This document shows positions 1 through 43,096 of a stretch of 43,096 nucleotides of DNA, piece after piece. How positions within the stretch are numbered: position 1 is the stretch's first letter; every line of letters begins with the position of its first letter. Made by a program: the position numbers and the translations under genes. This stretch comes from a phage. Below the pieces are notes generated by a model. The model did no database searches. It saw nothing but the letters and a program-made list of their open reading frames with translations, and had not been told where the DNA came from. The stretch lies in sequence record PZ445463.1, one strand, 5' to 3'.

Positions 1-1272
1 GTGAACGTTAATATCACGGCAACGGAGCCGCAAGGCGCGTTTCTCGGTATGCATTGCAAGTTTCCGGCATTCGTAGCTGGCTTCGGTACGGGTAAATCCG
101 AAGTTATGTGCAACTCTGCACTACTCGACAGCATGGAAGGTGGTAGCGATTCTATCATCGCCATGTATGAGCCGACTTATGACCTGGTGCGCCTCATCCT
201 TGCACCGCGTATGGAAGAAAAGCTCACCGACTGGGGTATCCGGTACAAATACAACAAGTCTGACAACATAATCTATACGTCTTCCGGACAATTTGGGGAT
301 TTTGTTCTGCGTACACTTGATAATCCAGCACGAATCGTTGGCTACGAATCGTTTCGTGCGAAAATCGACGAGTTGGACACCCTTAACATGGAGCACGCCG
401 AGCACGCGTGGAACAAAGTCATCGCCCGTAACCGCCAGTTGCCGCGGACATATAAACCTATTACACCGAAACCTGCTAATACCGTTTCCGTGTTCACTAC
501 CCCGGAAGGATTCCGTTTCGTACATGACCGCTGGGTAGTCAAAAAGAATCCAGGCTACGAGATGATTCAGGCGTCCACCCTGTCTAACCCGTTCCTGCCA
601 GAAGATTATGTGCAGTCGTTACGCGACACATACCCAGGTCAGTTGATTGACGCCTACATCAACGGCGAGTTCGTCAACCTGACGGCGGGGACTGTCTATT
701 ACGCCTATGACCGCAGGAAAAACAGCAGCCGCGAAACAATAAAACCAGGCGAGACTCTGTATATCGGGCAGGACTTTAACGTAGGCCACATGGCTAGTAC
801 AGTTTACGTGCAACGTGGCAAAGTCTGGCATGCAGTCGCCGAGTTGGTGGATATGTTCGATACGCCCGATGTGGTGAGAGCCGTAACAGAGCGCTGGAAA
901 AGTAAGGGCCACTATATCGTTATGTACCCCGACGCAAGCGGTAAAAACCGTAAAAGTAACAACGCCAGCACATCTGATATTGCCCAGTTACAGCAGGCCG
1001 GCTTCGAAGTGCGCGCTAAATCGACAAACCCACAGGTTAAAGACCGCGTAGCGGCGATGAATAAGGCGCTTGAATCTGGTATGGTCATGATTAATGAGCA
1101 GGCTTGCCCGGTTACCGCGCGATGCCTGGAGCAACAGGCTTACGACAAGAACGGCGAACCGGATAAATCGGGTGGTGTGGACCACCAGAATGACGGGACC
1201 ACATATCCCATCGCGTATGAAATGCCGATTCGCAAACCAGTTATTAACGTCCCGGTGACTTTCGCACTTTAA
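1..1272 (+). CDS. Terminase large subunit (GTG start at position 1)
   Basis: Walker A-like GFGTGKSE near N-terminus; immediately precedes portal; frame opens after a stop at 43082-43084 if ends are joined, with AAGG/GGTG SD-like sequence at window end upstream of GTG. Confidence 0.8.
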   Translation: MNVNITATEPQGAFLGMHCKFPAFVAGFGTGKSEVMCNSALLDSMEGGSDSIIAMYEPTYDLVRLILAPRMEEKLTDWGIRYKYNKSDNIIYTSSGQFGDFVLRTLDNPARIVGYESFRAKIDELDTLNMEHAEHAWNKVIARNRQLPRTYKPITPKPANTVSVFTTPEGFRFVHDRWVVKKNPGYEMIQASTLSNPFLPEDYVQSLRDTYPGQLIDAYINGEFVNLTAGTVYYAYDRRKNSSRETIKPGETLYIGQDFNVGHMASTVYVQRGKVWHAVAELVDMFDTPDVVRAVTERWKSKGHYIVMYPDASGKNRKSNNASTSDIAQLQQAGFEVRAKSTNPQVKDRVAAMNKALESGMVMINEQACPVTARCLEQQAYDKNGEPDKSGGVDHQNDGTTYPIAYEMPIRKPVINVPVTFAL

Positions 1273-1284
1273 GAGGATTATTCA

Positions 1285-2766
1285 ATGTTAACTATGAACG
1301 GTCAGAATCAGGGTGTTAAGACAAAACACCGGGAATGGCTGCATCACTTCGATAAATGGCAGAAGGTGCGCCACGCGCTGGAAGGTGACCTTATCCGCTA
1401 TCTGCGCAACGTCGGGAAGAACGAGCCTGACCCTACCTACGCGGCACAGCGCCAGGAAGAATATGAGAATGGTGCTATCTGCTACAACTTCACTAAACGT
1501 ACCCTTGCGGGGATGGTGGGGTCGGTGATGCGCAAAGACCCTGAACAGATTATCCCGCCTGAACTGGAGTACCTGTTACGTAATGCAGACGGTTCAGGTG
1601 TCGGTCTGTGGCAGCACGCGCAGGACACGCTGATGGAGATTGACTCGGTAGGCCGTGGCGGGTTGCTGGTGGACGCGCCGGAGACAGCTGCGGCAACGGC
1701 AGCCGAACAGAACGCGGGGTTACTAAACCCGGTCATTGCATTCTACACTGCTGAGAACATCATCAACTGGCGACTGACCCGCATCGGCTCAGTGAACCGT
1801 GTGACGATGGTCGTGTTACGTGAGGTGTGGGAATACTCAGAACCAAGTGCAGAGTTCGAAACAAAGTTCGGTGAACAATACCGCGTTCTCGATTTGATTG
1901 ACGGGCGCTACCGCCAGCGAATCTATCGCTTCGATGCCGAAGGTGGCGCACAGGATGAAGTAATCGAAATCTTCCCGGAACTCGGCGAACAGTTGCGCGG
2001 TAAAATCCCGTTCACGTTCATTGGCGCAAGCAACAACGACGCCACTATAGACGATGCGCCTTTACTGCCGTTAGCTGAGCTAAATATAGGACACTTCAGA
2101 AATTCGGCCGATGTGGAAGAGGCCAGCTTTATAGTAGGTCAACCGACACTGTTCATTGCCCCCGGCGAGAACATGAGCATGGAGCAGTGGAAAGAAGCCA
2201 ACCCACACGGCATACGCATGGGGTCGCGTTCAGGCCACAACATCGGCTCCGGCGGAAATGCGTTTCTGGTTCAGGCGGCGGAAACTAACCTCGCCAAACA
2301 GAATATGCTGGATAAAGAGAATCAGGCCATCCAGATTGGCGCGCAGCTTATCACCCCGACGCAGCAAATCACCGCGGAATCGGCCCGCCTGCAACGCGGC
2401 GCCGACACGTCAGTCATGGCAACAATAGCACGTAATGTAAGCATGGCGTATACCGATGCGTTGCGCTGGGTTGCGGGTATGCTTGGGCTTAGTGAAGATA
2501 CTGAGATTGAGTTCAAGCTGAATATGGAATTCTTCCTGCAACCTATGACAGCTCAGGACCGCGCTCAGTGGATGGCGGATATTAACGCTGGCCTGCTACC
2601 CGCCACCGCTTACTATGCTGCGTTGCGCAAGGCAGGTGTGACTGACTGGACAGATGAGGACATTCAGAACGCTATTGAAGACGCACCTCTGCCGTTGGGT
2701 TCTGTTGCTCAGGTAGCGGGAGAGATTCCGCAGTCGGCGCAGCAACAGGACACCACTCAGCAGTAA
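1285..2766 (+). CDS. Portal protein
   Basis: 493 aa ORF directly after TerL with AAGAGGA SD; position and size typical of portal; followed by hairpin 2776-2791. Confidence 0.7.
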   Translation: MLTMNGQNQGVKTKHREWLHHFDKWQKVRHALEGDLIRYLRNVGKNEPDPTYAAQRQEEYENGAICYNFTKRTLAGMVGSVMRKDPEQIIPPELEYLLRNADGSGVGLWQHAQDTLMEIDSVGRGGLLVDAPETAAATAAEQNAGLLNPVIAFYTAENIINWRLTRIGSVNRVTMVVLREVWEYSEPSAEFETKFGEQYRVLDLIDGRYRQRIYRFDAEGGAQDEVIEIFPELGEQLRGKIPFTFIGASNNDATIDDAPLLPLAELNIGHFRNSADVEEASFIVGQPTLFIAPGENMSMEQWKEANPHGIRMGSRSGHNIGSGGNAFLVQAAETNLAKQNMLDKENQAIQIGAQLITPTQQITAESARLQRGADTSVMATIARNVSMAYTDALRWVAGMLGLSEDTEIEFKLNMEFFLQPMTAQDRAQWMADINAGLLPATAYYAALRKAGVTDWTDEDIQNAIEDAPLPLGSVAQVAGEIPQSAQQQDTTQQ

Positions 2767-2775
2767 GTTCACCTA

Positions 2776-2797
2776 TAGCCCCGAAAGGGGCTTTCTT
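2776..2797 (+). terminator. Hairpin with GAAA loop after portal gene (weak U-tract)
   Basis: agcccc-gaaa-ggggct then ttctta. Confidence 0.35.
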
Positions 2798-2835
2798 ATA
2801 GTATGCTATTAACTTTAGCGCCACAGGGTTGATCT

Positions 2836-3879
2836 ATGAGCTTACTTACATCCCTAATCAGCCATCAGATATGGCTGCAACGCACCGCATCCGGTGAGGT
2901 GAAAGACCTCACGCCGTTCATTCAGGAGATAAGGGATGAAATCAAACGGCAGGTGCTGTTATTCGGTGACGACGGTCGCAGCACTGCGCGACTGAATAAA
3001 CTGTTACGCGACCTGGAAGAAGCACTAACCGGTATTACGGGTGACTGGCAAACAAAGCTAACAGACGACCTTAAGGAACTGGCGGCGTACGAGGCTGAGT
3101 GGAACGTAAAGACACTGACCGCCAACGTAGACGCGGAATTTGTTACGCCTACCGCTGAGCAGGTATGGGCCGCTGCCGAGTTTCAACCATTATCATTGAG
3201 CGACAAGCCCGTTGATTTCACCAAGCTGATGTCTGGATGGGGCGAAACGGAAGTAGCACGTCTTGTAACTGGAGTTAAGATGGGCTTTGTGCAAGGTCAA
3301 ACCACACGGCAGATTGTTAAGAATGTTGTTGGCGCTGGTGGACTAGCCGACATCTCAGAACGTAACGCGACTACGGTAATCCGCACCGCGCTGTCCCACG
3401 TATCCAACGAGGCCCGTAACGAGACGTACCGCCAGAACGACGACATCATCGAGAAGTACGAGTGGGTGTCAACGCTTGACAGCCGCACCAGTACGATTTG
3501 CAGGGTCAGAGACGGGATGACGTGGGAAATTGGTAAGGGGCCGATGCCCCCAGCCCATCCGAACTGCCGGTCGTGCACGGCTCCGGTAATCAGTTCCGAG
3601 TTCGACTTCCTCGATAAAGGCGCAAAACGCGCGGCTAAAGGCGCGGAAGGTGGCACTCAGGTAAGCGCAGACACCACTTACTACGAGTTCCTTAAACAAC
3701 AACCGGCGTGGTTTCAGGACCAGGCGCTCGGCCCGGTGCGAGGTAAGATTTTCCGTAACAGCGGTATATCGCCGGAAGAGTTTCGCGTAATATCTGTAGA
3801 TGGTTTCGGGAATCCGCTCACGCTTAAGCAGATGGCGGAACTCGATAAACGTGTTGCTGATTATCTGAAAGGGGAATAA
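2836..3879 (+). CDS. Head morphogenesis / minor head protein (SPP1 gp7 or Mu F-like by position)
   Basis: 347 aa ORF following portal; assignment by synteny and size, not by a recognised motif. Confidence 0.55.
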   Translation: MSLLTSLISHQIWLQRTASGEVKDLTPFIQEIRDEIKRQVLLFGDDGRSTARLNKLLRDLEEALTGITGDWQTKLTDDLKELAAYEAEWNVKTLTANVDAEFVTPTAEQVWAAAEFQPLSLSDKPVDFTKLMSGWGETEVARLVTGVKMGFVQGQTTRQIVKNVVGAGGLADISERNATTVIRTALSHVSNEARNETYRQNDDIIEKYEWVSTLDSRTSTICRVRDGMTWEIGKGPMPPAHPNCRSCTAPVISSEFDFLDKGAKRAAKGAEGGTQVSADTTYYEFLKQQPAWFQDQALGPVRGKIFRNSGISPEEFRVISVDGFGNPLTLKQMAELDKRVADYLKGE

Positions 3880-4340
3880 TGATGGGCTTTTTCAAAGTAA
3901 CTGACGTACCGTCTCGTCGCGTAGTCCAGTACGCCCGCGTGTCTGGCTCTGGCGAGAACGTGGTATTTATTGAGGACGAAAGTGTACTCGGTACACCGGT
4001 AGATGATATGCCGTTTGCAGATAAAACCGGTATTGCGTTGCCCGCCGCCGGTATGCTTTATGAAATTCCGTATCTGGCGGACGCTGGCGACGTGTATTTC
4101 TCTGCGCAACCGCAGGACGCTGAACTGGCGGGCGGCAGCGCAACCATCACTGTCGAGGTTAAGGCAGGCAAAGCGCCGTATTCTCTGACCTGGTACAAAG
4201 ACGGTAAGGAAGTGGTGAATGCGCCTGAGGAGGCTCTGTCTCTGACGGTTAATGCGGTCGGCGAATACTTCGTTAAAGTTACTGATGCCGATGGAGTAGA
4301 GGCGGTAAGCAAAGCGGCGAAGGTTACTAAGCCAGAATGA
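3879..4340 (+). CDS. Ig-like domain protein (possible capsid decoration)
   Basis: C-terminal motif KAGKAPYSLTWYKDGKEV...GEYFVKVTDADG resembles bacterial Ig-like fold; paralogous motif in ORF 7341-7685. Confidence 0.55.
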   Translation: MMGFFKVTDVPSRRVVQYARVSGSGENVVFIEDESVLGTPVDDMPFADKTGIALPAAGMLYEIPYLADAGDVYFSAQPQDAELAGGSATITVEVKAGKAPYSLTWYKDGKEVVNAPEEALSLTVNAVGEYFVKVTDADGVEAVSKAAKVTKPE

Positions 4341-4343
4341 TAA

Positions 4344-4370
4344 AAGGCCCCATTATGGGGCCTTAGTTTT
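4344..4370. terminator. Bidirectional terminator between convergent genes
   Basis: aaggcccca-tta-tggggcctt followed by agtttt. Confidence 0.5.
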
Positions 4371-4573
4371 CAACGGAATCTTGTGTTTAAATCCTGCTCA
4401 TGGACAACCCTCAGAACAGTGTCATAATCCCCGTATCTTCCAGGTTCAAATATATCTAATGCCTTGTAAGCAGACATTGCGTCAGGGAAAACCTGCAGAA
4501 CCTTTTTAACCCGGCACAAGTCACCGTCGAACTCTTCATCGAACTCTTGAACTACTTCGCAAATTGCATACAT
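4370..4573 (-). CDS. Hypothetical 67 aa protein, reverse-strand moron in head module
   Basis: ORF with AGGAGGTG SD (revcomp of 4579-4586); own promoter 4601-4629 on - strand; convergent terminator hairpin 4347-4362. Confidence 0.6.
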   Translation of the reverse strand: MYAICEVVQEFDEEFDGDLCRVKKVLQVFPDAMSAYKALDIFEPGRYGDYDTVLRVVHEQDLNTRFR

Positions 4574-4598
4574 TTTTCACCTCCTGTTTAAGTTAACT

Positions 4599-4629
4599 GA
4601 ATAGTACCCTATTATATTGGGGTGTGCAA
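4599..4629. repeat. 31-bp exact repeat (second copy at 13124-13154)
   Basis: gaatagtaccctattatattggggtgtgcaa identical at both loci. Confidence 0.9.
4601..4629 (-). promoter_or_regulatory. sigma70-like promoter TTGCAC-N17-TACTAT with embedded GAATAG-N4-CTATT inverted repeat
   Basis: Read on - strand; 31-bp block 4599-4629 identical to 13124-13154; drives gene 4370-4573. Confidence 0.55.
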
Positions 4630-4680
4630 ACTATTTATTTACGTATTCCAGTTATTCCTCGAATTGTAAATGTTGGAATA

Positions 4681-4696
4681 AACTATTCGAATAGTT
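4681..4696. promoter_or_regulatory. Perfect 16-bp palindrome AACTATTCGAATAGTT
   Basis: Uses the same CTATTC/GAATAG half-sites as the promoter-embedded repeat, in everted arrangement. Confidence 0.4.
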
Positions 4697-4947
4697 GACT
4701 TTTCACTAAAAATATGATAAGCTCCACCTGAGCTTGTGAAGTATGAACAAGCGACCGCGGCGCGGGCAGGTAACGGAGCGGGACGTAAGTCCTGAGTGCA
4801 GTTACGCTGACGCGTTCGGAAGGGCCATACTCTATTGCTTGTGTAAAAAGTAACTGGTTTACTGAGATTACGCCGTTTCTATGTTTAAATGATAAGGACT
4901 AGCGCCCCGCTTTATGGCGGGGCTTTACTTATCGAGAAAGGGGAAAC

Positions 4948-5334
4948 ATGAATCTTAAAGCAACTGTCGTAGCAGGAGCATGTTTCATCATCCTGGTTTA
5001 CGCACACGGCATCTACCAGTATCGCAGCGGATGGAACGAAGGCCGGGCTAATCTCGTTTCGCAGCAACAGCAGAAAGCACAGGCTGAGTTAGCGAAGAAA
5101 ACACAACGGCAGCAGCAGGATGAATCGAAGGCCGCCGCCGCTGACAACGAAGGCAAGACGAAATCAGAGGTGATTACCCGTGAAGTCGTTAAGTACATTA
5201 AAACGCCTGGTCGCAGCGTGTGCACTTTTGACCCTGAGCGCGTGCAGCTCAAGTCCCGCGCCGTCGCCAACGCCAATTCCATCCCCGGATACGACGATGA
5301 TGCAGCCGCCGTGCAAACTGGCGCAGCCAAGTAG
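4948..5334 (+). CDS. Rz-like inner-membrane spanin (i-spanin)
   Basis: N-terminal TM segment ATVVAGACFIILVYAHGI followed by Q/A/K-rich coiled-coil-like periplasmic domain; overlapping +1 frame lipoprotein ORF. Confidence 0.6.
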   Translation: MNLKATVVAGACFIILVYAHGIYQYRSGWNEGRANLVSQQQQKAQAELAKKTQRQQQDESKAAAADNEGKTKSEVITREVVKYIKTPGRSVCTFDPERVQLKSRAVANANSIPGYDDDAAAVQTGAAK

Positions 5335-5443
5335 CGACGCTGATGAGGATTTGGCCGTCGACGTTCAGAATGCTGAATGCGTACGGCAACTGAGACTGAA
5401 AGTGTTCATGTTGCAGGATTACGTGAGGAATATTCTGGAATAG
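5180..5443 (+). CDS. Rz1-like outer-membrane lipoprotein spanin (o-spanin), overlapping Rz in +1 frame
   Basis: Signal peptide with lipobox LSAC (LTLSAC) then proline-rich SSSPAPSPTPIPSP; overlaps 3' end of Rz-like gene. Confidence 0.55.
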   Translation: MKSLSTLKRLVAACALLTLSACSSSPAPSPTPIPSPDTTMMQPPCKLAQPSSDADEDLAVDVQNAECVRQLRLKVFMLQDYVRNILE

Positions 5444-5525
5444 TTGCCTTGCATGTTGGAATAATTTATTCTTGACATGTAAATCCGGGTGGCCCGGATT
5501 CCAACGTCCAGGGGACATACTGACT

Positions 5526-6227
5526 ATGAATCGTTTTTTACGTTATCCGTTCCAGGAAGAAGCTGGAGCAGAAGATAAAGCTGGTGGCGGTGACGCTCCT
5601 AAAATGTTCACCGCTGAAGAAGTTCAGGCGCTGATTGAGAAAGAAGTTGCCGGGCTTAAGGCTAATCAGGAAGCATTGTTGGCGGAGAAGAAAGAAGCCG
5701 CTCGCAAAGCAAAAGAGGCCGAAGAAGAACGGCAGCGCGCGCACCAGGAGGCGTTAAAAGCCGCTGGTAAGATGGATGAGTTCGAAAAGACGATTCGTAG
5801 CCAGTACGACCCTGTGTTAGCCGAGAAAGACGGTCGCATCTCCAGAATGGCAGAGCGTATCCTCGGCAGCGAACGTAAAGCGGTGCTAGGCTCTTTCGCG
5901 GGTGACTTTATTACCCCAGAAGCAGTGGACATTCTTGCGCCGTTCGTTAAGACTGAGTTCGAAGGCGATGATGTGGTTACTAAGTTTGTTGGTGCAGACG
6001 GTAACGTAATCACGACTGACCCGGAACAGTTCCGCAAATACCTGCGCGAACACAAGGCGTTTTCGCATTTGATCAAAGCAAATGCAGCTTCCGGCGGCGG
6101 GGCTTCCGGTAGCAAAGGCGGCGGGGCCGCACCAGCGTTTAAAGACATGAGTGAAGCAGAGCGTTTAGCCCTGTATAAATCGAACCCTGCCGAATTTGAA
6201 CGGCAACTTAAAGCCCTGAGGAAATAA
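5526..6227 (+). CDS. Scaffolding protein
   Basis: Charged helical protein (EKKEAARKAKEAEEERQRAHQEALKAAG) directly upstream of major capsid gene; start chosen at ATG 5526 with AGGGGA SD rather than ORF-track start 5472. Confidence 0.55.
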   Translation: MNRFLRYPFQEEAGAEDKAGGGDAPKMFTAEEVQALIEKEVAGLKANQEALLAEKKEAARKAKEAEEERQRAHQEALKAAGKMDEFEKTIRSQYDPVLAEKDGRISRMAERILGSERKAVLGSFAGDFITPEAVDILAPFVKTEFEGDDVVTKFVGADGNVITTDPEQFRKYLREHKAFSHLIKANAASGGGASGSKGGGAAPAFKDMSEAERLALYKSNPAEFERQLKALRK

Positions 6228-6229
6228 TA

Positions 6230-7279
6230 ATGGCAATTACCACTATCGGCGATATCGTAACTGGCAACATCCCGGTCCTGGCGTCTTATATGACCGAGGA
6301 CCCGGTAGAAAAAACCGCGTTCTTCCAGTCTGGTATTCTGACCCCGACCCCGTACGCTGCCGAGATTGCCCGCGGCCCGTCCAACGTCGCTAATATTCCT
6401 TTCTGGAAAGCGATTGATACCTCTATCGAGCCGAACTACTCGAACGACGTATACCAGGACATCGCCACCCCGCGTAACGTGCAGACCGGCGAGATGATGG
6501 CGCGCGTTGCGTACCTGAACGAAGGTTTCGGTCAGGCGGATTTGACCGTTGAACTGACCAGCCAGAACCCGCTGCAATCCGTAGCGTCACGTCTGGATAA
6601 CTTCTGGCAGCGTCAGGCACAACGCCGTCTGATTGCTACCGCGCTCGGGCTGTACAATGACAACGTAGCCGCTACCGACGCATACCACGAGCAGAATGAC
6701 ATGGTAATCGACGTGTCTGCTACTCTGGGCTTCGATGCGGGCGCGTTCATCGACGCTACCCAGACTATGGGCGATGCTCTGATGGGCAACGGCGGTGAAG
6801 TGCTGGGGGCTATCGCGATGCATAGCTTCGTTTATGCGCAGGCACGTAAGCAGCAGCTTATCGACTTCATCCGTGACGCGGACAACAACACCATGTTCGC
6901 CACCTACCAGGGCTACCGCGTGATTGTTGACGACAGCATGACCGTAGTCGGCACTGACCAGACCCGTAAGTTCATCTCTATTATCTTCGGTAACGGCGCT
7001 ATCGGTTACGGTGAAGGTTCTCCGTCCAACCCGCTGGAATACGAGCGCGAAGCGTCTCGCGGTAATGGTGGTGGCGTTGAAACCCTGTGGACCCGTAAGA
7101 CCTGGTTGCTGCACCCACTGGGCTACAGCTTCACCAGCGCAGTAATCACCGGCAACGGCACCGAGACTACCTCGCGCTCTGCTTCCTGGCAGGACCTGGC
7201 GAACGCCTCCAACTGGAACCGTGTTGTTGAACGTAAGCACGTACCGATCGCCTTCCTGGTAACTGGTGTCAGGTCTTAA
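6230..7279 (+). CDS. Major capsid protein
   Basis: 349 aa ORF after scaffold, followed by strong UUCG-loop terminator 7295-7323; synteny. Confidence 0.7.
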   Translation: MAITTIGDIVTGNIPVLASYMTEDPVEKTAFFQSGILTPTPYAAEIARGPSNVANIPFWKAIDTSIEPNYSNDVYQDIATPRNVQTGEMMARVAYLNEGFGQADLTVELTSQNPLQSVASRLDNFWQRQAQRRLIATALGLYNDNVAATDAYHEQNDMVIDVSATLGFDAGAFIDATQTMGDALMGNGGEVLGAIAMHSFVYAQARKQQLIDFIRDADNNTMFATYQGYRVIVDDSMTVVGTDQTRKFISIIFGNGAIGYGEGSPSNPLEYEREASRGNGGGVETLWTRKTWLLHPLGYSFTSAVITGNGTETTSRSASWQDLANASNWNRVVERKHVPIAFLVTGVRS

Positions 7280-7294
7280 GGTTAAGCTATAATC

Positions 7295-7323
7295 GAGAGG
7301 GACTTCGGTCCCTCTTTTCATTT
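7295..7323 (+). terminator. Rho-independent terminator after major capsid gene
   Basis: gagagggac-ttcg-gtccctctt then ttcattt. Confidence 0.6.
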
Positions 7324-7340
7324 ACTAAGAGGATTCCTAT

Positions 7341-7685
7341 ATGGCAGACGTATTGAAGCGGCGCATCACCGGCGTCTCCGCTGACGCCCCAGGTGCTAAG
7401 ATTGACATGGCGACTATTTCTCCTGCGTCTTTTTCTACCCCACTTAACGCTACTACCGAGGTTACCGCTCCCGCCGCATTGACTCTCACTGTTGCGGTAA
7501 CTGGTGGTCTGGCCCCTTATTCCTACCAGTGGTATAAGAATAACAACGCCATCGCAGGCGCTACCGAGGCTACGTACACCAAGGCCACTACTGTTGCTAC
7601 TACCGACTCCGGTACGTATAAAGTGGTTGTTCACGATGCGTATGGTAATATTATCTCCAGCAGCACTGTAGCAACTGTGTCTTAA
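7341..7685 (+). CDS. Ig-like domain protein (possible decoration protein)
   Basis: Motif VTGGLAPYSYQWYKNNNAI...GTYKVVVHDAYGN paralogous to ORF 3879-4340. Confidence 0.55.
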   Translation: MADVLKRRITGVSADAPGAKIDMATISPASFSTPLNATTEVTAPAALTLTVAVTGGLAPYSYQWYKNNNAIAGATEATYTKATTVATTDSGTYKVVVHDAYGNIISSSTVATVS

Positions 7686-7690
7686 TACAG

Positions 7691-7706
7691 CGGCCCTTCG
7701 GGGCCG
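7691..7706 (+). other. UUCG-loop hairpin without U-tract (possible RNA processing/stability element)
   Basis: cggccc-ttcg-gggccg. Confidence 0.35.
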
Positions 7707-7721
7707 TAATAAGGAAAGGTC

Positions 7722-7901
7722 ATGGCAGATAATTATGTAATCCGCGAAAAGTACACCCACGTTGATATTTTAGACGGTCAGGTGATGCCTGTTCGCGGTG
7801 TGGTAGAAGCGGATGAACTGGTTGCGACTCAACCGGACAACGAAGAAGCGCACAACAACGGCGGTGGTACTAAGCGTCGCCGCCGTAAGTCAGAGGAATA
7901 A
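7722..7901 (+). CDS. Hypothetical 59 aa protein
   Basis: ATG 7722 preceded by AAGGAAAGG SD; C-terminal basic tail KRRRRK; below ORF-track length cut-off. Confidence 0.4.
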   Translation: MADNYVIREKYTHVDILDGQVMPVRGVVEADELVATQPDNEEAHNNGGGTKRRRRKSEE

Positions 7902-7904
7902 TTT

Positions 7905-8417
7905 ATGCCGCTAATCGTGGAAGATGGGTCAATAGTACCTAATGCTGACAGTTACATTAGTCTGGCTGACGCCCGCGCGTTAGCGGCTAATTATGGTCTG
8001 GAGCTACCTGCAGACGATACCGCCGCAGAGGTGGCCCTGCGCAACGGTGCTACTTATGTCGGGCTTGCAGAGCCGCGGATGTGCGGTCGTCGGGTGTCCG
8101 CCGAACAGTCTCTGGCGTATCCCCGTACCGGGGTAACGTTAAACGGATTCCCGGTAGCGGATAATGTTATTCCGAAACAGGTGATTCTTGCGCAGGTAGT
8201 CGCCGCCGTTACGTACGGCTCCGGTACTGAGGTGCGGGCTAACTCGGACGGTCGTTCCGTGCAGACTGAGCGCGTAGAAGGCGCAGTGACCGTGACCTAC
8301 TTCAACAACGGCAGCAGTGGCGCCACAACCGCGATTACCGCTGCGGACGACGCCTTACGCCCGTTACTGTGTGGTGGTCTTAACAACGGCTTCTCATTTA
8401 ATGTGTACCGGGGTTAA
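7905..8417 (+). CDS. Head-tail connector / head completion protein (by position)
   Basis: 170 aa ORF in head-tail joining block; synteny only. Confidence 0.4.
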   Translation: MPLIVEDGSIVPNADSYISLADARALAANYGLELPADDTAAEVALRNGATYVGLAEPRMCGRRVSAEQSLAYPRTGVTLNGFPVADNVIPKQVILAQVVAAVTYGSGTEVRANSDGRSVQTERVEGAVTVTYFNNGSSGATTAITAADDALRPLLCGGLNNGFSFNVYRG

Positions 8418-8419
8418 AA

Positions 8420-9034
8420 ATGGCGAAGACTAAATCAGAGATGTTTACTCTTATCGGCGCAAACCTCCCCGATAACACTACCGGGCTTATTACCCCAGCA
8501 GCGTTGCGCGAGGTAATGACACAGATGGCTGACTCACCTATTTACGCCACTCCAGGTGTTAAAGAGGTTGAAGTTCTCCGTGCCGCGTCTACGGTAACCC
8601 AAGCGCCTACCGCGGTAGATACGGCATTGCAGTTAACTTTCGGTGCAGCTCAGGGTAGTGCATCCGACCCGGTAATGATTAATGCTGCGGGGCTGGTTAC
8701 ATTCAACACCGCCGGTAACTACGCCGTTCGCATCAAGTTACAGGCAGGCCGCACAGGTGCCAGCGGAACGTCTATCCTGTTATCGCGCATTCTTCTTAAC
8801 GGAGCTCAATACGGCTCACCAGCTGCCACGAAACTGGTAAGCGCCGATGTAACAATCCCGATTGAATCCCGCGTCGTTATTAACCCAGCCGCAGGCCAGA
8901 CGTTTGCCGTTCAGATTATGCGGGATAGCGTCGGAACTAACTTCGGTGGTGTATACCCGCAAGTAGCTACCGTAACCGCATGGGGTACAGCACCGTCAGC
9001 GTTACTGGTTATTTCGGGACTGGAGGCTGCGTAA
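8420..9034 (+). CDS. Structural protein (head-tail joining block)
   Basis: 204 aa ORF tightly packed after 7905-8417; synteny only. Confidence 0.4.
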   Translation: MAKTKSEMFTLIGANLPDNTTGLITPAALREVMTQMADSPIYATPGVKEVEVLRAASTVTQAPTAVDTALQLTFGAAQGSASDPVMINAAGLVTFNTAGNYAVRIKLQAGRTGASGTSILLSRILLNGAQYGSPAATKLVSADVTIPIESRVVINPAAGQTFAVQIMRDSVGTNFGGVYPQVATVTAWGTAPSALLVISGLEAA

Positions 9035-9147
9035 TGGAGGTTAAAAAACGCCTAGTAATAAAACGTAGTTACGGTTATAAGAAGCGGTTGTCTGATGCAA
9101 GTAAGGAATTAGCCAACATTCTTTCGACCAAGAGAGGGTTAGAATGA
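9034..9147 (+). CDS. Hypothetical 37 aa basic protein
   Basis: Coupled at both ends (TAATG at 9032-9036, ATGA at 9144-9147); unannotated in ORF track. Confidence 0.3.
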   Translation: MEVKKRLVIKRSYGYKKRLSDASKELANILSTKRGLE

Positions 9148-9503
9148 GCACCGCTTTCAGTAAACGTATGCAAGGCGTAGGCACACGCCTGCTAACCAAG
9201 TTCGGCAGCACGGTATCTCTCGTCCGCGCTGGCTCGAAAGTGTGGGATGAAGTTCTCGGTGAATACGTCTGGTCTGCGGATGAAGTGTTGCCGTTGAAGG
9301 CTGTTCCGGTTCCGGTAAACGCGGGACTGGTAAACGGTACGACGATTCAGGCTGGCGACATGATTGTTAAAGCGGATTGCAGCGTCGTTCCGAAGATGGA
9401 AGACAAAGTGCAATTCGGTGGCGAGCAGTGGTCTGTCGTAGCCATTGAGAAGAAGATGGTTAACGATGATGTCGTGGCATACTTTATTCAGGTGAGAAAA
9501 TGA
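9144..9503 (+). CDS. Head-tail adaptor / tail completion protein (by position)
   Basis: 119 aa ORF in connector block; synteny only. Confidence 0.4.
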   Translation: MSTAFSKRMQGVGTRLLTKFGSTVSLVRAGSKVWDEVLGEYVWSADEVLPLKAVPVPVNAGLVNGTTIQAGDMIVKADCSVVPKMEDKVQFGGEQWSVVAIEKKMVNDDVVAYFIQVRK

Positions 9504-9895
9504 GTTTCGCGCTTGATGTCTCTAAGTTCGTGGAAAAGGCGAAGAAGAACCCCGAGAAGGTGATGCGTCAGGTGTCTATCAAGCTGTTTTCCGCTATTAT
9601 AAAGGCGAGTCCGGTAGATACAGGCCGGTTCCGAATGAACTGGATGGCATCTGGTGGTACTCCTGCTTCCGGGATTACGGATGCTACGGATAAATCAGGA
9701 AACACAGCAACCGGAAACGCTACAAGTTTCGTGCTGAAAGCCACCGACTGGCATGAGTTCACGCTGACAAATAACCTGCCGTATGCACAACGGCTGGAGT
9801 ATGGCTGGTCGCAACAGGCCCCGCAAGGATTCGTCAGGACTAACGTGTCCCGCTTCCAGCAACTCATTAACGAAGAAGCTAGCAAGGTGAGATGA
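9500..9895 (+). CDS. Head-tail joining protein (by position)
   Basis: 131 aa ORF with ATGA overlap to neighbours. Confidence 0.4.
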   Translation: MSFALDVSKFVEKAKKNPEKVMRQVSIKLFSAIIKASPVDTGRFRMNWMASGGTPASGITDATDKSGNTATGNATSFVLKATDWHEFTLTNNLPYAQRLEYGWSQQAPQGFVRTNVSRFQQLINEEASKVR

Positions 9896-10308
9896 TGGGC
9901 TACTTTGAGGACTTAACAAAAGCGTTTGATGTGCCGCTGGTAGCCTTCGGAACCACCAACGGCATCAAGGTAGCGCTTGAAAACATCGACGCGCCGACGT
10001 CAACAGATACGCCGTATCTGGCAAGTTACATGTTGCTGGCGGATACCGAGCAGGCTGACTTATTCTTCACGGAACAACGCGCCGGTGTCTATCAGATAGA
10101 CATTAACTACGCATCGGTGAAAGGTAGCGCGCCAATCAATAAAATGGCAGACTTACTTAACACGGCGTTTAAAGCAGGTAAGTCATTTTCGCGTAACGAC
10201 ATCTGCGCCGAGGTTCAATCGGTTAGCCTGGGGCCGCTGATTGTAGAAAACGGATGGGCCAAACGGCCATTGTCAATTAACTTTATAGCATTCACCAAGA
10301 GGCTGTGA
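9892..10308 (+). CDS. Tail terminator / tail completion protein (by position)
   Basis: 138 aa ORF immediately upstream of major tail protein gene. Confidence 0.4.
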   Translation: MMGYFEDLTKAFDVPLVAFGTTNGIKVALENIDAPTSTDTPYLASYMLLADTEQADLFFTEQRAGVYQIDINYASVKGSAPINKMADLLNTAFKAGKSFSRNDICAEVQSVSLGPLIVENGWAKRPLSINFIAFTKRL

Positions 10309-11477
10309 ATATGGCTACAACTCCTTTTAAGGGCGCGAATACCGCGCAATTCTATGTGGCGGAAGTGACCCCGGGTGTAACACCGACTAACCCGGTCTGG
10401 TCACCATTACGTAACACGGGCGGTGTTCCTGCCATTACCCGTGACACACTGACCTCCAACGAACTCGACGGCAGCCGTGAAACTACATCCATCCGCACCG
10501 GTAACAAACAGGTTAGCGGTGAATACGCAATTGAGCTTAGCTCTAAAAGCCAGGATGACTGGCTAGCCGGGGCTTTAGGCTCTACGTGGCAGGCTGGCGT
10601 ATCTCTGTCAGGGCTATCGATTACCGTCGCACCGGCTGGCAAGACGTTCACACGTGCCACCGGCAGCTTTATCACTGACGGAGTTGGGGTAGGCGACCTG
10701 ATTGCGTTTACCGATTTAACTGGCGATAATGCAAAACCATTTATTGTTACTGCAGTAACGGCTACGGTTGTTACTGGTGCAGGCATCCAACACACCCTGA
10801 CCACCGAGACAAAAACTAGTAAGGCTAAAACTGGCGACACGCTGGAAACCGGTAATACGTGTAAGACGTTCTCTATCCTTACCTGGTACAAAGGCCAGTG
10901 CGGCGGTACTGACGCGTACACGTTAACCAAAGGCGTGGAAGTTTCTGGTTTTACCATCGAACAGGCTGTTAACGCGATGGTAACTGGCAGCTTCCCATTC
11001 ATCGGTCGCAGTCAGGAGATTCTCACCACGCCGCCGACCGGTTCCAACTTCTCATCTGTTACTTTTGGTGATGAGCCGTTTTCTTCGGTTGACGTTTCCG
11101 TGTTCGATGGCTCCACGCCGTTGCGTTGCGACAGCCTGACCATCACCAACGACAACAGCGCATCCGCGCAGTTCGAACTCGGCAACACTAACGTAGCGTT
11201 TGTAGAACGTAGCCGCGCGGCTAACACCTTCTCCATCTCCGGCAAGCTGTATGACATGGCGATGATTCAGAAGTTTATCAACGAGCAGCAGGTAGAGATT
11301 AACTCTATTCTGGCGGGGGTAAACGGGGCTATGTCTTTCAGTTTGAAACGTGCGGAGCTTACGGCAGTTACCCCAGAGATTGGCGGACCTGAGTCAATCA
11401 CTCAGTCCATTGAAGGCCAGGCTACTGGCAACCAGTACCAGTCGTCTATTGTTATTCAGCGTATCACCTACGCATAA
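10305..11477 (+). CDS. Major tail protein
   Basis: 390 aa T/S/G-rich ORF between connector genes and chaperone/tape-measure genes; followed by strong terminator 11482-11507. Confidence 0.6.
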   Translation: MNMATTPFKGANTAQFYVAEVTPGVTPTNPVWSPLRNTGGVPAITRDTLTSNELDGSRETTSIRTGNKQVSGEYAIELSSKSQDDWLAGALGSTWQAGVSLSGLSITVAPAGKTFTRATGSFITDGVGVGDLIAFTDLTGDNAKPFIVTAVTATVVTGAGIQHTLTTETKTSKAKTGDTLETGNTCKTFSILTWYKGQCGGTDAYTLTKGVEVSGFTIEQAVNAMVTGSFPFIGRSQEILTTPPTGSNFSSVTFGDEPFSSVDVSVFDGSTPLRCDSLTITNDNSASAQFELGNTNVAFVERSRAANTFSISGKLYDMAMIQKFINEQQVEINSILAGVNGAMSFSLKRAELTAVTPEIGGPESITQSIEGQATGNQYQSSIVIQRITYA

Positions 11478-11481
11478 AACT

Positions 11482-11507
11482 AAGGCCCCGAAAGGGGCCT
11501 TTTTTAT
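11482..11507. terminator. Bidirectional rho-independent terminator closing major tail gene and reverse-strand island
   Basis: aaggcccc-gaaa-ggggcctt then tttttatt. Confidence 0.65.
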
Positions 11508-11737
11508 TACTCATCAATGTTACTCCTGTACTCCCGTAACTTTTCCAGACTTTCAATTGCTTCCGCTAAGTCGGTTCCGGTGTCCTTGTGTCCACGTAAA
11601 CCCATGCACAATAGCTTCTTCAATGCGTGCTGTAACGCCGGGTCGCGGATGTCGAAAGCGCGGAGCACATCATAAACGTCTACTGTCATAGTGCTGCCGT
11701 GAGTATTTGTCATTGTGCGGTTGTATTTTGAAGTCAT
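11507..11737 (-). CDS. Hypothetical 76 aa protein (third gene of reverse-strand island)
   Basis: ATGA-coupled to upstream metallophosphoesterase gene; stop lies in terminator T-tract. Confidence 0.55.
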   Translation of the reverse strand: MTSKYNRTMTNTHGSTMTVDVYDVLRAFDIRDPALQHALKKLLCMGLRGHKDTGTDLAEAIESLEKLREYRSNIDE

Positions 11738-12864
11738 CCCAGCATCTCCGGTGAAATAGTTAAACGTGCGACCTCGCCATATTCGGCGCTATAAGTAATT
11801 ACGTTTGCGCTACGCCCAGACATCCATCCGCCGCGCGAGGCGTAGGCGTCTTTCGCCGCTAAGGTGCGGTGTTGCTCAACAATCATGTTACGGCTTTCTA
11901 CAATCTTCTGGTGGTGCAGATGGCCTACGTGGGCGTAGCTGTAAACACTCTCGCCGAACGCTTTACGGAACTTGGCAATCATAACCGGTTCGATAGCGTC
12001 GAATCGTGCTTTATGCCCGTGATGGAAGAACAGCGTCGTTTTGCCGTGTTGCACCATCTTATAAACATCCGGCGACGTATCGACGAATACACGAGGCTCG
12101 TTGTCGTACAGTGTGCTGAACATCTCCGCCAGCCAAATCATTCCGCTTTCGTCGTGGTTCCCTTGCACTATAAGCAAGCGAACATTTTTATGCTTAACCA
12201 GTGCCATATCTACAACACGGCGCACCATACGAATCATGTAGCGAACAAGTTTTTGGTAGCGAGTGTCCGCGTCAAGGGCGTGACCGCTTGCTGGCGTAAC
12301 GGCAACCAGACTATCGAAGTGCGCGAAGTCACCTAACAGGTTAATAACTCCAGTTCCTGCATCCGGTGCTTTCTGAAACGCCGCGTCGAACCAGCGGGAG
12401 AACAGGTCTTCCGCAATCTTCATGTCCCAGTCGTCGCCGCTCTCGTCGGCCCAGGCCAGCATACCGAGATGAAAATCAGATACCGTGTAAAGATTGAGTA
12501 GCTTGCCGTCGCGTTTGGCGCGTGCTGCTTTAACAGGGGCGACTGGTGTAATCTCTGATTTCATTCCTTCGATTACGGCTTTCATCAACTCGACCTGACG
12601 TTCGGCATCGGTGTCTGTCTTAACCCATTGCAACTTAGTGTTGCCGAACTCGTCCACAAGTGACGACGTTCCTTTAATCTTGTAGCCATCTGGCACAAGG
12701 TGACTAACGTCACGTCCGTGGCCTACGCCTTTCTTAGCCAGCTTCGCTTTACGGATACGAATAACGCGGTCTGAGATGCCGTATTTACGGGCGATGTCTA
12801 CATTCTTCATCCCGGCGTTCAATTCTTCCTGTAACTGTTCGTCGGTTATTTTCTTCTGGGCCAT
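11734..12864 (-). CDS. HTH domain fused to Mre11/SbcD-like calcineurin-type metallophosphoesterase
   Basis: N-terminal HTH-like DIARKYGISDRVIRIRKAKL; metallophosphatase motifs in canonical order: SDFHLG (D-x-H), LLGDFAHFD (GD-x-x-D), VQGNHDE (GNHD/E), FHHGH, VGHLHH (GH-x-H). Confidence 0.7.
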   Translation of the reverse strand: MAQKKITDEQLQEELNAGMKNVDIARKYGISDRVIRIRKAKLAKKGVGHGRDVSHLVPDGYKIKGTSSLVDEFGNTKLQWVKTDTDAERQVELMKAVIEGMKSEITPVAPVKAARAKRDGKLLNLYTVSDFHLGMLAWADESGDDWDMKIAEDLFSRWFDAAFQKAPDAGTGVINLLGDFAHFDSLVAVTPASGHALDADTRYQKLVRYMIRMVRRVVDMALVKHKNVRLLIVQGNHDESGMIWLAEMFSTLYDNEPRVFVDTSPDVYKMVQHGKTTLFFHHGHKARFDAIEPVMIAKFRKAFGESVYSYAHVGHLHHQKIVESRNMIVEQHRTLAAKDAYASRGGWMSGRSANVITYSAEYGEVARLTISPEMLG

Positions 12865-12903
12865 GCTTTACTTCCTCGTGTTTAGGATTTGTCCTATACT
12901 AGC

Positions 12904-13095
12904 TCACTTCTCGTTAACATTCGAGTTGCAGGCCCAGATTAAAATAAATACCCACGGCAGCAGAACCCAACCAAGAAACAGATTAGCCATGAATATCGCT
13001 AATTTCGCTTTATGGTTGCGGAAGTATGCAACCAAGAAAGGTGCGAAATAGGCGAGCAGTGCAAACAGAATTAAGGAAACTGGTAAACTTGACAT
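12904..13095 (-). CDS. Small two-helix membrane protein (63 aa)
   Basis: Hydrophobic segments LPVSLILFALLAYFAPFLVAYF and IFMANLFLGWVLLPWVFILIWA; start set at second ATG (13095) with AAGGGG SD; first gene after promoter 13126-13154. Confidence 0.55.
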   Translation of the reverse strand: MSSLPVSLILFALLAYFAPFLVAYFRNHKAKLAIFMANLFLGWVLLPWVFILIWACNSNVNEK

Positions 13096-13125
13096 TTTAA
13101 ACCCCTTCATTGTTGGTGTAAGCGA

Positions 13126-13154
13126 ATAGTACCCTATTATATTGGGGTGTGCAA
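13126..13154 (-). promoter_or_regulatory. sigma70-like promoter TTGCAC-N17-TACTAT (exact copy of 4601-4629)
   Basis: Identical 31-mer; positioned upstream of reverse-strand island genes. Confidence 0.55.
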
Positions 13155-13261
13155 GTAATGTGATAGAATAATTTTGCGCCTAGTGTCGCACACGAAAAGC
13201 GGGTGGTTCCCGTCTGGCGCGTCAATCTTAACCTGTAACCTCTTAACCAAAGGATTAAAGA

Positions 13262-13678
13262 ATGAAACTTTCTGATTTTTATTTCGAAGAGAAAGCGCTG
13301 GTAGGCAAGAAGATGCCGATTCTCCTGCCGAATGGCGAAGACTCCGGTGAGTGGCTTAACGTTGTAAGCCCGGATGCGGATGCCGCCGTTAAAGCGGGGC
13401 GTGCTTTCATTATCGCGTACCGTCGCGGACTGGCGCGTTTCGAAGAACTGGAAAAAGCTGCCAAAGAATCCGGCGACTATACTGAATATAACCTGGCGGT
13501 TAACGAACTGGCCGAAGACCTCAACCGGCAACTTGCAGCAGAAGTAGTAAACGGCTGGAGCTTTGACGAGCCTTTCTCTAAGGAAGCGTTTAGTAAATTG
13601 CTCGACCAGTTCAAGGCATTAGGCACACAAGTAGCGGCGTTCCATAACGCCGAGCGCAAAGCATTACAGGAAAAGTAG
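13262..13678 (+). CDS. Tail assembly chaperone (G-like)
   Basis: 138 aa acidic ORF immediately upstream of tape measure gene with AAAGGA SD; overlapping -1 frame ORF follows. Confidence 0.55.
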   Translation: MKLSDFYFEEKALVGKKMPILLPNGEDSGEWLNVVSPDADAAVKAGRAFIIAYRRGLARFEELEKAAKESGDYTEYNLAVNELAEDLNRQLAAEVVNGWSFDEPFSKEAFSKLLDQFKALGTQVAAFHNAERKALQEK

Positions 13679-14043
13679 ACGCGCTGTACAGGTTCGCCAC
13701 CTACGAGTTCGTCGATAAGCATAAAATCAGAGAGTTTGATTCTATAGCTGACGGACACGAACAGGCGCTTATCGCGATGGGTGTAATCGATAAGAAAAAA
13801 CGTGCAGCGCGACGGGGTGGGCCAGAATGCCCGCCCCTTTTTATATCCACCTTTGAGACGTATTGCGACATTAAGTTTACGCGACACGTGCGCGAGGACG
13901 CTGTAGTATTGTTTGCAAGAGAATCCGTTACGTGGCAAGACCTGAAAGCCTATCTCGATGTTACGCAAAAACAGCTTAGCCTGTTCGAGATAGACATTAT
14001 CATGGGCTTAGAAGCAATCTTTGAAGGTAGAAATCATGGCTGA
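13648..14043 (+). CDS. Putative -1 frameshift extension of tail chaperone (T-like segment of G/GT)
   Basis: Frame open from 13648 to 14043, -1 relative to 13262-13678; A-rich GGAAAAG at 13669-13675 directly before the G stop; runs to tape measure start. Confidence 0.4.
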   Translation, partial: RRAQSITGKVDALYRFATYEFVDKHKIREFDSIADGHEQALIAMGVIDKKKRAARRGGPECPPLFISTFETYCDIKFTRHVREDAVVLFARESVTWQDLKAYLDVTQKQLSLFEIDIIMGLEAIFEGRNHG

Positions 14044-16309
14044 TACCGCTAGCTTGATAGTACGAGTATCATCGACCGGCGTCGATAAAACCACATCACA
14101 ACTGAATGGTCTAACCAAAGCCGCGGGGGCTGCTGCCGCTGCTGTTGTTAGCCTGGAAACCGCTAAGCAGGTGTTCAGTGCGCTGGTGGCCTCTCAGCGC
14201 AACTTCGATAAGCTGAACTCAGGCCTCATCACAATGACCGGGAGTGCTGAGAACGCGGCTAAGGCTTTCAGCGTCCTGCAACAGTTCGCAAAAGAAACCC
14301 CGTATGGTCTTAACCAGGCGGTGGAAGGCTTTACTAAACTTGTAGCCCTCGGCCTGAACCCCAGCAAAGAAGCGTTAATCTCCTACGGCAACACCGCCGC
14401 TGCGATGGGTAAAGACCTTAATCAGATGATTGAGGCTGTGGCGGACGCCAGTACCTTTGAGTTTGAGCGCTTAAAAGAGTTCGGTATCAAGTCCTCCCAA
14501 CAGGCGGATACAGTTTCGTTTACGTTCCGCGGCGTAACGACCACGGTTAAAAAGAACTCCGAAGAGATTCAGAAATACCTTCTGAGCATCGGCAACACCG
14601 ATTTCGCCGGGGCGATGGAGACGCGCTCGAAGACCTTAGACGGTCAGTTGTCTAGCCTCGCCGACTCCTTCGATGGTCTTGTACTTGCGGTGGCGCAGTC
14701 TGGTTTTGGAGACGCGGTAGGTGAACAAGCGGCAACAGCGGAAGATGCTATTACTGCACTCACCGACGCTATCGCGTCTAATGAGATAGCCGCCACGCTC
14801 CAGGATTGGGTGACACTGTTCAATGAGTCGTTCAAGTTTATTTCTGATGCCCTGAATGACCTGGCATTTGACACCGAGGACAAATCCGCTGATATGTCCG
14901 ACTCGCTGGGCACTATACCAGACGCTATCCGTGAGTGGCTGCCTGACATTCAGCAGACGTTCCACGAGGTTATTGCATGGTTCCAGCGCATTGACGATTA
15001 CGCCGTAGCGTTAGGTCAGACCCTTGCCGACGTGTTTGACCCGAGCAAAACGGCAGCGCTCACATTTAAAAACCTGACCGCAGAGGCCGACGCCGCATAC
15101 GCCGCCAGTATAAAACGTGCGGAGGCTGAATCGCAGGCCATTACAGACAGGTCTAAGCAGCGTAAGAAAGAAATTGAGGAACAGCGCAAGCAGTACGACG
15201 AGCGCAAGAAGCAAGAAATTGACTTAGCCAGCCTTGTTAATAAAAAGGGTGGAACTGGTGGCACCGGAAACGCTGACGATAAAGCGACAAAAGCGGCTGC
15301 CAAGAAAGCAGAACAATTGCGGAATCAGGCGCAAGATTACCTCGACACTTTGGCCCGCCAGAACAACGATGAGTTAAAGGCTATCGACGCGCAGGAACAG
15401 CAGAAACTGGCTAAGGCAAAAGAGTTCTACAGCCAGGGCGCGCTGTCGCTGAAAGAATACGAGCAAGCAAAAACGGCTATTGTCCTTGAAGCAGGGCAAA
15501 AACGCCAAGATGAACTGGATAAACGTCAGAAAGAAGCCCTGGAAAAGCAGCAGAAAGGTGACGACTTCATGTCTCAGATTATGGGCCAGAACGCCACTGA
15601 GCTTGAGCTTCTCGATATCCAGGAACAGCAGAAACTGGCTGTCGCAGATAAGTACCGCGAACAGGGTCTGATTAGCGAGAAGCAGTACCAGGCCGCGCTT
15701 AACGCCATCAACGAGCAGTACGCCACGAAACGCGCCGACGCAACGGCAACCGCCTTTGGTAACATGGCCTCAAACATCGGTTCGGCTTTGGGCGAGGCTT
15801 CTGGCGCGTATAAGGCATTCGCTATCGTACAGGCCACTATAGCCACATACACCGCAGCTATTGAGGCGTACAAGTCCACGGCTGCTATCCCTGTAGTTGG
15901 CCCGTTCCTGGCCCCTGTAGCCGCTGCCGCAGCCGTTGGGGCGGGTATGGCGCAGATTTCCGCTATCAGGTCCGCGCGTGAACAGGGCGGTCAGTTATCC
16001 GCGGGGCAGGCTTCTACTATCGCCGAACGCGGTAAACCTGAGGTAATTATGCCGGCGGGGGCGTCGCGAGTACGCACCGCGCAACAAATGAAAGAGATTA
16101 TGGGCCAAAACGGGTCTTCTTCCGGCCCATCTAATGTTACTATCGTAAACAACACGAGTTCGCAAATCGGCAACGTATCTACTGAACAGGATGATGAAGG
16201 GCGTCTGCGCATCATCATCGAGGAGCAGGTAGCTGCCTCTTTGCAGAACAGTAATAGTAAGATTAGCAAGGCCCGCAAGGCCACAAGAAACGCGCCGGGG
16301 TTTAAATAA
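14021..16309 (+). CDS. Tail tape measure protein
   Basis: 762 aa Ala/Gln-rich coiled-coil protein with repeated QEQQKLA segments; position after chaperones. Confidence 0.8.
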   Translation: MKVEIMADTASLIVRVSSTGVDKTTSQLNGLTKAAGAAAAAVVSLETAKQVFSALVASQRNFDKLNSGLITMTGSAENAAKAFSVLQQFAKETPYGLNQAVEGFTKLVALGLNPSKEALISYGNTAAAMGKDLNQMIEAVADASTFEFERLKEFGIKSSQQADTVSFTFRGVTTTVKKNSEEIQKYLLSIGNTDFAGAMETRSKTLDGQLSSLADSFDGLVLAVAQSGFGDAVGEQAATAEDAITALTDAIASNEIAATLQDWVTLFNESFKFISDALNDLAFDTEDKSADMSDSLGTIPDAIREWLPDIQQTFHEVIAWFQRIDDYAVALGQTLADVFDPSKTAALTFKNLTAEADAAYAASIKRAEAESQAITDRSKQRKKEIEEQRKQYDERKKQEIDLASLVNKKGGTGGTGNADDKATKAAAKKAEQLRNQAQDYLDTLARQNNDELKAIDAQEQQKLAKAKEFYSQGALSLKEYEQAKTAIVLEAGQKRQDELDKRQKEALEKQQKGDDFMSQIMGQNATELELLDIQEQQKLAVADKYREQGLISEKQYQAALNAINEQYATKRADATATAFGNMASNIGSALGEASGAYKAFAIVQATIATYTAAIEAYKSTAAIPVVGPFLAPVAAAAAVGAGMAQISAIRSAREQGGQLSAGQASTIAERGKPEVIMPAGASRVRTAQQMKEIMGQNGSSSGPSNVTIVNNTSSQIGNVSTEQDDEGRLRIIIEEQVAASLQNSNSKISKARKATRNAPGFK

Positions 16310-17709
16310 TGAGCGACTTATACTTTCCACGTAGCCTTAAGCCAGTGGTATCGAAAGGCTACTCAATGACCAGACGCAACAACGTCTGGAGTGTAGATTT
16401 AGCCGGTGGCGGAGTGCGTCAAGGCCGTGACACGTATTATGATGTGTTCCCAATAAGCGTAACCCTGATTACATCTGCACTAGGGCGACAGGCGTTCCTG
16501 TCGTTCCTTGAGAAAGTGGACGGCGGCGCGTCAAGTTTCTGGATGGCGCATGACTTCGGCATGGGTATTGAAGATTATCAGGTAACCATCACGTCCACCA
16601 TCGCGGAGTCCACCGAAGACGGCATTAACTGGACGATTACTTTCACGGCAACCGCCGAGAAATCCCCGTTCCAGGACCTCGAGAACCAGTGTCTTGTCAA
16701 TAATCTGCCGGATTTGTATGGTTGCTATGGTGACGGGCTGGGGTGTTTCCTGAAAATATACGCGAACTATGAGACAACGTTCCCGCGAATCTGGAGTAAT
16801 GAAGGCCCTGCCGGATATCCGCCGATTAACCTTCTGGCGTCGACTCTTGATAGCCGCATTGTGTATGAAGGGCCGCAGGTTTATTACATCAACCGCAACG
16901 GCAATCTTGTGCAGTCCGCCACTAATGAATGGCCTCTTACGTTTATCGATGGAGTTGCTGTTGGGCGTGTACCACCGGAAAAGGCGGCTACCAATGTGGT
17001 AGAACATTCTAACAACTTACTATCTACATCATTTTCGCGCACCAGAACAACAACTACGGCGAGTTCTTTGGCGTTATTCCAAGAAACTTATGCTGCTAAA
17101 TTAACCGCAACGTCGGTATCAGGTAACCATTATATAAACAAGGCAGAGGCCCCAGAACAAGAAACAAGATACTCTATTAGTGCTATTATAAAAGCAGATG
17201 AGTACCAGTCGGCAGCGGTATCCATCGGCAACCGAGCCGCTTTAGATAATTTCCAGTATGCCTATGTTGACTTAGCCTCCGGCTATTTGATATCAGGCGA
17301 CACCTCAAGGTCGTTCGTAAGCAATCTTGGTGGTGGGTGGTATCACGTTTCAATGTCAGCGGACACTAACGACTCCGGCGGATTGATTTATTCGCAGATA
17401 AACATGTTGTCTCCGTCTAACTCCCTCACCTTCACAGGGGATGATGTCAGTGGGTTCATTATAGCCCTAATCCAGATGGAGCCTTCAGAGTTTGCCTCCT
17501 CCCCGATAGTGACCGAGGAGTCACCGGTAACTCGTCCAACGGCATCAGCAAAAGTGGCAATGAACGGCGCGACAAGCATCGACATTACCTATTCCGACGG
17601 CTCTGTGGTAAACGTTCTGGCGGCAGATGATTACGCAACCATCCCGCAGGCTGATTCCGCGTGGGGTAGCAAGTACATCACTCGTATTGATTTTAATGTG
17701 GACGGTTAA
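16309..17709 (+). CDS. Minor / distal tail protein
   Basis: 466 aa ORF ATG-overlapping the tape measure stop; synteny. Confidence 0.5.
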   Translation: MSDLYFPRSLKPVVSKGYSMTRRNNVWSVDLAGGGVRQGRDTYYDVFPISVTLITSALGRQAFLSFLEKVDGGASSFWMAHDFGMGIEDYQVTITSTIAESTEDGINWTITFTATAEKSPFQDLENQCLVNNLPDLYGCYGDGLGCFLKIYANYETTFPRIWSNEGPAGYPPINLLASTLDSRIVYEGPQVYYINRNGNLVQSATNEWPLTFIDGVAVGRVPPEKAATNVVEHSNNLLSTSFSRTRTTTTASSLALFQETYAAKLTATSVSGNHYINKAEAPEQETRYSISAIIKADEYQSAAVSIGNRAALDNFQYAYVDLASGYLISGDTSRSFVSNLGGGWYHVSMSADTNDSGGLIYSQINMLSPSNSLTFTGDDVSGFIIALIQMEPSEFASSPIVTEESPVTRPTASAKVAMNGATSIDITYSDGSVVNVLAADDYATIPQADSAWGSKYITRIDFNVDG

Positions 17710-17712
17710 TTT

Positions 17713-18228
17713 ATGAGCCAGGAATCTGTAGAAGCCGCCTATCGCCGTAAGCTGGCCTCAAATCCCGACGGCGAGATGGACTACATCACGTTGCAAATCA
17801 GCCACCCGTTGTTGTCAAAGACGTACTATCTTGTTCGTGGGCTACAGGAACTCACGGCAACACTGGAGACAGGCGAAATTATCACGTTCGAGCCAACCCC
17901 GATGGAGGCGTCGGGGGCGGCTAACAACAGTGATATGGACCAGACGACTACGTTTACTTTACCGGATATTCTCAATCAACTTGACGATGAGATGGATAAA
18001 ATCCCTATGAGTAACACCGAGTTGCCGAAGTTCGTCTTCCGTCGTTACGTCAGCACAGACCTGTCTTATCCGGCTGACGGTCCTGTCATGTATGAGTTGC
18101 AGGCCATCAACCAGGAGAAGGGCGAGTTCTCCGCGGATGTTGGTACACCTATGCTGAACCAGCGAAGCACTGGTATACTGATGACACCTAAAGAGATACC
18201 GTTATTACGCGGCCTGTTGACCACATGA
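17713..18228 (+). CDS. Minor tail protein (lambda L-like by position)
   Basis: 171 aa ORF between distal tail and K-like genes. Confidence 0.4.
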   Translation: MSQESVEAAYRRKLASNPDGEMDYITLQISHPLLSKTYYLVRGLQELTATLETGEIITFEPTPMEASGAANNSDMDQTTTFTLPDILNQLDDEMDKIPMSNTELPKFVFRRYVSTDLSYPADGPVMYELQAINQEKGEFSADVGTPMLNQRSTGILMTPKEIPLLRGLLTT

Positions 18229-18590
18229 ATATTAACGACTACACGGGCATACCTTACGACTTTCGCAAGCGCAATTGCTGGCATCACGTTCGCATTGTAC
18301 GGGCCGATGCCGGGTTAGAAACCCCGGCGTTCGACGTTACAAGCCCAACGGCGATTAACGAAGCGTTCGACGAAGGCCATCGTGACACGAAGGGGCTTAC
18401 AAAAATTGATAAGCCTGAAAACTTCTGTGCGGTTCTTATGGGGTATCGCCGTGGCGGTCGTATCGTGTGGCACGCGGGAGTTTACTTCGACGGGATGGTG
18501 AGTCATTGCGAGCTTGCGTCCCGTCAGGTACGGCTTGACAGGCTGGCGGATCTCAGAGACACGTACACGGAGATTGAATTTTGGCGATAA
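18225..18590 (+). CDS. Tail assembly protein, lambda K-like (NlpC/P60-type Cys-His)
   Basis: Conserved Cys and His context (RNCWHHV ... VWHAGVY) typical of K-like tail tip assembly proteins; position before J-like gene. Confidence 0.5.
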   Translation: MNINDYTGIPYDFRKRNCWHHVRIVRADAGLETPAFDVTSPTAINEAFDEGHRDTKGLTKIDKPENFCAVLMGYRRGGRIVWHAGVYFDGMVSHCELASRQVRLDRLADLRDTYTEIEFWR

Positions 18591-21148
18591 TCCTGCACTA
18601 CACGCGAAACGCTGATGGCGCTTTCAACCGTACAAAACACGTCGGGATGCCGATGGAGTTTGTCGTTAACCGTATCCCGGACGGCGTTCCGGTACGCGTC
18701 TATCTTGGCGAGATTGGTGATGATACTGATGTTACAGACGACTTCGACGCGCTCAAAGACGAGGACGCCGTGTACCACATTATTGAGGGCGCTGGCGGCG
18801 GCATTGGCGACGCCATCGGGAGTGTATTCAGTTTCATCCTTAAGCCAATCGCCAAATTGTTCGGGCTAAACACAGCGGCTAACGCTAATTATTCCGCTAC
18901 CAACAATCAGGCTACGTCGCCTAACAACAGTCTCACCGACCGCTCAAACAAGCCACGACCTTATGAGCGTTCCTATGATATCTGCGGGACAGTGCAGACC
19001 ATCCCCAATGACCTGATGCAGACATATAAGGTGTTTAATGCCGCGGGTGCGCTTATTGAATATGCGTACTATGACGCCGGTCGAGGGTATCTGCATATTG
19101 AGGAAGACGGTGTAACTGAGGCAGATACCCGAATCAGCGAGATAACTGGCTCGTCGGTGACGGTGTATTCTCCTTACACTTCGCCGAATAACACCAGCAC
19201 ACCACAATTGCATATCGGCGACCCTATAGACCAGAAATTGTACGTTACATTTAAAAACGCCGATGTCGATGGCGCTGTTCTTCCCGCCCCTAATGATATC
19301 GCTATAGACGTGCAGGACTACACTGTCCAGCGGCAGGGAACAACCGGCGTTGTAGTAGGCGATGACGCTGGTTTCGATGAGTTTTTGGCGGTCGGGGACC
19401 TGGCATACTTCGATAACGTATATGCAGATACAACCCCAGGGTCTTTGGGTAATGAGGTTAACCTGGACGGGAGGTACACGGTTCTTTCGGTTAGTGAAAC
19501 CACCCTTATTGTGGACGTCAGTACAAATCAATCAGTATGGAACCAGCTAGGGGCGTCTGTGTGGTTTATAGGTGAAGAGGGTAACCATCTTATAGGCCCG
19601 GCGGACACTTACGCGGCTTCTCTCTCTGAATGGGCGTACATCACCCGCGGTACTGTCGACCGTGTTGTAGCCAATGTCGCCGCCAGCAACGGCATGTATA
19701 AATACAACGGCGACTATAACCGCGCTTCAGTGACAGTGGAACTGCAATACCAGATGGTTGATGAGCTGAAACAGCCTGTAGGTGATATATTTACTGTACA
19801 AGGAACCGTAACAGGCCGGAACACGGATTACACAGGTATTACTCTTTACGGAAGTTTACCAACTGCTTCCAGATTCCGCGCCCGTATGCGTCGTGTTTCC
19901 GACACCGATAAAGATTTTGAAGGTACTGTTAGTGATGAGGTTACTTTCACTAATCTGTACGGGCAGTCTCTGGACACAACCCCGCACTACGGCAACAGAA
20001 CCACCGTACACTGCGCTCGTAAACAAACGCCACGTGCCGCGGAGGTGTCAGAACCGGAACTACGCATGATAGCAACCGAGATGTGTTACAAATACTTAGG
20101 TAACGGCATATTCGATACTGTAATGACCACAAATACTCAGGCGGTGCAGTCGCTAATCAGACTGGCCCGTGACCCGGCGGTAGGTAACTTAGAACTGACA
20201 ACCGCAAACATGGACAAGTTACTCGCTGTGCAGGAAGAAATTGAGTCCTATTTCGGCAGTGAATTAGCGGGACAATTCTGCTACACGTTCGACGACTACG
20301 ACACCACGATGCAGGACATCGTTCAGACTATAGCGGAAGCCGTGTTCTGTACTGCGTACCGTAAAGGTGCGGATATTATGCTGCGATTCGACCGTCCGGT
20401 TGCTGGGCCTGAGATGGTGTTCACCCACCGCAGCAAAACTACTGGTACAGAGAAATGGACGCGCACGTTCAACGATTCGACAACCTATGATAGCCTGTCG
20501 TTCTCATACATCGACCCGGATACTAACGTACAGGAAACGATTTATATCCCGGAAGAACTCGGAGCAAACACCGAGGAATATGAATCGAAGGGCGTACGTA
20601 ACTATCAGCAGGCATATTGGCTGGCGTGGCGTCGCTACCAGCGCAACGCGTTAAGTAAAGTTGTCGTAGAGTTCGAAGCTACCGAAGAAGGCGCTCTAGC
20701 TACTCCCGGCGGCGTAATCAGCGTGGTTAAAGGCTCCCGCATCGCGCCGCAGGATGGTTATGTTGTCGCCGTTAATGGGCTTACGCTTACGCTGTCGCAG
20801 CCGGTTACGTTTACTCCTGGTGATGACCATTCCATCATTCTTAAGAAGCGCGACGGCTCTGTGCAGAGTATTTCTGTTATCAAAGGAAGCCACGACCGCG
20901 AAGTGATTATGCTCTCCGCGCCGGAGGAGGCAATCTACACGGGGAATAGCGCGCTAAAAACTGAGTTTTCATTCGGCAACGAAGCAAGGCATAATGCTCA
21001 GAAGATAGTTGTTTCTTCAATCGACCCCGGCGACGACCGCACGGTCAAGATTACGGGCTACAACTATGATGACGGATTCTATAAATACGACGGCGTCGCG
21101 CCATACGGCAGCGGTTTCTCCGACGGATTCAGCAATGGTTTTAATTAA
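18581..21148 (+). CDS. Tail tip / host specificity protein (J-like)
   Basis: 855 aa ORF after K-like gene; exact start uncertain (alternative ATG at 18647). Confidence 0.55.
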   Translation: MAIILHYTRNADGAFNRTKHVGMPMEFVVNRIPDGVPVRVYLGEIGDDTDVTDDFDALKDEDAVYHIIEGAGGGIGDAIGSVFSFILKPIAKLFGLNTAANANYSATNNQATSPNNSLTDRSNKPRPYERSYDICGTVQTIPNDLMQTYKVFNAAGALIEYAYYDAGRGYLHIEEDGVTEADTRISEITGSSVTVYSPYTSPNNTSTPQLHIGDPIDQKLYVTFKNADVDGAVLPAPNDIAIDVQDYTVQRQGTTGVVVGDDAGFDEFLAVGDLAYFDNVYADTTPGSLGNEVNLDGRYTVLSVSETTLIVDVSTNQSVWNQLGASVWFIGEEGNHLIGPADTYAASLSEWAYITRGTVDRVVANVAASNGMYKYNGDYNRASVTVELQYQMVDELKQPVGDIFTVQGTVTGRNTDYTGITLYGSLPTASRFRARMRRVSDTDKDFEGTVSDEVTFTNLYGQSLDTTPHYGNRTTVHCARKQTPRAAEVSEPELRMIATEMCYKYLGNGIFDTVMTTNTQAVQSLIRLARDPAVGNLELTTANMDKLLAVQEEIESYFGSELAGQFCYTFDDYDTTMQDIVQTIAEAVFCTAYRKGADIMLRFDRPVAGPEMVFTHRSKTTGTEKWTRTFNDSTTYDSLSFSYIDPDTNVQETIYIPEELGANTEEYESKGVRNYQQAYWLAWRRYQRNALSKVVVEFEATEEGALATPGGVISVVKGSRIAPQDGYVVAVNGLTLTLSQPVTFTPGDDHSIILKKRDGSVQSISVIKGSHDREVIMLSAPEEAIYTGNSALKTEFSFGNEARHNAQKIVVSSIDPGDDRTVKITGYNYDDGFYKYDGVAPYGSGFSDGFSNGFN

Positions 21149-21160
21149 AGAGGACTCTAT

Positions 21161-23341
21161 ATGTCAAGCGGATGCGGTGACGTTTTAAGCCTGGCGGATT
21201 TACAGACCGCCAAGAAGCACCAGATTTTTGAAGCTGAGGTTATCACCGGTAAAGCTGGCGGTGTAGCTACGGGTGCTGATATTGATTACGCAACTAATCA
21301 GGTTACGGGACAGACACAGAAGACGTTGCCAGCCGTGTTGCGTGACGCCGGGTTCAGACCTGCGCCATTCACATTCGAAACAGGTGGGACTTTGGGCGTT
21401 AACGACGCTGACCTGGCGGTGTTGTGGCCAGGGCCATCAGGCGACGGCAACTATTATGCATGGAAAGGTGCCCTGCCAAAAACCATCCCGGCATCTTCAA
21501 CCCCGGCGTCTACGGGCGGAGTAGGCCAGACCGCATGGGTTGCCGTTAGTGAAGCTGCATTGCGCCGTGATTTGGCCCTAAGCACTGGCGCAGGGTTAGT
21601 TGGGACAACATCCGGCAGGACCGTACAGGCAGAGTTTGACTACCGCAAGACTCAAGCAGCAAAAACAGAGATAAACATACTTGACTACCTTCCAGCTAAC
21701 GTGATCGCAGCTCTAAACGATGTTAACGCGTCAAAAGCACTAGGAAGCGTAAGGACATACATTGAGCAGGCTTTAGCGGCAGCAACTAGCGAGAATATCG
21801 GTACTGGGGTTACTTTACGTTTCCCGGCTGGGTTCTTTTGGCTTGATTCTACTCTTAACCTTCCAAAAAGGACGCGTATTGTTGGGGTCTACCCAGAAAC
21901 ATACTTTATGGCTCTCCCTGACTTTACTGGCACTAACGTAATTGCCGGTTCCACAGGACCCGCTATAGTCGCTATTGATAACACAGGACAAGACCCGTTT
22001 TATATTGAAGGTTTCCAGATAAACGCAGATGGTTCCCAGCCGAATGTGGTTGGGCTGCACATTGGCGGCTGCCGTAATTCCGTCGTCCGTCGGATATCTG
22101 TATCTGGAACCTTCGATGCTGCTGTTATTATCCACCCTAAAAACGCAACATCTGGAGACGTGGAGAACCTGGAATTAAGCCACGTATGGACATTAGGCGG
22201 TGGGCTTGTGCTCAGGACTAATACAGATATCGACCGTGGAAATTTAACAGGCCTGTCATTCCGGGATTGTATGTTTTTCAGCACAATCGACAACAACCCT
22301 TCATGGGCGACATCTGGCAACCCTAGTATCAGGTTCTCCTGCCATGTAGACCGACAGATTTTTGCATGTACATTCGACCGTGTAGGATGGGCGAGTCGCG
22401 CAACATACGCCATCTATTCAGAAAGCCTAGCCGGAAATAGTGCATCTGATGTCAAGGGCTTCCGCGATATTCATTTTACAGATTTCCACGGAGAAGCCCA
22501 CAATGCCGATGGGTCATTAACAGCGGACTGTACTTTTGCCCTTCTTGCGAATATGCGTAACAGTACATTTACTAATATCCAACGCTCCGGCGCTGTGACT
22601 CGCGGCGGCATTATCATGGATGGGTGCGAATACGTAACATTCAACTCAGTATCATTTGCGGACCCTAATATCACAACAGGAACAACGACACCTTGTTGCG
22701 TATACCAGAACTCCACCAACAGATTTAATAGATTTATTAACTGTGACTTAACAGATGCAACCGGGAGCATGTTTGATTTAGCCGGTCGGACCGTGTCAGC
22801 CAGTGTAATGTATTATTTTAATGGTCTTTTTTGGGACGATAGTGGGACAAGTACCTGGGATAGTGAACAAATGTCTTCAAAACCATTTGTTCTTTTTAAA
22901 AGGTCTGCGCTTAACGCTAATAACGGTTCTGCTTACCCGCAGGAATCAGGCGTAACTATGACTACTTCTGGTGATAATCTACAGGTTACCTTTGCACGAG
23001 ACGTTCCCCAAAAAACATTCACAATACCAATCACAACTACAAACGCGGTTTTCAACAATCACGACCGCGTTTATGTTCTTTTCAGGCATCAATTTACCAG
23101 TTATGGGACAAATACTGTCGTAAAAATAGGACTAGGAACCTCATATGTGACTATATCACCACAGAACGGTAACGATTATTTTGCAGCCATCAGTCTTGCC
23201 AGAAGCCAGGCAACTAGTTTTAATATCCAAGTTACCTATAGCGGCGCATCTGCAGACTGCAGCATATTAATCAGAGATTTAGTAATTTCTGACAGGATGC
23301 CGTGGGTGCCAAACTTCACCAAATCCTTACTTTGCGATTAA
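21161..23341 (+). CDS. Tailspike / tail fiber with predicted right-handed beta-helix domain
   Basis: 726 aa; N-terminal anchor-like region then long central region with repetitive beta-helix-like composition (inferred, not a scored motif); last late gene, followed by terminator. Confidence 0.6.
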   Translation: MSSGCGDVLSLADLQTAKKHQIFEAEVITGKAGGVATGADIDYATNQVTGQTQKTLPAVLRDAGFRPAPFTFETGGTLGVNDADLAVLWPGPSGDGNYYAWKGALPKTIPASSTPASTGGVGQTAWVAVSEAALRRDLALSTGAGLVGTTSGRTVQAEFDYRKTQAAKTEINILDYLPANVIAALNDVNASKALGSVRTYIEQALAAATSENIGTGVTLRFPAGFFWLDSTLNLPKRTRIVGVYPETYFMALPDFTGTNVIAGSTGPAIVAIDNTGQDPFYIEGFQINADGSQPNVVGLHIGGCRNSVVRRISVSGTFDAAVIIHPKNATSGDVENLELSHVWTLGGGLVLRTNTDIDRGNLTGLSFRDCMFFSTIDNNPSWATSGNPSIRFSCHVDRQIFACTFDRVGWASRATYAIYSESLAGNSASDVKGFRDIHFTDFHGEAHNADGSLTADCTFALLANMRNSTFTNIQRSGAVTRGGIIMDGCEYVTFNSVSFADPNITTGTTTPCCVYQNSTNRFNRFINCDLTDATGSMFDLAGRTVSASVMYYFNGLFWDDSGTSTWDSEQMSSKPFVLFKRSALNANNGSAYPQESGVTMTTSGDNLQVTFARDVPQKTFTIPITTTNAVFNNHDRVYVLFRHQFTSYGTNTVVKIGLGTSYVTISPQNGNDYFAAISLARSQATSFNIQVTYSGASADCSILIRDLVISDRMPWVPNFTKSLLCD

Positions 23342-23346
23342 AACTA

Positions 23347-23372
23347 AGGCCCCGTTTGGGGCCTTTTCTCTA
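23347..23372 (+). terminator. Terminator after tailspike gene
   Basis: aaggcccc-gttt-ggggcctt then ttctct. Confidence 0.5.
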
Positions 23373-23507
23373 CTCTTCCGATAACTTCTCCAGCACAAAC
23401 GCCAGTTGCGCATTAGCGGCATCTCTCTGTTGCCGTAGGCGTAGAACCTCCTCTTCGAGTTCCTTGATACGTTTTTGCAATGCTGGAATCGGGGCTATGA
23501 TGTTCAT
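23370..23507 (-). CDS. Small coiled-coil protein (45 aa)
   Basis: ATGA-coupled to helicase stop; heptad-like LQKRIKELEEEVLRLRQQ; unannotated in ORF track. Confidence 0.35.
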   Translation of the reverse strand: MNIIAPIPALQKRIKELEEEVLRLRQQRDAANAQLAFVLEKLSEE

Positions 23508-24928
23508 TTCTTACCTCGTCTCTTCATGTAGTTAAGCAACTCTTCCTGTACCGATTTCTTCTCGTCGGTACGCGCGGCAACAACCTCGTCCAGCGTGTCT
23601 TTAGCGACTATGTGATAAAGGAACACCGGGCGCTCGTGCCCAGCTTGTTTCTGACGGACCGGGCCTATACGCTCGACAACCTGCAAATAGTGCTCAAGGT
23701 TCCAGCCTTGTGAGATGAATGCCAGATGATGTCCGCCGTCTTGTAAATTCAAACCATGGCCCGCTGACGCAGGATGTACGCATAAGATTTCTACTTCACC
23801 GCGGTTCCACGCTTCCATCTGCTTATTACCCCTGACACCTTTGGCAAAGGCCTGTGCTTGTGGGAATCGCTTAAGGATGCGCTCCAGTTCGTGCTTGAAC
23901 TGATAGGCCACCAGTAACGGTGCCCCCTGTAACTCCTCAACAATGGACTCGAGCGCATCAAGTTTCGTGTCGTGCACTTTCTCCCATTCTTTGGTTGATT
24001 CGCCATCTGGCCCCGATACATACACGGCACCGGAGGCAATCTGTAGGCACTTCGACGTCTTCGCCGCAGCGTTAGCCGCTTCAACTTCTCCGCTTTCCAG
24101 TTCCGCGAATAACTTCTCCTCCATATCGATGTACGCCTGACGTGCTTTCTTCGGCAGGTCGATTTCAACCGGCACAATAATCGGCGCTTCACACCCGAAC
24201 CACTCGGCGGCGTCAATCGTGAGACTAATGTCCTTCATCTTCTGGTGAATTTCATTATCCGCACCCGGGCGTGCGTGGTATTCACGGGCCATCGCAGATT
24301 TCCCTTTCTGTACCGAGTTAAACCAGCGGTCGGTGAATGCTGTGTACGATGACCCCAGGCGCTCGCCTGCGTCGATAAACCAGTTCTGCCCCCACAAGTC
24401 CTTGAGGCCGTTTGGTGACGGCGTGCCAGTCAGGTTAATGAAACGCTTAACTTTGCCAAATGCCACTTTACTAAGCGCCTTTGCCCTCTTGCTGCCGCCT
24501 GAACGGCTGCGGAATGACTTCAGTTTCGTGCTTTCATCGGCAACGATAACGGTAAAAGGCCAGTCGTCTTTGCCGTAGTAGTCAATCAACCACTCTATTA
24601 CCTCATAGTTCGTGCACACCACGTTAGCGTCCGACTCCAGCGCCGCGATGCGGCGCTTCTCTGAACCGGTCGCGTCTACGACACGCAGACATGGGAAATT
24701 CCACTTAGTTTGTTCCGCCGGCCATGTGCCTGATGCAACGCGCAACGGGGCGAGGATTAACACGCGGTCCTCTTCTGTAAGCTGCCCGTTGCGGAACAGT
24801 CGGTTTAATGTCCACAGTACGCTGCCAGTCTTCCCGGCGCCCATGCTCGCCCAAATATTACAGCGATGGTGCCGCAACATGAACGAAGTCATTAGCTTCT
24901 GGTATTCGCGCCTTTGAAACTTACTCAT
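23504..24928 (-). CDS. Superfamily 2 DNA helicase (SNF2/DEAD-like)
   Basis: Walker A ASMGAGKTGS; DExx-like VIVADESTK; C-terminal helicase domain. Confidence 0.75.
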   Translation of the reverse strand: MSKFQRREYQKLMTSFMLRHHRCNIWASMGAGKTGSVLWTLNRLFRNGQLTEEDRVLILAPLRVASGTWPAEQTKWNFPCLRVVDATGSEKRRIAALESDANVVCTNYEVIEWLIDYYGKDDWPFTVIVADESTKLKSFRSRSGGSKRAKALSKVAFGKVKRFINLTGTPSPNGLKDLWGQNWFIDAGERLGSSYTAFTDRWFNSVQKGKSAMAREYHARPGADNEIHQKMKDISLTIDAAEWFGCEAPIIVPVEIDLPKKARQAYIDMEEKLFAELESGEVEAANAAAKTSKCLQIASGAVYVSGPDGESTKEWEKVHDTKLDALESIVEELQGAPLLVAYQFKHELERILKRFPQAQAFAKGVRGNKQMEAWNRGEVEILCVHPASAGHGLNLQDGGHHLAFISQGWNLEHYLQVVERIGPVRQKQAGHERPVFLYHIVAKDTLDEVVAARTDEKKSVQEELLNYMKRRGKK

Positions 24929-25715
24929 TTACGGCCCCTATGAACGCCTTTATAAATTCAGCGGCTACTTGCGGGACGATAGCATTGCCGTAACCGCGCA
25001 ATCGTCCCACTCTGGCGGGTACCCCATTAGCCAGCGGGAATGCGCCGGGTTCAACTGGCCTGAATTTTCCATCCCGGCATCCGAGCCAGTCAGCATCTGA
25101 CCAGAACCCGTTAGGCGGATTGGCTGTGTCAGAGATGCCTCTGTTTGCAGATTGTGGCCCCCGTTCCTGCCCTGATGGCCTGCTCCCGCCGAGTTGTTCG
25201 CACACGGTGTTGGCCAGTTGCTGCGCTCCGAAGAACAATCGATTCCTTTTGTGCGGTGCGCCGACGCTACAAGCTGGGAGTACGGCAAACCCGACGGCGT
25301 AGTCTTCTCTTTCCAGGTGAGTTTGTAAATCGCACATCCACGATTTTGCAATTGCTGCCGCAACCTGCTCCCCAAAGATGACTGGAGGGTGGCACTCGCT
25401 GATGAGGTCGAGGAGCACAGGTGCGAGGTGTCTCTGGTCGAACTGTCCGAGTTGCTTTCCTGCCGTGCTAAACGGTTGGCAAGGCGGACTTCCCGTCCAT
25501 ATAGGCGTATCTTCAGAAACTCCCGCAAGTCTGAGCGCGAGAGGCCAGCCGCCGATACCCGCGAAAAAATGACACTGGGTGAACCCGTCAAGGTCTTCTG
25601 GCTTAACTTCGGTAATGCTTCTTTCATCTACAACTCCAAAAGGTATGTGACCCTGTTTTATCAACTCACGCAGCCACGCGGCTGCGCCTTTACCCCATTC
25701 GTTGTAATAGTTCAT
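24921..25715 (-). CDS. DNA (cytosine-5)-methyltransferase
   Basis: Motif I FFAGIGG, catalytic motif IV PPCQPFS, C-terminal [10 protein letters not shown]. Confidence 0.7.
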
Positions 25716-25903
25716 TTCGCCACCAGAACTAACTCTTTACGCCCGAACGCCGTAACGTTACCGGTTACGTCTTCAATAACCAGTTTACCGTTCGACTCGA
25801 CGAACACCGTATCAACGGCAACAGGACGACGGGTCTTAACGTTGAAAATCATGTCGCCTGGTACGATGTCACGTGCTGGTTTGCGGTCATATTCGTGTTT
25901 CAT
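25712..25903 (-). CDS. Hypothetical 63 aa protein
   Basis: ORF with AAGGAA SD downstream of promoter 25938-25966. Confidence 0.5.
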   Translation of the reverse strand: MKHEYDRKPARDIVPGDMIFNVKTRRPVAVDTVFVESNGKLVIEDVTGNVTAFGRKELVLVAK

Positions 25904-26219
25904 TTCTAAATTCCTTATATTGTTGGGGTATGTGCTTACTATAATAGTCTGCTATTAGGGTGTCAATCTGTTTTATCGAACCAACGACAAAAACATTTGC
26001 GCCACGTTTACGTATACGCTCGTGTTCCCGTAGCTGGTGCGGGTCTGGCTTAGTGTTTTCGTCTTTCTTCACCTCGACGAACCAGACGATGCCGCCGGGT
26101 AGAATTGCCAGCAGGTCAGGAGCGCCTGAACGTCCTTCGTAGGAAAGTTTACGAACGAGGCCACCAATGGCCTCGAATCGCTCTTTTGCGTATTTCTGGA
26201 TGCGGCCCTCTTTAGTCAT
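25887..26219 (-). CDS. VRR-NUC domain nuclease
   Basis: PD-(D/E)XK-like core GAPDLLAILPGGIVWFVEVKKDEN ... QLREHERI. Confidence 0.6.
   Translation of the reverse strand: MTKEGRIQKYAKERFEAIGGLVRKLSYEGRSGAPDLLAILPGGIVWFVEVKKDENTKPDPHQLREHERIRKRGANVFVVGSIKQIDTLIADYYSKHIPQQYKEFRNETRI
25938..25966 (-). promoter_or_regulatory. sigma70-like promoter TTGACA-N17-TATAGT with AATAG-N4-CTATT in spacer
   Basis: Lies within 3' coding end of VRR-NUC gene; upstream of 25712-25903. Confidence 0.45.
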
Positions 26220-26250
26220 GACCGCAGCATCCAGGTAAGGAAAACCCAGC

Positions 26251-26367
26251 CTAGAATGGCAACACCGGCAAACTGAAAGAACAGGCCGTAACAGAACATA
26301 GCAGCTATTCCCGCACCGAGTAACAGTGCGAGCATGGTTACTATGGTCCTAAATACAAACATTGTCA
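26251..26367 (-). CDS. Small hydrophobic peptide (38 aa)
   Basis: ATG 26367 with GAGGGG SD; single TM-like LALLLGAGIAAMFCYGL; below ORF-track cut-off. Confidence 0.35.
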
Positions 26368-26450
26368 TAATACGCACCCCTCACGTTTCGTATGCTCAAT
26401 CCCGCAGCGCGGGCAGATTCGGCAGTCTTCTTCATAAAACCAGTAAATTT

Positions 26451-26582
26451 TCATTCCAGCACCCACATATAAATTGCGATGAACATGCCCAATATGGCAA
26501 CCATCATGCCGTATTGTCCCTCGTGACAGTAGACACCGGCGGCAAATCCCGCCAGTACCGCGATAATCAGTTTACTTGGCAT
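26451..26582 (-). CDS. Small membrane protein (43 aa)
   Basis: ATG overlaps HNH stop; two hydrophobic stretches (LIIAVLAGFAAGVY, MMVAILGMFIAIYMWVL). Confidence 0.35.
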   Translation of the reverse strand: MPSKLIIAVLAGFAAGVYCHEGQYGMMVAILGMFIAIYMWVLE

Positions 26583-27267
26583 CTCTACATTCTCCTTCAG
26601 GCCACCTATTAGGAAAAGACGGTATATGTGAAACTTCTCTCGCCGCTTTTATTCTTTTAATGGTGGGACCTATCTCCGTAACCATTTCAATGAATGTAAA
26701 CCGGTGTCCTCTGGTAAGATTACATGTCTGACAACAAGAAACGCAGTTAGATACTATGTGCCCGCTTGTATTATCTATGCGGTCTACCCCGACTTTTGTA
26801 GTGCTTCCGCAATAATGGCATGGCTGTGATATTAGTTTAATAACGCTTTCCAGTGTTAAATCGCAGATAAGCCCTTTTCCTGAATCTGCTCTTTTGTATC
26901 CTAACAAAAGCGCGTACGCCCGCGTCCTTTGGTCCTTATTCACCAGTTCCCTGCGTTGCTTGTTGAGACACTCCCGGCAATCTTTCCTGATATGAGAGCC
27001 ATTACTTTTATTTCCTTTCCTGAAGTTTTCCTCTGTTAAAGGTTTTACCTCCCCACACTTTCTGCATTTAACAGGCTTCCCAGTGAAAACATACCAAGGG
27101 CTTTCTCGTCTGGATTTACCTTGTAATTTAAGTTTTTCGTCATACTTTTCCTTCCTGTTAGCATTTACACACTCTTTACACCAGCGTTGCAGCCCGAGGC
27201 GCGTTGACTTTGAAAAATACTCTGTAGTCGCCGGTTTATCTTCGCCGCATCTTGAACACTTTTTCAT
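26572..27267 (-). CDS. HNH endonuclease with N-terminal zinc-ribbon repeats
   Basis: HNH core CHYCGSTTKVGVDRIDNTSGHIVSNCVSCCQTCN; two CxxC...CxxC pairs N-terminal; start chosen at ATG 27267 with GGAG SD. Confidence 0.7.
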   Translation of the reverse strand: MKKCSRCGEDKPATTEYFSKSTRLGLQRWCKECVNANRKEKYDEKLKLQGKSRRESPWYVFTGKPVKCRKCGEVKPLTEENFRKGNKSNGSHIRKDCRECLNKQRRELVNKDQRTRAYALLLGYKRADSGKGLICDLTLESVIKLISQPCHYCGSTTKVGVDRIDNTSGHIVSNCVSCCQTCNLTRGHRFTFIEMVTEIGPTIKRIKAAREVSHIPSFPNRWPEGECRDAK

Positions 27268-27284
27268 TAATAACTCCAAAAAAA

Positions 27285-27313
27285 AATACCGACATAGCCA
27301 TTATATCGGTATT
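27285..27313 (-). terminator. Hairpin plus 9-T tract downstream of DNA polymerase gene
   Basis: On - strand: aataccga ... tcggtatt followed by ttttttttt. Confidence 0.5.
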
Positions 27314-27344
27314 TACATTTTCTACAACGTATTTCCTAAATCTA

Positions 27345-29525
27345 CTACTTGGCGTATCTGTACATTTCGCTACCTTCTGCTACAAGAGGGAACCCCTCCG
27401 CCCATTCCGGTAATTCACACATCAACCGCTCAAGCTCTGCAACATTGTATTCCGGTAAATCAGGTGTCTCGCAGATAATCTCATCGTGTACGTGAAGTAC
27501 AATCGGGTAGCCGTTTGCTTCTACGTTCAGCAGGGCATTAGCCAGCAAATCACGGCACAATGCCTGAGTGCAGTTTTCCACCAGTTTACCCGAGTAGGTG
27601 TACTGGAACCCCCACTGACGGGTTAGCTGATTTTCGCCCTGGTACTTAATGCGCACGTTAGTAGACACTTTTCCATCTTCGTCTGTTTCTTTCGACACGC
27701 TCAACCCGACGCCCGGATAAGACATAACGCGACCCGACGGCAACGTCATGCGCAACCACCAGCCGGCGACTTTGTTGCCGTTGTTGTCTGTCTCTACGTT
27801 GCGCGAAAACTTAACCCCCCTAGGCCCCGCGGTGAACTCTTTACCTGGATTGCGGATAGCGGCCATAGCTGCGTCTTCAATATCTCGCCAGAAAGCTACT
27901 GTTTCAGGGTGTGACTCTCGCCACATACGCTTGATAGCGTCACAGGTACGCCACACTTTCTTATCAAGAATATACGATGGTCGGTCATCCTTCTCCCCGG
28001 GTCGCGGCGGTCGCTTGGCTTCCTGAATACGTGCCCATTCATAGCCGCGTGCAGTAGCCGCCCAGATGTGGTCCGGGAAAGTACCGTCCATTGTTTTTGA
28101 CATATCAACAAGGTCAAGTCCGAGGTTCTTAGCAAACTGAACGAAAGCGCCAACACCACCAGCGTAGCCGAGGCCAAGCTCGCAGGCTTTACCAATCTGG
28201 CGCAAGTCTTTGCGTTCCTTCTTAATGTAATCCGGCTCCATGCCGAACATCTTACCCGCGGTTACACAGTAAATGTCCAGCCCGGCGCGGAACGTATCTA
28301 GCGCGGTTTCTTCGCCTGCCAGCCACGCAAGCCCCCGACCTTCAACGTTAGAGTAATCGGCGACGACAAACTTTTTTCCGGCTTCCGGGATAATGCAGCT
28401 ACGCACCGTCGATGCCGTTAGCTTAGCGACATCGAAACGGCGATGCGCGCGGCCCTTAAGTAACGCTGAAATACCTTTATCCAGTTCATCATCGTGATAG
28501 TACCCACGCGCGAGGTTCTGCGGCTGAAATCCTTTACCGGCAAATCGTAATGTACGCTTGGCTCCGCCGTACTGAATGCAACCACGACGGCGGTCGTCCG
28601 ACGAGCGCCCTAACAGCAGCGGGTTATATTTCGTTGACGCTGTGGACGCGGCCCCGAGGCGCATTTCGATAATCGTGCGTGCGTCGTCCGGTAAATCATC
28701 ATCCGCCAACAGGTCGTTAAGCGTAGACTTCTGCGCGTTGTGGATGCGGTGCGCTGGTGCAAGTTCACGCAGAATCGGCAGGAAGTCTTTACCAGTAAGC
28801 GAGCCGCCGTATTTGCGCTGTGCTTCTTCCTGTAGCTGGGCCTTGTGTTTTTCCACGGCTTCAATCGCGGCTTCCGCCAGCGTCACATCAACCTTAAACC
28901 CACGGTCGTTAATCAACTGGTCCAGTTCCAGTACACGGTCTTCGAACTCGGAGTTACCCCAACGCGGCAGCTTATGGAAGACTTCACGCATCGCAGTGAT
29001 GTCGCTCACGGCGTACCTGATGAACATCGCCCACTCGTCAGGGTGAGTTTCTGCGGTGTAGCGGCGGATTTTGTAGTTCTTCGGCGTCGGTTTAGAGAAA
29101 CGCTTAATCAGAGCCTTGCCGCGTTTATCTTTCGCGTTGTCTGCAGACACGCCCAGCACTTCGCACAGCGCATCAAGAGAACCCGGCAGCGCGTGACGGA
29201 ACGCCCAAATCATAGTATCAATGGTGTTACTTACCGGAATATCAAAGTCCCAGCAGTGTTTCATGATTAGGCGATCGAAAAGTCCACCGTTGTGCCACAC
29301 CATCTTGATGCGGCTGTTGGGCTTAACAAGGCGGCGCAGTGCGCGGTGTAAATCCCCCGGCATGTCGCTGCCGTCGGTGCAATCCCATACCCGCACAGGT
29401 TCGTCGTCAAAAGCATATGTACAGATAAGCACTTCGGTTGACGGGTGTTCGGCGTAAGCGTAAGAACCGACTTTCTTCAAATCGGCTTCTGAGAATGTTT
29501 CAAAGTCTAAGAACAGGTAACTCAT
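27345..29525 (-). CDS. Family A DNA polymerase with 3'-5' exonuclease domain
   Basis: Exo I LFLDFETFS; Pol motif A VVADYSNVEGRGLAWLAGE; motif C LHVHDEI. Confidence 0.85.
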   Translation of the reverse strand: MSYLFLDFETFSEADLKKVGSYAYAEHPSTEVLICTYAFDDEPVRVWDCTDGSDMPGDLHRALRRLVKPNSRIKMVWHNGGLFDRLIMKHCWDFDIPVSNTIDTMIWAFRHALPGSLDALCEVLGVSADNAKDKRGKALIKRFSKPTPKNYKIRRYTAETHPDEWAMFIRYAVSDITAMREVFHKLPRWGNSEFEDRVLELDQLINDRGFKVDVTLAEAAIEAVEKHKAQLQEEAQRKYGGSLTGKDFLPILRELAPAHRIHNAQKSTLNDLLADDDLPDDARTIIEMRLGAASTASTKYNPLLLGRSSDDRRRGCIQYGGAKRTLRFAGKGFQPQNLARGYYHDDELDKGISALLKGRAHRRFDVAKLTASTVRSCIIPEAGKKFVVADYSNVEGRGLAWLAGEETALDTFRAGLDIYCVTAGKMFGMEPDYIKKERKDLRQIGKACELGLGYAGGVGAFVQFAKNLGLDLVDMSKTMDGTFPDHIWAATARGYEWARIQEAKRPPRPGEKDDRPSYILDKKVWRTCDAIKRMWRESHPETVAFWRDIEDAAMAAIRNPGKEFTAGPRGVKFSRNVETDNNGNKVAGWWLRMTLPSGRVMSYPGVGLSVSKETDEDGKVSTNVRIKYQGENQLTRQWGFQYTYSGKLVENCTQALCRDLLANALLNVEANGYPIVLHVHDEIICETPDLPEYNVAELERLMCELPEWAEGFPLVAEGSEMYRYAK

Positions 29526-29544
29526 TATTTTTGACCCCTAGTAA

Positions 29545-29570
29545 AAAGGCCCAATGAAGGGCCTTAGTTA
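29545..29570 (-). terminator. Terminator between SSB-like and polymerase genes
   Basis: On - strand: aaggccc-ttcatt-gggcctt then tttttac. Confidence 0.5.
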
Positions 29571-29584
29571 AATTGATTCAGATA

Positions 29585-30211
29585 TTAGCGGCGGCGACGT
29601 TCGCGGCGCGGTGCTTCATCTTCTTCGTCGTCTTCCAGGTCATTGACGCTCGCAGCGACTTTAGAACCGCCGAACGCTTTGCCTTCGCCAACGTATTTAA
29701 TCGCCAGCAGGTTAACGCCGAGGACTTTGTATTTCTGGCTGAACCAGATTTCAACGCTTACGTTAGCTAAGCATCCGCTGTAAACCTGTTCACCTTCAAT
29801 CTGTTCGCCGTCTACGTTGAAGTCCTGCTCTACCTGAGTCTCACCTTTTTTAGAGGTTACAATCAGCGGCTGTTTCTGTGCCTTCGCTTTGAAGTAGAAG
29901 CCTTCCGGGAAGTCTTCAAACGGATTGTCGCGCTCGGCAATGTCTTTAATCGCGCATTTATCCATGTGCTTACCTTCACCGTAGTTGGACTTCATCCATT
30001 TCTCGGCAGCGGCTGCGCCTAACGCTTCTTCAACTACAGCGTAAACGGTGTCGTAGAGTGCATCGATTTGAGCATGGTCAGACGGCAGGATGATAGTCGC
30101 GCTGTACTGGCCTTTAGTGATTGAGCCATCATCGTTTTCACGGTCTTTTTCACGTTCAAATACGTTAACCCAAGCAGTGTTTACTTTACGCAGATTCAGT
30201 TTAATACCCAT
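29585..30211 (-). CDS. Putative ssDNA-binding protein (DUF2815-like by context)
   Basis: 208 aa ORF adjacent to polymerase with acidic/basic C-terminal tail DDLEDDEEDEAPRRERRRR; family assignment tentative. Confidence 0.4.
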   Translation of the reverse strand: MGIKLNLRKVNTAWVNVFEREKDRENDDGSITKGQYSATIILPSDHAQIDALYDTVYAVVEEALGAAAAEKWMKSNYGEGKHMDKCAIKDIAERDNPFEDFPEGFYFKAKAQKQPLIVTSKKGETQVEQDFNVDGEQIEGEQVYSGCLANVSVEIWFSQKYKVLGVNLLAIKYVGEGKAFGGSKVAASVNDLEDDEEDEAPRRERRRR

Positions 30212-30270
30212 CTTAATTTCTCGCTTTTAAGTTTCGTTTACTCCGGGAAGCTGCCCGGTCAGTGATTAGA

Positions 30271-30299
30271 ACTATAATAGCTAACTATTCAGGTGTCAA
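30271..30299 (-). promoter_or_regulatory. sigma70-like promoter TTGACA-N17-TATAGT with GAATAG-N4-CTATT in spacer
   Basis: -35 and operator half-site overlap the last codons (YLTPE-stop) of ORF 30285-30488; upstream of SSB-like gene. Confidence 0.45.
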
Positions 30300-30488
30300 A
30301 TAAAATTTCGCAATACGGACTATGTTCTCGAAATCATTCATATCAACGGGTTCGAATTCATCCTCCACATGGTTGTATCGCACCATCGTGCCGTTCAGGA
30401 ACGTAAACGATTCCGAATGGATATAACCGCCCCAGCGCCATATCATCACAAAATCTTTATCTGTGGGCATTTCATTTACTTGAATCAT
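30285..30488 (-). CDS. Hypothetical 67 aa protein
   Basis: ATGA-coupled to upstream nuclease; GGAGGA SD; its 3' end encodes promoter 30271-30299. Confidence 0.5.
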   Translation of the reverse strand: MIQVNEMPTDKDFVMIWRWGGYIHSESFTFLNGTMVRYNHVEDEFEPVDMNDFENIVRIAKFYLTPE

Positions 30489-31726
30489 TCCAAATCCTCC
30501 TCTGTTACCTGATTCCACTCAGGACGTTTGTCGTCTGCCGTTGCGACACATGGTGCGCCTGGCTTACGGGTAATGAAGTCTTTCAGTTCTTCTTCCGGTA
30601 TGACTTTAACAGCTTCGGTAGGTGACATGAGCACTTCTTTAGTCAGCTTGTCGCCGTAGAGTTCTGTTACTTTCTCCGCGTCTTTCCATGCACGATTACC
30701 CGGGCGGCCTTCAACCAACTTGTAACCATGAACTTTCTTACCTGAATGCAACGCGGCCGCCATAGCTTTCTCAACCTTGTCGATGTGCTGGCGCAACAGC
30801 GGCAACTTCTCATACTCAGCTACGAGTTGCTCCGGCGTCAGTTCCAGCACAAAGTCGTCTTCCAGTTCTTCCGCCAGTACAGAATTAACCGTCTTTGTAC
30901 GCGCAGCGCATTGTTCAGAGAACCGGCACCACTGACAACCATCTACCGATGGCTTGAAGTCCGACGCTTTCAGGTTCTTCTTGCCACGGAAATACGCATC
31001 AAGCGCTAACAGCGCGCGTTTCTGTGCGAACTTAGCGAACAGTTCCAGTCCTTCAACCGGGATGTCCCACTCTGTCGCGCCCCCAGCGTAAGGCTGGAAG
31101 ATGACCAGACGAACGGTTGTTATGTTATAACGTCTCTTGAGTCGACGATAAACACCGAGAGCGTAAAGCATAAGCTGCTTGTTTTCTTTCGCTTCGACGC
31201 GATGCCGCCCGGTTTTCAGGTCGCCGATAATGAGCATGTGCTCGTCGGTGTTTGCCAGTTCCTGGACAGCAACGAGGTCAGCGGTTCCGAACGTCTCAAC
31301 GCCTTCATACCCCGGATGCAATACCTCAGTAAGATTGACACGCATTTCCAGCTTGGCGTAAGTCGCTACGTCTATAATCGCTTTGCAGTAGTCGGTGTAC
31401 TTGCGCACCTGCTCAATCATGTCCGCCGTAATCAGTACCGCGCCTTTCATCGGGCTGATTAGCGCCTTAATCTGACCTTTGCCTTCATCCAGTACGTAAG
31501 CGCCGACTTCACGCTCCAACGGCAACGCAGTGCCGCGTATATAGGCGTTGAGATGGACCTCAGCTATGGTGTGCATGGCGGTCCCCGTAACGGCAGCTTT
31601 ACCTGACGTGTTAGGAATATCTTTTTCACAGGCCAGTGATGCACTGCACGTCAGCCACTTCTTAGCACCTGACGGCGACAATAAGGCGTGCACATCATTA
31701 TTGCCACCGCGTTCTTTTAGAATCAT
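30485..31726 (-). CDS. PD-(D/E)XK nuclease with Cas4-like cysteine cluster (DUF2800-like)
   Basis: N-terminal LTCSASLAC and C-terminal CQWCRFSEQC cysteines flank a nuclease core; start at ATG 31726 with GGGAGAA SD. Confidence 0.55.
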   Translation of the reverse strand: MILKERGGNNDVHALLSPSGAKKWLTCSASLACEKDIPNTSGKAAVTGTAMHTIAEVHLNAYIRGTALPLEREVGAYVLDEGKGQIKALISPMKGAVLITADMIEQVRKYTDYCKAIIDVATYAKLEMRVNLTEVLHPGYEGVETFGTADLVAVQELANTDEHMLIIGDLKTGRHRVEAKENKQLMLYALGVYRRLKRRYNITTVRLVIFQPYAGGATEWDIPVEGLELFAKFAQKRALLALDAYFRGKKNLKASDFKPSVDGCQWCRFSEQCAARTKTVNSVLAEELEDDFVLELTPEQLVAEYEKLPLLRQHIDKVEKAMAAALHSGKKVHGYKLVEGRPGNRAWKDAEKVTELYGDKLTKEVLMSPTEAVKVIPEEELKDFITRKPGAPCVATADDKRPEWNQVTEEDLE

Positions 31727-31995
31727 GCTCTGTTCTCCCACTGGTCAATTAAATGCCGTGTCTTGTGGTCGCAATGTAAGGCCCATCCATACATCGACTC
31801 GAAGACATAAAAGTCAGGCTTGGCGAAAGTTGTGCGCTTAATCTGTGACACGTGACGGCCTATATCTTTAGGCCGTGGTACTTTTCCTAAGTACGCCATC
31901 TCTTCCATCTGGTGCGCACCGGACGGAGCACGCAATAGCCATAGCGCCTCTGTGTTATCCCGCCTGTCGACGGCTCGGTAGAGTTGGTAAATCAT
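31723..31995 (-). CDS. Hypothetical 90 aa protein
   Basis: ORF coupled to downstream nuclease; UUCG-loop hairpin upstream at 32016-32031. Confidence 0.5.
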   Translation of the reverse strand: MIYQLYRAVDRRDNTEALWLLRAPSGAHQMEEMAYLGKVPRPKDIGRHVSQIKRTTFAKPDFYVFESMYGWALHCDHKTRHLIDQWENRA

Positions 31996-32015
31996 AATTC
32001 CGACCCTCAGTTAAA

Positions 32016-32031
32016 GCGGCCCGAAGGCCGC
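32016..32031 (-). other. UUCG-loop hairpin between acidic-protein gene and next ORF
   Basis: On - strand: gcggcc-ttcg-ggccgc. Confidence 0.35.
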
Positions 32032-32038
32032 GAGATAG

Positions 32039-32539
32039 TTATTCTTCTTCGAAATACTTGTTCTTGATTGCTGTCAGGCGTTCCAGGTATTCAGCCAGGT
32101 CTTCGTCTTTAATCGCTGCAATCTTCATTTTCTTACCTGTGAACTCTTCCAGCAGTTCATCAGAATCATCGCACGCGGCATCGCTCGGACCTTCGTTAAT
32201 TGCATCGTCGATAGCCTGAATCTGGTCGCGCAGAGACTTATAGTCTACTTCTTCTTTCTCTTCTTCCGGCTCTGGCGTCGTTTCCTCTACTTTAGCTTTA
32301 CGCGGCTTGCGTTTTGGCTTCTCTTCCTCCGCCGGTTTAGTGTCAACTACGTCTTCACCTTCAACCGGGATTTCTTTTGTTGCTTCTTCAGCGCACTCAG
32401 CTACCGCTTCTTTGGTGTACGATACCGTCTCTACTTCCAGCGGCGTGGCAACCTGAACAACTTGTTTCGCACTGTTCGCGGCAATCAGTTCGTGCGCAAC
32501 TACGAAACGTTCCAGTAATACTAAGAATTTCTCTAACAT
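32039..32539 (-). CDS. Highly acidic 166 aa protein (first gene of replication operon)
   Basis: Long Glu/Asp-rich stretches (PEPEEEKEEVDY, DDSDELLEEF); AGGAGAGA SD; downstream of promoter 32571-32599. Confidence 0.55.
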   Translation of the reverse strand: MLEKFLVLLERFVVAHELIAANSAKQVVQVATPLEVETVSYTKEAVAECAEEATKEIPVEGEDVVDTKPAEEEKPKRKPRKAKVEETTPEPEEEKEEVDYKSLRDQIQAIDDAINEGPSDAACDDSDELLEEFTGKKMKIAAIKDEDLAEYLERLTAIKNKYFEEE

Positions 32540-32570
32540 TTGTTTCTCTCCTCTCGTTTGGTATGGGCTA

Positions 32571-32599
32571 ACTATAATAGCGAACTATTCACATGTCAA
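32571..32599 (-). promoter_or_regulatory. sigma70-like promoter TTGACA-N17-TATAGT with GAATAG-N4-CTATT in spacer
   Basis: Upstream of acidic-protein gene; divergent from the XRE gene. Confidence 0.5.
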
Positions 32600-32615
32600 T
32601 GGGCTTTTCTAAAAT

Positions 32616-32633
32616 AATTAATATGGTACTATT
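32616..32633 (+). promoter_or_regulatory. Possible extended -10 promoter (TGgTACTAT) with degenerate AATAT-N4-CTATTC repeat, for XRE gene
   Basis: TG-n-TACTAT at 32624-32632; no good -35. Confidence 0.3.
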
Positions 32634-32663
32634 CACATATCAACTGACTAAGGAGTAATTGAC

Positions 32664-32879
32664 ATGCAACCATCTGAACTAGGCATCCGTGTAGAACAAC
32701 GCCGCAAAGAACTCGGCATCTCCCAGCGCCGTTTGGCGGCCCTGACCGGCGTTTCCCAGGGCGCGATTAACCAACTGGCACTTGGAGTAACTCAGGACGT
32801 CCGCCCGGCAACGCTGTTCAAACTGGCGGAAGTTCTGGAAGTAGACGCCAAGTGGCTGGCGTTAGGTGAAGGGGCTTAA
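32664..32879 (+). CDS. XRE-family helix-turn-helix transcriptional regulator (Cro/CI-like)
   Basis: HTH signature ISQRRLAALTGVSQGAINQLALG; AAGGAG SD; isolated + strand gene between two - strand operons; terminator overlapping stop. Confidence 0.75.
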   Translation: MQPSELGIRVEQRRKELGISQRRLAALTGVSQGAINQLALGVTQDVRPATLFKLAEVLEVDAKWLALGEGA

Positions 32880-32895
32880 AGCCCCTTTCTTTTTA
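32869..32895 (+). terminator. Terminator overlapping XRE stop codon
   Basis: aggggct-taa-agcccct then ttctttttac. Confidence 0.55.
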
Positions 32896-32896
32896 C

Positions 32897-35119
32897 CTAT
32901 TCCAAATCCTCCTCTGTCACCACCAGCATCTCATTTGGTTCGTATAGTGTCTTCGGCCTTAATCTATCCCCTATTCTTTCGGGTATACGATATGTTCTCG
33001 GTACTACTTCGCCGTTAGCATCGCAACCAAGCATTAGTTCTCCATCTTTCAACATTTTATCAAGATGGGTGTTAGTCACAGAGAAGTCACCGGAACGAGC
33101 CACTATCTGCTGCTGAGTAAAACCGCGACCTGTGTCATCTGACTGTTGCAGGTCTTCCAGTGCCGAAAGTATTGACTCCTTCCTTACTTCATCCCTGCCG
33201 CGTTTAACTTCTTCCTTTACTTTTTGCTTACCTTCTTTCGTCAACCCTTCTTCCCGCTCTTTCTCCTCGTCAGTTTTGAACGGCTCGAAACCCCACGGCA
33301 TCAACACAAGCGCCTTGTGTGGTTCAGGAAGGTCCAGGTTTACGATTGTGCCGTATTCTTCTGTGCCCCCCAGGAACTCAACCGCACGGTACTCTTTCGG
33401 CGGCGGAGCTTCGCGGAACTGCACAGACTCCAGCACCATGCCAACCGTTTTCTGTTGAGGACCGTGCTTAAATTTCGAGTGGTATACGTTTATTTGACGG
33501 TCGGTTGCACGTTCGATTGTCAGTTCCACGTCAACACCCGCATACAGCGCCCCACTGCCGCGTGCTTTCTTTCCACCCTTCGGCGTATGGTGGACAACGC
33601 CTACTGCGGCTTTAGTTGCATCGCGTACTTCTTTCAGAATGGCGATAACTTTACCCATGCCGATTGCTGTTGATGAACTGTTCTCGTCGAACTTATCAAT
33701 CGTCAGTGCCAGGGTCTGGTTAAGGGTGTCGAACGCAACCATGCCAATTGGCTCGTCGCCAGCAGTTTCGCGCATTAACTTAATCAGGCTTTTAAGTTTG
33801 CCGACTTCGCCCATATCGATGACGTGTACATAATCTTTACCTTCCCCGCCATATTTAGCCGCTAGTGCATCAATACGGGTGCGTGTAGCTGCGCCACCCT
33901 CACCATCAATATAGAAATGGTGGCAACGCTGGGTATCCGCCCCCGCAAACCTGTACCCGGCGGCGCTGAGGTACATCATCCCCAGCGTATAGAACGATTT
34001 GTACGTGCCAGATTCCCCGACGATATCCCAGATACAATCCGACGGCATGTACCCCTCAACGACGAAATCAGCCTTTACCGGCTCCGGTAACTCGTCCTCC
34101 TCTGAGTCCTCGTCGTCTTCCAGGTCGTCGAGGCTGCAAGTTACTGGGTCCTCGTTCTCTGTGCGGTGTAGTTCTTCAATCTCTTCTTCCGGTAAATCAG
34201 GCAGAGCCGCACGAATGCTGTTAATGCTGATAGGTTGCTTATCTATGTTAAGCTCGTCGGGTAGGCCACACATACGCAGGGCCAAATGCTGCCTACGGTT
34301 AAGCTCGGTGCAAGCGCCGTTGTTTGTATGCTGGCAGACAAAGCGCACTTCTTTACCGTCGAGCATTATGCTGGTGGAGCCCTTGCCTGTATGCAGATGT
34401 TCGTTAGGGCATGGCACTTCGTACCCGCGCCCGGAAGATAAAGCGTCAAGGCCAAGCTCGGCTTCGCAGAAGTGTGCTATATCCGCGTTAAGCCCATGCT
34501 CATCAGCGGCAAGTGTTTTAGCCTCACGCTTACGCAACCCCATCTCTTCGGCTTTCTTGATGTACCGCTCAGCACGGATAACACGCCCTTCTGTAACCGT
34601 TATCTTCGACTCTTTATGCGGCAGGTAGATAAGGCGGTTGCCGTCTTCTGTGCAGTGGTCGCGCAACGCTTCGTCTATTTCTAACTCTGCACAAATAGCA
34701 CGTTGCACCATCCACGCGTCGTTAGAGTTAAACGGCGTGCGAGCTGGAACCAGAACGCGGAAAGCGTAATCTCCATTTTTACATGCGTGCTGATGCGATG
34801 CCGTTGTGTGCAGAATATTGAAGAACGGCGCGTTCTTGAATTTGCGTGTCAGGTCGCGGTACTGAGTACGGTTGAGATGGTCGAAATCGAACTTAACCAC
34901 ACTGTCTTCCAGGATAGCGTTTTTACGGCGACCACCAACAGGCGCAATAGCTTTCTGTTTAATCTTGGCAGCGTCGTACTCTTCCTTAGTCCATGACGGG
35001 TCCACGGATAAACGCTTCGATGTATCGCAGACATACTCGACAAACTGCTCCAGCGGCATTTCACGCGCTACAGGGTTTTTATCGAATGTGTTACGCAGCG
35101 TTGCAAAAACAATATTCAT
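32897..35119 (-). CDS. Putative DNA primase/helicase-like replication protein
   Basis: 740 aa; P-loop-like GESGTYKSF in C-terminal half; acidic linker; assignment by size and context only. Confidence 0.45.
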   Translation of the reverse strand: MNIVFATLRNTFDKNPVAREMPLEQFVEYVCDTSKRLSVDPSWTKEEYDAAKIKQKAIAPVGGRRKNAILEDSVVKFDFDHLNRTQYRDLTRKFKNAPFFNILHTTASHQHACKNGDYAFRVLVPARTPFNSNDAWMVQRAICAELEIDEALRDHCTEDGNRLIYLPHKESKITVTEGRVIRAERYIKKAEEMGLRKREAKTLAADEHGLNADIAHFCEAELGLDALSSGRGYEVPCPNEHLHTGKGSTSIMLDGKEVRFVCQHTNNGACTELNRRQHLALRMCGLPDELNIDKQPISINSIRAALPDLPEEEIEELHRTENEDPVTCSLDDLEDDEDSEEDELPEPVKADFVVEGYMPSDCIWDIVGESGTYKSFYTLGMMYLSAAGYRFAGADTQRCHHFYIDGEGGAATRTRIDALAAKYGGEGKDYVHVIDMGEVGKLKSLIKLMRETAGDEPIGMVAFDTLNQTLALTIDKFDENSSSTAIGMGKVIAILKEVRDATKAAVGVVHHTPKGGKKARGSGALYAGVDVELTIERATDRQINVYHSKFKHGPQQKTVGMVLESVQFREAPPPKEYRAVEFLGGTEEYGTIVNLDLPEPHKALVLMPWGFEPFKTDEEKEREEGLTKEGKQKVKEEVKRGRDEVRKESILSALEDLQQSDDTGRGFTQQQIVARSGDFSVTNTHLDKMLKDGELMLGCDANGEVVPRTYRIPERIGDRLRPKTLYEPNEMLVVTEEDLE

Positions 35120-35244
35120 TTCTTTTTCTCCGCACGTTCTAAGGCTTCCTGCATACGGCGCATTGCGCGGTTCATCTTTACCGGCGCGAAGAAATCGGCG
35201 CCGTGTTTCTGTCGGCGCAGCTGTGGAACTATTAACTTCGTCAT
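35116..35244 (-). CDS. Small basic protein (42 aa)
   Basis: ATGA-coupled to primase start; AAGGA SD; unannotated in ORF track. Confidence 0.3.
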   Translation of the reverse strand: MTKLIVPQLRRQKHGADFFAPVKMNRAMRRMQEALERAEKKK

Positions 35245-35313
35245 TGTATAATCCTTGTGCTTACTTTGATGATTTGTGCTTTGGCCCCGACGTTCTTGCG
35301 TTGGGGTTTCTTT

Positions 35314-35604
35314 TTACCGTTTAGCCAACCCTTCCAGCAAATTTTTATACTCTTCAAAATATTCCTCGACCAAATCATCGCCGAAATAGAAGTCGATATA
35401 CTCGAGATTATCTCTTACGTTAAGCGATGCCGACATGGTGCTTAGTTGGCGTAAGCTAATTAGCTTCATTTCTGTTTCTACGCAGAAAGGCCGGTAGGTA
35501 TCAAGATGGCAAGAGATATTGAAGCATAAAGCGAACTCTCCGGCCACGGAGTGAACCATATACACTTCGTTTTCTGCTTTATTGTGGAAAATTACGCCTT
35601 TCAT
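35314..35604 (-). CDS. Hypothetical 96 aa protein
   Basis: ORF coupled to upstream HTH gene. Confidence 0.5.
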   Translation of the reverse strand: MKGVIFHNKAENEVYMVHSVAGEFALCFNISCHLDTYRPFCVETEMKLISLRQLSTMSASLNVRDNLEYIDFYFGDDLVEEYFEEYKNLLEGLAKR

Positions 35605-35786
35605 TTCACGTTCTCCTTAATCCATGCTTCGACTTTATTACGGTCAAATGTTCCCGGTAAACGGCGGCCCATAACCTTAATACAGCAGTCAGGGAATTTG
35701 CCGCTGCGCAACCAGTTATTAATGGTCTGACGTGTCACCCCGATACGCTCGGCTACCTCATTCTGTGTCATGTAATGTTGCATTTT
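35601..35786 (-). CDS. Small HTH DNA-binding protein (AlpA/excisionase-like fold)
   Basis: MTQNEVAERIGVTRQTINNWLRSGKFP; start at internal ATG 35786 with GGGGA SD; first gene after - strand promoter 35815-35843. Confidence 0.6.
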   Translation of the reverse strand, partial: KMQHYMTQNEVAERIGVTRQTINNWLRSGKFPDCCIKVMGRRLPGTFDRNKVEAWIKENVK

Positions 35787-35814
35787 TATATCCCCTGTTT
35801 GTTTAGTGAAACCG

Positions 35815-35843
35815 AGTATAGGATAGCGGGAATGTAAAAGCAA
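35815..35843 (-). promoter_or_regulatory. sigma70-like promoter TTGCTT-N17-TATACT (leftward, HTH/primase operon)
   Basis: Read on - strand; about 30 nt upstream of ATG 35786. Confidence 0.45.
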
Positions 35844-35880
35844 CCAATCCCTGCAATATTTAATCTTTACAAAAAAGTTA

Positions 35881-35910
35881 TTGAAAGTTCTTGACACATG
35901 TTTGTATAAT
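35881..35910 (+). promoter_or_regulatory. sigma70-like promoter TTGAAA-N18-TATAAT (rightward)
   Basis: Consensus -10 TATAAT at 35905-35910; back-to-back with the leftward promoter. Confidence 0.5.
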
Positions 35911-35936
35911 GGTTTTGGGACTTGTATATATTACGG

Positions 35937-35969
35937 AGTTGACGAACCCTCCCCGAGGGATTCGTCAAC
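35937..35969 (+). other. Strong hairpin gttgacgaa-ccctcc..gaggga-ttcgtcaac
   Basis: 9-bp perfect outer stem plus inner ccctc/gaggg pairing. Confidence 0.5.
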
Positions 35970-36109
35970 CCCTCCCAGACAGCTGAGATGCTTGCCTTGT
36001 GGTTTAAGGATAAGTGTATCTAAATCTCATTTAAAGAAGTAACCCGCTGAAATATCTACTGTTTCTTAATGTGCCGTAGATTCGCAACCGTAAAAATGTA
36101 ACGATTATT

Positions 36110-36137
36110 GGGCAGGCTTAGGGCCTGCCCTTTAGTT
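36110..36137 (+). terminator. Terminator ending the short non-coding unit
   Basis: gggcaggc-ttagg-gcctgccc then tttagtt. Confidence 0.5.
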
Positions 36138-36202
36138 ACCAAGTAATAAGAATAAAGGCACAACAGTTTCGAAAGAATCACAACGGCAACGTAACTATTC
36201 TC

Positions 36203-36231
36203 TTGCACACCCCAACATAATAGGATACTAT
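36203..36231 (+). promoter_or_regulatory. sigma70-like promoter TTGCAC-N17-TACTAT with TAATAG-N4-CTATTC inverted repeat
   Basis: Two mismatches from the 31-mer family; followed by conserved AACGAGA leader and SD of first early gene. Confidence 0.55.
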
Positions 36232-36265
36232 TCACTTATCGAAACGAGACAGAGGAGTGAAGGTT

Positions 36266-36451
36266 ATGTTTAAGAAGGGTCAGTTGGTTCGTAATAGATT
36301 GAGCGGCGATTTATTTACAGTAATAGAATCAAATCTAATGTGGTTTGGTTTTGTGGAGGTTAATAGCGTAGCGGGTTTCGGTAAAGGGTTACTCCGTAAA
36401 TGTGATTTAGAACTCATCGGCAACAATTTTAAATTCAAAGGGGCGAAGTGA
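36266..36451 (+). CDS. Hypothetical early protein (61 aa)
   Basis: ATG 36266 with AGAGGAG SD downstream of promoter 36203-36231. Confidence 0.5.
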   Translation: MFKKGQLVRNRLSGDLFTVIESNLMWFGFVEVNSVAGFGKGLLRKCDLELIGNNFKFKGAK

Positions 36452-36810
36452 TGGATAAGCAAGTTTTACGAACAGCCGCTGAAGGCGCTATTGAGAAATA
36501 TGGGGACGAATGGTTTGGGACTGGAAGTCAAATTTGCACCGTTCACAAGTCAAAGATTAAGCTTATATCTTATGCCAGCCCTAATCTCGTAATTGAATTG
36601 CTGGATGAAATAGCAGCCCTAACAGAGGAGAATATTAAACTTAATCAAAAAATTGATAAGTTATTAATATGGCCCGGTATAGAGTTTGATTCGTCAGCGT
36701 GGGGTTTCTCTAACAATGATGGTGATGCCGCGCTTGAATTAATATGCGACCACACGGCATCGGATCCTGATGCTCGTGCCGACGACTCTGAGGGAGGTTG
36801 CCGTAAATGA
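36448..36810 (+). CDS. Hypothetical early protein (120 aa)
   Basis: ATGA-coupled ORF. Confidence 0.5.
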   Translation: MMDKQVLRTAAEGAIEKYGDEWFGTGSQICTVHKSKIKLISYASPNLVIELLDEIAALTEENIKLNQKIDKLLIWPGIEFDSSAWGFSNNDGDAALELICDHTASDPDARADDSEGGCRK

Positions 36811-36998
36811 GAATTCGAATAACTGATGTTGATTATGCGGACCCGCGCGACGGTGACGATTTGCCGCTTAGTTACTGGGGTGTTGCTCTTGGTGGTGAGT
36901 TTGAAGTGGACGACGTAGCTGACGGTACATTCGTAATTGAATGTGACGCCGGGTATGTAGTTGTGTACCCCTGTGAATGCGAAGTCCTGGAGGACTAA
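36807..36998 (+). CDS. Hypothetical early protein (63 aa), acidic
   Basis: ATGA-coupled ORF. Confidence 0.5.
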   Translation: MRIRITDVDYADPRDGDDLPLSYWGVALGGEFEVDDVADGTFVIECDAGYVVVYPCECEVLED

Positions 36999-37001
36999 GT
37001 T

Positions 37002-37145
37002 ATGAGAGAAGCATTTGAACGGTGGGCCGTCGTTGAGGGTCTGCCCGTTAACAAGGGTTCGAAGAAAGAGTACCTGAACGCTAAGACGCGTCTCGCGTGG
37101 CGGGCGTGGAAGGCTGGTATGCAAGCTGTGATGAATAAGGGGTGA
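37002..37145 (+). CDS. Hypothetical 47 aa protein
   Basis: GGAGGA SD; unannotated in ORF track. Confidence 0.4.
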   Translation: MREAFERWAVVEGLPVNKGSKKEYLNAKTRLAWRAWKAGMQAVMNKG

Positions 37146-37148
37146 TTT

Positions 37149-37349
37149 ATGAGTCAGTGGATTAAGTGTAGTGAGCGGATGCCGGAAGAAGGCGAGATGG
37201 TCCTTACTGCGTTTCGTGGTGTTGTTAGGTCGGGCGTGTGTAAGGCTGTAGATGTTATCGGCGGTAAGTGTTTTGTAAGTGAGATTGACAGATGCCACGG
37301 GACACCGGCGACCCACTGGATGCCGTCACCAAGGCCGCCGGAACAATAG
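37149..37349 (+). CDS. Hypothetical early protein (66 aa)
   Basis: ORF with GGGGTGA SD. Confidence 0.5.
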   Translation: MSQWIKCSERMPEEGEMVLTAFRGVVRSGVCKAVDVIGGKCFVSEIDRCHGTPATHWMPSPRPPEQ

Positions 37350-37463
37350 TTTAAGATTTTACTGAGTGACTTACGCTGCTACACAGCAGCGTATCATTTT
37401 TCTCATTTTTGTTCTATTTCACCAAACGCAACAATCGAAGCGACTATTGCAGGAGATGCAACA

Positions 37464-37562
37464 ATGAAACTGAATGACATCGTAACCTGGACCGGTAGAA
37501 ACGGAGAAAAGCGATTCGGGCTTATTGTTGCGTCAAACGGCAACAAGTACCGTGTTATGTGA
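37464..37562 (+). CDS. Hypothetical 32 aa peptide
   Basis: AGGAG SD 10 nt upstream; very short, weak support. Confidence 0.2.
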   Translation: MKLNDIVTWTGRNGEKRFGLIVASNGNKYRVM

Positions 37563-37641
37563 TGGCGTCAGTGGGCACGACGCCCGAGGTACTACTGGAT
37601 TAGTGGAGAACGATTATCTTTAAAACACCAATAAAATTTAC

Positions 37642-37670
37642 TTGCACACTGTGATAGAATAGGCTACTAT
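37642..37670 (+). promoter_or_regulatory. sigma70-like promoter TTGCAC-N17-TACTAT with GAATAG-N4-CTATTC inverted repeat
   Basis: Same architecture and AACGAGA leader; upstream of 37702 ORF. Confidence 0.5.
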
Positions 37671-37701
37671 TCATTTACACAAACGAGAGGAGAGACAGAA
37701 G

Positions 37702-37830
37702 ATGTATAAGTATCTGACGGTAGAAAAACTGGAACAGATTTATGCGGAGTTGCGAGTTTGCTGCGTATGCAGCGGCAACTACAAACTTGTTTACGGAGAA
37801 CTGGAGGTAGACGATGCTCCTGGAATGTAA
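37702..37830 (+). CDS. Hypothetical 42 aa Cys-rich peptide
   Basis: First ORF after promoter 37642-37670; GAGGAGAG SD; VCCVCSGNY. Confidence 0.4.
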   Translation: MYKYLTVEKLEQIYAELRVCCVCSGNYKLVYGELEVDDAPGM

Positions 37831-38032
37831 ATCCCATGATCGCTATTGGGTGCTCACTAAAAATGACTTGTACCACCTCAAAGAAGACGGCGACGAGAGC
37901 CGCTGCTACATAATAGACGACAATGGCACTGAACTTGATGTCTATTACACCGGGTATGGTCGGTGGGCGTTATCAGCGGACGATGAATTTGTGTTTGAAG
38001 AATATAACGGGGAGGAGCCAGAAGATGAGTAA
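37814..38032 (+). CDS. Hypothetical early protein (72 aa)
   Basis: Overlapping coupled ORF. Confidence 0.5.
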   Translation: MLLECKSHDRYWVLTKNDLYHLKEDGDESRCYIIDDNGTELDVYYTGYGRWALSADDEFVFEEYNGEEPEDE

Positions 38033-38444
38033 CAAAAACGAAGTATTCGAGTACCTGATTGACCAGCTACGGCAGCAGGTAAATAACAACCAGTGCGAAG
38101 ACCTGGCGCATGAGGTGCAGTCACTTAAGAATCAGTTACGCGATGCGTCTGCACAGATTAAGGAGTTGCATCTGGCGCTGGTTACAGCTACCGGTGATGT
38201 GGAGGCGTACAAACTTATCCGCAAAGGTGGGTACGTTTCCGCAGGCCAGCGCTACGTGGTTGGCGAACATGCGCCCGGGCCAACGGTAAATTGTCGGCGC
38301 ACCCAGACGCCTGTACCGCCGGAGCAATCTGGTTGCCGTAAAGAAGATGCCCAGGAAGGGCCCTACCGTTTCTATTATGTAGTGATAGATGGCTCCGCGC
38401 CGTTCGGTACGAAAGTATGTAAAACGTGCGGGGGATACTTCTGA
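38025..38444 (+). CDS. Hypothetical 139 aa protein with N-terminal coiled coil and C-terminal CxxC
   Basis: Start at ATG 38025 with GGAGGAG SD (ORF-track start 37923 rejected); C-terminal CKTCGGYF. Confidence 0.5.
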   Translation: MSNKNEVFEYLIDQLRQQVNNNQCEDLAHEVQSLKNQLRDASAQIKELHLALVTATGDVEAYKLIRKGGYVSAGQRYVVGEHAPGPTVNCRRTQTPVPPEQSGCRKEDAQEGPYRFYYVVIDGSAPFGTKVCKTCGGYF

Positions 38445-38647
38445 TGACCAGCATCTTATTTATCTGGGTATTGTACGCAGGCCAGATGCAACTAGCGGCA
38501 TCAGAAACGTTTTACTCGATGGAGGCGTGCCAGTCAGCGGCACGCGCCGCAGAGAACGCGCACTTCCTGTTTCAGGGCGACAAGCCCAACGATTCAGAGG
38601 TACGCGCTATCTGCTCACCTAAGAGACTTGGTAAACAGGAGAAATAA
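38444..38647 (+). CDS. Small secreted/membrane-anchored protein (67 aa)
   Basis: N-terminal hydrophobic signal-like MTSILFIWVLYAGQMQLAAS; ATGA coupling. Confidence 0.45.
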   Translation: MTSILFIWVLYAGQMQLAASETFYSMEACQSAARAAENAHFLFQGDKPNDSEVRAICSPKRLGKQEK

Positions 38648-38648
38648 C

Positions 38649-38852
38649 ATGGTACAGAGATATTCTAAGTATGGGTCCGACAACCATTTCATTGACCGCC
38701 ACGGGAAGTGGGTTAAGTTTGAGGACTACCAGAATCTTGACCTAAAGCTGTTGGAAGTTGAAGCCGAGTTACAGAAATACAAGGACCAGTTCCCGGATTA
38801 CGTCGAGTGCGCGAACTGTGGGTCAGTTACACATGTGGGAGGGGTGGAGTAA
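38649..38852 (+). CDS. Hypothetical 67 aa protein with C-terminal CxxC
   Basis: AGGAG SD; C-terminal ECANCGS. Confidence 0.45.
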   Translation: MVQRYSKYGSDNHFIDRHGKWVKFEDYQNLDLKLLEVEAELQKYKDQFPDYVECANCGSVTHVGGVE

Positions 38853-39145
38853 TGTCGTTAGCAACTGACATCCTGAAACGAAGCGGCCTTGCGCCGCTGT
38901 CACCGAGAGCGAAGACACGTATACACAAGCGTCGCCGTAACGTGCTGTACCCTGAGATTCAGGCCAGACGCAAAGTTGTCCGCGCCTGTGGATTCCAGAA
39001 CGGGAAGGCCGTGAATCTGGGTGAGTTCAAAACACAGGAACGCGCAGCTATCGCTAATCGGTTATTTAATTACTGGAAATCGCTGGGGTATGAAGATATT
39101 CCGACGAAACCGCAGAGACGACAATACATCTGGCGTCATAAATAA
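38852..39145 (+). CDS. Hypothetical basic 97 aa protein
   Basis: Start at ATG 38852 overlapping upstream stop; Arg/Lys-rich. Confidence 0.45.
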   Translation: MSLATDILKRSGLAPLSPRAKTRIHKRRRNVLYPEIQARRKVVRACGFQNGKAVNLGEFKTQERAAIANRLFNYWKSLGYEDIPTKPQRRQYIWRHK

Positions 39146-39220
39146 ACCGTTATTAGGATAATTCCTACCCGTGGTATCCTCCAGTTACTGCATACTTAAT
39201 ACGCACCTGGAGGATTCATC

Positions 39221-39529
39221 TTGGATAAATTTACTGAAACAGTGACAGGCTGGCTTCTGGCAGCCGCACTAGCTGGTGGGGTAATCGGACTACGACAACA
39301 TAAGTCCGCTATTTCCGGCCCTATCGACGGATTCTGCTTTATTGCAACTGGCTTCACTTGCGCCGTATTTGGCGCGCCTCTCGCCGCTCAATGGTTCGGT
39401 ATTACCGGAGAGCGCGAGATAGCTGGCCTCGGATTCATCATCGCAATTCTCTGGATGCCCATCTATTCCCGTCTCTCCGGTATCGTCGCCGGAGAATACA
39501 TCGCACGTCGAGGAGGCACAGATGAATGA
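39221..39529 (+). CDS. Holin (multi-TM)
   Basis: Three hydrophobic helices (TGWLLAAALAGGVIGL; FCFIATGFTCAVFGAPLAAQWF; IAGLGFIIAILWMPIY), charged C-terminus; upstream of endolysin. Confidence 0.6.
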   Translation: MDKFTETVTGWLLAAALAGGVIGLRQHKSAISGPIDGFCFIATGFTCAVFGAPLAAQWFGITGEREIAGLGFIIAILWMPIYSRLSGIVAGEYIARRGGTDE

Positions 39530-39794
39530 ATTATTCTGGTTCGGCGGTATGCTGGCAATCGGAGGCACATCGCTGTTTAATGTATATCACCCCAGCGCGG
39601 ATGACGGATTATTTGGCCGTGTGCTATATATCCTGACCGCTATTGTCTGCGCCGCAGGATGTATCCACCTGTTACAGGGCAGCATGTCTCCGACGCTGCC
39701 TGAGACATTAATCACATTAGTTGCGCTGCGCCAGATTCGTCAGGCGTGGCTGTCATACGGAGGACATAAGCGTGTCTCGAAATATTTCAGATAA
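39522..39794 (+). CDS. Small two-TM membrane protein (second holin/antiholin-like)
   Basis: Two hydrophobic helices; lies between holin and endolysin. Confidence 0.45.
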   Translation: MNELFWFGGMLAIGGTSLFNVYHPSADDGLFGRVLYILTAIVCAAGCIHLLQGSMSPTLPETLITLVALRQIRQAWLSYGGHKRVSKYFR

Positions 39795-39884
39795 TGGACT
39801 TACCGCAGATAAGCTGCGCGAGGTTTTACACTACGACCCCGATACCGGAGTTTTCGCGAACCATAAATTACGGGAAGGTGCTTT

Positions 39885-40370
39885 ATGAGAAACATTAGCA
39901 ACAATGGCATCAAATTCACCGCCGCGTTCGAGGGATTCCGCGGAACTGCGTATCGTGCTACGCCAAATGAGAAGTACCTGACTATTGGGTACGGTCATTA
40001 TGGGCCAGACGTAACGCCAGGCAAGACCATCACCCCGGGACAAGGCCTCCTGTTACTGAATCGTGATATGGCTAAGGCTGTAGCTGCGGTTGACGCAGCA
40101 GCACACCATTCATTGACACAGGCACAGTTCGATGCAGTGTGCGACCTGGTATACAACGCAGGTGCTGGTGTGATTGCTGCTACTACCGGCACGGGTAAGG
40201 CACTGCGTTCTGGTGATATTGCAACGCTGCGGGCTAAGCTGACACTGTTCATCAACCAGAACGGCAGACCGTTACTTGGTCTGCGCCGCCGTACTGCCGG
40301 TCGTCTGGCGCTGTTCGACGGTAAACCGTGGCAAGAGGCAGAGGCTATCGGGCGCGCGGTGAAAGGTTGA
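39885..40370 (+). CDS. Endolysin, T4 lysozyme-like (GH24) muramidase
   Basis: Catalytic region FEGFRGTAYRATPNEKYLTIGYGHY matches the E...D...T triad context of phage lysozymes. Confidence 0.85.
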   Translation: MRNISNNGIKFTAAFEGFRGTAYRATPNEKYLTIGYGHYGPDVTPGKTITPGQGLLLLNRDMAKAVAAVDAAAHHSLTQAQFDAVCDLVYNAGAGVIAATTGTGKALRSGDIATLRAKLTLFINQNGRPLLGLRRRTAGRLALFDGKPWQEAEAIGRAVKG

Positions 40371-40434
40371 CACCTGAGACTAATCCGACGATACTTAAAT
40401 CACCTCCTGTTCCATACCTCTGCTCTCCAGTTTT

Positions 40435-40467
40435 ATCCCGGCCCTGACCCAGCCGGGATTTTTTTAT
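40435..40467 (+). terminator. Terminator after endolysin gene
   Basis: atcccggc ... gccgggat then ttttttta. Confidence 0.6.
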
Positions 40468-40487
40468 CTATTTTCTGCAATGACTAG

Positions 40488-40516
40488 TTGACTATTACCT
40501 ACGACCCTATTATATT
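40488..40516 (+). promoter_or_regulatory. sigma70-like promoter TTGACT-N17-TATATT
   Basis: Follows terminator 40435-40467; same AACGAGA leader upstream of 40550 ORF. Confidence 0.5.
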
Positions 40517-40549
40517 TACTCCATCGACAACGAGAACGGAGTAGAGAAG

Positions 40550-40798
40550 ATGAGTAACGTACAGACAATCGCAATAACCGAGGAACTTGAAGCCAAATGT
40601 ATCGCATGGACTATGGGTAATGACCCGGTTGCTATGCGTAAATTTCCAATGAAAATCACAGATACCGAAGCATTCAAAGACGCACAACTGATGGCGCGTA
40701 TCGCCGTTAGTAACCTGAGCCGCAATATCCCTGCGGATGCGTTCTGGTTCGCGGCTATGCAGACACTGAAAGCAGCTTATGCAGGAGAGAAGAAATGA
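40550..40798 (+). CDS. Hypothetical protein (82 aa)
   Basis: ORF downstream of promoter 40488-40516 with GGAG SD. Confidence 0.5.
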   Translation: MSNVQTIAITEELEAKCIAWTMGNDPVAMRKFPMKITDTEAFKDAQLMARIAVSNLSRNIPADAFWFAAMQTLKAAYAGEKK

Positions 40799-40992
40799 AA
40801 GTTAAAGCCGCTAAAATTCTCTGGTTAGCCGCCCTTGACTATGTCACAGAGGGTAAAGTGTATGATGTATACAACCCGACAGCTACTGGTTTCGGTTATA
40901 TAGACTCCGACGACGACTGCCATATTTTCATAGACTTTGGTAACGATGACGGTGATGGTTTCCACGGCGTTAAATGGGAGGTTGTAGAATGA
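40795..40992 (+). CDS. Hypothetical protein (65 aa)
   Basis: ATGA-coupled ORF. Confidence 0.5.
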   Translation: MKVKAAKILWLAALDYVTEGKVYDVYNPTATGFGYIDSDDDCHIFIDFGNDDGDGFHGVKWEVVE

Positions 40993-41150
40993 GCGAACAA
41001 GGTCAAGTAAGCCAACCATTACGAGTAGGCCGTAAGGTGAGTCACACCCCGTTCCCGACACGCGAGGAACTGATGAAACGTAACAGTTTCCCTGGGCCGG
41101 ACAAGAACAAGTATCTCAACCGCATGTGGGGAGAGCGTAAAAATGACTGA
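40989..41150 (+). CDS. Hypothetical 53 aa protein
   Basis: GGGAGG SD; coupled at both ends; unannotated in ORF track. Confidence 0.4.
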   Translation: MSEQGQVSQPLRVGRKVSHTPFPTREELMKRNSFPGPDKNKYLNRMWGERKND

Positions 41151-41328
41151 CCGTGAATATGAAAAGATGATGGTAGAGGCCGTTAACGGCGGCGTAGACA
41201 TTAGCCACGTGATGTGCGTCCTGAATAATAAAATCGCGGTAGCCGAGCAAATGGTGGAGTCGCTTTATGAGGCGCGCCGCGAACTGATTAACCGCTTCAA
41301 CCTGAACAAAGGTGACACCAATGCATAA
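41143..41328 (+). CDS. Hypothetical protein (61 aa)
   Basis: Overlapping coupled ORF. Confidence 0.5.
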   Translation: MTDREYEKMMVEAVNGGVDISHVMCVLNNKIAVAEQMVESLYEARRELINRFNLNKGDTNA

Positions 41329-41620
41329 AATCACAATTGCATCGCTCGAGCGCCGTATTATGGTGCTTGAGTCGGAGAAACAGACGTTAGGCGGGCAACT
41401 GTCAATTAACGGTGAGTTTCAACTGGAGGCGTATAAAGAACTTCTAGAGGCGTTTAAAGAGCTACAAGCCATCGCGTCTGACATAGAAAATATGATTGGA
41501 TTGTTGCAATCCGGGGAGTGGGCCGAACACTGCACTAAATCGGCGTTAGGAAAACGGCTTGAGACGGAGATTACTGACATGCTGAGTTGTCTTGTTGAGG
41601 CGCCAGATGAGCACGCCTGA
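41321..41620 (+). CDS. Hypothetical coiled-coil protein (99 aa)
   Basis: Start at ATG 41321 with AAAGGTGA SD rather than GTG 41312. Confidence 0.5.
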   Translation: MHKITIASLERRIMVLESEKQTLGGQLSINGEFQLEAYKELLEAFKELQAIASDIENMIGLLQSGEWAEHCTKSALGKRLETEITDMLSCLVEAPDEHA

Positions 41621-41789
41621 GCCGGTAGTTATCGATGGCGTCCTGTGGAAACCTTACTCGGTTAACCACATCGACGCCGATGGGAAGAAGTTCAGTTTCT
41701 ACATTTTTGCGATTAGCCGTGAGCACGCTGCGTGTGTAGTAGACGATATACGAGAAACGGCGTGGCTTGGCGATGAGATAGTGGGGTGA
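41607..41789 (+). CDS. Hypothetical 60 aa protein
   Basis: Start at ATG 41607 overlapping upstream stop. Confidence 0.45.
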   Translation: MSTPEPVVIDGVLWKPYSVNHIDADGKKFSFYIFAISREHAACVVDDIRETAWLGDEIVG

Positions 41790-41793
41790 GAGC

Positions 41794-41877
41794 ATGAGTC
41801 TTGAGGTTGTTATAAGTCTGGTTGGTATTAGTTACTTCATTGGGCTATTGGTCGGTTTTCTGTGGGGTAGATACTAA
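41794..41877 (+). CDS. Tiny hydrophobic peptide (27 aa)
   Basis: GGGGTGAG SD; single TM-like segment; ATG of next ORF overlaps its stop. Confidence 0.25.
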   Translation: MSLEVVISLVGISYFIGLLVGFLWGRY

Positions 41878-42047
41878 TGTTCAGCGACATCAACGCAGCA
41901 ATCGAAGAAGCAATCTGGCGCCGTTACAACGGCGAGCAACAGCGTCACTTCTGCCTGGTGCAACGTGGTAACATGGTCGCCGTGGTGCAGGACCGCGATA
42001 ACAAATATCCGAATGCGATGTGGACAACGAGGAATTTCTTAGGATGA
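41877..42047 (+). CDS. Hypothetical 56 aa protein
   Basis: TAATG and ATGA coupling to neighbours; unannotated in ORF track. Confidence 0.4.
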   Translation: MFSDINAAIEEAIWRRYNGEQQRHFCLVQRGNMVAVVQDRDNKYPNAMWTTRNFLG

Positions 42048-42280
42048 TTACCAGCATTCCTAACCTGATTAAAGAATTTGGTACGATGGCGGAGACATGC
42101 CGACAAACCGGTATCAACGAAATGACGATTGCTAAGTACAGTAAAGACGTTGATTGTGAGCGCCACGTAATTTATAACAATCGTCTGATGACGCACGTTA
42201 AGACTAGCCCGGTGTTATTCACGCGCCGTGGTATCACTAAAACTGAGCAACGTATTGCTAAAGAGGAGAGTGGAGAATGA
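42044..42280 (+). CDS. Hypothetical protein (78 aa)
   Basis: Start at ATG 42044 rather than GTG 42020. Confidence 0.45.
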   Translation: MITSIPNLIKEFGTMAETCRQTGINEMTIAKYSKDVDCERHVIYNNRLMTHVKTSPVLFTRRGITKTEQRIAKEESGE

Positions 42281-42462
42281 AAAAGTTAACTATCTACTGG
42301 AAAACAGGGGCTACGTCAGAACTCGATGTTTTCAGCGTAACGCAGTGTGAAAAGTTCTGGTATGCCGAAACATTCAACGGTGAAGTGAGAATACCAATCG
42401 CACTGGTATACGGCGGCGATATAACAGAATACCAATCGCACTGGTATACGGCGGCGATATAA
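42277..42462 (+). CDS. Hypothetical protein (61 aa) whose 3' end contains a 38-bp tandem duplication
   Basis: ORF ends within second copy of the 42391-42466 repeat; followed by terminator 42481-42504. Confidence 0.45.
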   Translation: MKKLTIYWKTGATSELDVFSVTQCEKFWYAETFNGEVRIPIALVYGGDITEYQSHWYTAAI

Positions 42463-42466
42463 CAGA
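42391..42466 (+). repeat. Perfect tandem duplication, 2 x 38 bp
   Basis: ataccaatcgcactggtatacggcggcgatataacaga occurs at 42391-42428 and 42429-42466. Confidence 0.85.
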
Positions 42467-42480
42467 ATAACCAACCCACA

Positions 42481-42504
42481 AGCCCTCTACGGAGGGCTTT
42501 TCTG
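42481..42504 (+). terminator. Terminator after last early ORF
   Basis: agccctc-tacg-gagggct then tttctgt. Confidence 0.55.
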
Positions 42505-42538
42505 TACATCCCGCCCAATCCCCTTATATAATCCATTT

Positions 42539-42557
42539 AGACGCGTAGGGCGCGTCT
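42539..42557. promoter_or_regulatory. Palindrome AGACGCG-tagg-CGCGTCT upstream of terminase small subunit gene
   Basis: 7-bp perfect arms; a further CAGACGC copy at 42574-42580; candidate regulatory or packaging-related site. Confidence 0.3.
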
Positions 42558-42597
42558 GGTGCGCTCTGATGGTCAGACGCATATGCAAGGGGATTCT

Positions 42598-43096
42598 ATG
42601 AAGCTGAAACTTAAGCAGCCATCGCCAGAGGTGGTACAAGCTGCACATGAAGAAGCTGTTAGCGCAAACCGTCGCCGTAAACGACCGCGCGGTAAACAGA
42701 GCCTTTATCAATCATCCCGTAATTCTGCGGCATTGTGGGACCCGGACTACTGTGACGCGTTAATCGAGTTCTTCGACCGCACGTCGTGGGAGCTTGTGCC
42801 AACGTCTAAGGGTGACGAACGCCCACTGATTCAGGATAAGCCGCCGTCACTGGCCCGCTTCGCCTTACACATCGGCGTCACTATCCCTATTATTAAGCTT
42901 TGGCTGCGTGAGATTCCCGCATTTGCAGAAGCCTGGGAGACAGCACAGGCGCTGGAAGAGGCATACTTCACTGAAACGGGGGCCGCGGGCATCTCTGCTA
43001 CGTTTGCCGCCGCGAAACTGGGCCTGAATAAAACAGTTGTCGCCGAAGAAGTACGCGACGAGCCAATCAGCGAAGTAACAATTAAGGTGGTGTCCG
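42598..43096 (+). CDS. Terminase small subunit (3' partial in window; continues to position 11 if ends are joined)
   Basis: AAGGGGA SD; basic N-terminus RRRKRPRGK; last gene before TerL across the junction; reading frame runs off the window end. Confidence 0.5.
   Translation, partial: MKLKLKQPSPEVVQAAHEEAVSANRRRKRPRGKQSLYQSSRNSAALWDPDYCDALIEFFDRTSWELVPTSKGDERPLIQDKPPSLARFALHIGVTIPIIKLWLREIPAFAEAWETAQALEEAYFTETGAAGISATFAAAKLGLNKTVVAEEVRDEPISEVTIKVVS

Follow-up and report, generated by a model that had tools for sequence, protein, structure and literature searches.

What lies in the long gap between the - strand moron gene and the spanin genes of Escherichia phage SonjaBuckley_Bas74 (Guernseyvirinae, Kagunavirus-like)? 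The window analysed here is the whole 43,096-nucleotide stretch of record PZ445463.1, and was compared with GenBank record PQ850627.1. An initial annotation, made from the letters of the sequence, had described the gap (4574-4947) as unusually long and non-coding. It is indeed long: at 374 bp it is the second-largest gap of the genome if dubious mini-ORFs are ignored, the largest being the 482-bp early intergenic region. The description as non-coding needs a correction, in that PQ850627.1 annotates a 36-aa ORF within the gap, but it stands because this ORF is not conserved. All the features previously listed for the gap were found in the sequence, including the GC-rich stretch, which has a GC content of 0.62-0.67 across 4720-4809 compared to 0.25-0.35 on both sides. 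The initial annotation made no mention of the GenBank ORF, of the paralogous copies discussed below, of the RNA being the most conserved part of the locus, or of its probable position as 5' leader of the spanin-scaffold-capsid genes. Further upstream, the Hoc-like gene ends at a hairpin (4344-4364), which the terminator scan scored on the - strand only; on the + strand the hairpin is followed by AGTTTTC.

The features of the locus are collected in Table 1. Taken from its sequence, the gap is predicted to be a compact transcription-control module, in which two promoters stand back to back near operator-like palindromes and whose main product is a structured + strand RNA of about 200 nt.

Table 1. 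Sequence features in and around the gap (window coordinates; stems are given as 5' arm / 3' arm).
Feature	Position	Strand	Details or basis
Shine-Dalgarno AGGAGGTG of moron gene (4370-4573, Bas74_0006)	4578-4585	-	Read from sequence; ORF list; GenBank annotation
'Class-1' sigma-70 promoter of moron (predicted)	4598-4629	-	TTGCAC (4629-4624), 17-nt spacer, TACTAT (4606-4601)
Motif ATGTTGGAATAA, left part of putative upstream operator	4670-4681	+	Exact second copy 5453-5464
Palindrome GGAATAAACTATTC (GAATA-N3-TATTC), candidate regulator-binding site	4675-4688		6 nt upstream of -35 hexamer
Perfect 16-bp palindrome AACTATTCGAATAGTT	4681-4696		Two inverted ACTATTC half-sites; 2-nt overlap with -35 hexamer
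Sigma-70 promoter, extended -10 (predicted)	4695-4723	+	TTGACT 4695-4700, 17-nt spacer, TG 4715-4716, TAAGCT 4718-4723; predicted start about 4730
Structured 5' domain of RNA	4730-4841	+	Covariance model R1, 119.8 bits; sole match in window
5'-terminal hairpin P1	4732-4737 / 4747-4752	+	5' domain fold
Long irregular hairpin	4755-4757 / 4817-4819, 4759-4763 / 4812-4816, 4767-4769 / 4807-4809, 4770-4774 / 4801-4805	+	5' domain fold
Apical stem closing GUAA loop	4781-4784 / 4789-4792	+	Tip of long irregular hairpin
36-aa ORF in GenBank (Bas74_0007), judged spurious	4743-4853	+	Frame not conserved
AU-rich 3' half of RNA	4842-4901	+	Small hairpin 4850-4853 / 4859-4862; almost invariant in type A
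GC-rich hairpin 4904-4923 and interrupted U-tract TTTACTTAT	4904-4932	+	Candidate partial intrinsic terminator or 3'-end hairpin
Ribosome-binding site GAAAGGGG and ATG (4948) of i-spanin gene	4936-4950	+	Sequence, ORF list, GenBank annotation
Second copy of putative operator, GGAATAATTTATTC	5458-5471	+	Abuts TTGACA 5472-5477; upstream of scaffold gene; conserved in A, J, C, D type phages
Hairpin behind second operator	5482-5489 / 5493-5500	+	Conserved in A, J, C, D type phages

The moron would be driven by a separate early promoter on the - strand. Such a promoter had been proposed in the initial annotation, and the reverse complement of 4598-4629 does read TTGCAC-N17-TACTAT. This is a 32-bp early promoter with three copies in the genome: the 31/32-nt sequence recurs at 13123-13154 (-) and 36203-36234 (+), against 0 expected by chance, and there are partial copies at 32573-32591, 32619-32635 and 37658-37673.

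The + strand promoter, TTGACT-N17-TGaTAAGCT, was missed by a simple consensus scan because its -10 hexamer matches at only 3/6 positions. It has the elements of an extended -10 sigma-70 promoter, T1, A2 and T6 of the -10 hexamer among them, and also the pattern of conservation expected for one, and is predicted on these grounds. The comparison set consisted of 36 unique sequences of the RNA type found here (type A) together with the window's own, making 37 rows. The TG and TAAGCT are invariant in all 37 and the -35 hexamer is altered in one sequence; variation is found in the spacer and at the n of TGn (A, C or G). The layout is kept in relatives with other types of RNA, namely the J type (TAGACT-17-TGtTACGCT) and the C type (TGGACT-17-TGaTAACCT). 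No second promoter was seen between the predicted start and the spanin start, either by reading the sequence or in the promoter scan.

The suggestion of an operator cluster gains from the sequence, although the cluster remains a candidate: the palindromes are composed of a half-site, ACTATTC, that is enriched in the genome (11 occurrences against 4.6 expected) and located in promoter regions, 9 of the 11 being within or next to the promoter-like or operator sequences of this analysis. The 16-bp palindrome AACTATTCGAATAGTT is at the position originally given (4681-4696) and is unique in the window, where only 0.21 matches are expected even at ≤3 mismatches. The motif ATGTTGGAATAA does have two exact copies, as had been reported, but both coordinates were one base off, the actual positions being 4670-4681 and 5453-5464. 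As a bare 12-mer it is not above chance (4 matches at ≤2 mismatches, against 3.25 expected). Both exact copies sit in a longer palindrome, GGAATANNNTATTC. For this palindrome 27 matches were counted at ≤2 mismatches where 9.5 are expected, and only those two sites are perfect. Perfect matches to GAATA-N3-TATTC are likewise confined in the window to 4675-4688 and 5458-5471, and the distance from palindrome to promoter is the same in relatives of the J type (GGAATACTTTATTC) and of the C type (GGAATAAATTATTC). Initiation would be under the control of a DNA-binding protein of the phage, bound to the palindromes beside the -35 hexamer. The TTGACA next to the second copy was considered as a promoter and rejected: no usable -10 follows it at a suitable distance, and TTGTTA stands in its place in the J type. 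We treat this region as a putative operator or hairpin site. The outer stem of the hairpin behind it covaries (AAT/ATT, CAC/GTG, AG/CT).

The predicted + strand RNA would be about 200 nt in length (about 4730-4930), with the hairpin and short U-run at its 3' end. The initial annotation had suggested covariance analysis as a check on the gap; this was carried out, and gives strong covariation support to the fold of the 5' domain. Over the 110 nt of the domain, 96.6% of cells are paired in 47 distinct homologues, in an alignment that was fitted to the model and hence favours the modelled structure; slid controls gave 31-37%. Compensatory changes are seen in 11 pairs (111 cells) across the 47 distinct sequences. 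Folded alone, the Bas74 sequence is only modestly ahead of its shuffles (z = -1.86). Because G-U pairs are conserved, the signal is specific to the + strand RNA. The long irregular hairpin is followed by two conserved blocks, UUCGGAAGGGCC and CUAUUG.

The 3' half has very few polymorphic sites among the 36 unique type-A sequences. Its blocks AGAUUNCGCCGU and AUGUUUA are common to the J type, and GUUUCUAU is common to the B type. The hairpin with a short U-run noted in the initial annotation is present (4904-4923, then TTTACTTAT), and was scored as terminator-like. Its 8-bp stem has 7 GC pairs and one covarying pair (4908-4919, which is C-G, A-U or U-A in different phages), but the tract is interrupted (UUUACUUAU). 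The hairpin is retained in J-type phages, with compensatory changes, but only UU follows. The spanin ribosome-binding site is 17 nt beyond the hairpin and U-run.

A cmscan of the whole window with Rfam 15 gave no matches at gathering thresholds, and at E≤10 the region 4500-5000 gave weak chance matches only (11-17.5 bits, against thresholds of 35-160). Loci with the B (L004), J, C, D and E types gave one unrelated weak match, which is outside the leader region. ARAGORN found no tRNA or tmRNA genes in the window, and a literature search found no published description of this RNA.

Could 4743-4853 instead be a real small-protein gene, with the 36-aa product given in GenBank? Several depositors annotate the ORF, and an identical 36-aa product is encoded in 18 of 46 copies, with about 12 more giving 36-aa variants that differ by 1-3 residues. 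Most records, however, leave it unannotated, and homologues do not preserve frame, start and stop. In otherwise conserved copies, 1-nt indels and stop codons lead to unrelated or truncated products, of 9, 17, 34 and 41 aa; there is a 1-nt deletion at 4764 in 4 of 37 type-A sequences; and the ATG is missing in B2-type copies and in L053, which is at the same locus. The substitutions are compensatory across helices, and the Shine-Dalgarno sequence is weak. We regard a protein-coding reading as effectively ruled out by the indels, the stops and the loss of the ATG, and the 36-aa 'hypothetical protein' as a recurring mis-annotation, which is corrected here.

Comparison with related phages, also suggested as a check in the initial annotation, shows the RNA to be the best-conserved stretch of the locus. 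Bas74 and Jerseyvirus SETP13 are 92-100% identical over 4624-4923, whereas their spanin, scaffold and capsid genes are 56-90% identical. Between the two genera the RNA is 95-98% identical and the flanking genes about 80%, scaffold and capsid DNA being only about 83% identical. In at least 180 phage records 80% or more of 4700-4947 is present, in every case at an identity of at least 95%. Part of this near-identity may reflect recent exchange and not constraint alone, given that the RNA occurs in discrete types and that type A appears to have been transferred between genera. A promoter and a long structured leader are found at the same position in every relative examined, more distant ones included, although the sequence types differ (J, C, D, E). 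Type D leaders show clear covariation and type C leaders marginal covariation. The first hairpin starts no more than about 2 nt from the predicted 5' end in types A, B, J and C. In types C and D the last hairpin lacks a U-tract, and in Serratia phage Tsm2 the leader runs straight into the spanin ribosome-binding site.

Some phages have two copies of the RNA, one before the spanin and head genes and a paralogous 'B' copy that heads the early (other rightward) operon, in the same orientation as that operon. The B copies retain the 5' domain, have a different 3' part, and are followed about 60-100 nt downstream by an early promoter of their own. They lie in the divergent early region beside the helicase-primase gene, at the GC-skew minimum.

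A host origin or host mimicry was considered and rejected: blastn of 4690-4947 against 5,426 E. coli genomes, a search to which short seeds are invisible, gave no match. A search of bacterial contigs with the pattern ACCGCGNNGCGG-N35-65-TYCGGAAGG was too loose to be of use, giving 120 chance matches in GC-rich genomes, none of them confirmed by the model.

Our preferred reading of the sequence, to which we would give about an even chance, is that the RNA is a cis-acting leader or attenuator of the late operon (spanin-scaffold-capsid). The sigma-70 extended -10 promoter would start transcription at about 4730, and the RNA would form, in cis, the 5' leader of a transcription unit in which the spanins (4948) are followed by the scaffold (5526) and capsid (6230) genes. 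Polymerases coming from 4730 would either stop at the hairpin, giving the RNA of about 200 nt, or continue into the late genes, and the conserved 5' domain would set the amount of transcription or mRNA that gets through. It may alter elongation or termination by the polymerase (compare HK022 put and the lambda pR'-tR' leader), protect the 5' end of the mRNA, or both. In its favour are the hairpin that ends the upstream Hoc-like gene, the lack of any second promoter seen before the spanins, the structured leaders of the relatives at this position, and the B copies at the head of the early operon. Against it, the tail genes have their own promoter and there is a second putative operator before the scaffold gene, so that one long antiterminated late operon is not required. 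Also against it, promoter, RNA and terminator are also the anatomy of an autonomous small-RNA gene, and a pure leader would not need an early promoter about 60-100 nt after the B copies. We found nothing in the literature searched on the timing of late gene expression in these phages.

The lambda late leader comprises the pR' promoter, a 194-nt '6S' transcript and the tR' terminator. The features predicted here have the same layout, with a strong host-type promoter, an untranslated RNA of about 200 nt and a terminator-like end, followed by Rz/Rz1-type lysis genes and head genes. Unlike in lambda, the palindromes are upstream of or over the -35 hexamer, and not between -35 and -10; several relatives of Bas74 have no terminator at all; and the leader is itself conserved and covarying, whereas the lambda 6S region is not known as a conserved covarying structure. 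In a further difference from lambda, no Q-like antiterminator is recognised in Bas74: among ten hypothetical proteins Pfam identified no antiterminator family, Q-like or N-like, and none is annotated. Bas74_0067, whose N-terminus RAKTRIHKRRRN presumably resembles the arginine-rich motif of P22 N, was considered as an N-like antiterminator and rejected, as the motif is absent in Jerseyvirus homologues, including that of S123, which has the same RNA type. By eye the C-terminal half of Bas74_0067 looks AP2-like; it has no Pfam match.

The put RNAs of HK022 are cis-acting antiterminators of about 70 nt, composed of two stems and a triplex (PMC9378689). Like putL, the Bas74 RNA is a stem-loop RNA predicted to be transcribed directly after a promoter, and no dedicated antiterminator protein is evident in Bas74. 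Some phages have two related copies, one heading each major operon; put RNAs likewise occupy a position just past an early promoter, once in each major operon. It differs from put in that its 5' domain is about 110 nt, and in that the B copies have another promoter downstream. By analogy, it could act as put does on RNA polymerase (beta' zinc-binding domain), suppressing pausing and termination in cis. It is not a put homologue, because model R1, run with filters off, finds nothing in HK022 27000-31000 (best 6.4 bits, E = 1.1), the interval that we estimate to hold PL and PR. Other likenesses noted by eye were discarded as partial and not conserved across types: rrn/nut boxA-boxC (ACUCUAUUG...GUGU), the RfaH ops element, the GGAA loop of 4.5S RNA, CsrA GGA motifs, the type I-E CRISPR repeat hairpin (compared with the terminator stem) and the hammerhead core.

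The main rival, which we think less likely, is that the locus is a stand-alone gene for a trans-acting small RNA, an 'RNA moron', and that read-through into the spanins is incidental. The 5' domain would then be a scaffold for a protein partner and the nearly invariant single-stranded 3' half would pair with or decoy a host or phage target, for example in host-takeover regulation or in countering a defence system. A small RNA was among the options in the initial annotation, and the prediction of an RNA is now strongly supported by the promoter, the covariation-backed structure, the extreme conservation and the non-conserved ORF. The order of promoter, product and hairpin with U-run is that of a moron, and the adjoining slot holds different protein-coding morons in different phages. 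The discrete types, and the much higher identity of the RNA than of its flanks between genera, are typical of exchangeable accessory cassettes. The near-invariance of the AU-rich 3' half also fits, as do the B copies, which end before the separate early promoter and would be paralogues with different seeds. Terminator-ended small RNAs such as prophage DicF and IpeX similarly are transcribed from their own promoter, measure about 200 nt and end in a hairpin and U-run preceded by an AU-rich single-stranded segment; the Bas74 RNA is unlike them in its lack of an Rfam match and its interrupted U-tract, and in always heading an operon. That the element is invariably found heading a major operon and pointing the same way as it argues for the leader. 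So do the J, C, D and E types: their last hairpin is missing or is followed by hardly any U-tract or none, and the RNA must therefore run into the spanin mRNA. A further point against a trans-acting RNA is that no target was found: the E. coli genome search (insensitive to short seeds) gave no similarity, and a crude duplex scan of the RNA against phage translation-start regions was uninformative.

The leader could also be passive, a 5' stabiliser and translation leader whose fold protects the late mRNA from RNase E and Rho with no regulatory decision or partner; we think this improbable. The 5' UTR of ompA is an example of such stabiliser hairpins, and every type here has a hairpin within about 2 nt of the predicted 5' end. 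The leaders are G-rich and highly structured. In the C/D consensus fold the G-rich GAGGGGTTGGG, which lies a few nucleotides before the spanin ATG and is taken to include the spanin ribosome-binding site in these types, is paired with a segment further upstream in the leader. However, the Bas74 element is far larger than that of ompA and is conserved in sequence even at unpaired nucleotides; generic protection needs no near-invariant loops, internal loops or single-stranded blocks (GAGUGUAG, UUCGGAAGGGCC, CUAUUG), and leaves unexplained a second copy upstream of another promoter. Lastly, a site acting at the DNA level, either a replication origin (possibly transcription-primed) or a packaging signal, has in our view a very low probability. 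The nucleotide conservation is very high; a promoter, a GC-rich RNA and an AT-rich segment resemble the transcript-primed origins of ColE1 and T7; and the location of the B copies would suit an origin. Conserved G-U pairs and compensatory changes point instead to an RNA from one strand, there are no iterons or repeated initiator sites, and phages of this group package by the headful mechanism according to published genome notes (PMC6776780). GC skew was rejected as evidence for an origin: its extremes, at 36239 and 21840, coincide with switches of the transcribed strand, and there is no inflection near 4700. Nothing was found in favour of the packaging or replication-associated site raised in the initial annotation, the signal being specific to the + strand RNA.

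A bolder suggestion, which we consider unlikely, is that the 110-nt domain is a protein-independent RNA device that reprograms the host RNA polymerase as it emerges, or else a swappable decoy RNA cassette. If the former were true, its action would resemble that of put without any relationship between the two, with one such device heading each rightward operon of the virulent Guernseyvirinae and carrying transcription through internal terminators. If the latter, its target would be a host defence or RNA-binding factor, which would account for the discrete types exchanged between genera.

The Guernseyvirinae (Kagunavirus, Jerseyvirus) are common isolates for therapy and biocontrol, and have become a community model via the BASEL collection. 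The element is the most conserved non-coding stretch that they have at the entry to the capsid genes, a predicted RNA with solid covariation and no Rfam match. Its paralogues and the alternative leader types form a natural swap series for experiments, and mutating the RNA would offer a concrete way into the late-gene control of a virulent siphovirus dependent on the host polymerase.

The window is the whole genome of Escherichia phage SonjaBuckley_Bas74, and its positions are those of PQ850627.1 (a circular record of 43,096 bp) minus 538. The closest relatives of Bas74 are Kagunavirus phages, and the element is also present in some Jerseyvirus phages; both genera belong to the Guernseyvirinae. 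Every feature listed for 4574-4947 in the initial annotation was found in the sequence. The 16-bp palindrome (4681-4696) occurs once in the window, the GC-rich stretch has a GC content of 0.62-0.67 across 4720-4809 compared with 0.25-0.35 in the flanks, and the hairpin (4904-4923, with TTTACTTAT after it) scored as terminator-like. The motif ATGTTGGAATAA is present at 4670-4681 and 5453-5464, although the coordinates first assigned to it were off by one base.

The region had also been called non-coding, a label that needed testing because GenBank annotates a 36-aa ORF at 4743-4853. The ORF is not maintained. Homologues give products of 9, 17, 34 or 41 aa as a result of stop codons and indels, among them a 1-nt deletion that recurs at 4764, and the ATG is missing in B2-type copies and in a relative (L053) at the same locus. 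It is therefore unlikely that 4743-4853 encodes a small protein.

Coordinates of flanking genes, promoters and repeated sites in the window
Feature	Position	Strand	Remarks
Moron gene	4370-4573	-	left flank of 4574-4947
i-spanin gene	start 4948		right flank of 4574-4947
Scaffold gene	5526		downstream of spanin
Major capsid gene	6230		after scaffold gene
+ strand promoter	TTGACT 4695-4700; TG 4715-4716; TAAGCT 4718-4723	+	17-nt spacer; one base between TG and TAAGCT
Promoter copy	13123-13154	-	upstream of superinfection-immunity moron cluster
Promoter copy	36203-36234	+	head of early rightward operon
Partial promoter copies	32573-32591, 32619-32635		precede unannotated HTH gene
Partial promoter copy	37658-37673
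ACTATTC sites	4599, 4682, 4689, 5438, 13124, 30284, 32584, 32628, 36194, 36227, 37666

The proposed - strand promoter is real, the reverse complement of 4598-4629 being TTGCAC-N17-TACTAT. The whole 32-mer recurs at two other places (promoter copies in the table), where none would be expected by chance. As judged from sequence, these repeats are a family of early promoters, of which the copy at 4598-4629 serves the moron. The near-identical promoters have the form TTGCACACCCCAAYATAATAGGRTACTATTCA, with the spacer conserved along with the hexamers, which suggests a factor that reads beyond the hexamers. Within 13142-13235 (+), a likely tail-operon promoter, TTGGGG-16-TGaTAGAAT, lies back-to-back with a - strand early promoter and is followed by a short GC-rich leader (GCGCC...GGCGC) that looks foldable. 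Near-identical hairpins (AAGGCCCC-loop-GGGGCCTT) at 4344-4364 and 11482-11501 flank the - strand moron insertions. The latter scores as terminator-like on both strands and the former on the - strand only, with AGTTTTC following it on the + strand.

The + strand promoter was compared in 37 rows, namely 36 unique type-A sequences (the type found in Bas74) and the window's own. The TG and the -10 hexamer are invariant and the -35 hexamer is altered in one sequence, while variation occurs in the spacer and in the base (A, C or G) that separates TG from the -10 hexamer, which is the pattern expected for an extended -10 promoter. The corresponding sequences are TAGACT-17-TGtTACGCT in the J type and TGGACT-17-TGaTAACCT in the C type. 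Transcription is predicted to start at about 4730.

Divergent copies of the RNA were drawn from IMG/VR, metagenomes and GenBank, and differ from one another by compensatory changes. The fold, derived by hand, comprises P1, a hairpin at the 5' end, and a second hairpin that is long and irregular and has an apical stem capped by GUAA. In a MAFFT alignment of 13 variants, 95.2% of cells are paired in this fold, compared with 32-40% in slid controls, and eight pairs are altered on both sides. A covariance model made from this alignment has one match in the window (4730-4841, 119.8 bits), and identified 78 copies in related loci, comprising 47 distinct sequences. These have 96.6% of cells paired (31-37% in slid controls) and compensatory changes at 11 pairs (111 cells), in an alignment that was fitted to the model and is thus biased toward the modelled structure. 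Because G-U pairs are conserved, the fold is specific to the + strand. The sub-helix at 4755-4765 is tentative, because an alternative local hairpin there (CCGC-GGC-GCGG) shows one compensatory change, in the related locus L018. The terminal hairpin also covaries, pair 4908-4919 being C-G, A-U or U-A. Neither type A nor any other leader type matched an Rfam family or tRNA, and no prior description of the RNA was found in the literature searched, whose coverage was incomplete.

Between Bas74 and the Jerseyvirus SETP13, 4624-4923 is 92-100% identical, compared with 56-90% for the spanin, scaffold and capsid genes beside it. Coverage of 4700-4947 is 80% or more in 180 phage records, every one at least 95% identical, whereas the two genera share only about 83% identity in their scaffold and capsid DNA. 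Type-A variation clusters in the promoter spacer, terminator loop and ribosome-binding site, and is sparse in the RNA body. Pattern scans of IMG/VR and metagenomes found the element only in contigs of Guernseyvirinae size (about 40-45 kb) or in short fragments.

In many relatives there is a further copy, called B, which shares the promoter and 110-nt domain with A but has a different 3' part. It is found in the early intergenic region, with an excisionase-like HTH gene on one side and the early promoter on the other. The covariance model found no B copy in the Bas74 window, where the equivalent locus (35915-36135) is occupied by another promoter, an RNA that folds strongly (z = -4.33) and a terminator. 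In this locus (35880-36160, +) the promoter is TTGAAA-18-TATAAT and the terminator GGGCAGGC...GCCTGCCC TTTAG; the RNA of about 220 nt folds far better than shuffled sequences, with wide conservation (335 phage records) limited to the 3' 100 nt or so. Bas74_0053 and 0054, the small ORFs annotated here on the - strand, are unlikely to be genuine. The promoter of this locus has a 21-nt box, TTGACACATNTTTGTATAATG (35890-35911), in common with D-type leaders at the spanin locus of other phages (L056 1211-1232; also L100, L104 and L111). Promoter modules appear to be mobile between these loci.

In more distant relatives, other leaders occupy the spanin-proximal locus. Of these, the J type is clearly homologous (62-70 bits with the covariance model). 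Types C, D and E gave no match to the covariance model; their leaders are long and have predicted structure. In type D, 11 pairs are compensated among four sequences, and in type C only 3, with no net covariation signal. The last hairpin is followed by no U-tract in types C and D and only by UU in the J type, and the Tsm2 leader continues straight into the spanin ribosome-binding site.

The 12-mer ATGTTGGAATAA is part of a palindrome, GGAATANNNTATTC, whose only perfect copies in the window are at 4675-4688 and 5458-5471. It also occurs in divergent J-type and C-type relatives at an unchanged distance from the promoter, and the scaffold-proximal copy is kept in A, J, C and D type phages. The intergenic region 5438-5525, which separates the spanin genes from the scaffold gene, is conserved in the same types. 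It contains GGAATAATTTATTC, a GGAATAG that overlaps the Rz1 stop codon, and a hairpin (5482-5500) that has a covarying outer stem and a free central loop base, with no U-tract after it. In E-type phages (L109, L110, L115), the leader upstream of the spanin gene is surrounded by TTGCGAG/CTCGCAA in about seven copies, among which is an inverted pair; these take the place of the GGAATA palindrome, which suggests that the locus has another operator system in these phages.

The 16-bp palindrome consists of two inverted ACTATTC half-sites. There are 11 ACTATTC sites in the window against 4.6 expected, a number reached by 1 in 100 shuffles. Nine lie in or beside promoter-like or operator sequences, including early-promoter -10 regions; the others are 30284 and 5438, which overlaps the Rz1 stop codon. 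The obvious candidate to read the palindromes is a phage DNA-binding protein. An unannotated 71-aa XRE-family HTH gene (32664-32879, +; Pfam HTH_3, E = 3.9e-13) lies within the - strand replication cluster, where GenBank instead has a 31-aa - strand ORF, Bas74_0048. Upstream of the HTH gene are an AAGGAG ribosome-binding site and two -10 regions like those of the early promoters, and downstream of it a terminator-like hairpin and T-run. Its product is a candidate binder of the ACTATTC palindromes.

On the + strand, the conserved promoter is followed by the covarying fold starting at the predicted +1, the hairpin with its short U-run, and the spanin ribosome-binding site. We infer that this RNA forms the leader of the spanin-scaffold-capsid unit, since the upstream operon ends at the 4344-4364 hairpin, no other promoter was seen before 4948, structured leaders occupy the same position in all relatives examined, and the module is always at the head of an operon and co-oriented with it. 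Position, orientation and the structured leaders of relatives thus favour a role in cis. The main rival is an autonomous small RNA acting in trans, which would suit an anatomy like that of a moron, a single-stranded 3' half that is nearly invariant, and B copies with a separate promoter after them. The exchange of discrete types between genera fits either reading, and implies that part of the near-identity may be due to recent transfer. A site acting at the DNA level within 4574-4947 is unlikely.

Likeness to HK022 put and to the pR'-6S-tR' arrangement of lambda is confined to function, and a comparison of the covariance model with the PL/PR region of HK022 failed to show homology to put. Among ten hypothetical proteins of Bas74 examined, none proved to be Q-like or N-like. 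The 97-aa early protein Bas74_0067 (38852-39145, +) is conserved in 495 Guernseyvirinae records, and its C-terminal half looks AP2-like by eye, with no Pfam match. It was considered as N-like and rejected: its N-terminus, which is rich in arginine, is similar to the RNA-binding motif of P22 N in Kagunavirus only, and not in Jerseyvirus homologues. The tail genes have a promoter of their own. A very strong terminator-like hairpin (13814-13837, +; 9 pairs, 8 of them GC, then TTTTTATATC) lies within the gene annotated as the second tail assembly chaperone (13684-14043).

As a leader in cis, the RNA would act as an attenuator or processivity element at the point where the late genes begin, possibly combined with protection of the 5' end, while the palindromes would control initiation.

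Follow-up and report, generated by a model that had tools for sequence, protein, structure and literature searches.

Both 434 Cro and the 434 repressor bind 14-bp palindromic operators, and those of the 434 OR region overlap core promoter elements. Virulent coliphages have families of early promoters used by the host RNA polymerase, such as A1-A3 of T7 and the early promoters of T5, while morons, in the concept of Juhala and Hendrix, are promoter-gene-terminator cassettes located in late operons. Such cassettes were recognized before in Serratia phage eta, within its homologous structural module (PMC3918226). The Guernseyvirinae, the group to which phage Bas74 belongs, are described as small O-antigen-dependent siphoviruses and as virulent, and the BASEL paper that reported Bas74 holds nothing on the transcription of these phages (PMC11990801). 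A literature search on Guernseyvirinae promoters, operators and the promoters of MB78 returned nothing specific, and the dispersed operator regulon proposed below, in itself a familiar mechanism, is probably undescribed for Guernseyvirinae within the searchable literature.

The window, i.e., the whole 43,096-bp stretch analysed, is the complete genome of Escherichia phage SonjaBuckley_Bas74 (PQ850627.1; Kagunavirus, subfamily Guernseyvirinae), its start being rotated by 538 bp with respect to that record. As the preliminary description had recognized, two reverse-strand units lie in the + strand structural module behind promoter-like sites of their own; as in morons, they are placed between conserved genes, and each consists of promoter-like site, cargo and bidirectional terminator:

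4599-4629, - strand: site-1 promoter block, with -35 TTGCAC (4629-4624), a 17-nt spacer, -10 TACTAT (4606-4601) and a predicted start at about 4594
4600-4613, unstranded: operator-like palindrome of site 1, AATAG-N4-CTATT, lying across part of the spacer and the -10
4370-4573, - strand: cargo gene Bas74_0006, 67 aa, 43% GC, with its ATG 25 nt past the block end
4344-4364, unstranded: bidirectional terminator hairpin AAGGCCCC-ATA-GGGGCCTT, at which both the site-1 cassette and, on the + strand, the head operon upstream of it end
13124-13154, - strand: site-2 promoter block, the identical 31-mer, with -35 at 13154-13149, -10 at 13131-13126 and a predicted start at about 13119
13125-13138, unstranded: site-2 operator-like palindrome, its arms invariant in 37 distinct versions
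12904-13095, - strand: superinfection-immunity (Imm) gene, PF14373, 48.3 bits
11734-12864, - strand: Bas74_0022, calcineurin-like phosphoesterase or 'DNA repair exonuclease', phrog_704, 1e-166
11507-11737, - strand: Bas74_0021, 76 aa, last gene of the site-2 operon
11482-11501, unstranded: bidirectional terminator AAGGCCCC-GAAA-GGGGCCTT, closing the site-2 operon

At both sites the predicted terminator consists of a hairpin with a T-run (4344-4364 and 11482-11501), and the insertion between conserved genes is polymorphic among relatives, the unit being present, absent or replaced. The GC content of the small cargos (43% in Bas74_0006 and 42% in Imm) is lower than the 53% of the flanking structural genes, and that of the phosphoesterase gene is 51.5%. 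Bas74_0006 had no Pfam hit, a PHROG search gave a weak match to phrog_27256 (unknown function) alone, and the gene is present in just three further IMG/VR contigs. The likely start of Imm is the ATG at 13095, preceded by the Shine-Dalgarno (SD) sequence AAGGGG, rather than position 13110 annotated in the record; Imm orthologues begin with MSSLP.

The two units are headed by the same 31-mer (GAATAGTACCCTATTATATTGGGGTGTGCAA in + strand text), with exact matches at 4599-4629 and 13124-13154 and none in 100 dinucleotide-preserving shuffles of the window. The flanks of the two copies are unrelated, the match being confined exactly to the 31 positions. Read on the - strand both copies give TTGCAC-N17-TACTAT, 25 and 28 nt from the ATGs of the respective - strand genes, and on the opposite strand a 29/31 match with two mismatches occurs at 36203-36233 (+). 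The preliminary description was therefore accurate on the identity of the two blocks, on their hexamers upstream of - strand genes and on the near-copy in front of the rightward early genes; a fourth copy, which it did not list, lies at 37642-37672 (+), where 25 of 31 positions match and TTGCAC-N17-TACTATTC ends 31 nt 5' of the ATG at 37702. All four copies, hereafter family A, have TTG and TAnnnT elements at the 16-18 bp spacing typical of sigma-70 promoters. Their TTGCAC/TACTAT hexamers agree with the sigma-70 consensus at 7 of 12 positions, for which reason a generic promoter scan with a threshold of at least 9 of 12 did not list them; the scan entry inside the site-2 block is ATCACA-N17-TATAAT, which uses a perfect TATAAT of the spacer. 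Since this TATAAT sits 6 nt 5' of TACTAT, the exact -10 assignment of the block is uncertain. Counts from the generic scan of the window were close to the shuffled expectation, and thus uninformative, and no Rfam family was hit in the window. With hexamers at only 7/12, the assignment of the block as a promoter rests on its anatomy and conservation, from which we infer a promoter of the host sigma-70 type. An origin of the block from the host or a prophage was rejected, as no match was found in 5,426 complete E. coli genomes.

Inside the block, the 14-bp palindrome AATAG-N4-CTATT is found in seven exact copies in the window, all of them within promoter-like sites, and these take in every strong promoter-like site of the phage: two belong to the morons, two are early promoters pointing rightward, and three point leftward into replication genes. 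When one mismatch was allowed, 13 sites were counted against 1.1 expected, a number reached in 0 of 100 shuffles. Beyond the moron cassettes, the sites, with the genes that they are predicted to drive, are as follows:

36203-36233, + strand: rightward early promoter, the 29/31 block copy, operator at 36219-36232, driving Bas74_0055 (ATG 36266), identical in K1G
37642-37672, + strand: second rightward promoter, family A, 25/31, operator at 37658-37671, ATG 37702
32571-32599, - strand: family-B promoter TTGACA-N17-TATAGT, operator at 32576-32589, driving Bas74_0047 through the exonuclease gene
30271-30299, - strand: family-B promoter, operator at 30276-30289, driving the SSB and DNA polymerase genes
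25938-25966, - strand: family-B promoter, operator at 25943-25956, within the 3' end of the resolvase gene, driving the methyltransferase and helicase genes
32620-32633, + strand: one-mismatch operator AATATGGTACTATT over the extended -10 TGgTACTAT (32624-32632), the predicted own promoter of the XRE gene described below
4690-4723, + strand: promoter-like TTGACT-N14-TGa-TAAGCT, its -35 inside the one-mismatch operator AATAGTTGACTTTT, leading to the spanin, scaffold and capsid genes
40483-40516, + strand: promoter-like TTGACT-N17-TATATT, its -35 inside the one-mismatch operator ACTAGTTGACTATT

Several of these sites have orthologues that the depositors of phage AG11 independently annotated as RpoD promoters, among them those of 25938-25966 and 40483-40516, the latter site being kept in relatives. 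The site at 4690-4723 is conserved in K1G, RP180 and dunkel, and the one-mismatch operator at 32620-32633 is kept in K1G and RP180, with an analogous site at 42463 in AH01. The two families carry the palindrome in different registers: family A has it over the -10 and spacer positions 11-17, family B 6 bp upstream of that with respect to the hexamers, and once the families are aligned on the palindrome the arms are the sole part they have in common. The preliminary description had attributed a co-regulation of the morons with early promoters to the 31-bp block; the link to the early promoters holds, but the element in common is the 14-bp palindrome and not the 31-mer. We regard AATAG-N4-CTATT as a candidate operator overlaid on the promoter, as the 14-bp operators of 434 OR are.

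Conservation among related phages follows the palindrome closely. In a de novo enumeration of 5-gap-5 palindromes it ranked first in Bas74 (7 copies), K1G (6), RP180 (8), PBSE191 (4), AG11 (5) and dunkel (5), and the remaining frequent palindromes in these six Kaguna/Jersey genomes are terminator hairpins. In a survey of site 2 covering 41 Kaguna/Jersey loci from IMG/VR, for which the phosphoesterase served as anchor (identity of at least 88%), each of the 41 has exactly one exact palindrome, always 5' of the operon, and among their 37 distinct versions the ten arm positions are invariant, with the -35 in five forms and the N4 in six. At site 1, the block is retained with 0-5 substitutions in 28 related loci, and in these as in the 41 site-2 loci it lies 25-35 nt before an SD sequence and start codon. 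Jerseyvirus site 2 provides a third register, where the palindrome is 3 bp nearer to the -35 and the -10 reads TATTAT; an invariant spacer arm in three registers is not explained by contacts of the RNA polymerase.

In more distant lineages the palindrome changes in a symmetric manner. A short contig of a sister lineage has AATAC-N4-GTATT at the equivalent promoter, from which a genome-wide use of this variant was predicted, and in Pantoea phage AH01 it is indeed the top AT-rich palindrome, with five exact copies, two of them at moron promoters, one each at site 2 and at an early promoter, and one next to the XRE gene, whose own promoter has a one-mismatch copy. The Cornellviruses Shemara and FSL SP-031 have TATTA-N6-TAATA at moron and early promoters. 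Placed in a common 5-N4-5 frame, these alleles read AATAG…CTATT, AATAC…GTATT and ATTAs…sTAAT, their differences being mirrored in both arms, the pattern expected of a site read by a symmetric dimer. Jerseyviruses and Cornellviruses both infect Salmonella and have different palindromes, while Kagunaviruses (E. coli) and Jerseyviruses have different hosts and the same palindrome; as the palindrome follows the phage lineage rather than the host, the factor that binds it is most likely encoded by the phage.

A candidate for this factor is provided by a gene that the record lacks, a 31-aa ORF on the opposite strand being annotated in its place:

32664-32879, + strand: unannotated 71-aa XRE/HTH_3 gene, 434-Cro-like, HTH_3 PF01381 with 49.7 bits (cut-off 23), matching phage repressor PHROGs, RBS AAGGAG
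32868-32888, unstranded: hairpin terminator separating the XRE gene from the helicase-primase gene, which converge on it
35601-35783, - strand: HTH_17 protein Bas74_0052, 60 aa, an alternative, less likely binder of the operator

The best solved relatives of the XRE protein are 434 Cro (E 8.5e-6, residues 6-68), itself 71 aa long, and the 434 repressor. Like Cro- and CI-type regulators it is a small single-domain HTH_3 protein, accompanied by palindromes at seven promoters and at its own, and, as with lambdoid Cro, its gene diverges from an operator-controlled promoter and bears the weaker site. Orthologues are annotated in PBSE191, AG11, dunkel ('transcriptional repressor'), Shemara, AH01 and SP-031; the gene was found in 9 of 9 genomes tested, always adjoining a divergent promoter with the operator. 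When 80 XRE loci were surveyed, the outcome was clear for the Kaguna-type group (exact palindrome in 36/36) and the AH01-like group alone. In a comparison spanning all four lineages, no small Bas74 protein other than XRE was both kept in AG11, Shemara and AH01 and endowed with a recognizable DNA-binding domain, and the HTH_17 protein is the only other HTH found in Bas74. The most likely candidate to bind the palindrome is thus a dimer of the 434-Cro-like XRE protein, and this predicted pairing is backed by phyletic co-occurrence and by the symmetric operator variants. No simple code linking recognition helix to operator emerged, as the helix reads SQGAINQ in Kagunavirus and SQSLITH in Jerseyvirus with equal operator arms.

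The resemblance to the lambdoid phages has its limits. The half-site AATAG is unrelated to the ACAA of 434, and the operators are dispersed over at least seven promoters, including those of replication genes and morons, instead of being gathered in one switch region. Bas74 has no annotated CI partner, integrase or lysogeny module, in a group described as virulent (PMC11990801). Because neither an integrase nor a second CI-like repressor appears among its 81 annotated features, the XRE protein would act like Cro, but outside a lambdoid immunity switch. As to T7 and T5, Bas74 shares with them several near-identical sigma-70-type promoters conserved beyond the hexamers, but what is conserved in addition is a palindrome, whose register differs between promoter classes and whose arms change symmetrically from lineage to lineage, which points to a bound dimeric regulator and not to RNA-polymerase contacts.

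The explanation that we find best, and hold to be reasonably probable, is a composite promoter-operator block governed by the Cro-like XRE protein as repressor of a regulon. At the start of infection, with the repressor absent, the host RNA polymerase would fire all promoters bearing the operator, and the reverse-strand cassettes would be expressed alongside early and replication genes, independently of their late structural neighbours, from which the bidirectional terminators would insulate them. The accumulating XRE protein would then occupy the operators, occlude the -10 and spacer and shut the regulon down, and would regulate its own synthesis through the weaker one-mismatch site at its promoter. 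One small Cro-like repressor thus probably switches swappable accessory genes together with early genes; here promoter activity, binding of the protein to the operator, repression as the direction of control and timing are all predicted from sequence.

That the morons are co-regulated with early genes and not with their structural neighbours, as the preliminary description had it, is the natural reading because the block belongs to the family of the rightward early promoters. The only Kagunavirus transcriptome is that of vB_Eco_K1B4, sampled from 5 to 120 min with a latent period of 30 min and phage reads of at most 9% (PMC12645636). In that study the HTH_17 orthologue is one of four early genes, the XRE orthologue and the structural genes are classed as 'middle', and Imm is classed as 'late' together with the helicase, methylase and DNA polymerase genes (PMC12645636). 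The Bas74 orthologues of these DNA polymerase, helicase and methylase genes are all located behind promoters with exact operators. The K1B4 classes therefore agree with a regulation of Imm apart from its structural neighbours and along with operator-controlled genes, at a 5-120 min sampling too coarse for timing within a single cycle. A 'late' Imm and a 'middle' XRE do not support early expression followed by shut-off, in a data set whose sampling cannot resolve one infection cycle.

Part of the evidence could be accommodated without any dedicated regulator, if the blocks were plain constitutive sigma-70 promoters and the palindrome a by-product of shared ancestry and quasi-palindromic, AT-rich -10 elements. 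The family A copies are clearly paralogous, and the CTATT arm overlaps the -10 hexamer or adjoins it whatever the register, being partly constrained by RNA polymerase. Nevertheless, the spacer arm, which sigma-70 reads little, is invariant in 41 of 41 loci where the -35 varies, families A and B share just the arms and in different registers, lineage-specific changes hit both arms symmetrically, and the palindrome tops an unbiased enumeration, so we consider this reading unlikely. Far less credible still, and hardly to be entertained, is that the repeats are signals unrelated to transcription, e.g., replication, packaging or recombination sites, given that every copy faces a start codon 25-35 nt downstream with an SD sequence, has TTG and TAnnnT at 17-18 bp spacing and is found dispersed at operon starts on both strands, and that AG11 depositors labelled orthologous sites promoters. 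A conserved small RNA in the gene-free region 35,790-36,200 was also considered and rejected, as this region, although strongly structured in Bas74, lacks conservation in K1G and RP180. As to why the two blocks are identical, the preliminary description had suggested a recent duplication or strong selection for co-regulation, and duplication or gene conversion between the two Bas74 loci would fit the zero mismatches, the minimum of the within-genome distribution, and the sharp break of identity at the block borders. However, among loci anchored on the neighbouring head gene (28 with the site-1 promoter and 27 with the site-2 promoter), the blocks of the 15 genomes having both differ on average by 2.67 mismatches inside a genome and by 2.90 from one genome to another (permutation p=0.19), identity is also seen in 23 of 210 between-genome pairs, the Bas74 31-mer equals the consensus of site 2 and recurs unchanged in 11 of 24 copies of that site elsewhere, and in three further contigs with the Bas74 site-1 cassette the site-2 copies differ at 2-3 positions. 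The suggestion of a recent duplication was not borne out, and we judge such an event improbable; both copies sit at the family consensus, which accounts for their identity, and purifying selection would be what holds them there.

The operator could instead be read by a factor other than XRE, be it the HTH_17 protein Bas74_0052, some other small protein of the phage or a factor of the host, an option that we consider unlikely. HTH_17 is 82% identical between Bas74 and the Jerseyviruses, matching the AATAG arms that they share, as compared with 49% for XRE; its orthologue belongs to the early genes of K1B4, and it co-occurs with the AATAG palindrome in 6 of 6 genomes, both being absent from the Cornellviruses and AH01. 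On the other hand, AH01, Shemara and SP-031 lack HTH_17 and keep the architecture with a variant palindrome, and on the ground of these three genomes HTH_17 was down-weighted as operator binder. Moreover, K1G has unchanged operators and yet a divergent HTH_17 (70%) whose putative recognition helix is altered, and the promoter of the HTH_17 gene itself (TTGCTT-N17-TATACT, ~35843-35815) has no palindrome. A host factor is disfavoured by the different palindromes of the two Salmonella phage genera.

Considering the XRE regulon as the working explanation, the two cassettes differ from classical morons in two respects. Whereas the cargo changes, the promoter and the terminator stay: at site 1 the promoter and a similar leader precede at least 13 unrelated cargo families in relatives, including an N6/N4 DNA methyltransferase, an HNH/endonuclease-VII-like protein, a 173-aa phrog_3007 protein and many small unknowns, and the first gene of site 2, for which three alternatives were seen, encodes Imm in either of two variants, a secreted protein of 108 aa or a membrane protein of 97 aa. 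At site 1, K1G lacks both the gene and an exact operator. In addition, the cassette promoter carries what appears to be the phage's own operator, which would wire it into the phage programme, unlike the autonomous expression of prophage morons. The unusual feature would then be that promoter, operator and terminator are the fixed parts of a slot whose cargo is exchanged. More broadly, and tentatively, the Guernseyvirinae, regarded as strictly virulent, may place all of their early and replication genes under a single Cro-like repressor that acts at a dispersed 14-bp operator, with the same promoter serving as a fixed 'socket' before hyper-variable slots and with at least three operator-repressor specificities (AATAG, AATAC and ATTAs), in the manner of temperate immunity groups. 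If confirmed, this would give a simple transcription map for Kagunavirus and Jerseyvirus, which are therapy candidates and synthetic-biology chassis, identify a regulator gene missing from the Bas74 annotation, and explain an early schedule of expression for reverse-strand accessory genes inside the late region. The symmetric operator variants offer a small natural series for the evolution of repressor specificity. The two promoter-anchored swap slots would likewise be convenient for finding new accessory functions and for placing engineered payloads under control of the phage's native promoters; the cargos observed in such slots comprise methyltransferase, homing-type nuclease and superinfection-exclusion proteins, together with many unknowns.

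The slot at site 1, which in Bas74 carries the reverse-strand cargo gene 4370-4573, lies between a Hoc-like head gene on one side and the spanin genes on the other, and across the relatives (loci L084-L121) the same promoter fronts no fewer than 13 cargo genes there that are unrelated to one another; a methyltransferase and an HNH-type nuclease are among them, as are many unknowns. At site 2 (loci L008-L070), the slot occupied in Bas74 by the operon of the superinfection-immunity gene imm, relatives likewise differ in which gene comes first after the promoter. Transcription units of the + and - strands converge at three points (4344-4364, 11482-11501 and 23346-23365), and one bidirectional terminator stem, AAGGCCCC-loop-GGGGCCTT, is found at all three, each time with a different loop. 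This stem family recurs in each relative examined as three to six repeats, seen as GCCCC/GGCCC/AGGCC palindromes.

Further elements were found within the 31-bp promoter block shared by the two slots, and elsewhere as a variant or half-sites of its proposed operator, the palindrome AATAG-N4-CTATT:

4607-4623 and 13132-13148, 31-mer spacer that contains a perfect TATAAT
2797-2810, one-mismatch palindrome TATAGTATGCTATT between the portal and head-morphogenesis genes
4672-4703, half-site run GAATA-AAC-TATTC followed at once by GAATAG-TTGA-CTTTTC, in the interval separating the site-1 promoter from the + strand promoter divergent to it

The spacer TATAAT, separated by 4 nt from the assigned -10 downstream of it (an offset of 10 nt from start to start), overlaps the left operator arm and could serve as an alternative or competing -10; the two rightward copies of the block have CATAAT and TAGAAT at the equivalent position. 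The one-mismatch palindrome is directly preceded by a terminator-like hairpin and is kept in RP180. In Jerseyviruses the same gene junction is occupied by an amidase gene on the reverse strand, for which a promoter is annotated. The arrangement of the half-site run suggests additional or cooperative binding sites, and its GAATA-N3-TATTC form recurs three times in Cornellviruses.

A stretch devoid of genes has predicted transcription signals:

35881-36138, + strand, gene-free stretch
35881-35910, + strand, near-consensus promoter TTGAAA-N18-TATAAT inside it
36110-36130, + strand, intrinsic terminator inside it

The predicted 222-nt product folds strongly (-71.3 kcal/mol, z -3.9), with neither a plausible ORF nor an Rfam match. 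Jerseyviruses share only its 3' ~90 nt, no part of it recurs in K1G or RP180, and AG11 has a promoter annotated at the equivalent place.

The deposited annotation also needs consideration at several positions:

32664-32879, + strand, HTH_3 (XRE/Cro-like) gene of 71 aa with RBS and terminator
32679-32774, - strand, Bas74_0048, a 31-aa ORF called by the record opposite the HTH_3 gene
13137-13250 and 36056-36235, both - strand, annotated CDSs Bas74_0024 and Bas74_0054

The HTH_3 ORF, missing from the record, is a bona fide gene. Bas74_0024 and Bas74_0054 are probably spurious calls, since they overlap promoter/operator blocks in DNA that is otherwise intergenic. The start given for Imm in the record (13110) is probably incorrect as well; the ATG at 13095 has an SD and agrees with the Imm orthologues.

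Follow-up and report, generated by a model that had tools for sequence, protein, structure and literature searches.

The two overlapping genes at positions 4948–5443 of the window (the whole analysed stretch of phage DNA, 43,096 nt) were assigned to a Kagunavirus two-component spanin that falls into the published 'Jersey' family and has the overlapped architecture. The probability of this reading was estimated at approximately 90%. The assignment was supported by homology and by the genomic context of related genes. Positions 4700–5700 were 100% identical to Escherichia phage SonjaBuckley_Bas74 (Bas74; PQ850627.1, 43,096 bp, circular), a siphophage of the BASEL collection that belongs to the genus Kagunavirus (Guernseyvirinae); window positions equal the positions of this record minus 538. 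The annotation of PQ850627.1 already reads 'Rz-like spanin' for both genes, and the BASEL paper makes no mention of spanins. A recognisable copy of the 496-nt spanin region was found in approximately 490 phage records, nearly all of which were Salmonella or Escherichia Guernseyvirinae. The spanin pair and its placement are already known, and Bas74 is a new isolate of a catalogued family. A structured leader upstream of the spanin genes is the one possibly new item at this locus.

Architecture and family of the spanin pair

The i-spanin gene (Rz-like; Bas74_0008) extends from 4948 to 5334 on the plus strand and encodes 128 aa. The ORF, the hydropathy profile, the PHROG match, the alignment with relatives, the AlphaFold helix and the GenBank annotation were all used for its identification. 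The start codon is ATG and is preceded by AAAGGGGA. The sole hydrophobic stretch of the protein is N-terminal and covers approximately residues 3–23, with a Kyte–Doolittle 15-residue maximum of 2.37. In the single-sequence AlphaFold model, residues 3–64 formed one long continuous helix with pLDDT values of 75–92, and the C-terminal half was of low confidence. The protein matched PHROG 2536 with an E-value of 4.8e-57 and was 66% identical to Jersey gp09. Moreover, Cys92 was invariant and the ITxEVxxY...R.xC.F motif was kept in the alignment of its relatives. The search against Pfam gave no lambda-type Rz family at E ≤ 0.1; the top match was DUF2514, at 16.8 bits for a cutoff of 26. In PDB sequence searches, the i-spanin and the o-spanin yielded chance matches only (E of approximately 0.4–0.5), and no related solved structure was found.

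The o-spanin gene (Rz1-like) is located at 5180–5443 on the plus strand and encodes 87 aa from a GTG codon in the +1 frame. It shares 155 nt (5180–5334) with the i-spanin gene and runs 109 nt beyond the i-spanin stop codon. The N-terminus consists of a predicted signal peptide, MKSLSTLKRLVAACALLTLSA followed by C, and then the Pro/Ser-rich linker CSSSPAPSPTPIPSP. The signal peptide has a positively charged n-region, a hydrophobic core and the lipobox LSAC with Cys22, and the residue at +2 is Ser (CSS). Lipoprotein signals were screened with a rule-based filter, and the o-spanin was the sole ORF with such a signal among the ORFs of 40–250 aa in all six frames of the 43-kb window. There was no second hydrophobic stretch in the o-spanin and no other lipoprotein ORF in the genome, which argues that the protein is not a unimolecular spanin of the T1 gp11 type.

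The conservation of the three cysteines of the o-spanin was explored in relatives that included Jersey, VSt10, pink, PhiSTP2, Serratia Otaku, Klebsiella VLCpiS11a and the Dhillonvirus Bas84. Cys22, Cys45 and Cys67 were invariant in 8 relatives at 43–64% identity and in 6 further relatives at 33–45% identity. Unlike the cysteines, the sequence of the signal peptide varied freely among the 8 relatives. The residue at +2 in these 8 proteins was S, Q, P, A, N or G, and was Asp in none of them. An alternative lipobox, VAAC with Cys14, was considered and rejected: its hydrophobic core would comprise just four residues after Arg9, and Cys14 is not conserved. The o-spanin was 64% identical to Jersey gp10 and matched PHROG 1267 (E = 3e-21) as well as PHROG 5672. 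It had no Pfam match, and the NCBIfam search gave sub-threshold matches only, among them NF038368 (P2_Rz1, P2 LysC) with 17.3 bits and an E-value of 0.004, which is under the cutoff of 27 bits.

The o-spanin called in GenBank (Bas74_0009) starts at an ATG, covers 5300–5443 on the plus strand (record positions 5838–5981) and is 47 aa long. The GTG at 5180 has a good Shine–Dalgarno-like sequence, GAGGTGA (5167–5173, plus strand; recognised by reading the sequence), which ends 6 nt 5' of the codon, whereas the annotated ATG has none. Jersey has an ATG at the position of the Bas74 GTG, and the RefSeq entry of Jersey gp10 is the full 87 aa. As judged from these sequence features, the 47-aa call is truncated and is without the signal peptide and the lipobox. 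PHROG 5672 is a profile of 47 positions that matched residues 41–87 of the o-spanin only, and this length suggests that the truncated call is widespread. Hence, the GTG at 5180 should be taken as the start both in the GenBank entry and in the PHROG family that was derived from similar calls.

The coding status of the two frames was evaluated from the substitutions relative to Jersey and VSt10. The excess of third-position substitutions was in the i-spanin frame for the part covered by the i-spanin only and for the overlap, and in the o-spanin frame for the part covered by the o-spanin only. Because the substitutions concentrate at the third positions of each gene's own frame, both frames appear to be coding. 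According to this pattern, the constraint in the overlap is dominated by the i-spanin.

The Jersey spanin family comprises 27 members, including Jersey, K1G, K1H, K1ind1-3, SETP3 and HK578 (Kongari 2018, PMC6139136). The family was classed as 'overlapped'; the overlap in Jersey is 155 bp, and Cys45 and Cys67 of the o-spanin are constant, whereas some members overlap by 8 bp only (PMC6139136). Such an 8-bp overlap was found for the spanin genes of PhiSTP2. The 155-nt overlap, Cys45 and Cys67, the identities of 66% and 64% and the matches to PHROG 2536 and PHROG 1267 together place the Bas74 pair in this family. Compared with Jersey gp09/gp10, K1G, K1H, SETP3 and HK578, the Bas74 pair has the same overlap, cysteines and genome position and differs in nothing material, apart from the o-spanin that is annotated too short in the Bas74 record. 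The literature searched on Jersey-type spanins was found to hold bioinformatic assignments only, with no experimental test.

The pair was also compared with better known systems. The logic of lambda Rz/Rz1 is the same: a type II inner-membrane protein is combined with an outer-membrane lipoprotein in the +1 frame, and both systems have periplasmic cysteines. However, Pfam detected no sequence homology between the two pairs. Furthermore, the lambda Rz1 gene lies entirely within Rz, whereas the Bas74 o-spanin gene protrudes from the i-spanin gene at its 3' end, and the Bas74 o-spanin has a predicted helical C-terminal part and two extra cysteines relative to lambda Rz1. In lambda, the pair comes immediately after S and R, which is not the case for the Bas74 spanins. 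The overlapped architecture is shared with LysB/LysC of P2, and the similarity of the o-spanin to the P2 profile NF038368 is weak and sub-threshold; the P2 genes sit in the lysis cassette, and the Bas74 spanin genes do not.

The original prediction had described an Rz-like first ORF with an N-terminal TM segment and a helical domain, overlapped in the +1 frame by a proline-rich lipoprotein with the lipobox LSAC. Both descriptions agreed with the results given above, and the spanin identity of the pair was borne out by the matches to PHROG 2536, 1267 and 5672, by the identity of 64–66% to Jersey gp09/gp10, and by homologues that directly follow holin and endolysin genes (see below).

Position relative to the holin and endolysin genes

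The holin/endolysin cassette consists of a holin gene (39221–39529; PHROG 2359), a second holin or antiholin gene (39522–39794; PHROG 2508) and an endolysin gene (39885–40370; Phage_lysozyme PF00959), all on the plus strand. The distance from the end of the endolysin gene to the start of the i-spanin gene round the circular genome was 7674 nt (43096 − 40370 + 4948), and the cassette at 39221–40370, approximately 7.7 kb away across the genome junction, was as predicted. No spanin candidate adjoining the endolysin gene was found when the holin/endolysin region was checked and the lipoprotein ORF filter was run over the whole genome. The spanin and holin/endolysin genes are on the same strand and form part of one rightward block, which begins near 36.8 kb in record coordinates and takes in the terminase and head genes.

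The pair had been predicted to lie between the head-morphogenesis and scaffold genes. The scaffold gene is indeed the right-hand neighbour, but the head-morphogenesis gene (2836–3879) is not the left-hand one. The spanin genes are preceded on the left by a Hoc-like decoration gene (3879–4340), then by a small reverse-strand gene (4370–4573) and then by a 375-nt non-coding stretch. In Jersey, pink, VSt10, PhiSTP2, Serratia Otaku, Klebsiella VLCpiS11a and Golestan, the pair was flanked on one side by head-morphogenesis or decoration genes and on the other by the scaffold gene. The spanins of Dhillonvirus Bas84 occupy the same position, and the start of its i-spanin gene overlaps the end of the head-morphogenesis gene. 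As judged from these gene orders, spanins between the decoration and scaffold genes are a conserved feature of Guernseyvirinae and Dhillonvirus. The accessory genes in the slot to the left of the spanin genes differ from phage to phage. The separation of the spanins from the holin and endolysin was already stated in print for Schulenberg (2019; PMC6763661). Schulenberg is a different phage, with approximately 68% nucleotide similarity to Golestan (PMC6763661). In the Golestan paper, the spanins are ORF7/8, and the holins and endolysin are ORF66-68.

More distant homologues were explored by scanning IMG/VR with the i-spanin alignment, which gave 80 loci. In the most distant of these loci (35–41% identity), the homologous pair directly followed the holin and endolysin genes. 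The order in two of them (L083 and L084) was a P21-type holin (PF04971), Phage_lysozyme, the i-spanin and an overlapping o-spanin with the lipobox LSAC. The spanins followed Phage_holin_8 and GH19 in two others (L087 and L088), and GH108 with PG_binding_3 in another (L086). The occurrence of homologues in such textbook lysis cassettes is the strongest sequence-based argument for a lysis role of the Jersey-type pair. The comparison of gene orders also indicates that the head-module placement of spanins in the Guernseyvirinae would be a relocation.

Proposed mode of action

By analogy with lambda Rz/Rz1, the N-terminal helix of the 128-aa i-spanin would serve as its inner-membrane anchor, and the largely helical domain of the protein would reach into the periplasm. 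The 87-aa o-spanin would be exported and lipidated on Cys22, as in the same model system. It would then be delivered to the inner leaflet of the outer membrane via the Lol pathway because the residue at +2 is Ser and not Asp. The C-terminal parts of the two proteins would bind to each other, as in the lambda model, to give a complex that crosses the periplasm through the peptidoglycan mesh. This complex is probably stabilised by disulfides via Cys92 of the i-spanin and Cys45/Cys67 of the o-spanin. The spanin complexes would be kept inactive by the intact peptidoglycan mesh. Once the holins (39221–39794) have released the endolysin (39885–40370) and the wall has been degraded, the complexes may move and collapse, and the collapsed complexes would fuse or rupture the outer membrane as the last step of lysis.

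In well-studied phages, spanin complexes reportedly accumulate during late expression and stay inactive until the endolysin acts on the peptidoglycan. Under this model, the timing of spanin function is set post-translationally by the holin and the intact wall, and not by spanin transcription. Since spanin activity is gated by the wall, the spanin genes would not need to be linked to the holin and endolysin genes. The spanin genes of T4, pseT.3/pseT.2, likewise lie apart from the holin (t) and endolysin (e) genes; they differ from the Bas74 pair by their separated architecture, the absence of homology and another genomic context. The unlinked spanin genes of T4 and the gating by the wall suggest that unlinked genes carry no necessary regulatory meaning.

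Structured leader and possible regulation of the pair

The stretch upstream of the i-spanin gene contains several signal-like elements, all on the plus strand. A palindrome, GGAATAAACTATTC (4675–4688), lies upstream of the promoter-like site TTGACT-17 nt-TAAGCT (4695–4723). This site was missed by the promoter scan because its −10 hexamer matches at just 3 of 6 positions. The palindrome and the −35-like hexamer are retained in the Jersey, VSt10 and pink types, together with a TAnnCT hexamer at the same 17-nt spacing. A G+C-rich, terminator-like hairpin, GCCCCGC-TTTA-TGGCGGGGC followed by TTTACTTAT, is located at 4904–4923, 24 nt before the ATG of the i-spanin gene. The leader between the promoter-like site and this hairpin is approximately 175 nt long. 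The stem of the hairpin is kept by compensatory changes in relatives (e.g., GCCCTGC/GCAGGGC and GCCCGAC/GTCGGGC), and the Jersey and pink types have a weak U-tract after it.

The palindrome recurs on the plus strand as GGAATAATTTATTC, abutting TTGACA (5458–5477), in the gap between the o-spanin and scaffold genes; this second copy is followed by the hairpin CCGGGTGGCCCGG, the whole element spanning 5458–5497. Jersey, VSt10, pink and PhiSTP2 also have both copies of the palindrome, each at the corresponding position. The hairpin motif CCGGGTGGCCCGG has a single occurrence, which matches the chance expectation. GGAATA half-sites were not enriched genome-wide (26, with approximately 20 expected) and were clustered around the spanin genes only. 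The palindrome at the spanin locus was also written GGAATAATTTATTCC.

A conserved structured RNA core was delimited at 4725–4826 on the plus strand; it consists of hairpin 1 and a long interrupted hairpin with a GNRA-type loop, followed by an invariant CGGAAGG. The Kaguna-type and Jersey-type leaders differ in sequence and have the same two-hairpin fold. The covariance model R1, which was built from the Kaguna-type leaders, gave exactly one match per locus in 54 loci, always just upstream of the i-spanin gene. The scores were 101–129 bits for the Kaguna type, 30–38 for the Jersey type and 16–19 for the pink type. In the covariance-model alignment, 18 of the 29 base pairs were changed on both sides, and 94.7% of the cells were paired vs. 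27–39% when the partners were slid; the observed values were reached by none of 500 shuffles, and these pairing figures are somewhat inflated because the alignment was fitted to its own model. Frequent G–U pairs in the stems fit an RNA of the plus strand. The single-sequence energy of the whole 205-nt leader fold was only modestly better than that of the shuffles (z = −1.64), and by itself this energy would not have drawn attention to the leader. A plain MAFFT alignment of all leader types gave no structure with RNAalifold because the types were misaligned in it.

The 288-nt leader had 95–100% identity in 179 phage records. According to the mean pairwise identities in 37 loci, the leader (0.95–0.97) and the spacer between the spanin and scaffold genes (0.93–0.96) were more conserved than the spanin genes (0.81–0.95) and the scaffold gene (0.71–0.88). 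The Rfam scan of 4300–5600 gave no match at E ≤ 1. Moreover, the leader had no match in 5,426 complete E. coli genomes, which means that it was neither derived from the host nor taken from a prophage in those genomes. The RNA element is a conserved feature of Kagunavirus and Jerseyvirus, where it occurs as three sequence types, and is without an Rfam family. A 36-aa ORF, Bas74_0007 (4743–4853), is annotated in the same stretch and is probably spurious; it had no PHROG match, its frame is broken by the indels of the Jersey type, and it overlaps the covarying stems.

The promoter-like site, the conserved structured leader and the hairpin mark the spanin pair as a probable distinct transcription unit, and the proposal that the pair heads a unit of its own thus receives partial support from the sequence. 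The spanins of Kagunavirus-type phages would then sit at the head of a scaffold–capsid transcription unit. The late operon of lambda likewise begins with the lysis genes, preceded by the promoter–leader–terminator unit pR'-6S-tR'. By analogy with this unit and with HK022 put, the spanins may constitute the leading cistron of a late unit that has its own, sigma-70-like promoter, in which the undescribed structured leader of approximately 200 nt would control read-through into the spanin, scaffold and capsid genes or would be released as a small RNA; this proposal is tentative and was considered unlikely as a whole. A search of the literature on transcription or antitermination in Guernseyvirinae found nothing relevant.

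The original prediction had drawn from the separation of the genes that the disruption of the outer membrane is regulated separately from the holin and endolysin. Such an independent control would fit the promoter-like site, the operator-like palindrome, the covarying leader RNA and the hairpin that precede the pair, and the non-coding stretches are 95–97% conserved vs. 71–95% for the flanking genes. The covariance model R1 had its single match in the window at the spanin leader and none at the holin/endolysin region, where the sole palindrome match had 2–3 mismatches and lay inside the holin coding sequence. However, the spanin and lysis-cassette genes share the strand and one rightward block, and the palindrome also precedes the scaffold gene, which points to co-regulation with the head genes and not to a control specific to lysis. 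The timing imposed after translation by the intact wall, together with the unlinked spanins of T4, also weighs against the regulatory conclusion. Hence, the separation as such does not imply separate regulation, and an independent control of outer-membrane disruption was judged doubtful.

A less probable explanation is that the spanins and the leader form a moron-like mobile cassette, recently passed between Kagunavirus and Jerseyvirus lineages, so that the conservation of the leader reflects recent transfer and not function. The leader is 95.5–96.5% identical where the adjacent spanin genes are 75–81% and the scaffold gene is approximately 82% identical, and the differing accessory genes in the left-hand slot would also suit an exchange. 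However, a recent transfer would have brought the spanin genes as well, yet these are diverged. Compensatory changes keep the stems paired within and between the leader types, which argues for selection on the structure, and the unit occupies one fixed position in all relatives; this explanation was therefore regarded as improbable. The reading of the first ORF as a head-assembly or structural protein accompanied by a chance +1 ORF, or with only the 47-aa C-terminal piece being made, would agree with the location inside the head module, the GenBank call and the lack of a Pfam match above threshold, but it is highly implausible given the lipobox and three cysteines kept at 33–64% identity despite a diverged signal peptide, the Jersey ATG at the position of the GTG, the Shine–Dalgarno-like sequence before the GTG, and the homologues in holin–endolysin cassettes far from head genes.

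The assignment of the two genes to the Jersey family of two-component spanins is thus preferred. The Bas74 pair shows again that spanin genes need no linkage to the holin and endolysin genes. If the leader is regulatory, it would offer a first handle on late-gene switching in these siphophages, which are widely used as therapeutic and model phages.

Leader unit upstream of the i-spanin gene

An unannotated unit lay on the plus strand at 4690-4935, directly 5' of the i-spanin gene; it combined a promoter-like site with a structured RNA and a hairpin. The RNA core at 4725-4826 contained two hairpins, and covariation was observed at 18 of its 29 pairs when leaders of the Kaguna, Jersey and pink types were considered together. 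The unit showed 95-100% identity among 179 phage records and was more conserved than the flanking genes. No family in Rfam was matched by the leader RNA, and a search for the unit in E. coli genomes returned no match. Bas74_0007, annotated on the plus strand as a 36-aa hypothetical protein (4743-4853), was located inside the covarying RNA stems. Its reading frame was not kept in the Jersey-type leader, and a family search with it gave no match. Bas74_0007 is probably not a gene.

Surroundings of the spanin unit

The palindrome GGAATAAnnTATTC(C) was present in three copies, at 4675-4688, 5458-5471 and 7895-7908. The first two were situated on either side of the spanin unit, each followed by TTGAC(T/A), and both positions were kept in the related phages Jersey, VSt10, pink and PhiSTP2. 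Additional GGAATA half-sites were clustered at 4644-4675 and 5427-5458. The palindrome is a candidate operator. The copy at 7895, which overlapped both a start codon and a ribosome-binding site, may be a chance occurrence.

To the left of the leader, a reverse-strand gene of 67 aa, which had a terminator-like hairpin of its own (4364-4344), was inserted at 4344-4573, separating the decoration gene from the spanin leader. The same interval in Jersey held either no ORF or a plus-strand ORF, and other accessory genes occupied it in pink (a 58-aa gene), VSt10 (a 179-aa gene) and Golestan (two genes). These differing accessory genes among the relatives identify the interval as a variable moron slot.

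Scaffold, capsid and terminase genes

Upstream of the scaffold start, a plus-strand hairpin, CCGGGTGGCCCGG followed by GTCCAGGGGACATAYTGACTATG, was found at 5485-5497 without a U-tract. Its conservation reached Serratia phage Otaku, and a role in translation or RNA processing of the scaffold-capsid mRNA is possible. A strong terminator-like hairpin, with a 9-bp stem followed by TTCATTT, was located on the plus strand directly 3' of the major capsid gene (7295-7316); the late genes 3' of it would require read-through or a promoter of their own. At the left end, Bas74_0002 (1-1272; record 539-1810), annotated as a hypothetical protein, was co-linear with a Golestan gene called 'terminase family protein', and it probably encodes the large terminase subunit.

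The o-spanin and its family

The deposited o-spanin, Bas74_0009 (5300-5443), was a truncated call of 47 aa that lacked the signal peptide and lipobox. The start is likely the GTG at 5180, which would give a product of 87 aa. The PHROG 5672 profile comprised 47 positions, matching the truncated form. A homologous pair in Salmonella phage PhiSTP2 (locus L004, 2440-3031) overlapped by only 8 nt, and its o-spanin had an unrelated signal peptide and the lipobox ITGC. This pair represents the family's 'separated' variant, a form previously discussed for FSL_SP-031 (Kongari 2018, PMC6139136). Distant family members were housed in canonical holin-endolysin-spanin cassettes at five IMG/VR loci (L083, L084, L086, L087 and L088). 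The endolysins of these cassettes were of three types, namely PF00959, GH19 and GH108 with PG_binding_3, so the spanin pair has been brought together with differing lysis partners.

Follow-up and report, generated by a model that had tools for sequence, protein, structure and literature searches.

A predicted HTH-metallophosphoesterase in an accessory gene slot of the tail module of Escherichia phage SonjaBuckley_Bas74

The 43,096-nucleotide stretch of phage DNA analysed here (record PZ445463.1, hereafter the window) raises the question of what three genes, oriented against the surrounding late module, are doing between the genes for the tail tube and for a tail chaperone, and in particular what the largest of their products acts upon. 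The source is Escherichia phage SonjaBuckley_Bas74 (Kagunavirus), a described coliphage (100% identity to PQ850627.1); both the phage and the three genes, with their labels, are already public, and the enzyme is a member of a catalogued family. An earlier sequence-only reading of the window described the island as an accessory moron cassette encoding an Mre11/SbcD-like enzyme, the function of which it held to be unpredictable. Below we ask how much of this description stands, and to what extent the fold of the enzyme and its genetic company elsewhere narrow down the substrate.

The island and its slot

The three minus-strand genes, encoding proteins of 76, 376 and 63 or 68 aa, were found where that reading had placed them (Table 1), flanked on one side by the tail tube gene (PF18906, E=5e-37) and on the other by two tail assembly chaperone ORFs (PF08748, PF23812). 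The late module was said to run on the plus strand except here; the island is indeed reversed, but it is not the sole exception, as a second reverse-strand ORF lies at 4370-4573. For the first island gene, the 63-aa version starts at the second ATG (13095), with an AAGGGG Shine-Dalgarno-like sequence, and relatives are annotated at this length. All three genes are under strong purifying selection (dN/dS 0.01-0.03: enzyme, 0.024; 76-aa gene, 0.010; Imm-family gene, 0.030), the corresponding value for the tail tube gene being 0.058. A 37-aa ORF also annotated by GenBank, Bas74_0024 (13137-13250), was considered as a fourth island gene and set aside as probably non-coding, given its dN/dS of 0.68, its TTG start and its overlap with the conserved regulatory region.

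Table 1. Features of the island and its boundaries (positions in the window)
Feature	Position	Strand	Remarks
Bidirectional intrinsic-terminator-like hairpin	11482-11501	both	scored on each strand
76-aa ORF	11507-11737	-	last island gene; start overlaps enzyme stop by 4 nt
376-aa HTH-metallophosphoesterase	11734-12864	-	GenBank XPK43186.1, label 'DNA repair exonuclease'
Metallophosphoesterase catalytic domain	11737-12510	-	residues 119-376; fold match, invariant columns
Beta-hairpin (residues 61-85) and helix (87-102)	12559-12684	-	alignments and model; between HTH and catalytic domain
Putative three-helix HTH, LuxR/GerE/FixJ-like	12733-12843	-	residues 8-44; several weak matches
Imm-family ORF	12904-13110 (68 aa) or 12904-13095 (63 aa)	-	first island gene
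Sigma-70-like promoter candidate	13126-13154	-	TTGCAC (13154-13149), 17-nt spacer, TACTAT (13131-13126)
Three direct GGTTA repeats	13229-13248	-	divergent intergenic region, just upstream of chaperone gene start

The hairpin at the distal end of the island has an 8-bp stem with 6 GC pairs, followed by a T-run on the plus strand and, less pronounced, by a T-rich tail on the minus strand. Its scores agree with the bidirectional terminator that had been proposed as the boundary, and as a predicted terminator it would close the tail tube gene on one strand and the island on the other; bidirectional terminators are annotated at the equivalent position in Serratia phage Eta and Salmonella phage Ent1. 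At the other end lies the element that had been proposed as the island's own promoter. Across 32 distinct related intergenic sequences, distant ones included, TTGCA is invariant and the position of TAnTAT is conserved, but the element scores under the threshold of a consensus promoter scan, which instead lists an overlapping, less conserved ATCACA-17-TATAAT at 13164-13136, and it is through its conservation that it qualifies as a putative promoter. The triple GGTTA repeat in the same region is unique in the window (0 expected by chance) and kept in relatives, one of which has an extra copy, and is possibly the binding site of a regulator. A further hairpin at 13194-13213 was discarded as a structured RNA or insulating terminator, since its folding is no better than that of shuffled sequence (z = -1.1).

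The accessory character attributed to the island is supported. Among 74 related tube-chaperone loci the enzyme gene is present in 40 and absent from 34, with gaps down to 93 bp, and neither Salmonella phage FSL SP-031 nor Serratia phage Eta contains a homologue anywhere in its genome. The enzyme thus does not belong to the core of the tail module or of the Guernseyvirinae, and the tube-chaperone interval is an accessory slot, variably filled. Within Kagunavirus the enzyme is fixed (30/30 loci), the variable elements being the cargo downstream of it and, partly, Imm. The term moron is consequently apt as regards variable presence, but not in the classical sense of a gene expressed from a prophage to the lysogen's advantage, as the island has no match in 5,426 complete E. 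coli genomes. No integrase or repressor is annotated in Bas74; one product bears the name 'excisionase and transcriptional regulator'. We would picture the interval in Guernseyvirinae-type siphoviruses as a conserved slot for accessory genes, delimited by a bidirectional terminator on one side and by divergent promoters on the other, and in Bas74 probably occupied by three functional genes that form an autonomous operon on the minus strand, which host RNA polymerase would transcribe without dependence on the late genes.

An enzyme of a large phage family

Far from being an exotic island gene, the sequence encoding the 376-aa protein belongs to a family that is very large among phages. The protein matches PHROG 704 over its full length (E=1.1e-166; residues 3-375 aligned to positions 1-389 of the 390-position profile), and homologues occur in 2,042 phage records (tblastn, E<=1e-5), in 1,957 of which at least 80% of the query is covered. 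At 50% identity the family comprises 6,580 cluster representatives, nearly all of 370-400 aa, and HTH-metallophosphoesterases of this kind are found in about 4% of sequenced phage genomes. The Bas74 enzyme is 98% identical to K1ind2 gp21 and 46% identical to ST16 of phage T1, and is structurally no different from the other PHROG 704 members, which include, besides T1 ST16, the K1G/K1ind ORF19 proteins and homologues in SETP3/Jersey, Dhillonvirus and Vibrio phages. The PHROG name, 'DNA repair exonuclease', is a predicted label.

The metallophosphoesterase motifs had been recognised in canonical order, and this is fully borne out: motif I (DxH; D130, H132), motif II (GDxxH; D179, H182), motif III (GNHD; N236, H237), motif IV (H282) and motif V (GHxH; H315, H317) are all present with their metal ligands. 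In alignments of 10 diverse homologues and of 125 there is no variation at D130, H132, D179, N236, H237, H282 or H317 and almost none at H315, and the motif II histidine H182 (GDFAH) is invariant in the 125. The four-layer alpha/beta sandwich of the calcineurin-like metallophosphoesterase superfamily is likewise present. Profile searches gave a divided answer, in that the PHROG match is full-length but the Pfam metallophosphatase models remain under their gathering scores (PF00149, Metallophos, 18.9 bits against 21.5; PF12850, Metallophos_2, 21.4 against 27), the protein having diverged too far for these models; one close relative carries a precomputed PF12850 match.

The claim of an N-terminal HTH-like segment fused to this domain accords with several lines of evidence, each of them weak or non-significant by itself, which together agree on a putative HTH of the LuxR type. 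Profile matches are weak throughout (Pfam GerE, E=0.026; NCBIfam FixJ, E=0.003), the comparison of a 125-sequence profile with the GerE structure 1fse is marginal (E=0.099), and the precomputed matches of homologues spread over GerE, Sigma70_r4_2, HTH_30, HTH_50, HTH_1 and HTH_8. Three helices are modelled at residues 8-16, 21-28 and 32-44 (pLDDT about 90). A single-sequence model of the N-terminal 110 residues is confident for the HTH only, and the best Foldseek matches are LuxR/NarL/FixJ-type HTH domains, each at a non-significant E>=0.75. In the beta-hairpin and helix that follow, W80 is invariant and G65, S67, V81 and K82 nearly so, and this module is retained in the homologue of Campylobacter phage CP81, which itself lacks the HTH.

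How far, then, does the likeness to Mre11/SbcD extend? In structural comparison the closest neighbours of the enzyme are the nuclease clade of DP1, Mre11 and SbcD, the top three all being DNA nucleases. The motif II histidine of Mre11 (GDLFH) is regarded as specific to that group, and H182 is a candidate counterpart. Identity to Mre11/SbcD is 13-17%, with 184-190 residues aligning to chains of 319-362 residues, and a sequence search of the PDB retrieved no Mre11/SbcD chain either with the single sequence (E<=10) or with the 125-sequence profile (E<=1); solved DP1 was likewise not retrieved, the sole marginal match being the GerE HTH. The capping domain and the C-terminal Rad50/SbcC-binding helices of Mre11/SbcD are missing here, the chain of the enzyme closing on core-fold strands at residue 376, and in their stead the Bas74 protein has the N-terminal HTH and the hairpin/helix module, unlike Mre11/SbcD. 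The designation 'Mre11/SbcD-like' is therefore justified at the level of the fold, but does not extend to a sequence match, a capping domain or a Rad50-binding tail. It was rightly noted that an SbcC/Rad50-like partner is lacking: the complete genome has 81 annotated genes, none of which encodes one, and there is none beside the homologues examined.

For DP1, the small subunit of archaeal PolD and a 3'-5' proofreading exonuclease, taken together with the B-subunits of eukaryotic polymerases, identity is 12%. In this group an OB-fold accompanies the phosphodiesterase domain and a catalytic polymerase subunit (DP2) is bound, whereas the hairpin and helix at residues 61-102 of the Bas74 enzyme are not established as one, and Bas74 has no DP2-like gene. 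Since the polymerase of Bas74 is an ordinary family A enzyme, and phage T1 carries the metallophosphoesterase with no annotated DNA polymerase at all, the role of a proofreading subunit is unlikely.

Genetic company and probable substrate

Elsewhere members of the family are encoded among DNA-metabolism genes or close to lysis genes. Three divergent podovirus-like lineages (loci L057, L077 and L090) have genes for an exonuclease and endonuclease VII ahead of the enzyme gene, and behind it genes for a HAD_PNKP phosphatase, for a P-loop kinase and for an ATP-dependent DNA ligase (PF01068 with DNA_ligase_OB_2; PHROG 114). The phosphatase-kinase pair follows the enzyme in many Kagunaviruses; in Vibrio phages the enzyme gene adjoins SSB, and in T1-like phages it lies downstream of those for the helicase and the Dam methylase. 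Among 25 lineages surveyed at <80% identity the most recurrent neighbours were a PNK-type phosphatase (in 5), a dNMP-kinase-like protein (in 4) and DNA ligase (in 3). The linkage is nevertheless a recurrent association and no rule, being limited to about 5 of the 25 lineages and missing in Bas74. An obligatory coupling with the phosphatase and kinase is contradicted by T1, where these lie about 35 kb from the enzyme gene, and by Bas74, Dhillonvirus and others, where none adjoins it.

Taken together, the linked genes and the fold speak for DNA as the substrate, and the statement that function could not be predicted from the sequence was in this respect too pessimistic. Most likely the enzyme works by itself, either as an Mn-dependent nuclease on DNA or in the processing of 3' ends. 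In the mechanism that we propose, an active binuclear (Mn2+-type) metallophosphoesterase would be tethered to DNA by its LuxR-type HTH and would hydrolyse phosphodiester bonds in end resection or 3'-end cleaning, or possibly in the breakdown of host DNA, working alone without an ATPase of the Rad50/SbcC type. We infer DNA as the substrate, the binding of the HTH to DNA, an early timing of expression and the physiological role. To the explanation as a whole, that is, an autonomous slot operon combining an Imm exclusion protein with an HTH-tethered metallophosphoesterase that cuts DNA without Rad50/SbcC, we would give about an even chance of being correct.

A Pseudomonas putida MPE (PDB 6nvo), an Mn-dependent single-stranded DNA endonuclease from an Lhr-MPE-ligase-exonuclease repair cluster, offers a parallel, as a stand-alone nuclease beside a DNA ligase, to the cassette of the three podovirus-like lineages. 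Separately, 6nvo is cited by one public annotation of an orthologue of the enzyme. Among phages, the stand-alone metallophosphoesterase gp48 of mycobacteriophage A10ZJ24 has five motifs, is non-essential on one host and is reported to be a phosphodiesterase that damages host genomic DNA early, blunting the expression of defence genes (PMC12287305). It provides a precedent for a phage metallophosphoesterase attacking host DNA, with no HTH described (PMC12287305), and we hold it to be probably of a different family, Mycobacterium not figuring in the top ten organism names by frequency in the tblastn summary for the enzyme (E<=1e-5).

The same linkages can, in principle, be read in other ways. 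The enzyme could act on small nucleotides, as a phosphodiesterase or pyrophosphatase destroying host immune signals (the cyclic oligonucleotides of CBASS, Pycsar, Thoeris or type III CRISPR) or reshaping (d)NTP pools, with the HTH serving only for autoregulation or localisation. Such a substrate has a counterpart in the PUA-Cal-HAD defence system, in which a metallophosphoesterase and a HAD phosphatase can act on free nucleotides and not on DNA, a pairing that counts against our DNA-substrate reading (10.64898/2026.01.15.699771). This reading is nonetheless unlikely here, given that the three nearest structural neighbours cleave DNA, that an HTH of a DNA-binding type is conserved across thousands of members, and that the linked genes include those for DNA ligase, exonuclease, endonuclease VII and SSB. 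Nor do we know, from the literature searched and more generally, of any phage enzyme with this fold that acts against signal molecules.

The adjoining PNKP-type HAD phosphatase and P-loop kinase, in Kagunaviruses as in the three distant lineages, would suit the repair of RNA (tRNA) against anticodon nucleases, the enzyme being the 2',3'-cyclic phosphodiesterase/3'-phosphatase arm, by analogy with the metallophosphoesterase domain of bacterial Pnkp or with the role of T4 Pnkp/Rnl1, and the partners having been lost in Bas74. In bacterial Pnkp, for example that of Clostridium thermocellum, a calcineurin-type phosphoesterase domain does heal RNA 3' ends. We regard this role as improbable, since the linked ligase is a DNA and not an RNA ligase, the HAD 3'-phosphatase already present would make the enzyme redundant for end healing, strong selection maintains the enzyme where the partners are absent (Bas74, T1, Dhillonvirus), and the HTH is a module for binding DNA, not RNA. 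More improbable still is that the protein is mainly a transcription regulator, acting through its HTH on the slot promoters or on host genes with the catalytic domain as a sensor or irrelevant, or else a protein phosphatase resembling that of lambda. The regulator would accord with the LuxR/GerE/FixJ-like N-terminus, the weak match of this region to a 'late transcriptional activator' PHROG, the triple GGTTA repeat in the adjacent divergent promoter region and the name 'winged helix-turn-helix domain-containing protein' given by NCBI to many orthologues.

Returning to the DNA nuclease, linkage to a PNKP 3'-phosphatase, a P-loop (d)NMP/polynucleotide kinase and a ligase suggests either a 'process, heal and seal' treatment of DNA ends or nucleotide salvage, and of this cassette Bas74 would have kept the enzyme only. 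We tentatively suggest, while rather doubting it, that the family represents a Rad50-independent DNA-end nuclease or 3'-phosphodiesterase which, with a PNKP split into a HAD 3'-phosphatase and a P-loop kinase and with an ATP-dependent ligase, forms an undescribed pathway of this kind for surviving defence nucleases or recycling host DNA, Bas74 then having the minimal, enzyme-only version.

We found no biochemical, genetic or transcript work on any PHROG 704 member in the literature searched. The BASEL paper does not discuss the gene, papers on phage essentiality screens mention neither the family nor these phage groups, and the literature on Drexlerviridae, T1 or SECphi phosphoesterases, on T1 degradation of host DNA and on early-gene transcriptomes yielded nothing relevant. 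This concerns one of the most widespread phage enzyme families. Its HTH-hairpin-metallophosphoesterase architecture is fixed, its active site is intact and purifying selection on it is very strong, and its only recurrent genetic partners are enzymes of DNA end healing and end sealing. Bas74 is one of the phages of the BASEL collection, assembled by its authors for the systematic study of phage-host interactions, and since the slot is demonstrably dispensable, deletion and complementation would be straightforward. A clear functional result would settle how thousands of phage genes are to be annotated, and might reveal a Rad50-independent Mre11-like nuclease or a phage route of DNA repair or counter-defence.

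The two companion genes

The link that had been drawn between the small membrane protein and superinfection exclusion is upheld by family membership. The 63-aa protein, with two hydrophobic segments, matches Imm_superinfect (PF14373; E=9.3e-13, 48.3 bits against a gathering score of 27.9) and PHROG 1039, 'immunity to superinfection' (E=1.1e-22). It thereby belongs to the same Pfam family as T4 Imm, from which it differs in being shorter and encoded in a siphovirus tail module, and as an inner-membrane protein of this type it would most likely block DNA entry of superinfecting phages. Imm is present in 28 of the 74 related loci (tblastn, E<=1e-5, at least half of the query aligned).

The 76-aa protein, found in 768 phage records, is a conserved small protein, to which we assign no role. 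Pfam and NCBIfam searches gave no match, and it corresponds to the C-terminal ~70 residues of PHROG 2452 (E=2.4e-36) and also matches PHROG 17613; it recurs as the C-terminal module of CAjan gp40 and occurs in Sd1 gp68. The idea that its ORF is a remnant of the P-loop kinase gene found at this place in relatives was rejected, because it has no similarity to the K1ind2 P-loop protein and is a widespread, independent small gene under strong selection. By eye, the protein bears some resemblance to DUF3310.

The reverse-strand island and its boundaries

The window matches the complete genome of Escherichia phage SonjaBuckley_Bas74 (PQ850627.1; 43,096 bp) at 100% identity and is rotated by 538 bases with respect to that entry. 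The phage, Bas74 for short, belongs to the genus Kagunavirus (subfamily Guernseyvirinae) and comes from the second BASEL collection; the paper on this collection does not treat the island genes (PMC11990801). The phage's public record already contains the enzyme gene with its label, as well as the Imm label. Three reverse-strand ORFs, flanked by the tail tube gene (PF18906) on one side and by the two tail assembly chaperone ORFs on the other, are found exactly where the sequence-only reading had put them, and that observation is correct. Against Kagunavirus relatives, the dN/dS values of the enzyme, 76-aa and membrane-protein genes are 0.024, 0.010 and 0.030, respectively (0.058 for the tail tube gene in the same comparison), so that all three island genes are real and constrained. 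The GenBank-annotated 37-aa ORF Bas74_0024 (13137-13250, reverse strand) is probably a false gene call, with a dN/dS of 0.68, a TTG start and an overlap with the conserved promoter/hairpin region.

Features of the island in the window, and the exonuclease-to-ligase runs on other phage contigs
Feature	Position	Strand	Remark
76-aa ORF	11507-11737	-	
376-aa ORF	11734-12864	-	
68-aa ORF	12904-13110	-	63 aa from second ATG, with Shine-Dalgarno-like sequence; relatives annotate 63 aa
GC-rich hairpin	11482-11501	both	scores as terminator on each strand
Candidate promoter TTGCAC-17 nt-TACTAT	13126-13154	-	
Small conserved hairpin CGGG-AACCA-CCCG, then CTTTTC	13194-13213	-	just upstream of island promoter
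Three direct GGTTA repeats (GGTTAAGAGGTTACAGGTTA)	13229-13248	-	divergent intergenic region, just upstream of chaperone gene start
Co-oriented exonuclease-to-ligase run	L057 4479-9252; L077 997-4389; L090 4491-9200		IMG/VR contigs; T7-type connector, family A polymerase

The bidirectional terminator proposed to bound the island is borne out by the GC-rich hairpin. The element proposed as its promoter was missed by a consensus scan, only 8 of 12 positions matching; when 32 distinct related intergenic regions are aligned, its TTGCA is invariant, distant relatives included, whereas an overlapping ATCACA/TATAAT pair has a higher scan score, yet varies among relatives, so that the conserved candidate is the one originally proposed. 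The GGTTA triple repeat, found nowhere else in the genome (0 expected by chance) and kept in relatives (one of which, locus L130, carries an additional copy), possibly serves to bind a regulator. The small hairpin displays apparent paired changes among relatives; its folding energy does not improve on shuffled sequence (z = -1.1).

The claim that the late module is otherwise wholly forward-strand does not hold, a second reverse-strand ORF being present at 4370-4573. This 67-aa ORF, Bas74_0006 (record 4908-5111), has the head decoration and spanin genes on either side; in its place Salmonella phage FSL SP-031 has a PAPS-reductase-like gene and Serratia phage Eta a 110-aa ORF, and the site looks like a second accessory slot.

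The enzyme family, its active site and its fold

The 376-aa protein belongs to the metallophosphoesterase superfamily and to PHROG 704 ('DNA repair exonuclease'), which it matches over its full length in the PHROG library (E=1e-166); Pfam metallophosphoesterase matches are sub-threshold only (21.4 and 18.9 bits). Among 50,697 phage records, 2,042 match the enzyme and 1,957 of these cover at least 80% of it, including Kagunavirus, Jerseyvirus, Dhillonvirus (75% identity) and T1-like Drexlerviridae (about 45%; T1 gene ST16), as well as Vibrio, Rhodobacter, Rhizobium, Proteus, Erwinia and Campylobacter phages. Exhaustive searching with a profile returned 6,580 cluster representatives (clustering at 50% identity; 2,755 have E<=1e-30), almost all of 370-400 aa and aligned end to end. 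In frequency the family is ordinary; the literature searched yielded no experimental study on any member, and the interest is limited to that of a very common 'known unknown' family that a BASEL phage makes easy to test.

Across 125 homologues D130, H132, D179, H182, N236, H237, H282 and H317 are invariant, as is W80 in a conserved hairpin. In an AlphaFold2 model (pLDDT 89.2), residues 8-44 form a three-helix N-terminal domain and residues 119-376 the catalytic domain, with a beta-hairpin (61-85) and a helix (87-102) in between; no solved structure was found by sequence. The signals for an N-terminal HTH, among them a weak Pfam GerE match, are several and weak but concordant; Campylobacter phage homologues are without the HTH and retain the hairpin and enzyme domain. 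The description as Mre11/SbcD-like stands at the level of the fold only, as sequence relationship, capping domain, Rad50-binding tail and partner ATPase are all lacking, the complete genome containing no Rad50/SbcC-like gene, just as the sequence-only reading had noted. Nor does the enzyme qualify as DP1 by the defining tests for the latter.

In several T1-like phages (Salmonella phage 36, Klebsiella phage KpV79, phages phiJLA23 and Jk06; BFVD matches) the family is encoded as separate fragments of 100-190 aa, which points to insertions having split the genes (HNH homing endonucleases are frequent neighbours) or else to annotation or frameshift artefacts.

Occupancy of the slot and exchange of the enzyme gene

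Of 80 IMG/VR loci retrieved with the tube protein as query, 74 contained both tube and chaperone. The enzyme gene lies between them in 40 and is absent from 34, with gaps down to 93-138 bp; it is present in all 30 loci with a tube identity of at least 88%, and Imm was detected in 28 of the 74. By tblastn and a six-frame search with the family profile, the complete genomes of FSL SP-031 (Cornellvirus) and Eta contain no homologue of the enzyme, Imm or the 76-aa gene; their slot holds one unrelated small reverse-strand ORF, and the Eta record marks this site with a bidirectional terminator and divergent promoters. Given this variable occupancy and absence, the slot is a conserved accessory-gene site and the enzyme is dispensable for the shared life cycle. 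The idea of an accessory island is thus upheld for the slot, but the enzyme itself is fixed within Kagunavirus, and elsewhere its family occurs in other modules. None of the 5,426 complete E. coli genomes searched contained a match to the island.

Annotated relatives reveal a hotspot for cargo genes from the enzyme gene to the tube terminator, occupied by the 76-aa gene only (Bas74 and phage 26), by a HAD_PNKP phosphatase and P-loop kinase (K1ind2 and fTaEco01), or by HNH homing endonucleases, Rha/KilAC antirepressor-like genes or small ORFs.

Enzyme alleles in Jerseyviruses are either 88-89% or 49-55% identical to that of Bas74 within the same flanks; Dhillonvirus alleles (75-76%) are nearer to the Bas74 protein than some of these; and the Kagunavirus locus L120 (tube 90%) combines a 61% allele with an Ent1-type HNH gene. 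The enzyme gene is exchanged horizontally (compared loci L049-L053, L120, L136-L140 versus L029-L031; L036-L045).

Probable function and the small island proteins

The enzyme gene precedes the lysis genes in T1-like phages, follows them at the genome end in Dhillonvirus and adjoins SSB in Vibrio phages, and since contexts vary in this way among lineages it appears to work autonomously. A single association is recurrent: in three divergent podovirus-like lineages (contigs L057, L077 and L090), with enzymes 48-52% identical to the Bas74 protein, genes for an exonuclease and then endonuclease VII precede that of the HTH-metallophosphoesterase, which is followed in turn by those of a HAD_PNKP phosphatase, a P-loop (dNMP-kinase-like) protein and an ATP-dependent DNA ligase. 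This run may amount to a cassette for healing and sealing DNA ends. Counting three genes per side in 25 lineages sharing <80% identity, the commonest neighbour families are PNK-type phosphatase (5), dNMP-kinase-like (4), DNA ligase (3) and endolysin (3).

The best reading, to which we give an even chance, is that of a Mn-dependent DNA nuclease or 3'-end-processing enzyme, because the nuclease-clade fold of the model is combined with a conserved DNA-binding-type domain, this gene linkage and the invariant GDxxH histidine, which may be the Mre11 signature. Such an enzyme could act in repair and the processing of DNA ends, or break down host DNA so that nucleotides can be salvaged. A role in RNA repair is made less probable by the linked ligase being a DNA ligase and by the persistence of the enzyme without its partners, as is a purely regulatory role by the invariance of the active site. 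For the DNA nuclease or end-processing reading there is a precedent in mycobacteriophage A10ZJ24, where a metallophosphoesterase, although a different one from that of Bas74, damages host DNA (PMC12287305).

The 63-aa membrane protein exceeds the gathering score of Imm_superinfect (PF14373; 48.3 vs 27.9 bits) and matches PHROG 1039. The 76-aa protein, with no match in Pfam or NCBIfam, is a widespread small phage protein (768 records) with the conserved motif KY.R..G..DVY.VL.A...PA.QHA.KK.L..G.RGHK. Its domain forms the C-terminal part of the longer gp40 of Escherichia phage CAjan (L101 1674-2243), which sits inside a 7-deazaguanine (queuosine-like) DNA modification gene cluster, and the N-terminal part of the longer gp68 of Shigella phage Sd1 (L100 2498-2833). 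An origin as a remnant of the P-loop kinase gene located at that spot in K1-type relatives is ruled out, the two having no similarity. By eye alone, the 76-aa domain seems to resemble DUF3310.

What the first reader, a model, noticed from the sequence alone, without database searches (positions are those of the whole stretch)
13648..13678. Probable programmed -1 frameshift joining the tail chaperone to a downstream extension (G/GT-like)
The 138-aa chaperone-like ORF (13262-13678) ends at TAG 13676-13678. The -1 frame is open from 13648 to 14043, just past the tape measure start codon. An A-rich run GGAAAAG (13669-13675) sits immediately before the stop, where a slip onto AAA would continue translation in the -1 frame. 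This is the conserved arrangement for tail assembly chaperones, but the heptamer is not a canonical XXXYYYZ site.
Basis: partly seen in the sequence, partly recalled or inferred. Interest (0 to 1): 0.4.

Follow-up and report, generated by a model that had tools for sequence, protein, structure and literature searches.

The report
Tail-chaperone frameshift with long-range RNA helix
This is the usual phage trick of making two tail-assembly chaperones from one gene by a backward ribosome slip, already annotated in close relatives, but comparison of about 90 relatives also shows an apparently undescribed, co-evolving RNA helix that starts just after the slip site and probably boosts the slip.

Summary
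The window is Escherichia phage SonjaBuckley_Bas74, a Kagunavirus-like member of the Guernseyvirinae. G (13262-13678, Pfam Phage_TAC_4) ends GGAAAAG-TAG. The -1 frame (13648-14043, Phage_TAC_18) runs into the tape-measure start.

The frameshift is not new. The fusion with junction ...QEK|VDALY... is a 260-aa GenBank/RefSeq protein of phage K1ind2, which is 95% identical in DNA here.

About 90 relatives, down to 44% protein identity, keep G at 138 aa in all but one. They all keep NNA_AAG directly followed by TAA or TAG. In two of them the -1 frame opens only 7 nt before the stop. The conserved core is therefore the tetranucleotide A_AAG next to the stop, not a heptamer.

One thing does look new. 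The invariant GCG-YUG block 4-6 nt after A_AAG is the 5' arm of a long-range mRNA helix (Bas74: 13680-13689 with 13802-13811, 10 bp, -17.4 kcal/mol). The helix has compensatory changes. Its 3' arm sits at either of two non-homologous positions in two groups of relatives, and RNAalifold finds it as the only consensus structure in each group. I infer that it stimulates the -1 frameshift; this is untested.

Verdict: ordinary G/GT frameshift, with a probably novel stimulator.

The parts
13262..13678 (+). Gene G: tail assembly chaperone, 138 aa, 0 frame, stop TAG 13676-13678
   Evidence: ORF list. Pfam Phage_TAC_4 at 26.7 bits against a cutoff of 21.1; phrog_15027 positions 1-138. Annotated as Bas74_0025.
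13669..13675 (+). Shift site G_GAA_AAG. The invariant core is A_AAG (13672-13675): tRNA-Lys moves from AAG to AAA.
   Evidence: Sequence. AAAG followed by TAR is invariant in about 90 relatives, while the three preceding bases vary.
13676..13678 (+). 0-frame stop TAG directly after the shift site. In the -1 frame it is read as part of G-UA (Val).
   Evidence: The stop is always TAA or TAG directly after AAG, and G is 138 aa in all but one relative (L030, 134 aa).
13675..14043 (+). T extension in the -1 frame: 122 codons from GTA 13675 to TGA 14041-14043. It is expressed only as the G-T fusion (260 aa).
   Evidence: Translation. Pfam Phage_TAC_18 at E 1e-18; phrog_15027 positions 139-259. The identical junction is found in GenBank ADA82419.1 of K1ind2. 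The protein is conserved from the first codons, V-x-A-L.
13680..13689 (+). 5' arm of the long-range mRNA helix (CGCGCUGUAC), 4 nt after the shift site. It contains the CTG (13684) that the GenBank record uses as the start of a separate T gene.
13802..13811 (+). 3' arm of the long-range helix (GUGCAGCGCG). It pairs with 13680-13689 (10 bp including one U.G) and closes a 112-nt loop.
   Evidence: The MFE structure contains the helix, z = -2.62. Pair probabilities are 0.59-1.0 in seven sequence contexts and the duplex energy is -17.4 kcal/mol. Covariation.
13814..13847 (+). Terminator-like hairpin GGGGUGGGC-CAGAAU-GCCCGCCCC followed by UUUUUAUAUC, inside T over the GPECP motif and 2 nt after the 3' arm. 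Whether it belongs to the element is uncertain.
   Evidence: Pattern scan. Present in many lineages but not all. Covariation test inconclusive.
14036..16309 (+). Tape measure protein gene. Its ATG 14036 overlaps the T stop (ATGGCTGA).

Best explanation
Genes G and T of phage Bas74 are expressed as in lambda G/GT.

**Two products.** Most ribosomes translate G (138 aa) and terminate at TAG 13676. A minority slip back one nucleotide at G_GAA_AAG, where tRNA-Lys re-pairs from AAG to AAA. These ribosomes then read GUA-GAC-GCG-CUG... and make a 260-aa G-T fusion ending at 14043, on top of the tape-measure start. By homology and gene position, G and the G part of GT bind the tape measure protein, and the T part recruits the major tail protein. 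That functional step is inferred from lambda.

**What defines the site.** The conserved determinant is the tetranucleotide A_AAG followed at once by a stop codon. It is not an XXXYYYZ heptamer.

**The helix.** An mRNA helix forms between 13680-13689 and 13802-13811 and closes a 112-nt loop. In other relatives the 3' arm lies about 70 nt further downstream. The helix begins 4-6 nt after the slip site. That places it at the ribosome's mRNA entrance when AAG is in the A site. I infer that it acts as a 3' frameshift stimulator and sets the G:GT ratio.

**Role of the adjacent stop (inferred).** Because 0-frame ribosomes terminate at the foot of the helix, only shifted ribosomes have to unwind it fully. 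A slowly refolding long-range structure could then stay in place for the next ribosome.

**Shown versus inferred.** Shown: the ORF geometry, the homology, the conservation of the site, and the existence of the helix under selection. Inferred: that slippage occurs and at what rate, and that the helix stimulates it.

**My estimates.** The frameshift is real: about 0.93. The helix is a selected RNA structure: about 0.88. The helix is a frameshift stimulator: about 0.65.
For: **Geometry and homology.**
- establish the ORF geometry.
- both halves hit TAC families above the curated cutoffs, and one PHROG profile spans both halves.
- the fusion with the same K|V junction is a deposited protein of K1ind2.
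- joined CDSs exist in relatives.

**The shift site.**
- 491 phage records hold the fusion in two frames.
- the last Lys codon is AAG in all 22 representatives counted and in every relative listed. Other Lys columns mix AAA and AAG.
- The penultimate codon always ends in A although it encodes E, A, V, K or G (GAA, GCA, GTA, AAA, GGA).
- In L052 and L053 the -1 frame opens only 7 nt before the stop.
- the T protein is conserved from V-x-A-L onward, far upstream of the first ATG (13777).
- A_AAG is the classic E. coli -1 tetranucleotide, and AAA is normally about 3 times commoner than AAG (PMC5009743).

**The helix.**
- GCG-YTG after the stop is nucleotide-invariant, while synonymous sites elsewhere are saturated.
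- every one of 78 distinct sequences scanned has a helix of 7-16 bp whose 5' arm starts 4-6 nt after AAG.
- 88.9% of cells are paired, against 17-56% when the partner is slid. Pair 18/141 is CG in 21 sequences and UA in 14, with none unpaired.
- 89.5% paired, against 23-50% when slid, with four pairs showing double changes.
- RNAalifold recovers this helix as the only consensus structure in both groups.
- in 74 of 75 distinct sequences the best duplex partner within +40 to +400 nt is one of the two sites.
- pair probabilities are 0.59-1.0.
- G.U pairs occur in the sense-strand orientation, where the antisense strand would have C.A mismatches.
- The 4-6 nt spacer is close to the 5-9 nt usual for 3' stimulators.
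Against: - There is no experimental evidence for Bas74 or any Guernseyvirinae phage: no G-T protein detection and no reporter assay was found.
- P-site re-pairing is poor in Bas74 (GAA to GGA) and absent in relatives with C_GCA_AAG, so efficiency may be low.
- Lambda G/GT is generally thought to work without a 3' structure (my recollection, not checked here), so a stimulator is not strictly needed.
- No local stem-loop or pseudoknot is conserved in the first 90 nt.
- No conserved upstream Shine-Dalgarno-like stimulator is evident in the alignment.
- A 112-185 nt loop makes the helix slow to form.
- In Bas74 the spacer is 4 nt, at the short end of the usual range.
- Many of the sequences are closely related, so the number of independent compensatory events is nearer 8-10 than the raw cell counts suggest.
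- The helix could serve another purpose; see the rival explanations.
Confidence: 0.82

Rival explanations
1. The frameshift is real, but the long-range helix is not a frameshift stimulator. It serves another role in a stretch of mRNA that few ribosomes cross. Candidates are burying the CUG/UUG at 13684 to prevent spurious initiation or reinitiation, protecting the mRNA from nucleases or Rho, or working with the adjacent terminator-like hairpin (13814-13837) as a transcription attenuator that lowers read-through into the tape-measure gene.
For: The 5' arm contains the YUG that gene callers pick as a start. A GC-rich hairpin followed by a U-tract sits 2 nt after the 3' arm and recurs in many lineages. 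Lambda G/GT is thought to need no 3' structure (my recollection). Most ribosomes stop at 13678, so the T region is ribosome-poor.
Against: The 5' arm keeps a fixed distance of 4-6 nt from the slip site in all lineages, while the 3' arm has moved by about 70 nt. That is what a shift-site-anchored stimulator predicts. A stability or attenuation element would not need to be anchored there. The terminator-like hairpin is absent or weak in several lineages that keep the helix.
Confidence: 0.25
2. T is a separate protein, not a fusion. It would be initiated at CTG 13684, as in the Bas74 GenBank record (Bas74_0026), or made by termination-reinitiation after the G stop.
For: Many records annotate a CDS starting at this CTG or TTG, 6 nt after the stop. 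The codon is always CTG or TTG. AGGAAAAG upstream looks like a weak Shine-Dalgarno sequence.
Against: - The C/T alternation at that codon co-varies with G/A in the 3' arm (CG in 21 sequences, UA in 14, none unpaired). Base pairing therefore explains its conservation.
- The codon is buried in a helix with pair probability of about 1.
- The GGA motif is lost in lineages with CGCAAAG, AGCAAAG or AAAAAAG.
- CTG is a very poor initiator in E. coli (general knowledge).
- This model does not explain why AAG, and a wobble A in the preceding codon, are invariant across five different amino acids.
- In lambda, T functions only as part of GT (PMC5009743).
- A start at ATG 13777 is excluded, because about 34 conserved codons lie upstream of it.
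Confidence: 0.05
3. The frame change happens at the RNA level. RNA polymerase slips on the A-run and makes an mRNA with one extra A, which standard translation then reads into T.
For: The site is an A-run (AAAA in Bas74; AAAAAA in L073 and L077).
Against: Most lineages have only 3-4 consecutive A residues (GGCAAAG, CGCAAAG). That is well below the roughly 7-9 needed for productive transcriptional slippage (general knowledge; PMC5009743 treats such cases). The invariant G after the A-run and the adjacent stop fit tRNA-Lys slippage from AAG to AAA instead.
Confidence: 0.02
4. The -1 ORF is a fortuitous open frame or a decayed gene and is not expressed at all.
For: None beyond the absence of direct protein data.
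Against: Strong protein-level conservation, with 61 invariant columns in eight sequences that are 44-60% identical to Bas74 across both halves. Pfam and PHROG family hits. The arrangement is kept in 491 records.
Confidence: 0.01

Closest known systems
Phage lambda G/GT tail assembly chaperones (Levin, Hendrix & Casjens 1993; Xu, Hendrix & Duda 2004, 2013, 2014; as summarised in PMC5009743)
   Same: Two overlapping ORFs lie just upstream of the tape-measure gene. The second ORF is in the -1 frame and has no start of its own. The slip is on ...A_AAG by tRNA-Lys. The lambda heptamer G_GGA_AAG occurs verbatim in the close relative L022 (IMG/VR contig of 44,851 bp, the length of Raoultella phage RP180). 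The short product is made in excess and the long one is rare.
   Different: The proteins belong to other TAC families (Phage_TAC_4 and Phage_TAC_18). The heptamer is non-canonical in most members. The 0-frame stop abuts the slip site in every member. A covarying long-range helix starts 4-6 nt downstream, whereas lambda is thought to need no 3' stimulator. The major tail gene is separated from G by a cassette of four minus-strand genes.
E. coli dnaX and IS911/IS3-type -1 frameshift cassettes
   Same: An A_AAG-based slip site exploits the single E. coli tRNA-Lys. A 3' base-paired structure lies a few nucleotides downstream. Some bacterial dnaX genes also have the 0-frame stop directly after the shift site.
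   Different: There is no conserved 5' Shine-Dalgarno-like stimulator. The 3' element is not a compact stem-loop or three-way junction. It is a helix whose arms are 112-185 nt apart.
A_AAG tetranucleotide sites: IS1222 G_CGA_AAG and Bacillus cdd A_CGA_AAG (PMC5009743)
   Same: Slippage relies on A_AAG alone, with little or no P-site re-pairing. Efficiency is modulated by the two bases 5' of it (NNA_AAG).
   Different: Here the site is used for a phage structural-assembly ratio, is fused to a stop codon, and is coupled to a long-range helix.
Long-range frameshift stimulators: phage T7 gene 10 (an element in the terminator more than 200 nt downstream), IS3411-type ALIL pseudoknots (second element 44-104 nt downstream), barley yellow dwarf virus (4 kb) (PMC5009743)
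   Same: A sequence 100-200 nt or more 3' of the shift site takes part in the stimulatory structure. In Bas74 a terminator-like hairpin also lies next to the distal element, which recalls T7 gene 10.
   Different: In those systems a local stem-loop next to the shift site pairs through a loop with the distal element. Here the distal element itself forms the helix adjacent to the shift site, and no local stem-loop is conserved. The distal partner has also been relocated between the two groups of relatives.

Membership tests
G/GT-type tail assembly chaperone pair with programmed -1 frameshift | Two overlapping ORFs located between the major tail protein gene and the tape measure gene, ending at or overlapping the tape-measure start | tested here: met
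   G is 13262-13678 and T runs to 14043, overlapping the tape-measure ATG at 14036. One caveat: four minus-strand genes (window 11507-13250) lie between the 390-aa tail tube candidate (10305-11477) and G.
G/GT-type tail assembly chaperone pair with programmed -1 frameshift | The second ORF is in the -1 frame relative to the first and lacks a credible initiation site of its own | tested here: met
   The -1 frame is open from 13648. The first ATG is at 13777, downstream of about 34 conserved codons. The CTG at 13684 is buried in a helix and has no conserved Shine-Dalgarno sequence.
G/GT-type tail assembly chaperone pair with programmed -1 frameshift | A slippery sequence inside the overlap of the two frames | tested here: met
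   A_AAG at 13672-13675 lies inside the 31-nt overlap. The heptamer G_GAA_AAG is not XXXYYYZ. Relatives carry G_GGA_AAG and A_AAA_AAG as well as non-canonical forms.
G/GT-type tail assembly chaperone pair with programmed -1 frameshift | Arrangement and slip site conserved in diverged relatives | tested here: met
   About 90 loci and 491 GenBank records, down to about 44% protein identity.
G/GT-type tail assembly chaperone pair with programmed -1 frameshift | Sequence membership in curated tail-assembly-chaperone families | tested here: met
   Phage_TAC_4 at 26.7 bits (cutoff 21.1) for G. Phage_TAC_18 at 67.7 bits (cutoff 27) for T. phrog_15027 covers both halves. There is no solved-structure relative by sequence.
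G/GT-type tail assembly chaperone pair with programmed -1 frameshift | Both G and G-T proteins are made at a fixed ratio, are needed for tail assembly and are absent from virions | not testable with these tools
   Needs western blot or mass spectrometry of infected cells, plus genetics. No such data were found for Guernseyvirinae.
Bacterial -1 PRF cassette with a 3' structural stimulator (dnaX / IS911 type) | A base-paired mRNA structure beginning about 5-9 nt 3' of the shift site | tested here: met
   The helix starts 4 nt after AAG in Bas74 and 4-6 nt after it in relatives (5 nt in most). It is supported by thermodynamic prediction and by covariation. Its arms are 112-185 nt apart, which is atypical.
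Bacterial -1 PRF cassette with a 3' structural stimulator (dnaX / IS911 type) | A Shine-Dalgarno-like stimulator 10-14 nt 5' of the shift site | tested here: not met
   No conserved GGAGG-like motif is visible upstream in the 23-lineage alignment (by inspection).
Bacterial -1 PRF cassette with a 3' structural stimulator (dnaX / IS911 type) | The structure measurably raises frameshift efficiency | not testable with these tools
   Requires reporter assays with arm mutants and compensatory mutants.
ALIL-type long-range pseudoknot stimulators (IS3411, BYDV) | A local stem-loop next to the shift site whose loop pairs with a distal loop | tested here: not met
   No conserved local stem-loop exists in the first 90 nt. 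The distal segment pairs directly with the sequence next to the shift site.
Intrinsic transcription terminator (for the hairpin at 13814-13847) | A GC-rich stem-loop followed by a U-tract, conserved with covariation | tested here: inconclusive
   The pattern is present in Bas74: 9-bp stem, 8 of them GC, followed by T5. It is present in many lineages but not all.

The most novel reading that the evidence does not exclude
The covarying helix between the sequence 4-6 nt after A_AAG and a segment 112-185 nt downstream is an undescribed long-range stimulator of -1 frameshifting in a dsDNA phage tail-chaperone gene. Its 5' arm is fixed at the shift site. Its 3' partner has been re-invented at a second, non-homologous position during Guernseyvirinae evolution. 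The abutting stop codon lets non-shifted ribosomes leave without fully unwinding the helix. The neighbouring terminator-like hairpin may be part of the same control module that sets the ratios of G, GT and tape measure protein.
Probability: 0.55. Interest if true: 0.6.

Novelty: new variant of a known kind. Interest (0 to 1): 0.45.

Why it matters
**Annotation.** The frameshift itself matters mainly for annotation. Bas74 and many Guernseyvirinae records list T as a separate CTG- or TTG-start gene or as a hypothetical protein. One genome announcement states that there is no canonical slippery sequence (PMC6776780). The comparative rule found here settles this for the sampled relatives: NNA_AAG directly followed by TAA or TAG, then GCG-YUG. 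It can be used to correct hundreds of records.

**Mechanism.** The helix is the more interesting part.

- G/GT frameshifting is the textbook example of a slip site that seems to work alone, so a selected 3' structure in one large phage lineage would be worth knowing.
- Long-range stimulators are rare in bacteria. The T7 gene 10 long-range effect is still unexplained.
- The relocation of the 3' arm is a natural experiment in how such elements evolve inside coding sequence.
- The system runs in E. coli K-12 with a BASEL-collection phage, so it can be tested directly with standard reporters and with synonymous phage mutants.

Tried and rejected
- **Local 3' stem-loop or pseudoknot.** Folds of 13676-13775 and 13640-13740 gave z = -1.55 and +1.22. 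RNAalifold on the first 90 nt of 23 lineages gave about 0 kcal/mol. Rejected. The partner lies further downstream.
- **Upstream Shine-Dalgarno-like stimulator.** No conserved motif is visible in the alignment.
- **Known RNA family.** No Rfam match up to E = 1 in 13200-14100.
- **Independent start of T at ATG 13777.** Rejected, because the protein is conserved upstream of it.
- **CTG 13684 as a start.** Rejected as the main route; see the rival explanations.
- **Read-through of TAG in the 0 frame.** It meets a stop about 22 codons later (read), so it cannot give T.
- **+1 frame.** It closes at 13718.
- **Solved-structure relatives by sequence.** None significant. Structure prediction was not run: only window sequences may be submitted, and a single-sequence model would be poor.
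- **Literature.** Seven searches for the frameshift or helix in Kagunavirus, Jerseyvirus, Guernseyvirinae, SETP3 and K1ind phages. Only the Shashou remark and general reviews turned up.
- **More distant relatives.** Vibrio phage pVco-14 and Serratia phage Opt-155 have other candidate slip sites and not the A_AAG-stop arrangement, so the arrangement was not found outside Guernseyvirinae-like phages.
- **Terminator-like hairpin as a universally conserved element.** Not supported.
Full report
**1.

The region is 100% identical to Escherichia phage SonjaBuckley_Bas74 (PQ850627.1, record coordinate = window + 538). Bas74 is a BASEL-collection siphovirus. It is close to Kagunavirus K1ind2, K1G and RP180, at 94-97% DNA identity over this stretch.

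- ATG 13262 opens a 138-aa ORF ending ...CAG GAA AAG TAG, with TAG at 13676-13678.
- GGAAAAG is at 13669-13675.
- The -1 frame follows a TAA at 13645-13647 and is open from 13648 to TGA 14041-14043.
- That TGA overlaps the tape-measure ATG at 14036.

**2. What the two ORFs are**

G hits Pfam Phage_TAC_4 (26.7 bits, cutoff 21.1). The -1 extension hits Phage_TAC_18 (67.7 bits, cutoff 27). PHROG 15027 is a 259-position 'tail assembly chaperone' profile. G aligns to its positions 1-138 and the extension to 139-259, so the family was built from fusion proteins.

RefSeq K1ind2 carries a two-piece joined CDS over the same span. Serratia phage Smarc3 has a joined 'pre-tape measure frameshift protein'. 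I built the K1ind2 fusion by reading G to its last Lys and then continuing from the G of AAG in the -1 frame. That 260-aa sequence is exactly ADA82419.1 / YP_009597354.1. The frameshift, with the junction ...ALQEK|VDALY..., is therefore already on record for phages about 95% identical to Bas74.

The Bas74 record itself lists T as a separate CDS that starts at CTG 13684. Many other records call it hypothetical. [quoted passage not shown] Annotation of this feature is inconsistent across records.

**3. Comparative test of the slip site**

tblastn of the fusion finds 511 phage records. In 491 of them one place covers at least 80% of the query, as two pieces in two frames spanning 776-779 nt. I read 10 GenBank loci and 80 IMG/VR loci and analysed them by script.
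- G is 138 aa in all but one.
- The four bases before the stop are always A_AAG, and the stop is always TAA or TAG.
- The heptamers are GGAAAAG (most), GGGAAAG (L022, apparently RP180: the lambda site), GGCAAAG, GGTAAAG, CGCAAAG, AGCAAAG and AAAAAAG (the dnaX site).
- In 22 representative lineages the last codon is AAG in all 22. Other Lys columns mix AAA and AAG.
- The penultimate codon is GAA, GCA, GTA or AAA, and GGA in L022. That is five amino acids, always with wobble A.
- In L052 and L053 the -1 frame opens only 7 nt before the stop, so the shift must happen within C_GCA_AAG.

The T protein is conserved from its first codons (V-x-A-L-Y...), with many invariant residues well before the first in-frame ATG at 13777.

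This fits -1 slippage of the single E. coli tRNA-Lys from AAG to AAA. It is the well-studied A_AAG tetranucleotide mechanism, whose efficiency depends on the two bases 5' of it, and AAG is otherwise the minority Lys codon (PMC5009743). P-site re-pairing is clearly not conserved.

**4. An unexpected conserved block, and what it is**

In the 23-lineage alignment, AAAG-TA is invariant. So are GCG and the TG of YTG, two bases after the stop. Yet invariant Leu, Ala and Arg positions elsewhere use all their synonymous codons. Protein coding cannot explain that.

A local downstream structure does not explain it either. Folds of the first 100 nt are unremarkable, and RNAalifold on the first 90 nt finds nothing.

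I then searched for reverse complements of this block. A perfect complement of 6-10 nt appears further down the T frame in nearly every lineage. It lies about 130 nt after the stop in one group: Bas74, K1ind2, RP180, Hafnia TS33, SCS44, and Jerseyvirus Ent3 and SETP7. I call this group A. It lies about 200 nt after the stop in the other group: Bas71, Bas76, Smarc3, fmb-p1, SETP3 and phiEap-2. I call this group B.

A helix scan that allows G.U pairs found a helix of 7-16 bp in each of 78 distinct sequences. The 5' arm always starts 4-6 nt after AAG.

In Bas74 the arms are CGCGCUGUAC (13680-13689) and GUGCAGCGCG (13802-13811). That is 10 bp with one U.G pair and a duplex energy of -17.4 kcal/mol.
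- The MFE fold of 13676-13820 contains the helix, at -45.6 kcal/mol and z = -2.62.
- Its pair probabilities are 0.59-1.0 in seven sequence contexts of up to 1 kb.

**5. Tests of the helix**

With the structure stated in advance, group A (35 sequences) has 88.9% of cells paired, against 17-56% when the 3' partner is slid by 1-3 columns.
- Pair 18/141 is C-G in 21 sequences and U-A in 14, with none unpaired.
- Pairs 21/138, 22/137 and 23/136 each show two or three pair types.
- None of 500 shuffles reaches the observed covariation score.

Group B (38 sequences) has 89.5% paired, against 23-50% when slid. Four pairs show double changes (for example UA to CG, AU to UA, UA to GC, GC to AU), and none of 500 shuffles reaches the score.

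RNAalifold, run without any hint, predicts this helix and nothing else. That holds across the 159 columns of group A and the 234 columns of group B.

I also scanned duplex energies of the 19 nt after the stop against 22-nt windows starting +40 to +378 downstream. Site A or site B is the best partner in 74 of 75 distinct sequences. The median is -20.4 kcal/mol, against -13.8 for the best other position. The two sites are largely mutually exclusive. The exception is the CGCAAAG lineage, which has both.

In group A the 3' arm lies in a poorly conserved linker. The residues read RAAR, RTTQ, ETTQ or DATQ, but the nucleotides xCA-RCG-C are fixed. G.U pairs occur in the sense orientation, where the antisense strand would have C.A mismatches, so the structure is in the mRNA. 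Many sequences are close relatives, so I count roughly 8-10 independent compensatory events plus one relocation of the 3' arm. The raw cell counts overstate the number of independent events.

**6. Mechanism**

Shown: the geometry, the homology, the selected slip site, and the selected helix.

Inferred: with GAA in the P site and AAG in the A site, the first helix pair sits about 11-12 nt from the first P-site base. That is at the mRNA entrance, where 3' stimulators act. Spacers of 5-9 nt are usual (PMC5009743). Resistance to unwinding during that translocation would favour the one-base backward slip of tRNA-Lys onto AAA, after which GUA (Val) is read.

Ribosomes that do not slip meet the stop at once and leave. 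Only the shifted minority then unwinds the whole helix. This may be why the stop always abuts the site, and why a slowly forming long-range structure can work. It is an idea, not a result.

By analogy with lambda, G and GT bind the tape measure protein and the T domain recruits the tail tube protein. Neither ends up in virions.

**7. Rivals**

T as a separate protein starting at CTG or TTG 13684 is unlikely.
- The C/T alternation of that codon is explained by pairing with G/A in the 3' arm.
- The codon is buried in the helix.
- The GGA motif upstream is lost in several lineages.
- The model does not explain the A_AAG invariance.

Transcriptional slippage is unlikely because most lineages have only 3-4 consecutive A residues.

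The serious rival concerns only the helix. It could block spurious initiation, protect a ribosome-poor stretch of mRNA, or act with the adjacent terminator-like hairpin. The fixed distance of the 5' arm from the slip site, while the 3' arm moved, argues for a role tied to the slip site. I give the stimulator reading about 0.65.

**8. Comparison with what is known**

As biology, this is a member of the lambda G/GT class. All sequence-level criteria are met and the protein-level ones are untestable here.

As mechanism, it resembles A_AAG tetranucleotide sites (IS1222, Bacillus cdd) and the dnaX and IS911 cassettes, which combine A_AAG with a 3' structure. It lacks their 5' Shine-Dalgarno stimulator.

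The long-range aspect recalls three cases. T7 gene 10 involves an element in a terminator more than 200 nt downstream, and its mechanism is unexplained. IS3411-type ALIL pseudoknots have a second element 44-104 nt away. BYDV has one 4 kb away. The Bas74 case does not meet the ALIL definition, because there is no conserved local stem-loop and the distal segment itself forms the helix next to the site.

No Rfam family matches. Seven full-text searches found no description of this helix. The library lacks most subscription papers, so prior description cannot be excluded.

**9. Verdict**

The finding as written is correct and ordinary: a G/GT frameshift already annotated in near-identical phages.

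Two things are added here. The first is a clear rule for the site in this lineage: NNA_AAG directly followed by TAA or TAG. It resolves the 'non-canonical heptamer' worry and the inconsistent annotation. The second is a well-supported, apparently undescribed long-range mRNA helix anchored 4-6 nt after the slip site, which is probably a frameshift stimulator.

Interest is 0.45, and I class it as a new variant of a known kind.

Noticed in passing
window 13814-13847 (+): A terminator-like hairpin lies inside the T coding frame: GGGGTGGGC-CAGAAT-GCCCGCCCC (9 bp, 8 of them GC) followed by TTTTTATATC. It sits 2 nt after the 3' arm of the long-range helix and over the conserved GPECP motif. Many relatives keep a 7-11 bp hairpin plus a U-rich tract here with different stem sequences. 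One of them, L010, keeps it although its protein lacks GPECP. Other lineages have none. It could be an intragenic attenuator ahead of the tape-measure gene, or part of the frameshift fold. It recalls the unexplained involvement of a terminator in T7 gene 10 frameshifting.
   Followed up: partly
window 13684-14043 (record 14222-14581, Bas74_0026): The GenBank record annotates T as an independent 'tail assembly chaperone' CDS starting at CTG 13684. The same start, 6 nt after the stop (CTG or TTG), is used in five of the nine other relatives' records examined (TS33, SCS44, Ent3, SETP7, Bas71). This is most likely a gene-caller artefact. The codon is inside the helix arm, and the true product should be a joined G-T CDS.
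   Followed up: yes
window 11507-13250 (-) between 10305-11477 (+) and 13262 (+): The tail gene block is interrupted by four minus-strand genes. They are a 76-aa hypothetical, a 376-aa 'DNA repair exonuclease', a 68-aa 'superinfection immunity protein' and a 37-aa hypothetical. They lie between the 390-aa tail protein gene (annotated 'minor tail protein', by position the tail tube candidate) and G. G therefore starts a new plus-strand transcription unit. The simple sigma-70 scan found promoter-like sites only on the minus strand in 12850-14100, and none upstream of G.
   Followed up: partly
L022 1006-1014; L073 and L077 1006-1014; L033 and L050-L053 (IMG/VR loci): Natural variants of the slip site exist within the family. 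L022 (IMG/VR contig of 44,851 bp, the length of Raoultella phage RP180) has the canonical lambda heptamer G_GGA_AAG, one base different from Bas74. L073 and L077 have the dnaX heptamer A_AAA_AAG. The CGCAAAG lineage has no P-site re-pairing at all and carries both alternative 3' arms (-19.8 and -21.0 kcal/mol). Together these make a ready-made allelic series for measuring efficiency.
   Followed up: partly
L093 1500-1560 (Vibrio phage pVco-14); L094 1590-1635 (Serratia phage Opt-155): The most distant G homologues found (28-30% identity) also have a -1 ORF running to the tape-measure gene, but with other candidate slip sites. pVco-14 has T_TTT_TTC, ending 3 nt before the stop, with only a 16-nt frame overlap. 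Opt-155 has C_CGA_AAG, which is IS1222-like. The A_AAG-stop plus helix arrangement was not seen there.
   Followed up: partly
window 14021-14043: The mechanical ORF list starts the tape measure ORF at TTG 14021. The record, and a GAAGG Shine-Dalgarno-like motif, favour ATG 14036. That ATG overlaps the T stop as ATGGCTGA, a typical coupling arrangement.
   Followed up: no
window 13683-13690: An 8-nt palindrome, CTGTACAG, lies inside the 5' arm. It is specific to the Kagunavirus K1-type sequences and too short to form a hairpin. It is probably incidental.
   Followed up: no

Follow-up and report, generated by a model that had tools for sequence, protein, structure and literature searches.

A short non-coding transcription unit in Escherichia phage Bas74 (genus Kagunavirus, subfamily Guernseyvirinae) may be a transcription-activated replication origin of this subfamily, whose transcript opens or primes the origin. 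This reading, drawn from sequence comparison, is a serious but still tentative candidate. An origin appears more likely than a free-standing regulatory RNA because the half of the unit that carries the GC hairpin changes in step with the DNA-binding tip of the helicase.

The Bas74 genome was analyzed as one 43-kb stretch of DNA (43,096 nucleotides), called here the window, and the unit was compared among 38 distinct homologous regions from related phages. The majority of the sampled contigs came from one metagenome project, and the sampled genomes are phylogenetically related. When metagenomes were scanned with a 16-base pattern, most matches were due to chance and only 4 were true homologues. 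The same layout is shared by 38/38 regions: a sigma-70 promoter, 234-302 nt without a conserved open reading frame (ORF), and then a conserved phage promoter; within the non-coding stretch, each has a long 5' stem-loop followed by a GC hairpin with a U-rich tail. The unit itself is built as a mosaic, with five kinds of 5' module (A1-A5) and three of 3' module (B1-B3) that can be exchanged. Bas74 has the type A1-B1, and other combinations include A5-B2 and A5-B3. Across five unrelated 5' modules and three 3' modules, the order of elements, the promoter and the hairpins are constant. The unit adjoins the replication operon, at the gene divergence point and the head of the whole plus-strand gene array. 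The elements listed in an earlier note on this DNA were all found in Bas74 where it had placed them, and the arrangement it described (divergent promoters, a promoter-to-hairpin unit and a separately promoted gene cluster) is conserved in 38/38 relatives. A literature search found no paper on this RNA or this origin, and no experimentally defined replication origin for Guernseyvirinae; the fBC-Eco01 record lists predicted promoter and terminator features only, and an RNA-seq study of the close relative K1B4 reports annotated genes only (PMC12645636). K1B4 (OQ696342) shares the A1-B1 type with Bas74, its unit being 94-97% identical.

The unit begins at the rightward promoter P_A (35881-35910, plus strand), which reads TTGAAA-N18-TATAAT as first proposed, an 11/12 match; transcription would start near 35917. 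Four 11/12 matches exist on both strands of the 43-kb genome, and P_A is the sole one of them without the AATAG-N4-CTATT palindrome. A -35/-10 pair occupies the P_A position in 38/38 distinct homologous regions, and the spacer sequence differs completely between module types, with no conserved operator. Compared with shuffles, the region is not enriched in promoter-like sites as a class (4 were counted and 4.2 expected) or in terminator-like sites. It is the quality of the P_A match and its conservation that stand above chance, not the number of promoter-like sites. The leftward promoter, which belongs to the HTH/helicase-primase operon, reads correctly on the minus strand as TTGCTT-N17-TATACT (35843-35815). 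Its 8/12 match is below the scan threshold; an alignment shows that relatives keep a promoter at this position, which reads TTGATT-N17-TATACT in SE2. RNA-seq of K1B4 placed the HTH gene among the early genes (PMC12645636).

The second rightward promoter in the earlier note, called here P_C (36203-36231, plus strand; TTGCAC-N17-TACTAT), is present before the first rightward genes and proved to be a member of a repeated motif. It contains the palindrome AATAGGATACTATT at 36219-36232. The motif has 7 matches at up to 3 mismatches with 0.04 expected; its 32-nt form occurs in four near-identical copies, each upstream of genes, and exact AATAG-N4-CTATT palindromes number 7, with 0.02 expected. The motif was annotated by PHIRE as a "phage promoter" in fBC-Eco01. 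Between module B and P_C lies the element ATCACAACGGCAACGTAAC (36177-36195, plus strand), unique in the genome and invariant in a 7-phage alignment. P_C is deleted in SE2 and the adjacent ATCACAACGGCAACGTAAC is retained there. SE2-type phages were considered as a natural P_C deletion that would force read-through from P_A, and were set aside because another palindrome-type promoter lies further downstream. Two Salmonella contigs (L199 and L200) are without ATCACAACGGCAACGTAAC, so this element is not universal.

The 5' half of the unit starts with the structured domain of module A1 (35917-35976, plus strand). The strong hairpin claimed at this place was recovered, with arms at 35935-35949 and 35958-35972 and a folding energy of -23.2 kcal/mol (RNAfold). 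In relatives, module A consists of unrelated sequences that always form a long irregular hairpin, and these hairpins show compensatory changes and invariant G-U pairs. The plus strand of the 5' domain folds better than the minus strand in 32 of the 38 sequences. In Bas74 itself the two strands are about equal (-39.4 kcal/mol for plus and -37.7 kcal/mol for minus), so that the constraint at the RNA level is shown only in the relatives; the stem-loop is also shorter in Bas74 (about 38-60 nt) than the large stem-loop of the relatives. A 224-nt stretch of Bas74 folds better than its shuffles (z = -4.4), equally on both strands. Across the 38 sequences, the folding energy of the whole unit has no overall strand asymmetry, the asymmetry being confined to the 5' domain. 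The rest of module A1, or a linker (35977-36046, plus strand), is AT-rich (GC 0.38). It holds the weakly conserved motifs TCTCATT and ATATCTACTG, which corresponds to TCTATT and AAGTnnCTGAT in other types, and a second small hairpin that is not kept in the relative L019.

No coding function was detected in the unit. No plus-strand ORF of at least 20 aa starts inside 35917-36137, and no ATG or GTG ORF of at least 12 aa lies within the Bas74 unit on either strand. An 11-codon ATG ORF is present at 35989; the earlier note had seen no ORF beyond about 11 codons. Across the relatives, no conserved ORF or leader peptide was found in the unit on either strand. GenBank annotates two minus-strand CDS here (window positions 35867-35968 and 36056-36235). 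They are not conserved as ORFs; the relatives have 1-nt and 10-nt indels and entirely different modules at these places, and the two CDS are probably not genes.

The 3' half, module B1, consists of a GC hairpin between AT-rich arms. The left arm (36047-36109, plus strand, GC 0.33; boundary after CTGAT/CTACTG) is nearly invariant across E. coli and Salmonella phages and has a single copy in the genome; within it, the motif TGCCGTAGATTC (36072-36083) has a degenerate form common to B1, B2, B3 and B4. The hairpin, GGGCAGGC-TTAGG-GCCTGCCC (36110-36130, plus strand), has 9 bp with 7 GC pairs and a folding energy of -17.1 kcal/mol; it is followed by TTTAGTTACC, appears terminator-like on the plus strand, and can be extended to an imperfect palindrome of about 42 nt (36098-36139). 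The right arm (36131-36176, plus strand, GC 0.30) begins with the weak U-tract TTTAGTT and continues as an AT-rich segment. The stem is kept through a compensatory change from C-G to U-A in two relatives (L005 and L039) and a G-U pair in L019; in B2 the whole stem is replaced and a hairpin is kept. The loop varies freely. The GC hairpin and U-rich tail of the terminator proposed at 36110-36137 are present; its terminator character, however, is weak, and inconsistent in relatives. The B1 tail, UUUAGUU, passes a lenient terminator scan (5 T in 8) and is short, without the long 3' poly-U tail of Hfq-type small RNAs; B3 passes narrowly and the B2 hairpin fails.

E. coli and Salmonella phages share only 53-70% identity in their helicases and about 95% in module B1, where variation is confined to the hairpin loop and one compensated stem pair. 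The coding sequence around B1 is far less conserved. The GC hairpins of module B stand between AT-rich arms (GC 0.30-0.36); the AT-rich segments of the whole unit (GC 0.30-0.38, genome 0.51) are no richer than other promoter regions. A search of B1 revealed neither iterons nor tandem repeats, and nothing like a DnaA box was noticed by eye. Two Salmonella contigs are without B1 and without the conserved CACAACGG element; only a paralogous module, B4, is present in them. B4 is followed by TTACCTGA.

The helicase-primase gene (32897-35119, minus strand) encodes 740 aa with an AAA_25 helicase core at residues 345-516. The name "helicase-primase" is that of the PHROG family; a Pfam search gave AAA_25 only and no primase match, and a PDB sequence search with the protein gave nothing significant. 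Its N-terminal 300 residues are of two unrelated types. At its C-terminus is an 89-residue cassette with a winged-helix nucleic-acid-binding fold (residues 633-721; 32957-33223, minus strand), which exists as types alpha, beta and gamma and is alpha in Bas74. This cassette co-varies with module B. Among 36 E. coli-phage contigs the pairs are alpha-B1 in 12, beta-B2 in 15, gamma-B3 in 7 and gamma-B1 in 2, with an adjusted mutual information of 0.85. Adjacent pairs of segments score 0.44-0.48. Between the cassette and module B lie the helicase N-terminal domain, the HTH gene and module A; these segments reassort freely, and the cassette scores 0.01-0.25 with them. When distinct intervening contexts are counted, 13 of 14 are concordant, with a chance rate of 0.37 (rough P 2e-5).

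GenBank isolates, which are independent and come from many countries, show the same association. All B2 records (32/32) have cassette beta, B3 and gamma occur in one and the same set of 20 records, and the 61 E. coli-phage alpha records are absent from both the B2 and the B3 lists, B1 being seen in at least 26 of them. The four exceptions overall, two gamma-B1 contigs (IMG/VR 3300045988_006673 and 3300045988_013455) and two beta-B1 GenBank phages (PQ429079 and OR594180), all involve B1. Flanking genes are not partitioned by B type, as seen for the exonuclease, gp46, gp47, gp55-59 and the XRE-like ORF beside the cassette. This last ORF was tried as the partner of module B and rejected: in the E. 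coli-phage contigs it is 92-100% conserved whatever the B type (78% in one). The co-variation of the 3' half with the winged-helix cassette is strong and points to a cis-acting replication element. Co-variation is not in itself binding, and specific recognition of module B by the winged helix is a candidate explanation.

The origin reading also draws on the non-coding, AT-rich character of the segment, which is fed by a promoter and lies beside the replication genes, with that promoter in 38/38 regions and no conserved ORF. Cumulative GC skew reaches its minimum at about 36 kb, exactly where gene orientation switches, and its maximum at the other switch; it is therefore uninformative as an origin marker. 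In the proposed mechanism, host RNA polymerase would start at the strong, apparently unregulated P_A once the DNA enters the cell, transcribe the structured module A stem-loop and the AT-rich stretch, and then reach module B, with its GC hairpin between highly conserved AT-rich arms. The C-terminal winged helix of the helicase-primase would have its cognate site in module B, and transcription into this module would open the duplex. The transcript would end or pause at the hairpin and U-rich tail and may remain as an R-loop or primer, so that the helicase-primase could load and synthesis of the leading strand could start. The transcript may still matter as an origin-activating or primer RNA. 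The GC hairpin is also proposed to insulate the regulated P_C from read-through. It is improbable, though worth stating, that the winged-helix domain recognizes the nascent P_A transcript, through its 3' hairpin and arms, rather than the duplex DNA. If so, helicase loading would be RNA-guided, the early RNA would be origin specifier, R-loop former and primer at once, and its B module would be exchanged jointly with the winged-helix cassette, the two forming a pair that sets specificity.

Similar arrangements are known in other replicons. The primary origin of T7 consists of the promoters phi1.1A/B and an AT-rich region, oriF and oriG of T4 of a promoter and a downstream unwinding element with an R-loop primer, and the origin of ColE1 is primed by RNA II. 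In all three, as in Bas74, a promoter fires into a non-coding AT-rich segment beside replication genes and the transcript is non-coding; the 5' part of the ColE1 RNA is also structured and differs between related replicons. Unlike these systems, the Bas74 element has a GC hairpin inside. Bas74 uses the host sigma-70 polymerase, whereas T7 uses a phage polymerase and T4 a phage-modified middle promoter, and specificity in Bas74 apparently lies in the winged-helix domain of the helicase-primase, which is absent from T7 and T4. In lambdoid phages the origin is inside the O gene, so that the linkage of initiator and site is physical. The DNA-binding part of O and the ori iterons resemble the Bas74 pair in being matched, exchangeable alleles in mosaic phages, but in Bas74 the partners are separated by 3 kb, and the segments in this interval reassort freely.

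The closest parallels in protein architecture are P4 alpha and ORF904 of pRN1, origin-binding initiators in which the helicase is followed by a C-terminal winged helix (PMC2777425). In these proteins, as here, both parts are in one polypeptide; the helicase core of Bas74, however, is AAA_25 (RepA/DnaB-like) and not superfamily 3, and no sequence similarity to the Bas74 helicase-primase was detected. The Bas74 unit is also without P4-type iterons. The pRN1 origin is a stem-loop of about 100 nt with conserved structure, variable sequence and conserved flanks, at which primase-helicase-winged-helix proteins have been proposed to assemble, as in some phages too (PMC4234260). This combination resembles the module A hairpin together with the module B flanks, although a strong promoter feeds the Bas74 element and none is present at the pRN1 origin.

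Other explanations of the unit were weighed against the origin. The small regulatory RNA suggested by the earlier note gained no specific support, there being no Rfam match, host homologue or conserved seed. At gathering thresholds, Rfam gave 0 matches over the whole window; the best sub-threshold matches (19-20 bits) aligned only to the terminator-like hairpin. A search for tRNA or tmRNA found none, a search of E. coli genomes found no match to the unit, and a single plasmid match, to a record as large as these phage genomes, is probably a mis-filed phage. No seed is conserved because relatives carry 5' and 3' modules of unrelated sequence in free combination, with only short motifs shared between modules. 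The complementarity of the unit to the HTH and P_C leaders is no greater than chance (p 0.04-0.86 across 7 phages; 0.37 and 0.86 in Bas74). A 16-nt repeat (36052-36067 and the HTH ribosome-binding site) was rejected as an antisense candidate (p about 0.37; nothing consistent in other types), and an RNAduplex scan against all translation-initiation regions was dropped, as it gave unrealistic long-loop duplexes. The unit could instead make an immediate-early non-coding RNA, about 215-220 nt long in Bas74 and 230-300 nt in relatives, whose shape would let it act in trans, for instance by binding or titrating a protein of the host or the phage; the hairpins would stabilize it, and the module diversity would reflect an arms race. 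We consider this unlikely, yet it fits much of the anatomy: a strong P_A without a conserved operator, a U-tailed hairpin downstream, no ORF, presence in every relative examined, separately promoted next genes, and a 5' domain that has compensatory changes, invariant G-U pairs and plus-strand-specific stability in the relatives. The short U-tail (UUUAGUU) and the failure of the B2 hairpin in the terminator scan speak against it, and the tracking of the helicase winged-helix cassette by module B is left unexplained.

The attenuated leader, the alternative offered by the earlier note, gained no specific support either: no alternative-structure or leader-peptide logic is conserved, and a separate promoter precedes the first gene. 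A related possibility, a promoter-proximal terminated leader, is less likely still than a trans-acting RNA. Here P_A would be the main rightward promoter, and the hairpin would stop polymerase until a phage factor or the 5' RNA structure acts, after which termination-resistant polymerase would read about 30 kb of early, lysis and structural genes. The strong constitutive promoter followed by a terminator-like hairpin does head the whole plus-strand array, further terminators lie downstream (for example, 37372-37393), and a small excisionase/AlpA-like HTH gene adjoins the unit. As with the P_R'-t_R' 6S RNA/StxS of lambda and AlpA-controlled leaders such as that of alpB, the strong promoter and the nearby terminator would delimit a short non-coding transcript ahead of a long co-oriented array, and AlpA and Q act at promoters with terminators downstream (PMC7969949). 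As with put of HK022, the relatives of Bas74 have a structured RNA domain, conserved in structure, directly after the promoter. Unlike the lambda and AlpA leaders, however, the Bas74 hairpin is followed by an independent, conserved and separately regulated promoter, P_C, before the first gene, its terminator is weak and inconsistent, and the P_A spacer, the would-be Q or AlpA site, has no conserved antiterminator element. The neighboring 60-aa protein belongs to the excisionase-family HTH proteins (HTH_17, TIGR01764). It is 80-100% conserved across module types and identical across A1-B1, A5-B2 and A5-B3; no Pfam AlpA match was found at E <= 0.01 and no AlpA chain in the PDB sequence search. 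With the P_A spacer unconserved and no AlpA match by sequence, AlpA-like antitermination by this protein was set aside. No Q-like gene was found among eight neighboring proteins scanned against Pfam. A terminated leader also leaves the co-variation of cassette and module B unexplained.

Replication initiators often double as regulators. The winged-helix domain might bind module B, as DNA or as a nascent RNA hairpin, for transcriptional control, coupling early-gene expression or termination to the level of the replication protein, with the origin elsewhere. The same co-variation would be expected, and module B is 70 nt upstream of P_C; this is nonetheless improbable, for module B lies outside the helicase operon promoter, no other candidate origin was noticed, and a helicase with a C-terminal winged helix binds the origin in P4 alpha, as proposed for pRN1. 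Finally, the unit could be no more than a region of divergent promoters in which the promoter is spurious or dispensable and the terminator insulates; the co-variation would then stem from population structure. The lack of enrichment of promoter-like and terminator-like sites over shuffles and the origin of most contigs in one metagenome project would agree with this. It is nevertheless very improbable, given the conservation of promoter, hairpins and element order across all the modules, the degree of conservation of B1 compared with the surrounding coding sequence, the association in independent GenBank isolates, and flanking genes that are not partitioned likewise.

Hundreds of E. coli and Salmonella phages of the Guernseyvirinae, the subfamily to which Kagunavirus and Jerseyvirus belong, have been sequenced; many are proposed for use in therapy, and some serve as chassis in synthetic biology. 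If the unit is a transcription-activated origin, replication initiation would be located to about 130 bp, and its specificity determinant would be the 89-residue winged-helix cassette. The recombination hot spot at this intergenic region would be explained, and a rule for chimeric genomes would follow: module B and the cassette must match for viability. The case would also show that a non-coding element can be matched with its partner protein through co-variation in a mosaic phage population.

The genome is the complete one of Escherichia phage SonjaBuckley_Bas74 (genus Kagunavirus, subfamily Guernseyvirinae), and window coordinates equal those of the Bas74 record PQ850627.1 minus 538. The non-coding unit is flanked on the left by a leftward operon, whose first gene encodes a 60-aa excisionase-family HTH protein (35601-35783, minus strand) and which also encodes a 740-aa helicase-primase (32897-35119, minus strand), and on the right by a long series of rightward genes (small early, lysis and structural). 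All elements listed in the earlier note were located where it had placed them. These are the leftward promoter TTGCTT-N17-TATACT (35843-35815, minus strand), whose position is kept in relatives; the rightward promoter P_A, TTGAAA-N18-TATAAT (35881-35910, plus strand, 11/12 match); a strong 5' hairpin with arms at 35935-35949 and 35958-35972 (-23.2 kcal/mol); a terminator-like hairpin at 36110-36130 (plus strand), followed by TTTAGTTACC; and P_C (36203-36231), the promoter before the first rightward genes and a member of a repeated-motif family. The unit was also described as free of genes, and zero ORFs of at least 20 aa start inside it. Its sequence folds more stably than shuffled sequence (z about -4.4), both strands alike, and its AT-rich arms have a GC content of 0.30-0.36.

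Two minus-strand CDSs are annotated inside the unit: Bas74_0053 (35867-35968; 33 aa, TTG start) and Bas74_0054 (36056-36235; 59 aa, GTG start). At these positions relatives contain 1-nt and 10-nt frame-breaking indels or unrelated modules, and the reading frames are not kept; both are therefore probably gene-caller artefacts. No conserved small ORF was found in the unit among relatives. The records of Salmonella phages dunkel (NC_073201), sidste (MT074481) and skrot (NC_073172) start or end inside this non-coding region, at differing positions within about 160 bp; these are probably assemblies re-oriented by hand, and physical ends are possible. Within the minus-strand operon, an 11-bp terminator-like hairpin, followed by TCTTTTTACC, lies at 35283-35308 (plus strand), between the gp51-like and gp50-like genes; fBC-Eco01 has a terminator annotation for both strands at the equivalent site.

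Four 11/12 promoter matches occur in the genome, and P_A alone lacks the phage operator palindrome. Exact AATAG-N4-CTATT palindromes number 7 in the window, against 0.02 expected (4600-4613, 13125-13138, 25943-25956, 30276-30289, 32576-32589, 36219-36232 and 37658-37671), with a variant at 32618-32635. The context of six was inspected, and each of these is part of a promoter: four belong to TTGCAC-N17-TACTAT promoters preceding small genes or morons, and two sit in the spacers of strong leftward TTGACA-N17-TATAGT promoters of replication genes. The seventh (25943) overlaps a further 11/12 leftward promoter. These promoters look like one operator-controlled regulon. The same motif is listed as a PHIRE "phage promoter" in fBC-Eco01, although phages of this group encode no RNA polymerase. 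A candidate regulator of the palindrome promoters is an unannotated 71-aa ORF (32664-32879, plus strand; MQPSELGIRVEQRRKELGISQRRLAALTGVSQGAINQLALGV...), by eye of the Cro/CI (XRE) HTH type; it has a palindrome-type promoter of its own (32618-32635), and its Shine-Dalgarno sequence is good. This ORF is intact in every E. coli-phage contig examined (nearly all 92-100% identity, one 78%) and about 48% identical to its Salmonella phage counterpart; GenBank annotates a 31-aa minus-strand ORF (Bas74_0048) there instead. Since a clean intrinsic terminator (37372-37393, plus strand) follows the DUF551 gene and is succeeded by a second P_C-type promoter (37640-37673, plus strand), the rightward early region seems to be divided into short operons, each with its own promoter.

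Homologous regions, 38 distinct ones drawn from GenBank, IMG/VR and metagenomes, share one layout. In all 38, a -35/-10 pair stands at the P_A position, 234-302 nt without a conserved ORF follow, and a GC hairpin, U-rich on its 3' side, closes the unit; in nearly all, the conserved CACAACGGCAACGTAAC element (36177-36195) and P_C lie downstream of this hairpin. The sequence from promoter to hairpin is a mosaic, with no conservation as a whole. Its 5' part, module A, occurs as five mutually unrelated types (A1 in Bas74, A2-A5 in other phages), and its 3' part, module B, as three (B1 in Bas74 and Salmonella phages, B2 in K1G, B3 in Golestan-like phages). The pairings seen are A1B1, A2B1, A2B2, A3B1, A4B2, A4B3, A5B1, A5B2 and A5B3, and one identical HTH protein accompanies A1B1, A5B2 and A5B3. 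Action of the HTH protein through a conserved site at P_A was rejected: from one module type to the next the P_A spacer is unrelated, although conservation of the protein is 80-100%. The B1 sequence has about 95% identity when E. coli phages are compared with Salmonella phages; the helicases of the two groups share 53-70%. Module B3 (about 4330-4365 in L014, and other Golestan-like loci) contains a (CTCA)n tetranucleotide repeat of about 3 to 7 copies, depending on the phage, with a (CGTTT)-like repeat on the opposite side of its hairpin.

Jerseyviruses possess a second, paralogous hairpin module after B1, termed B4 (AAATGCCGAAAGATTC...GCACTTGCCTTACGGCAAGCGC...AAGAATAGAAAGGCAC; SE2 840-1000, and contigs L199 and L200). 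In SE2 and Ent2 it stands in tandem with B1, and both share the motifs GCCGnAGATTC and AAGAATAnAAAGGCAC. The Salmonella contigs L199 and L200 have B4 only; B1, the CACAACGG element (the same conserved stretch) and P_C are all absent, apparently through deletion between the B1 and B4 repeats. Several Salmonella phage records lack gene annotation in this roughly 1-kb B1/B4 region, where the first early gene (MFKRGQLL...) has a homologue in SE2.

A long irregular hairpin is predicted directly downstream of the start site in all A modules. Their alignments, within and between types, contain invariant G-U pairs and compensatory changes, and in 32 of 38 sequences the plus strand has the more stable fold, with a margin of 8-13 kcal/mol over the minus strand in A5. 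As judged from these comparisons, this argues for constraint on module A as a plus-strand single strand, most simply RNA; A1, the Bas74 type, varies too little to tell. Such features would suit a stand-alone structured non-coding RNA. Searches of the unit found no Rfam family or tRNA, E. coli genomes contained no sequence similar to it, and no module type was significantly complementary to the leader of the HTH gene or of the first gene; we regard this explanation as unlikely. The stem of the B hairpin is kept in three ways (a compensated C-G to U-A change, a G-U pair, and a wholly different stem in B2), with free variation in the loop. In a lenient terminator scan B1 and B3 passed and B2 failed, so terminator character is inconsistent; an antiterminated leader like lambda 6S/put, which would share the promoter-to-hairpin layout, appears quite improbable. 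The earlier note was right about this anatomy, but the function it proposed, a small regulatory RNA or attenuated leader, is not supported.

Module B varies together with a C-terminal winged-helix cassette in the helicase-primase (residues 633-721; 32957-33223, minus strand), which occurs as types alpha (Bas74), beta and gamma. Among 36 E. coli-phage contigs, the combinations were alpha-B1 (12), beta-B2 (15), gamma-B3 (7) and gamma-B1 (2), an adjusted mutual information of 0.85; physically adjacent segment pairs reached just 0.44-0.48. The helicase N-terminal domain, HTH gene and module A, all located between cassette and module B, gave 0.01-0.25 with the cassette. Neither the exonuclease, gp46, gp47 and the adjoining XRE-like ORF on the cassette side nor gp55-59 on the module B side are partitioned by B type. 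Distinct intervening contexts were concordant in 13 of 14 cases against a chance rate of 0.37 (rough P 2e-5), in genomes that share phylogeny and are not independent. In GenBank, the beta cassette is present in 32/32 B2 records, the 20 B3 records are the same set as the 20 gamma records, and the 61 alpha records from E. coli phages include none with B2 or B3 and at least 26 with B1; only two genomes, both beta phages with B1, are discordant. Residues 1-300 of the helicase-primase (34220-35119, minus strand) exist in two unrelated forms (16-18% identity; MNIVFATLRN... or MSDVILSYSW...), which reassort with no link to the helicase core or the C-terminal cassette.

The two small cassettes, 3 kb apart, keep to their matching types although all that lies between them is reshuffled, which is the mark of a protein domain and the cognate site to which it would bind. 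Like the Bas74 helicase-primase, the origin-binding initiators P4 alpha and pRN1 ORF904 combine a replicative helicase with a winged helix at the C-terminus (PMC2777425). The pRN1 origin is a stem-loop of conserved structure and variable sequence with conserved sequence on its flanks (PMC4234260), a close likeness to module A with its module B flanks. On these grounds we tentatively read the unit, with slightly less than even confidence, as a transcription-activated replication origin, with a specificity module that evolves together with the helicase-primase winged helix. Transcription from P_A would open the AT-rich arms, or the transcript may remain at the hairpin as a primer or R-loop. The same mode of action operates at the T7, T4 and ColE1 origins, where transcription opens the DNA or leaves a primer or R-loop. 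Against the origin reading stand four mismatched genomes overall, the two Salmonella contigs with B4 alone and neither B1 nor the CACAACGG element, the failure to find iterons in the putative origin, an uninformative GC skew, and the phylogenetic dependence of the sample. A winged helix that binds module B purely for regulation would account for the same matching of cassette and module; we give this reading little credence, slightly less than the antiterminated leader.

In the searchable literature, neither this element nor a Guernseyvirinae origin was found described. For fBC-Eco01, the record gives just a predicted promoter and terminator and a "phage promoter" where the corresponding elements lie, and the sole transcriptome study of a close relative (K1B4, PMC12645636) limited its analysis to annotated genes.
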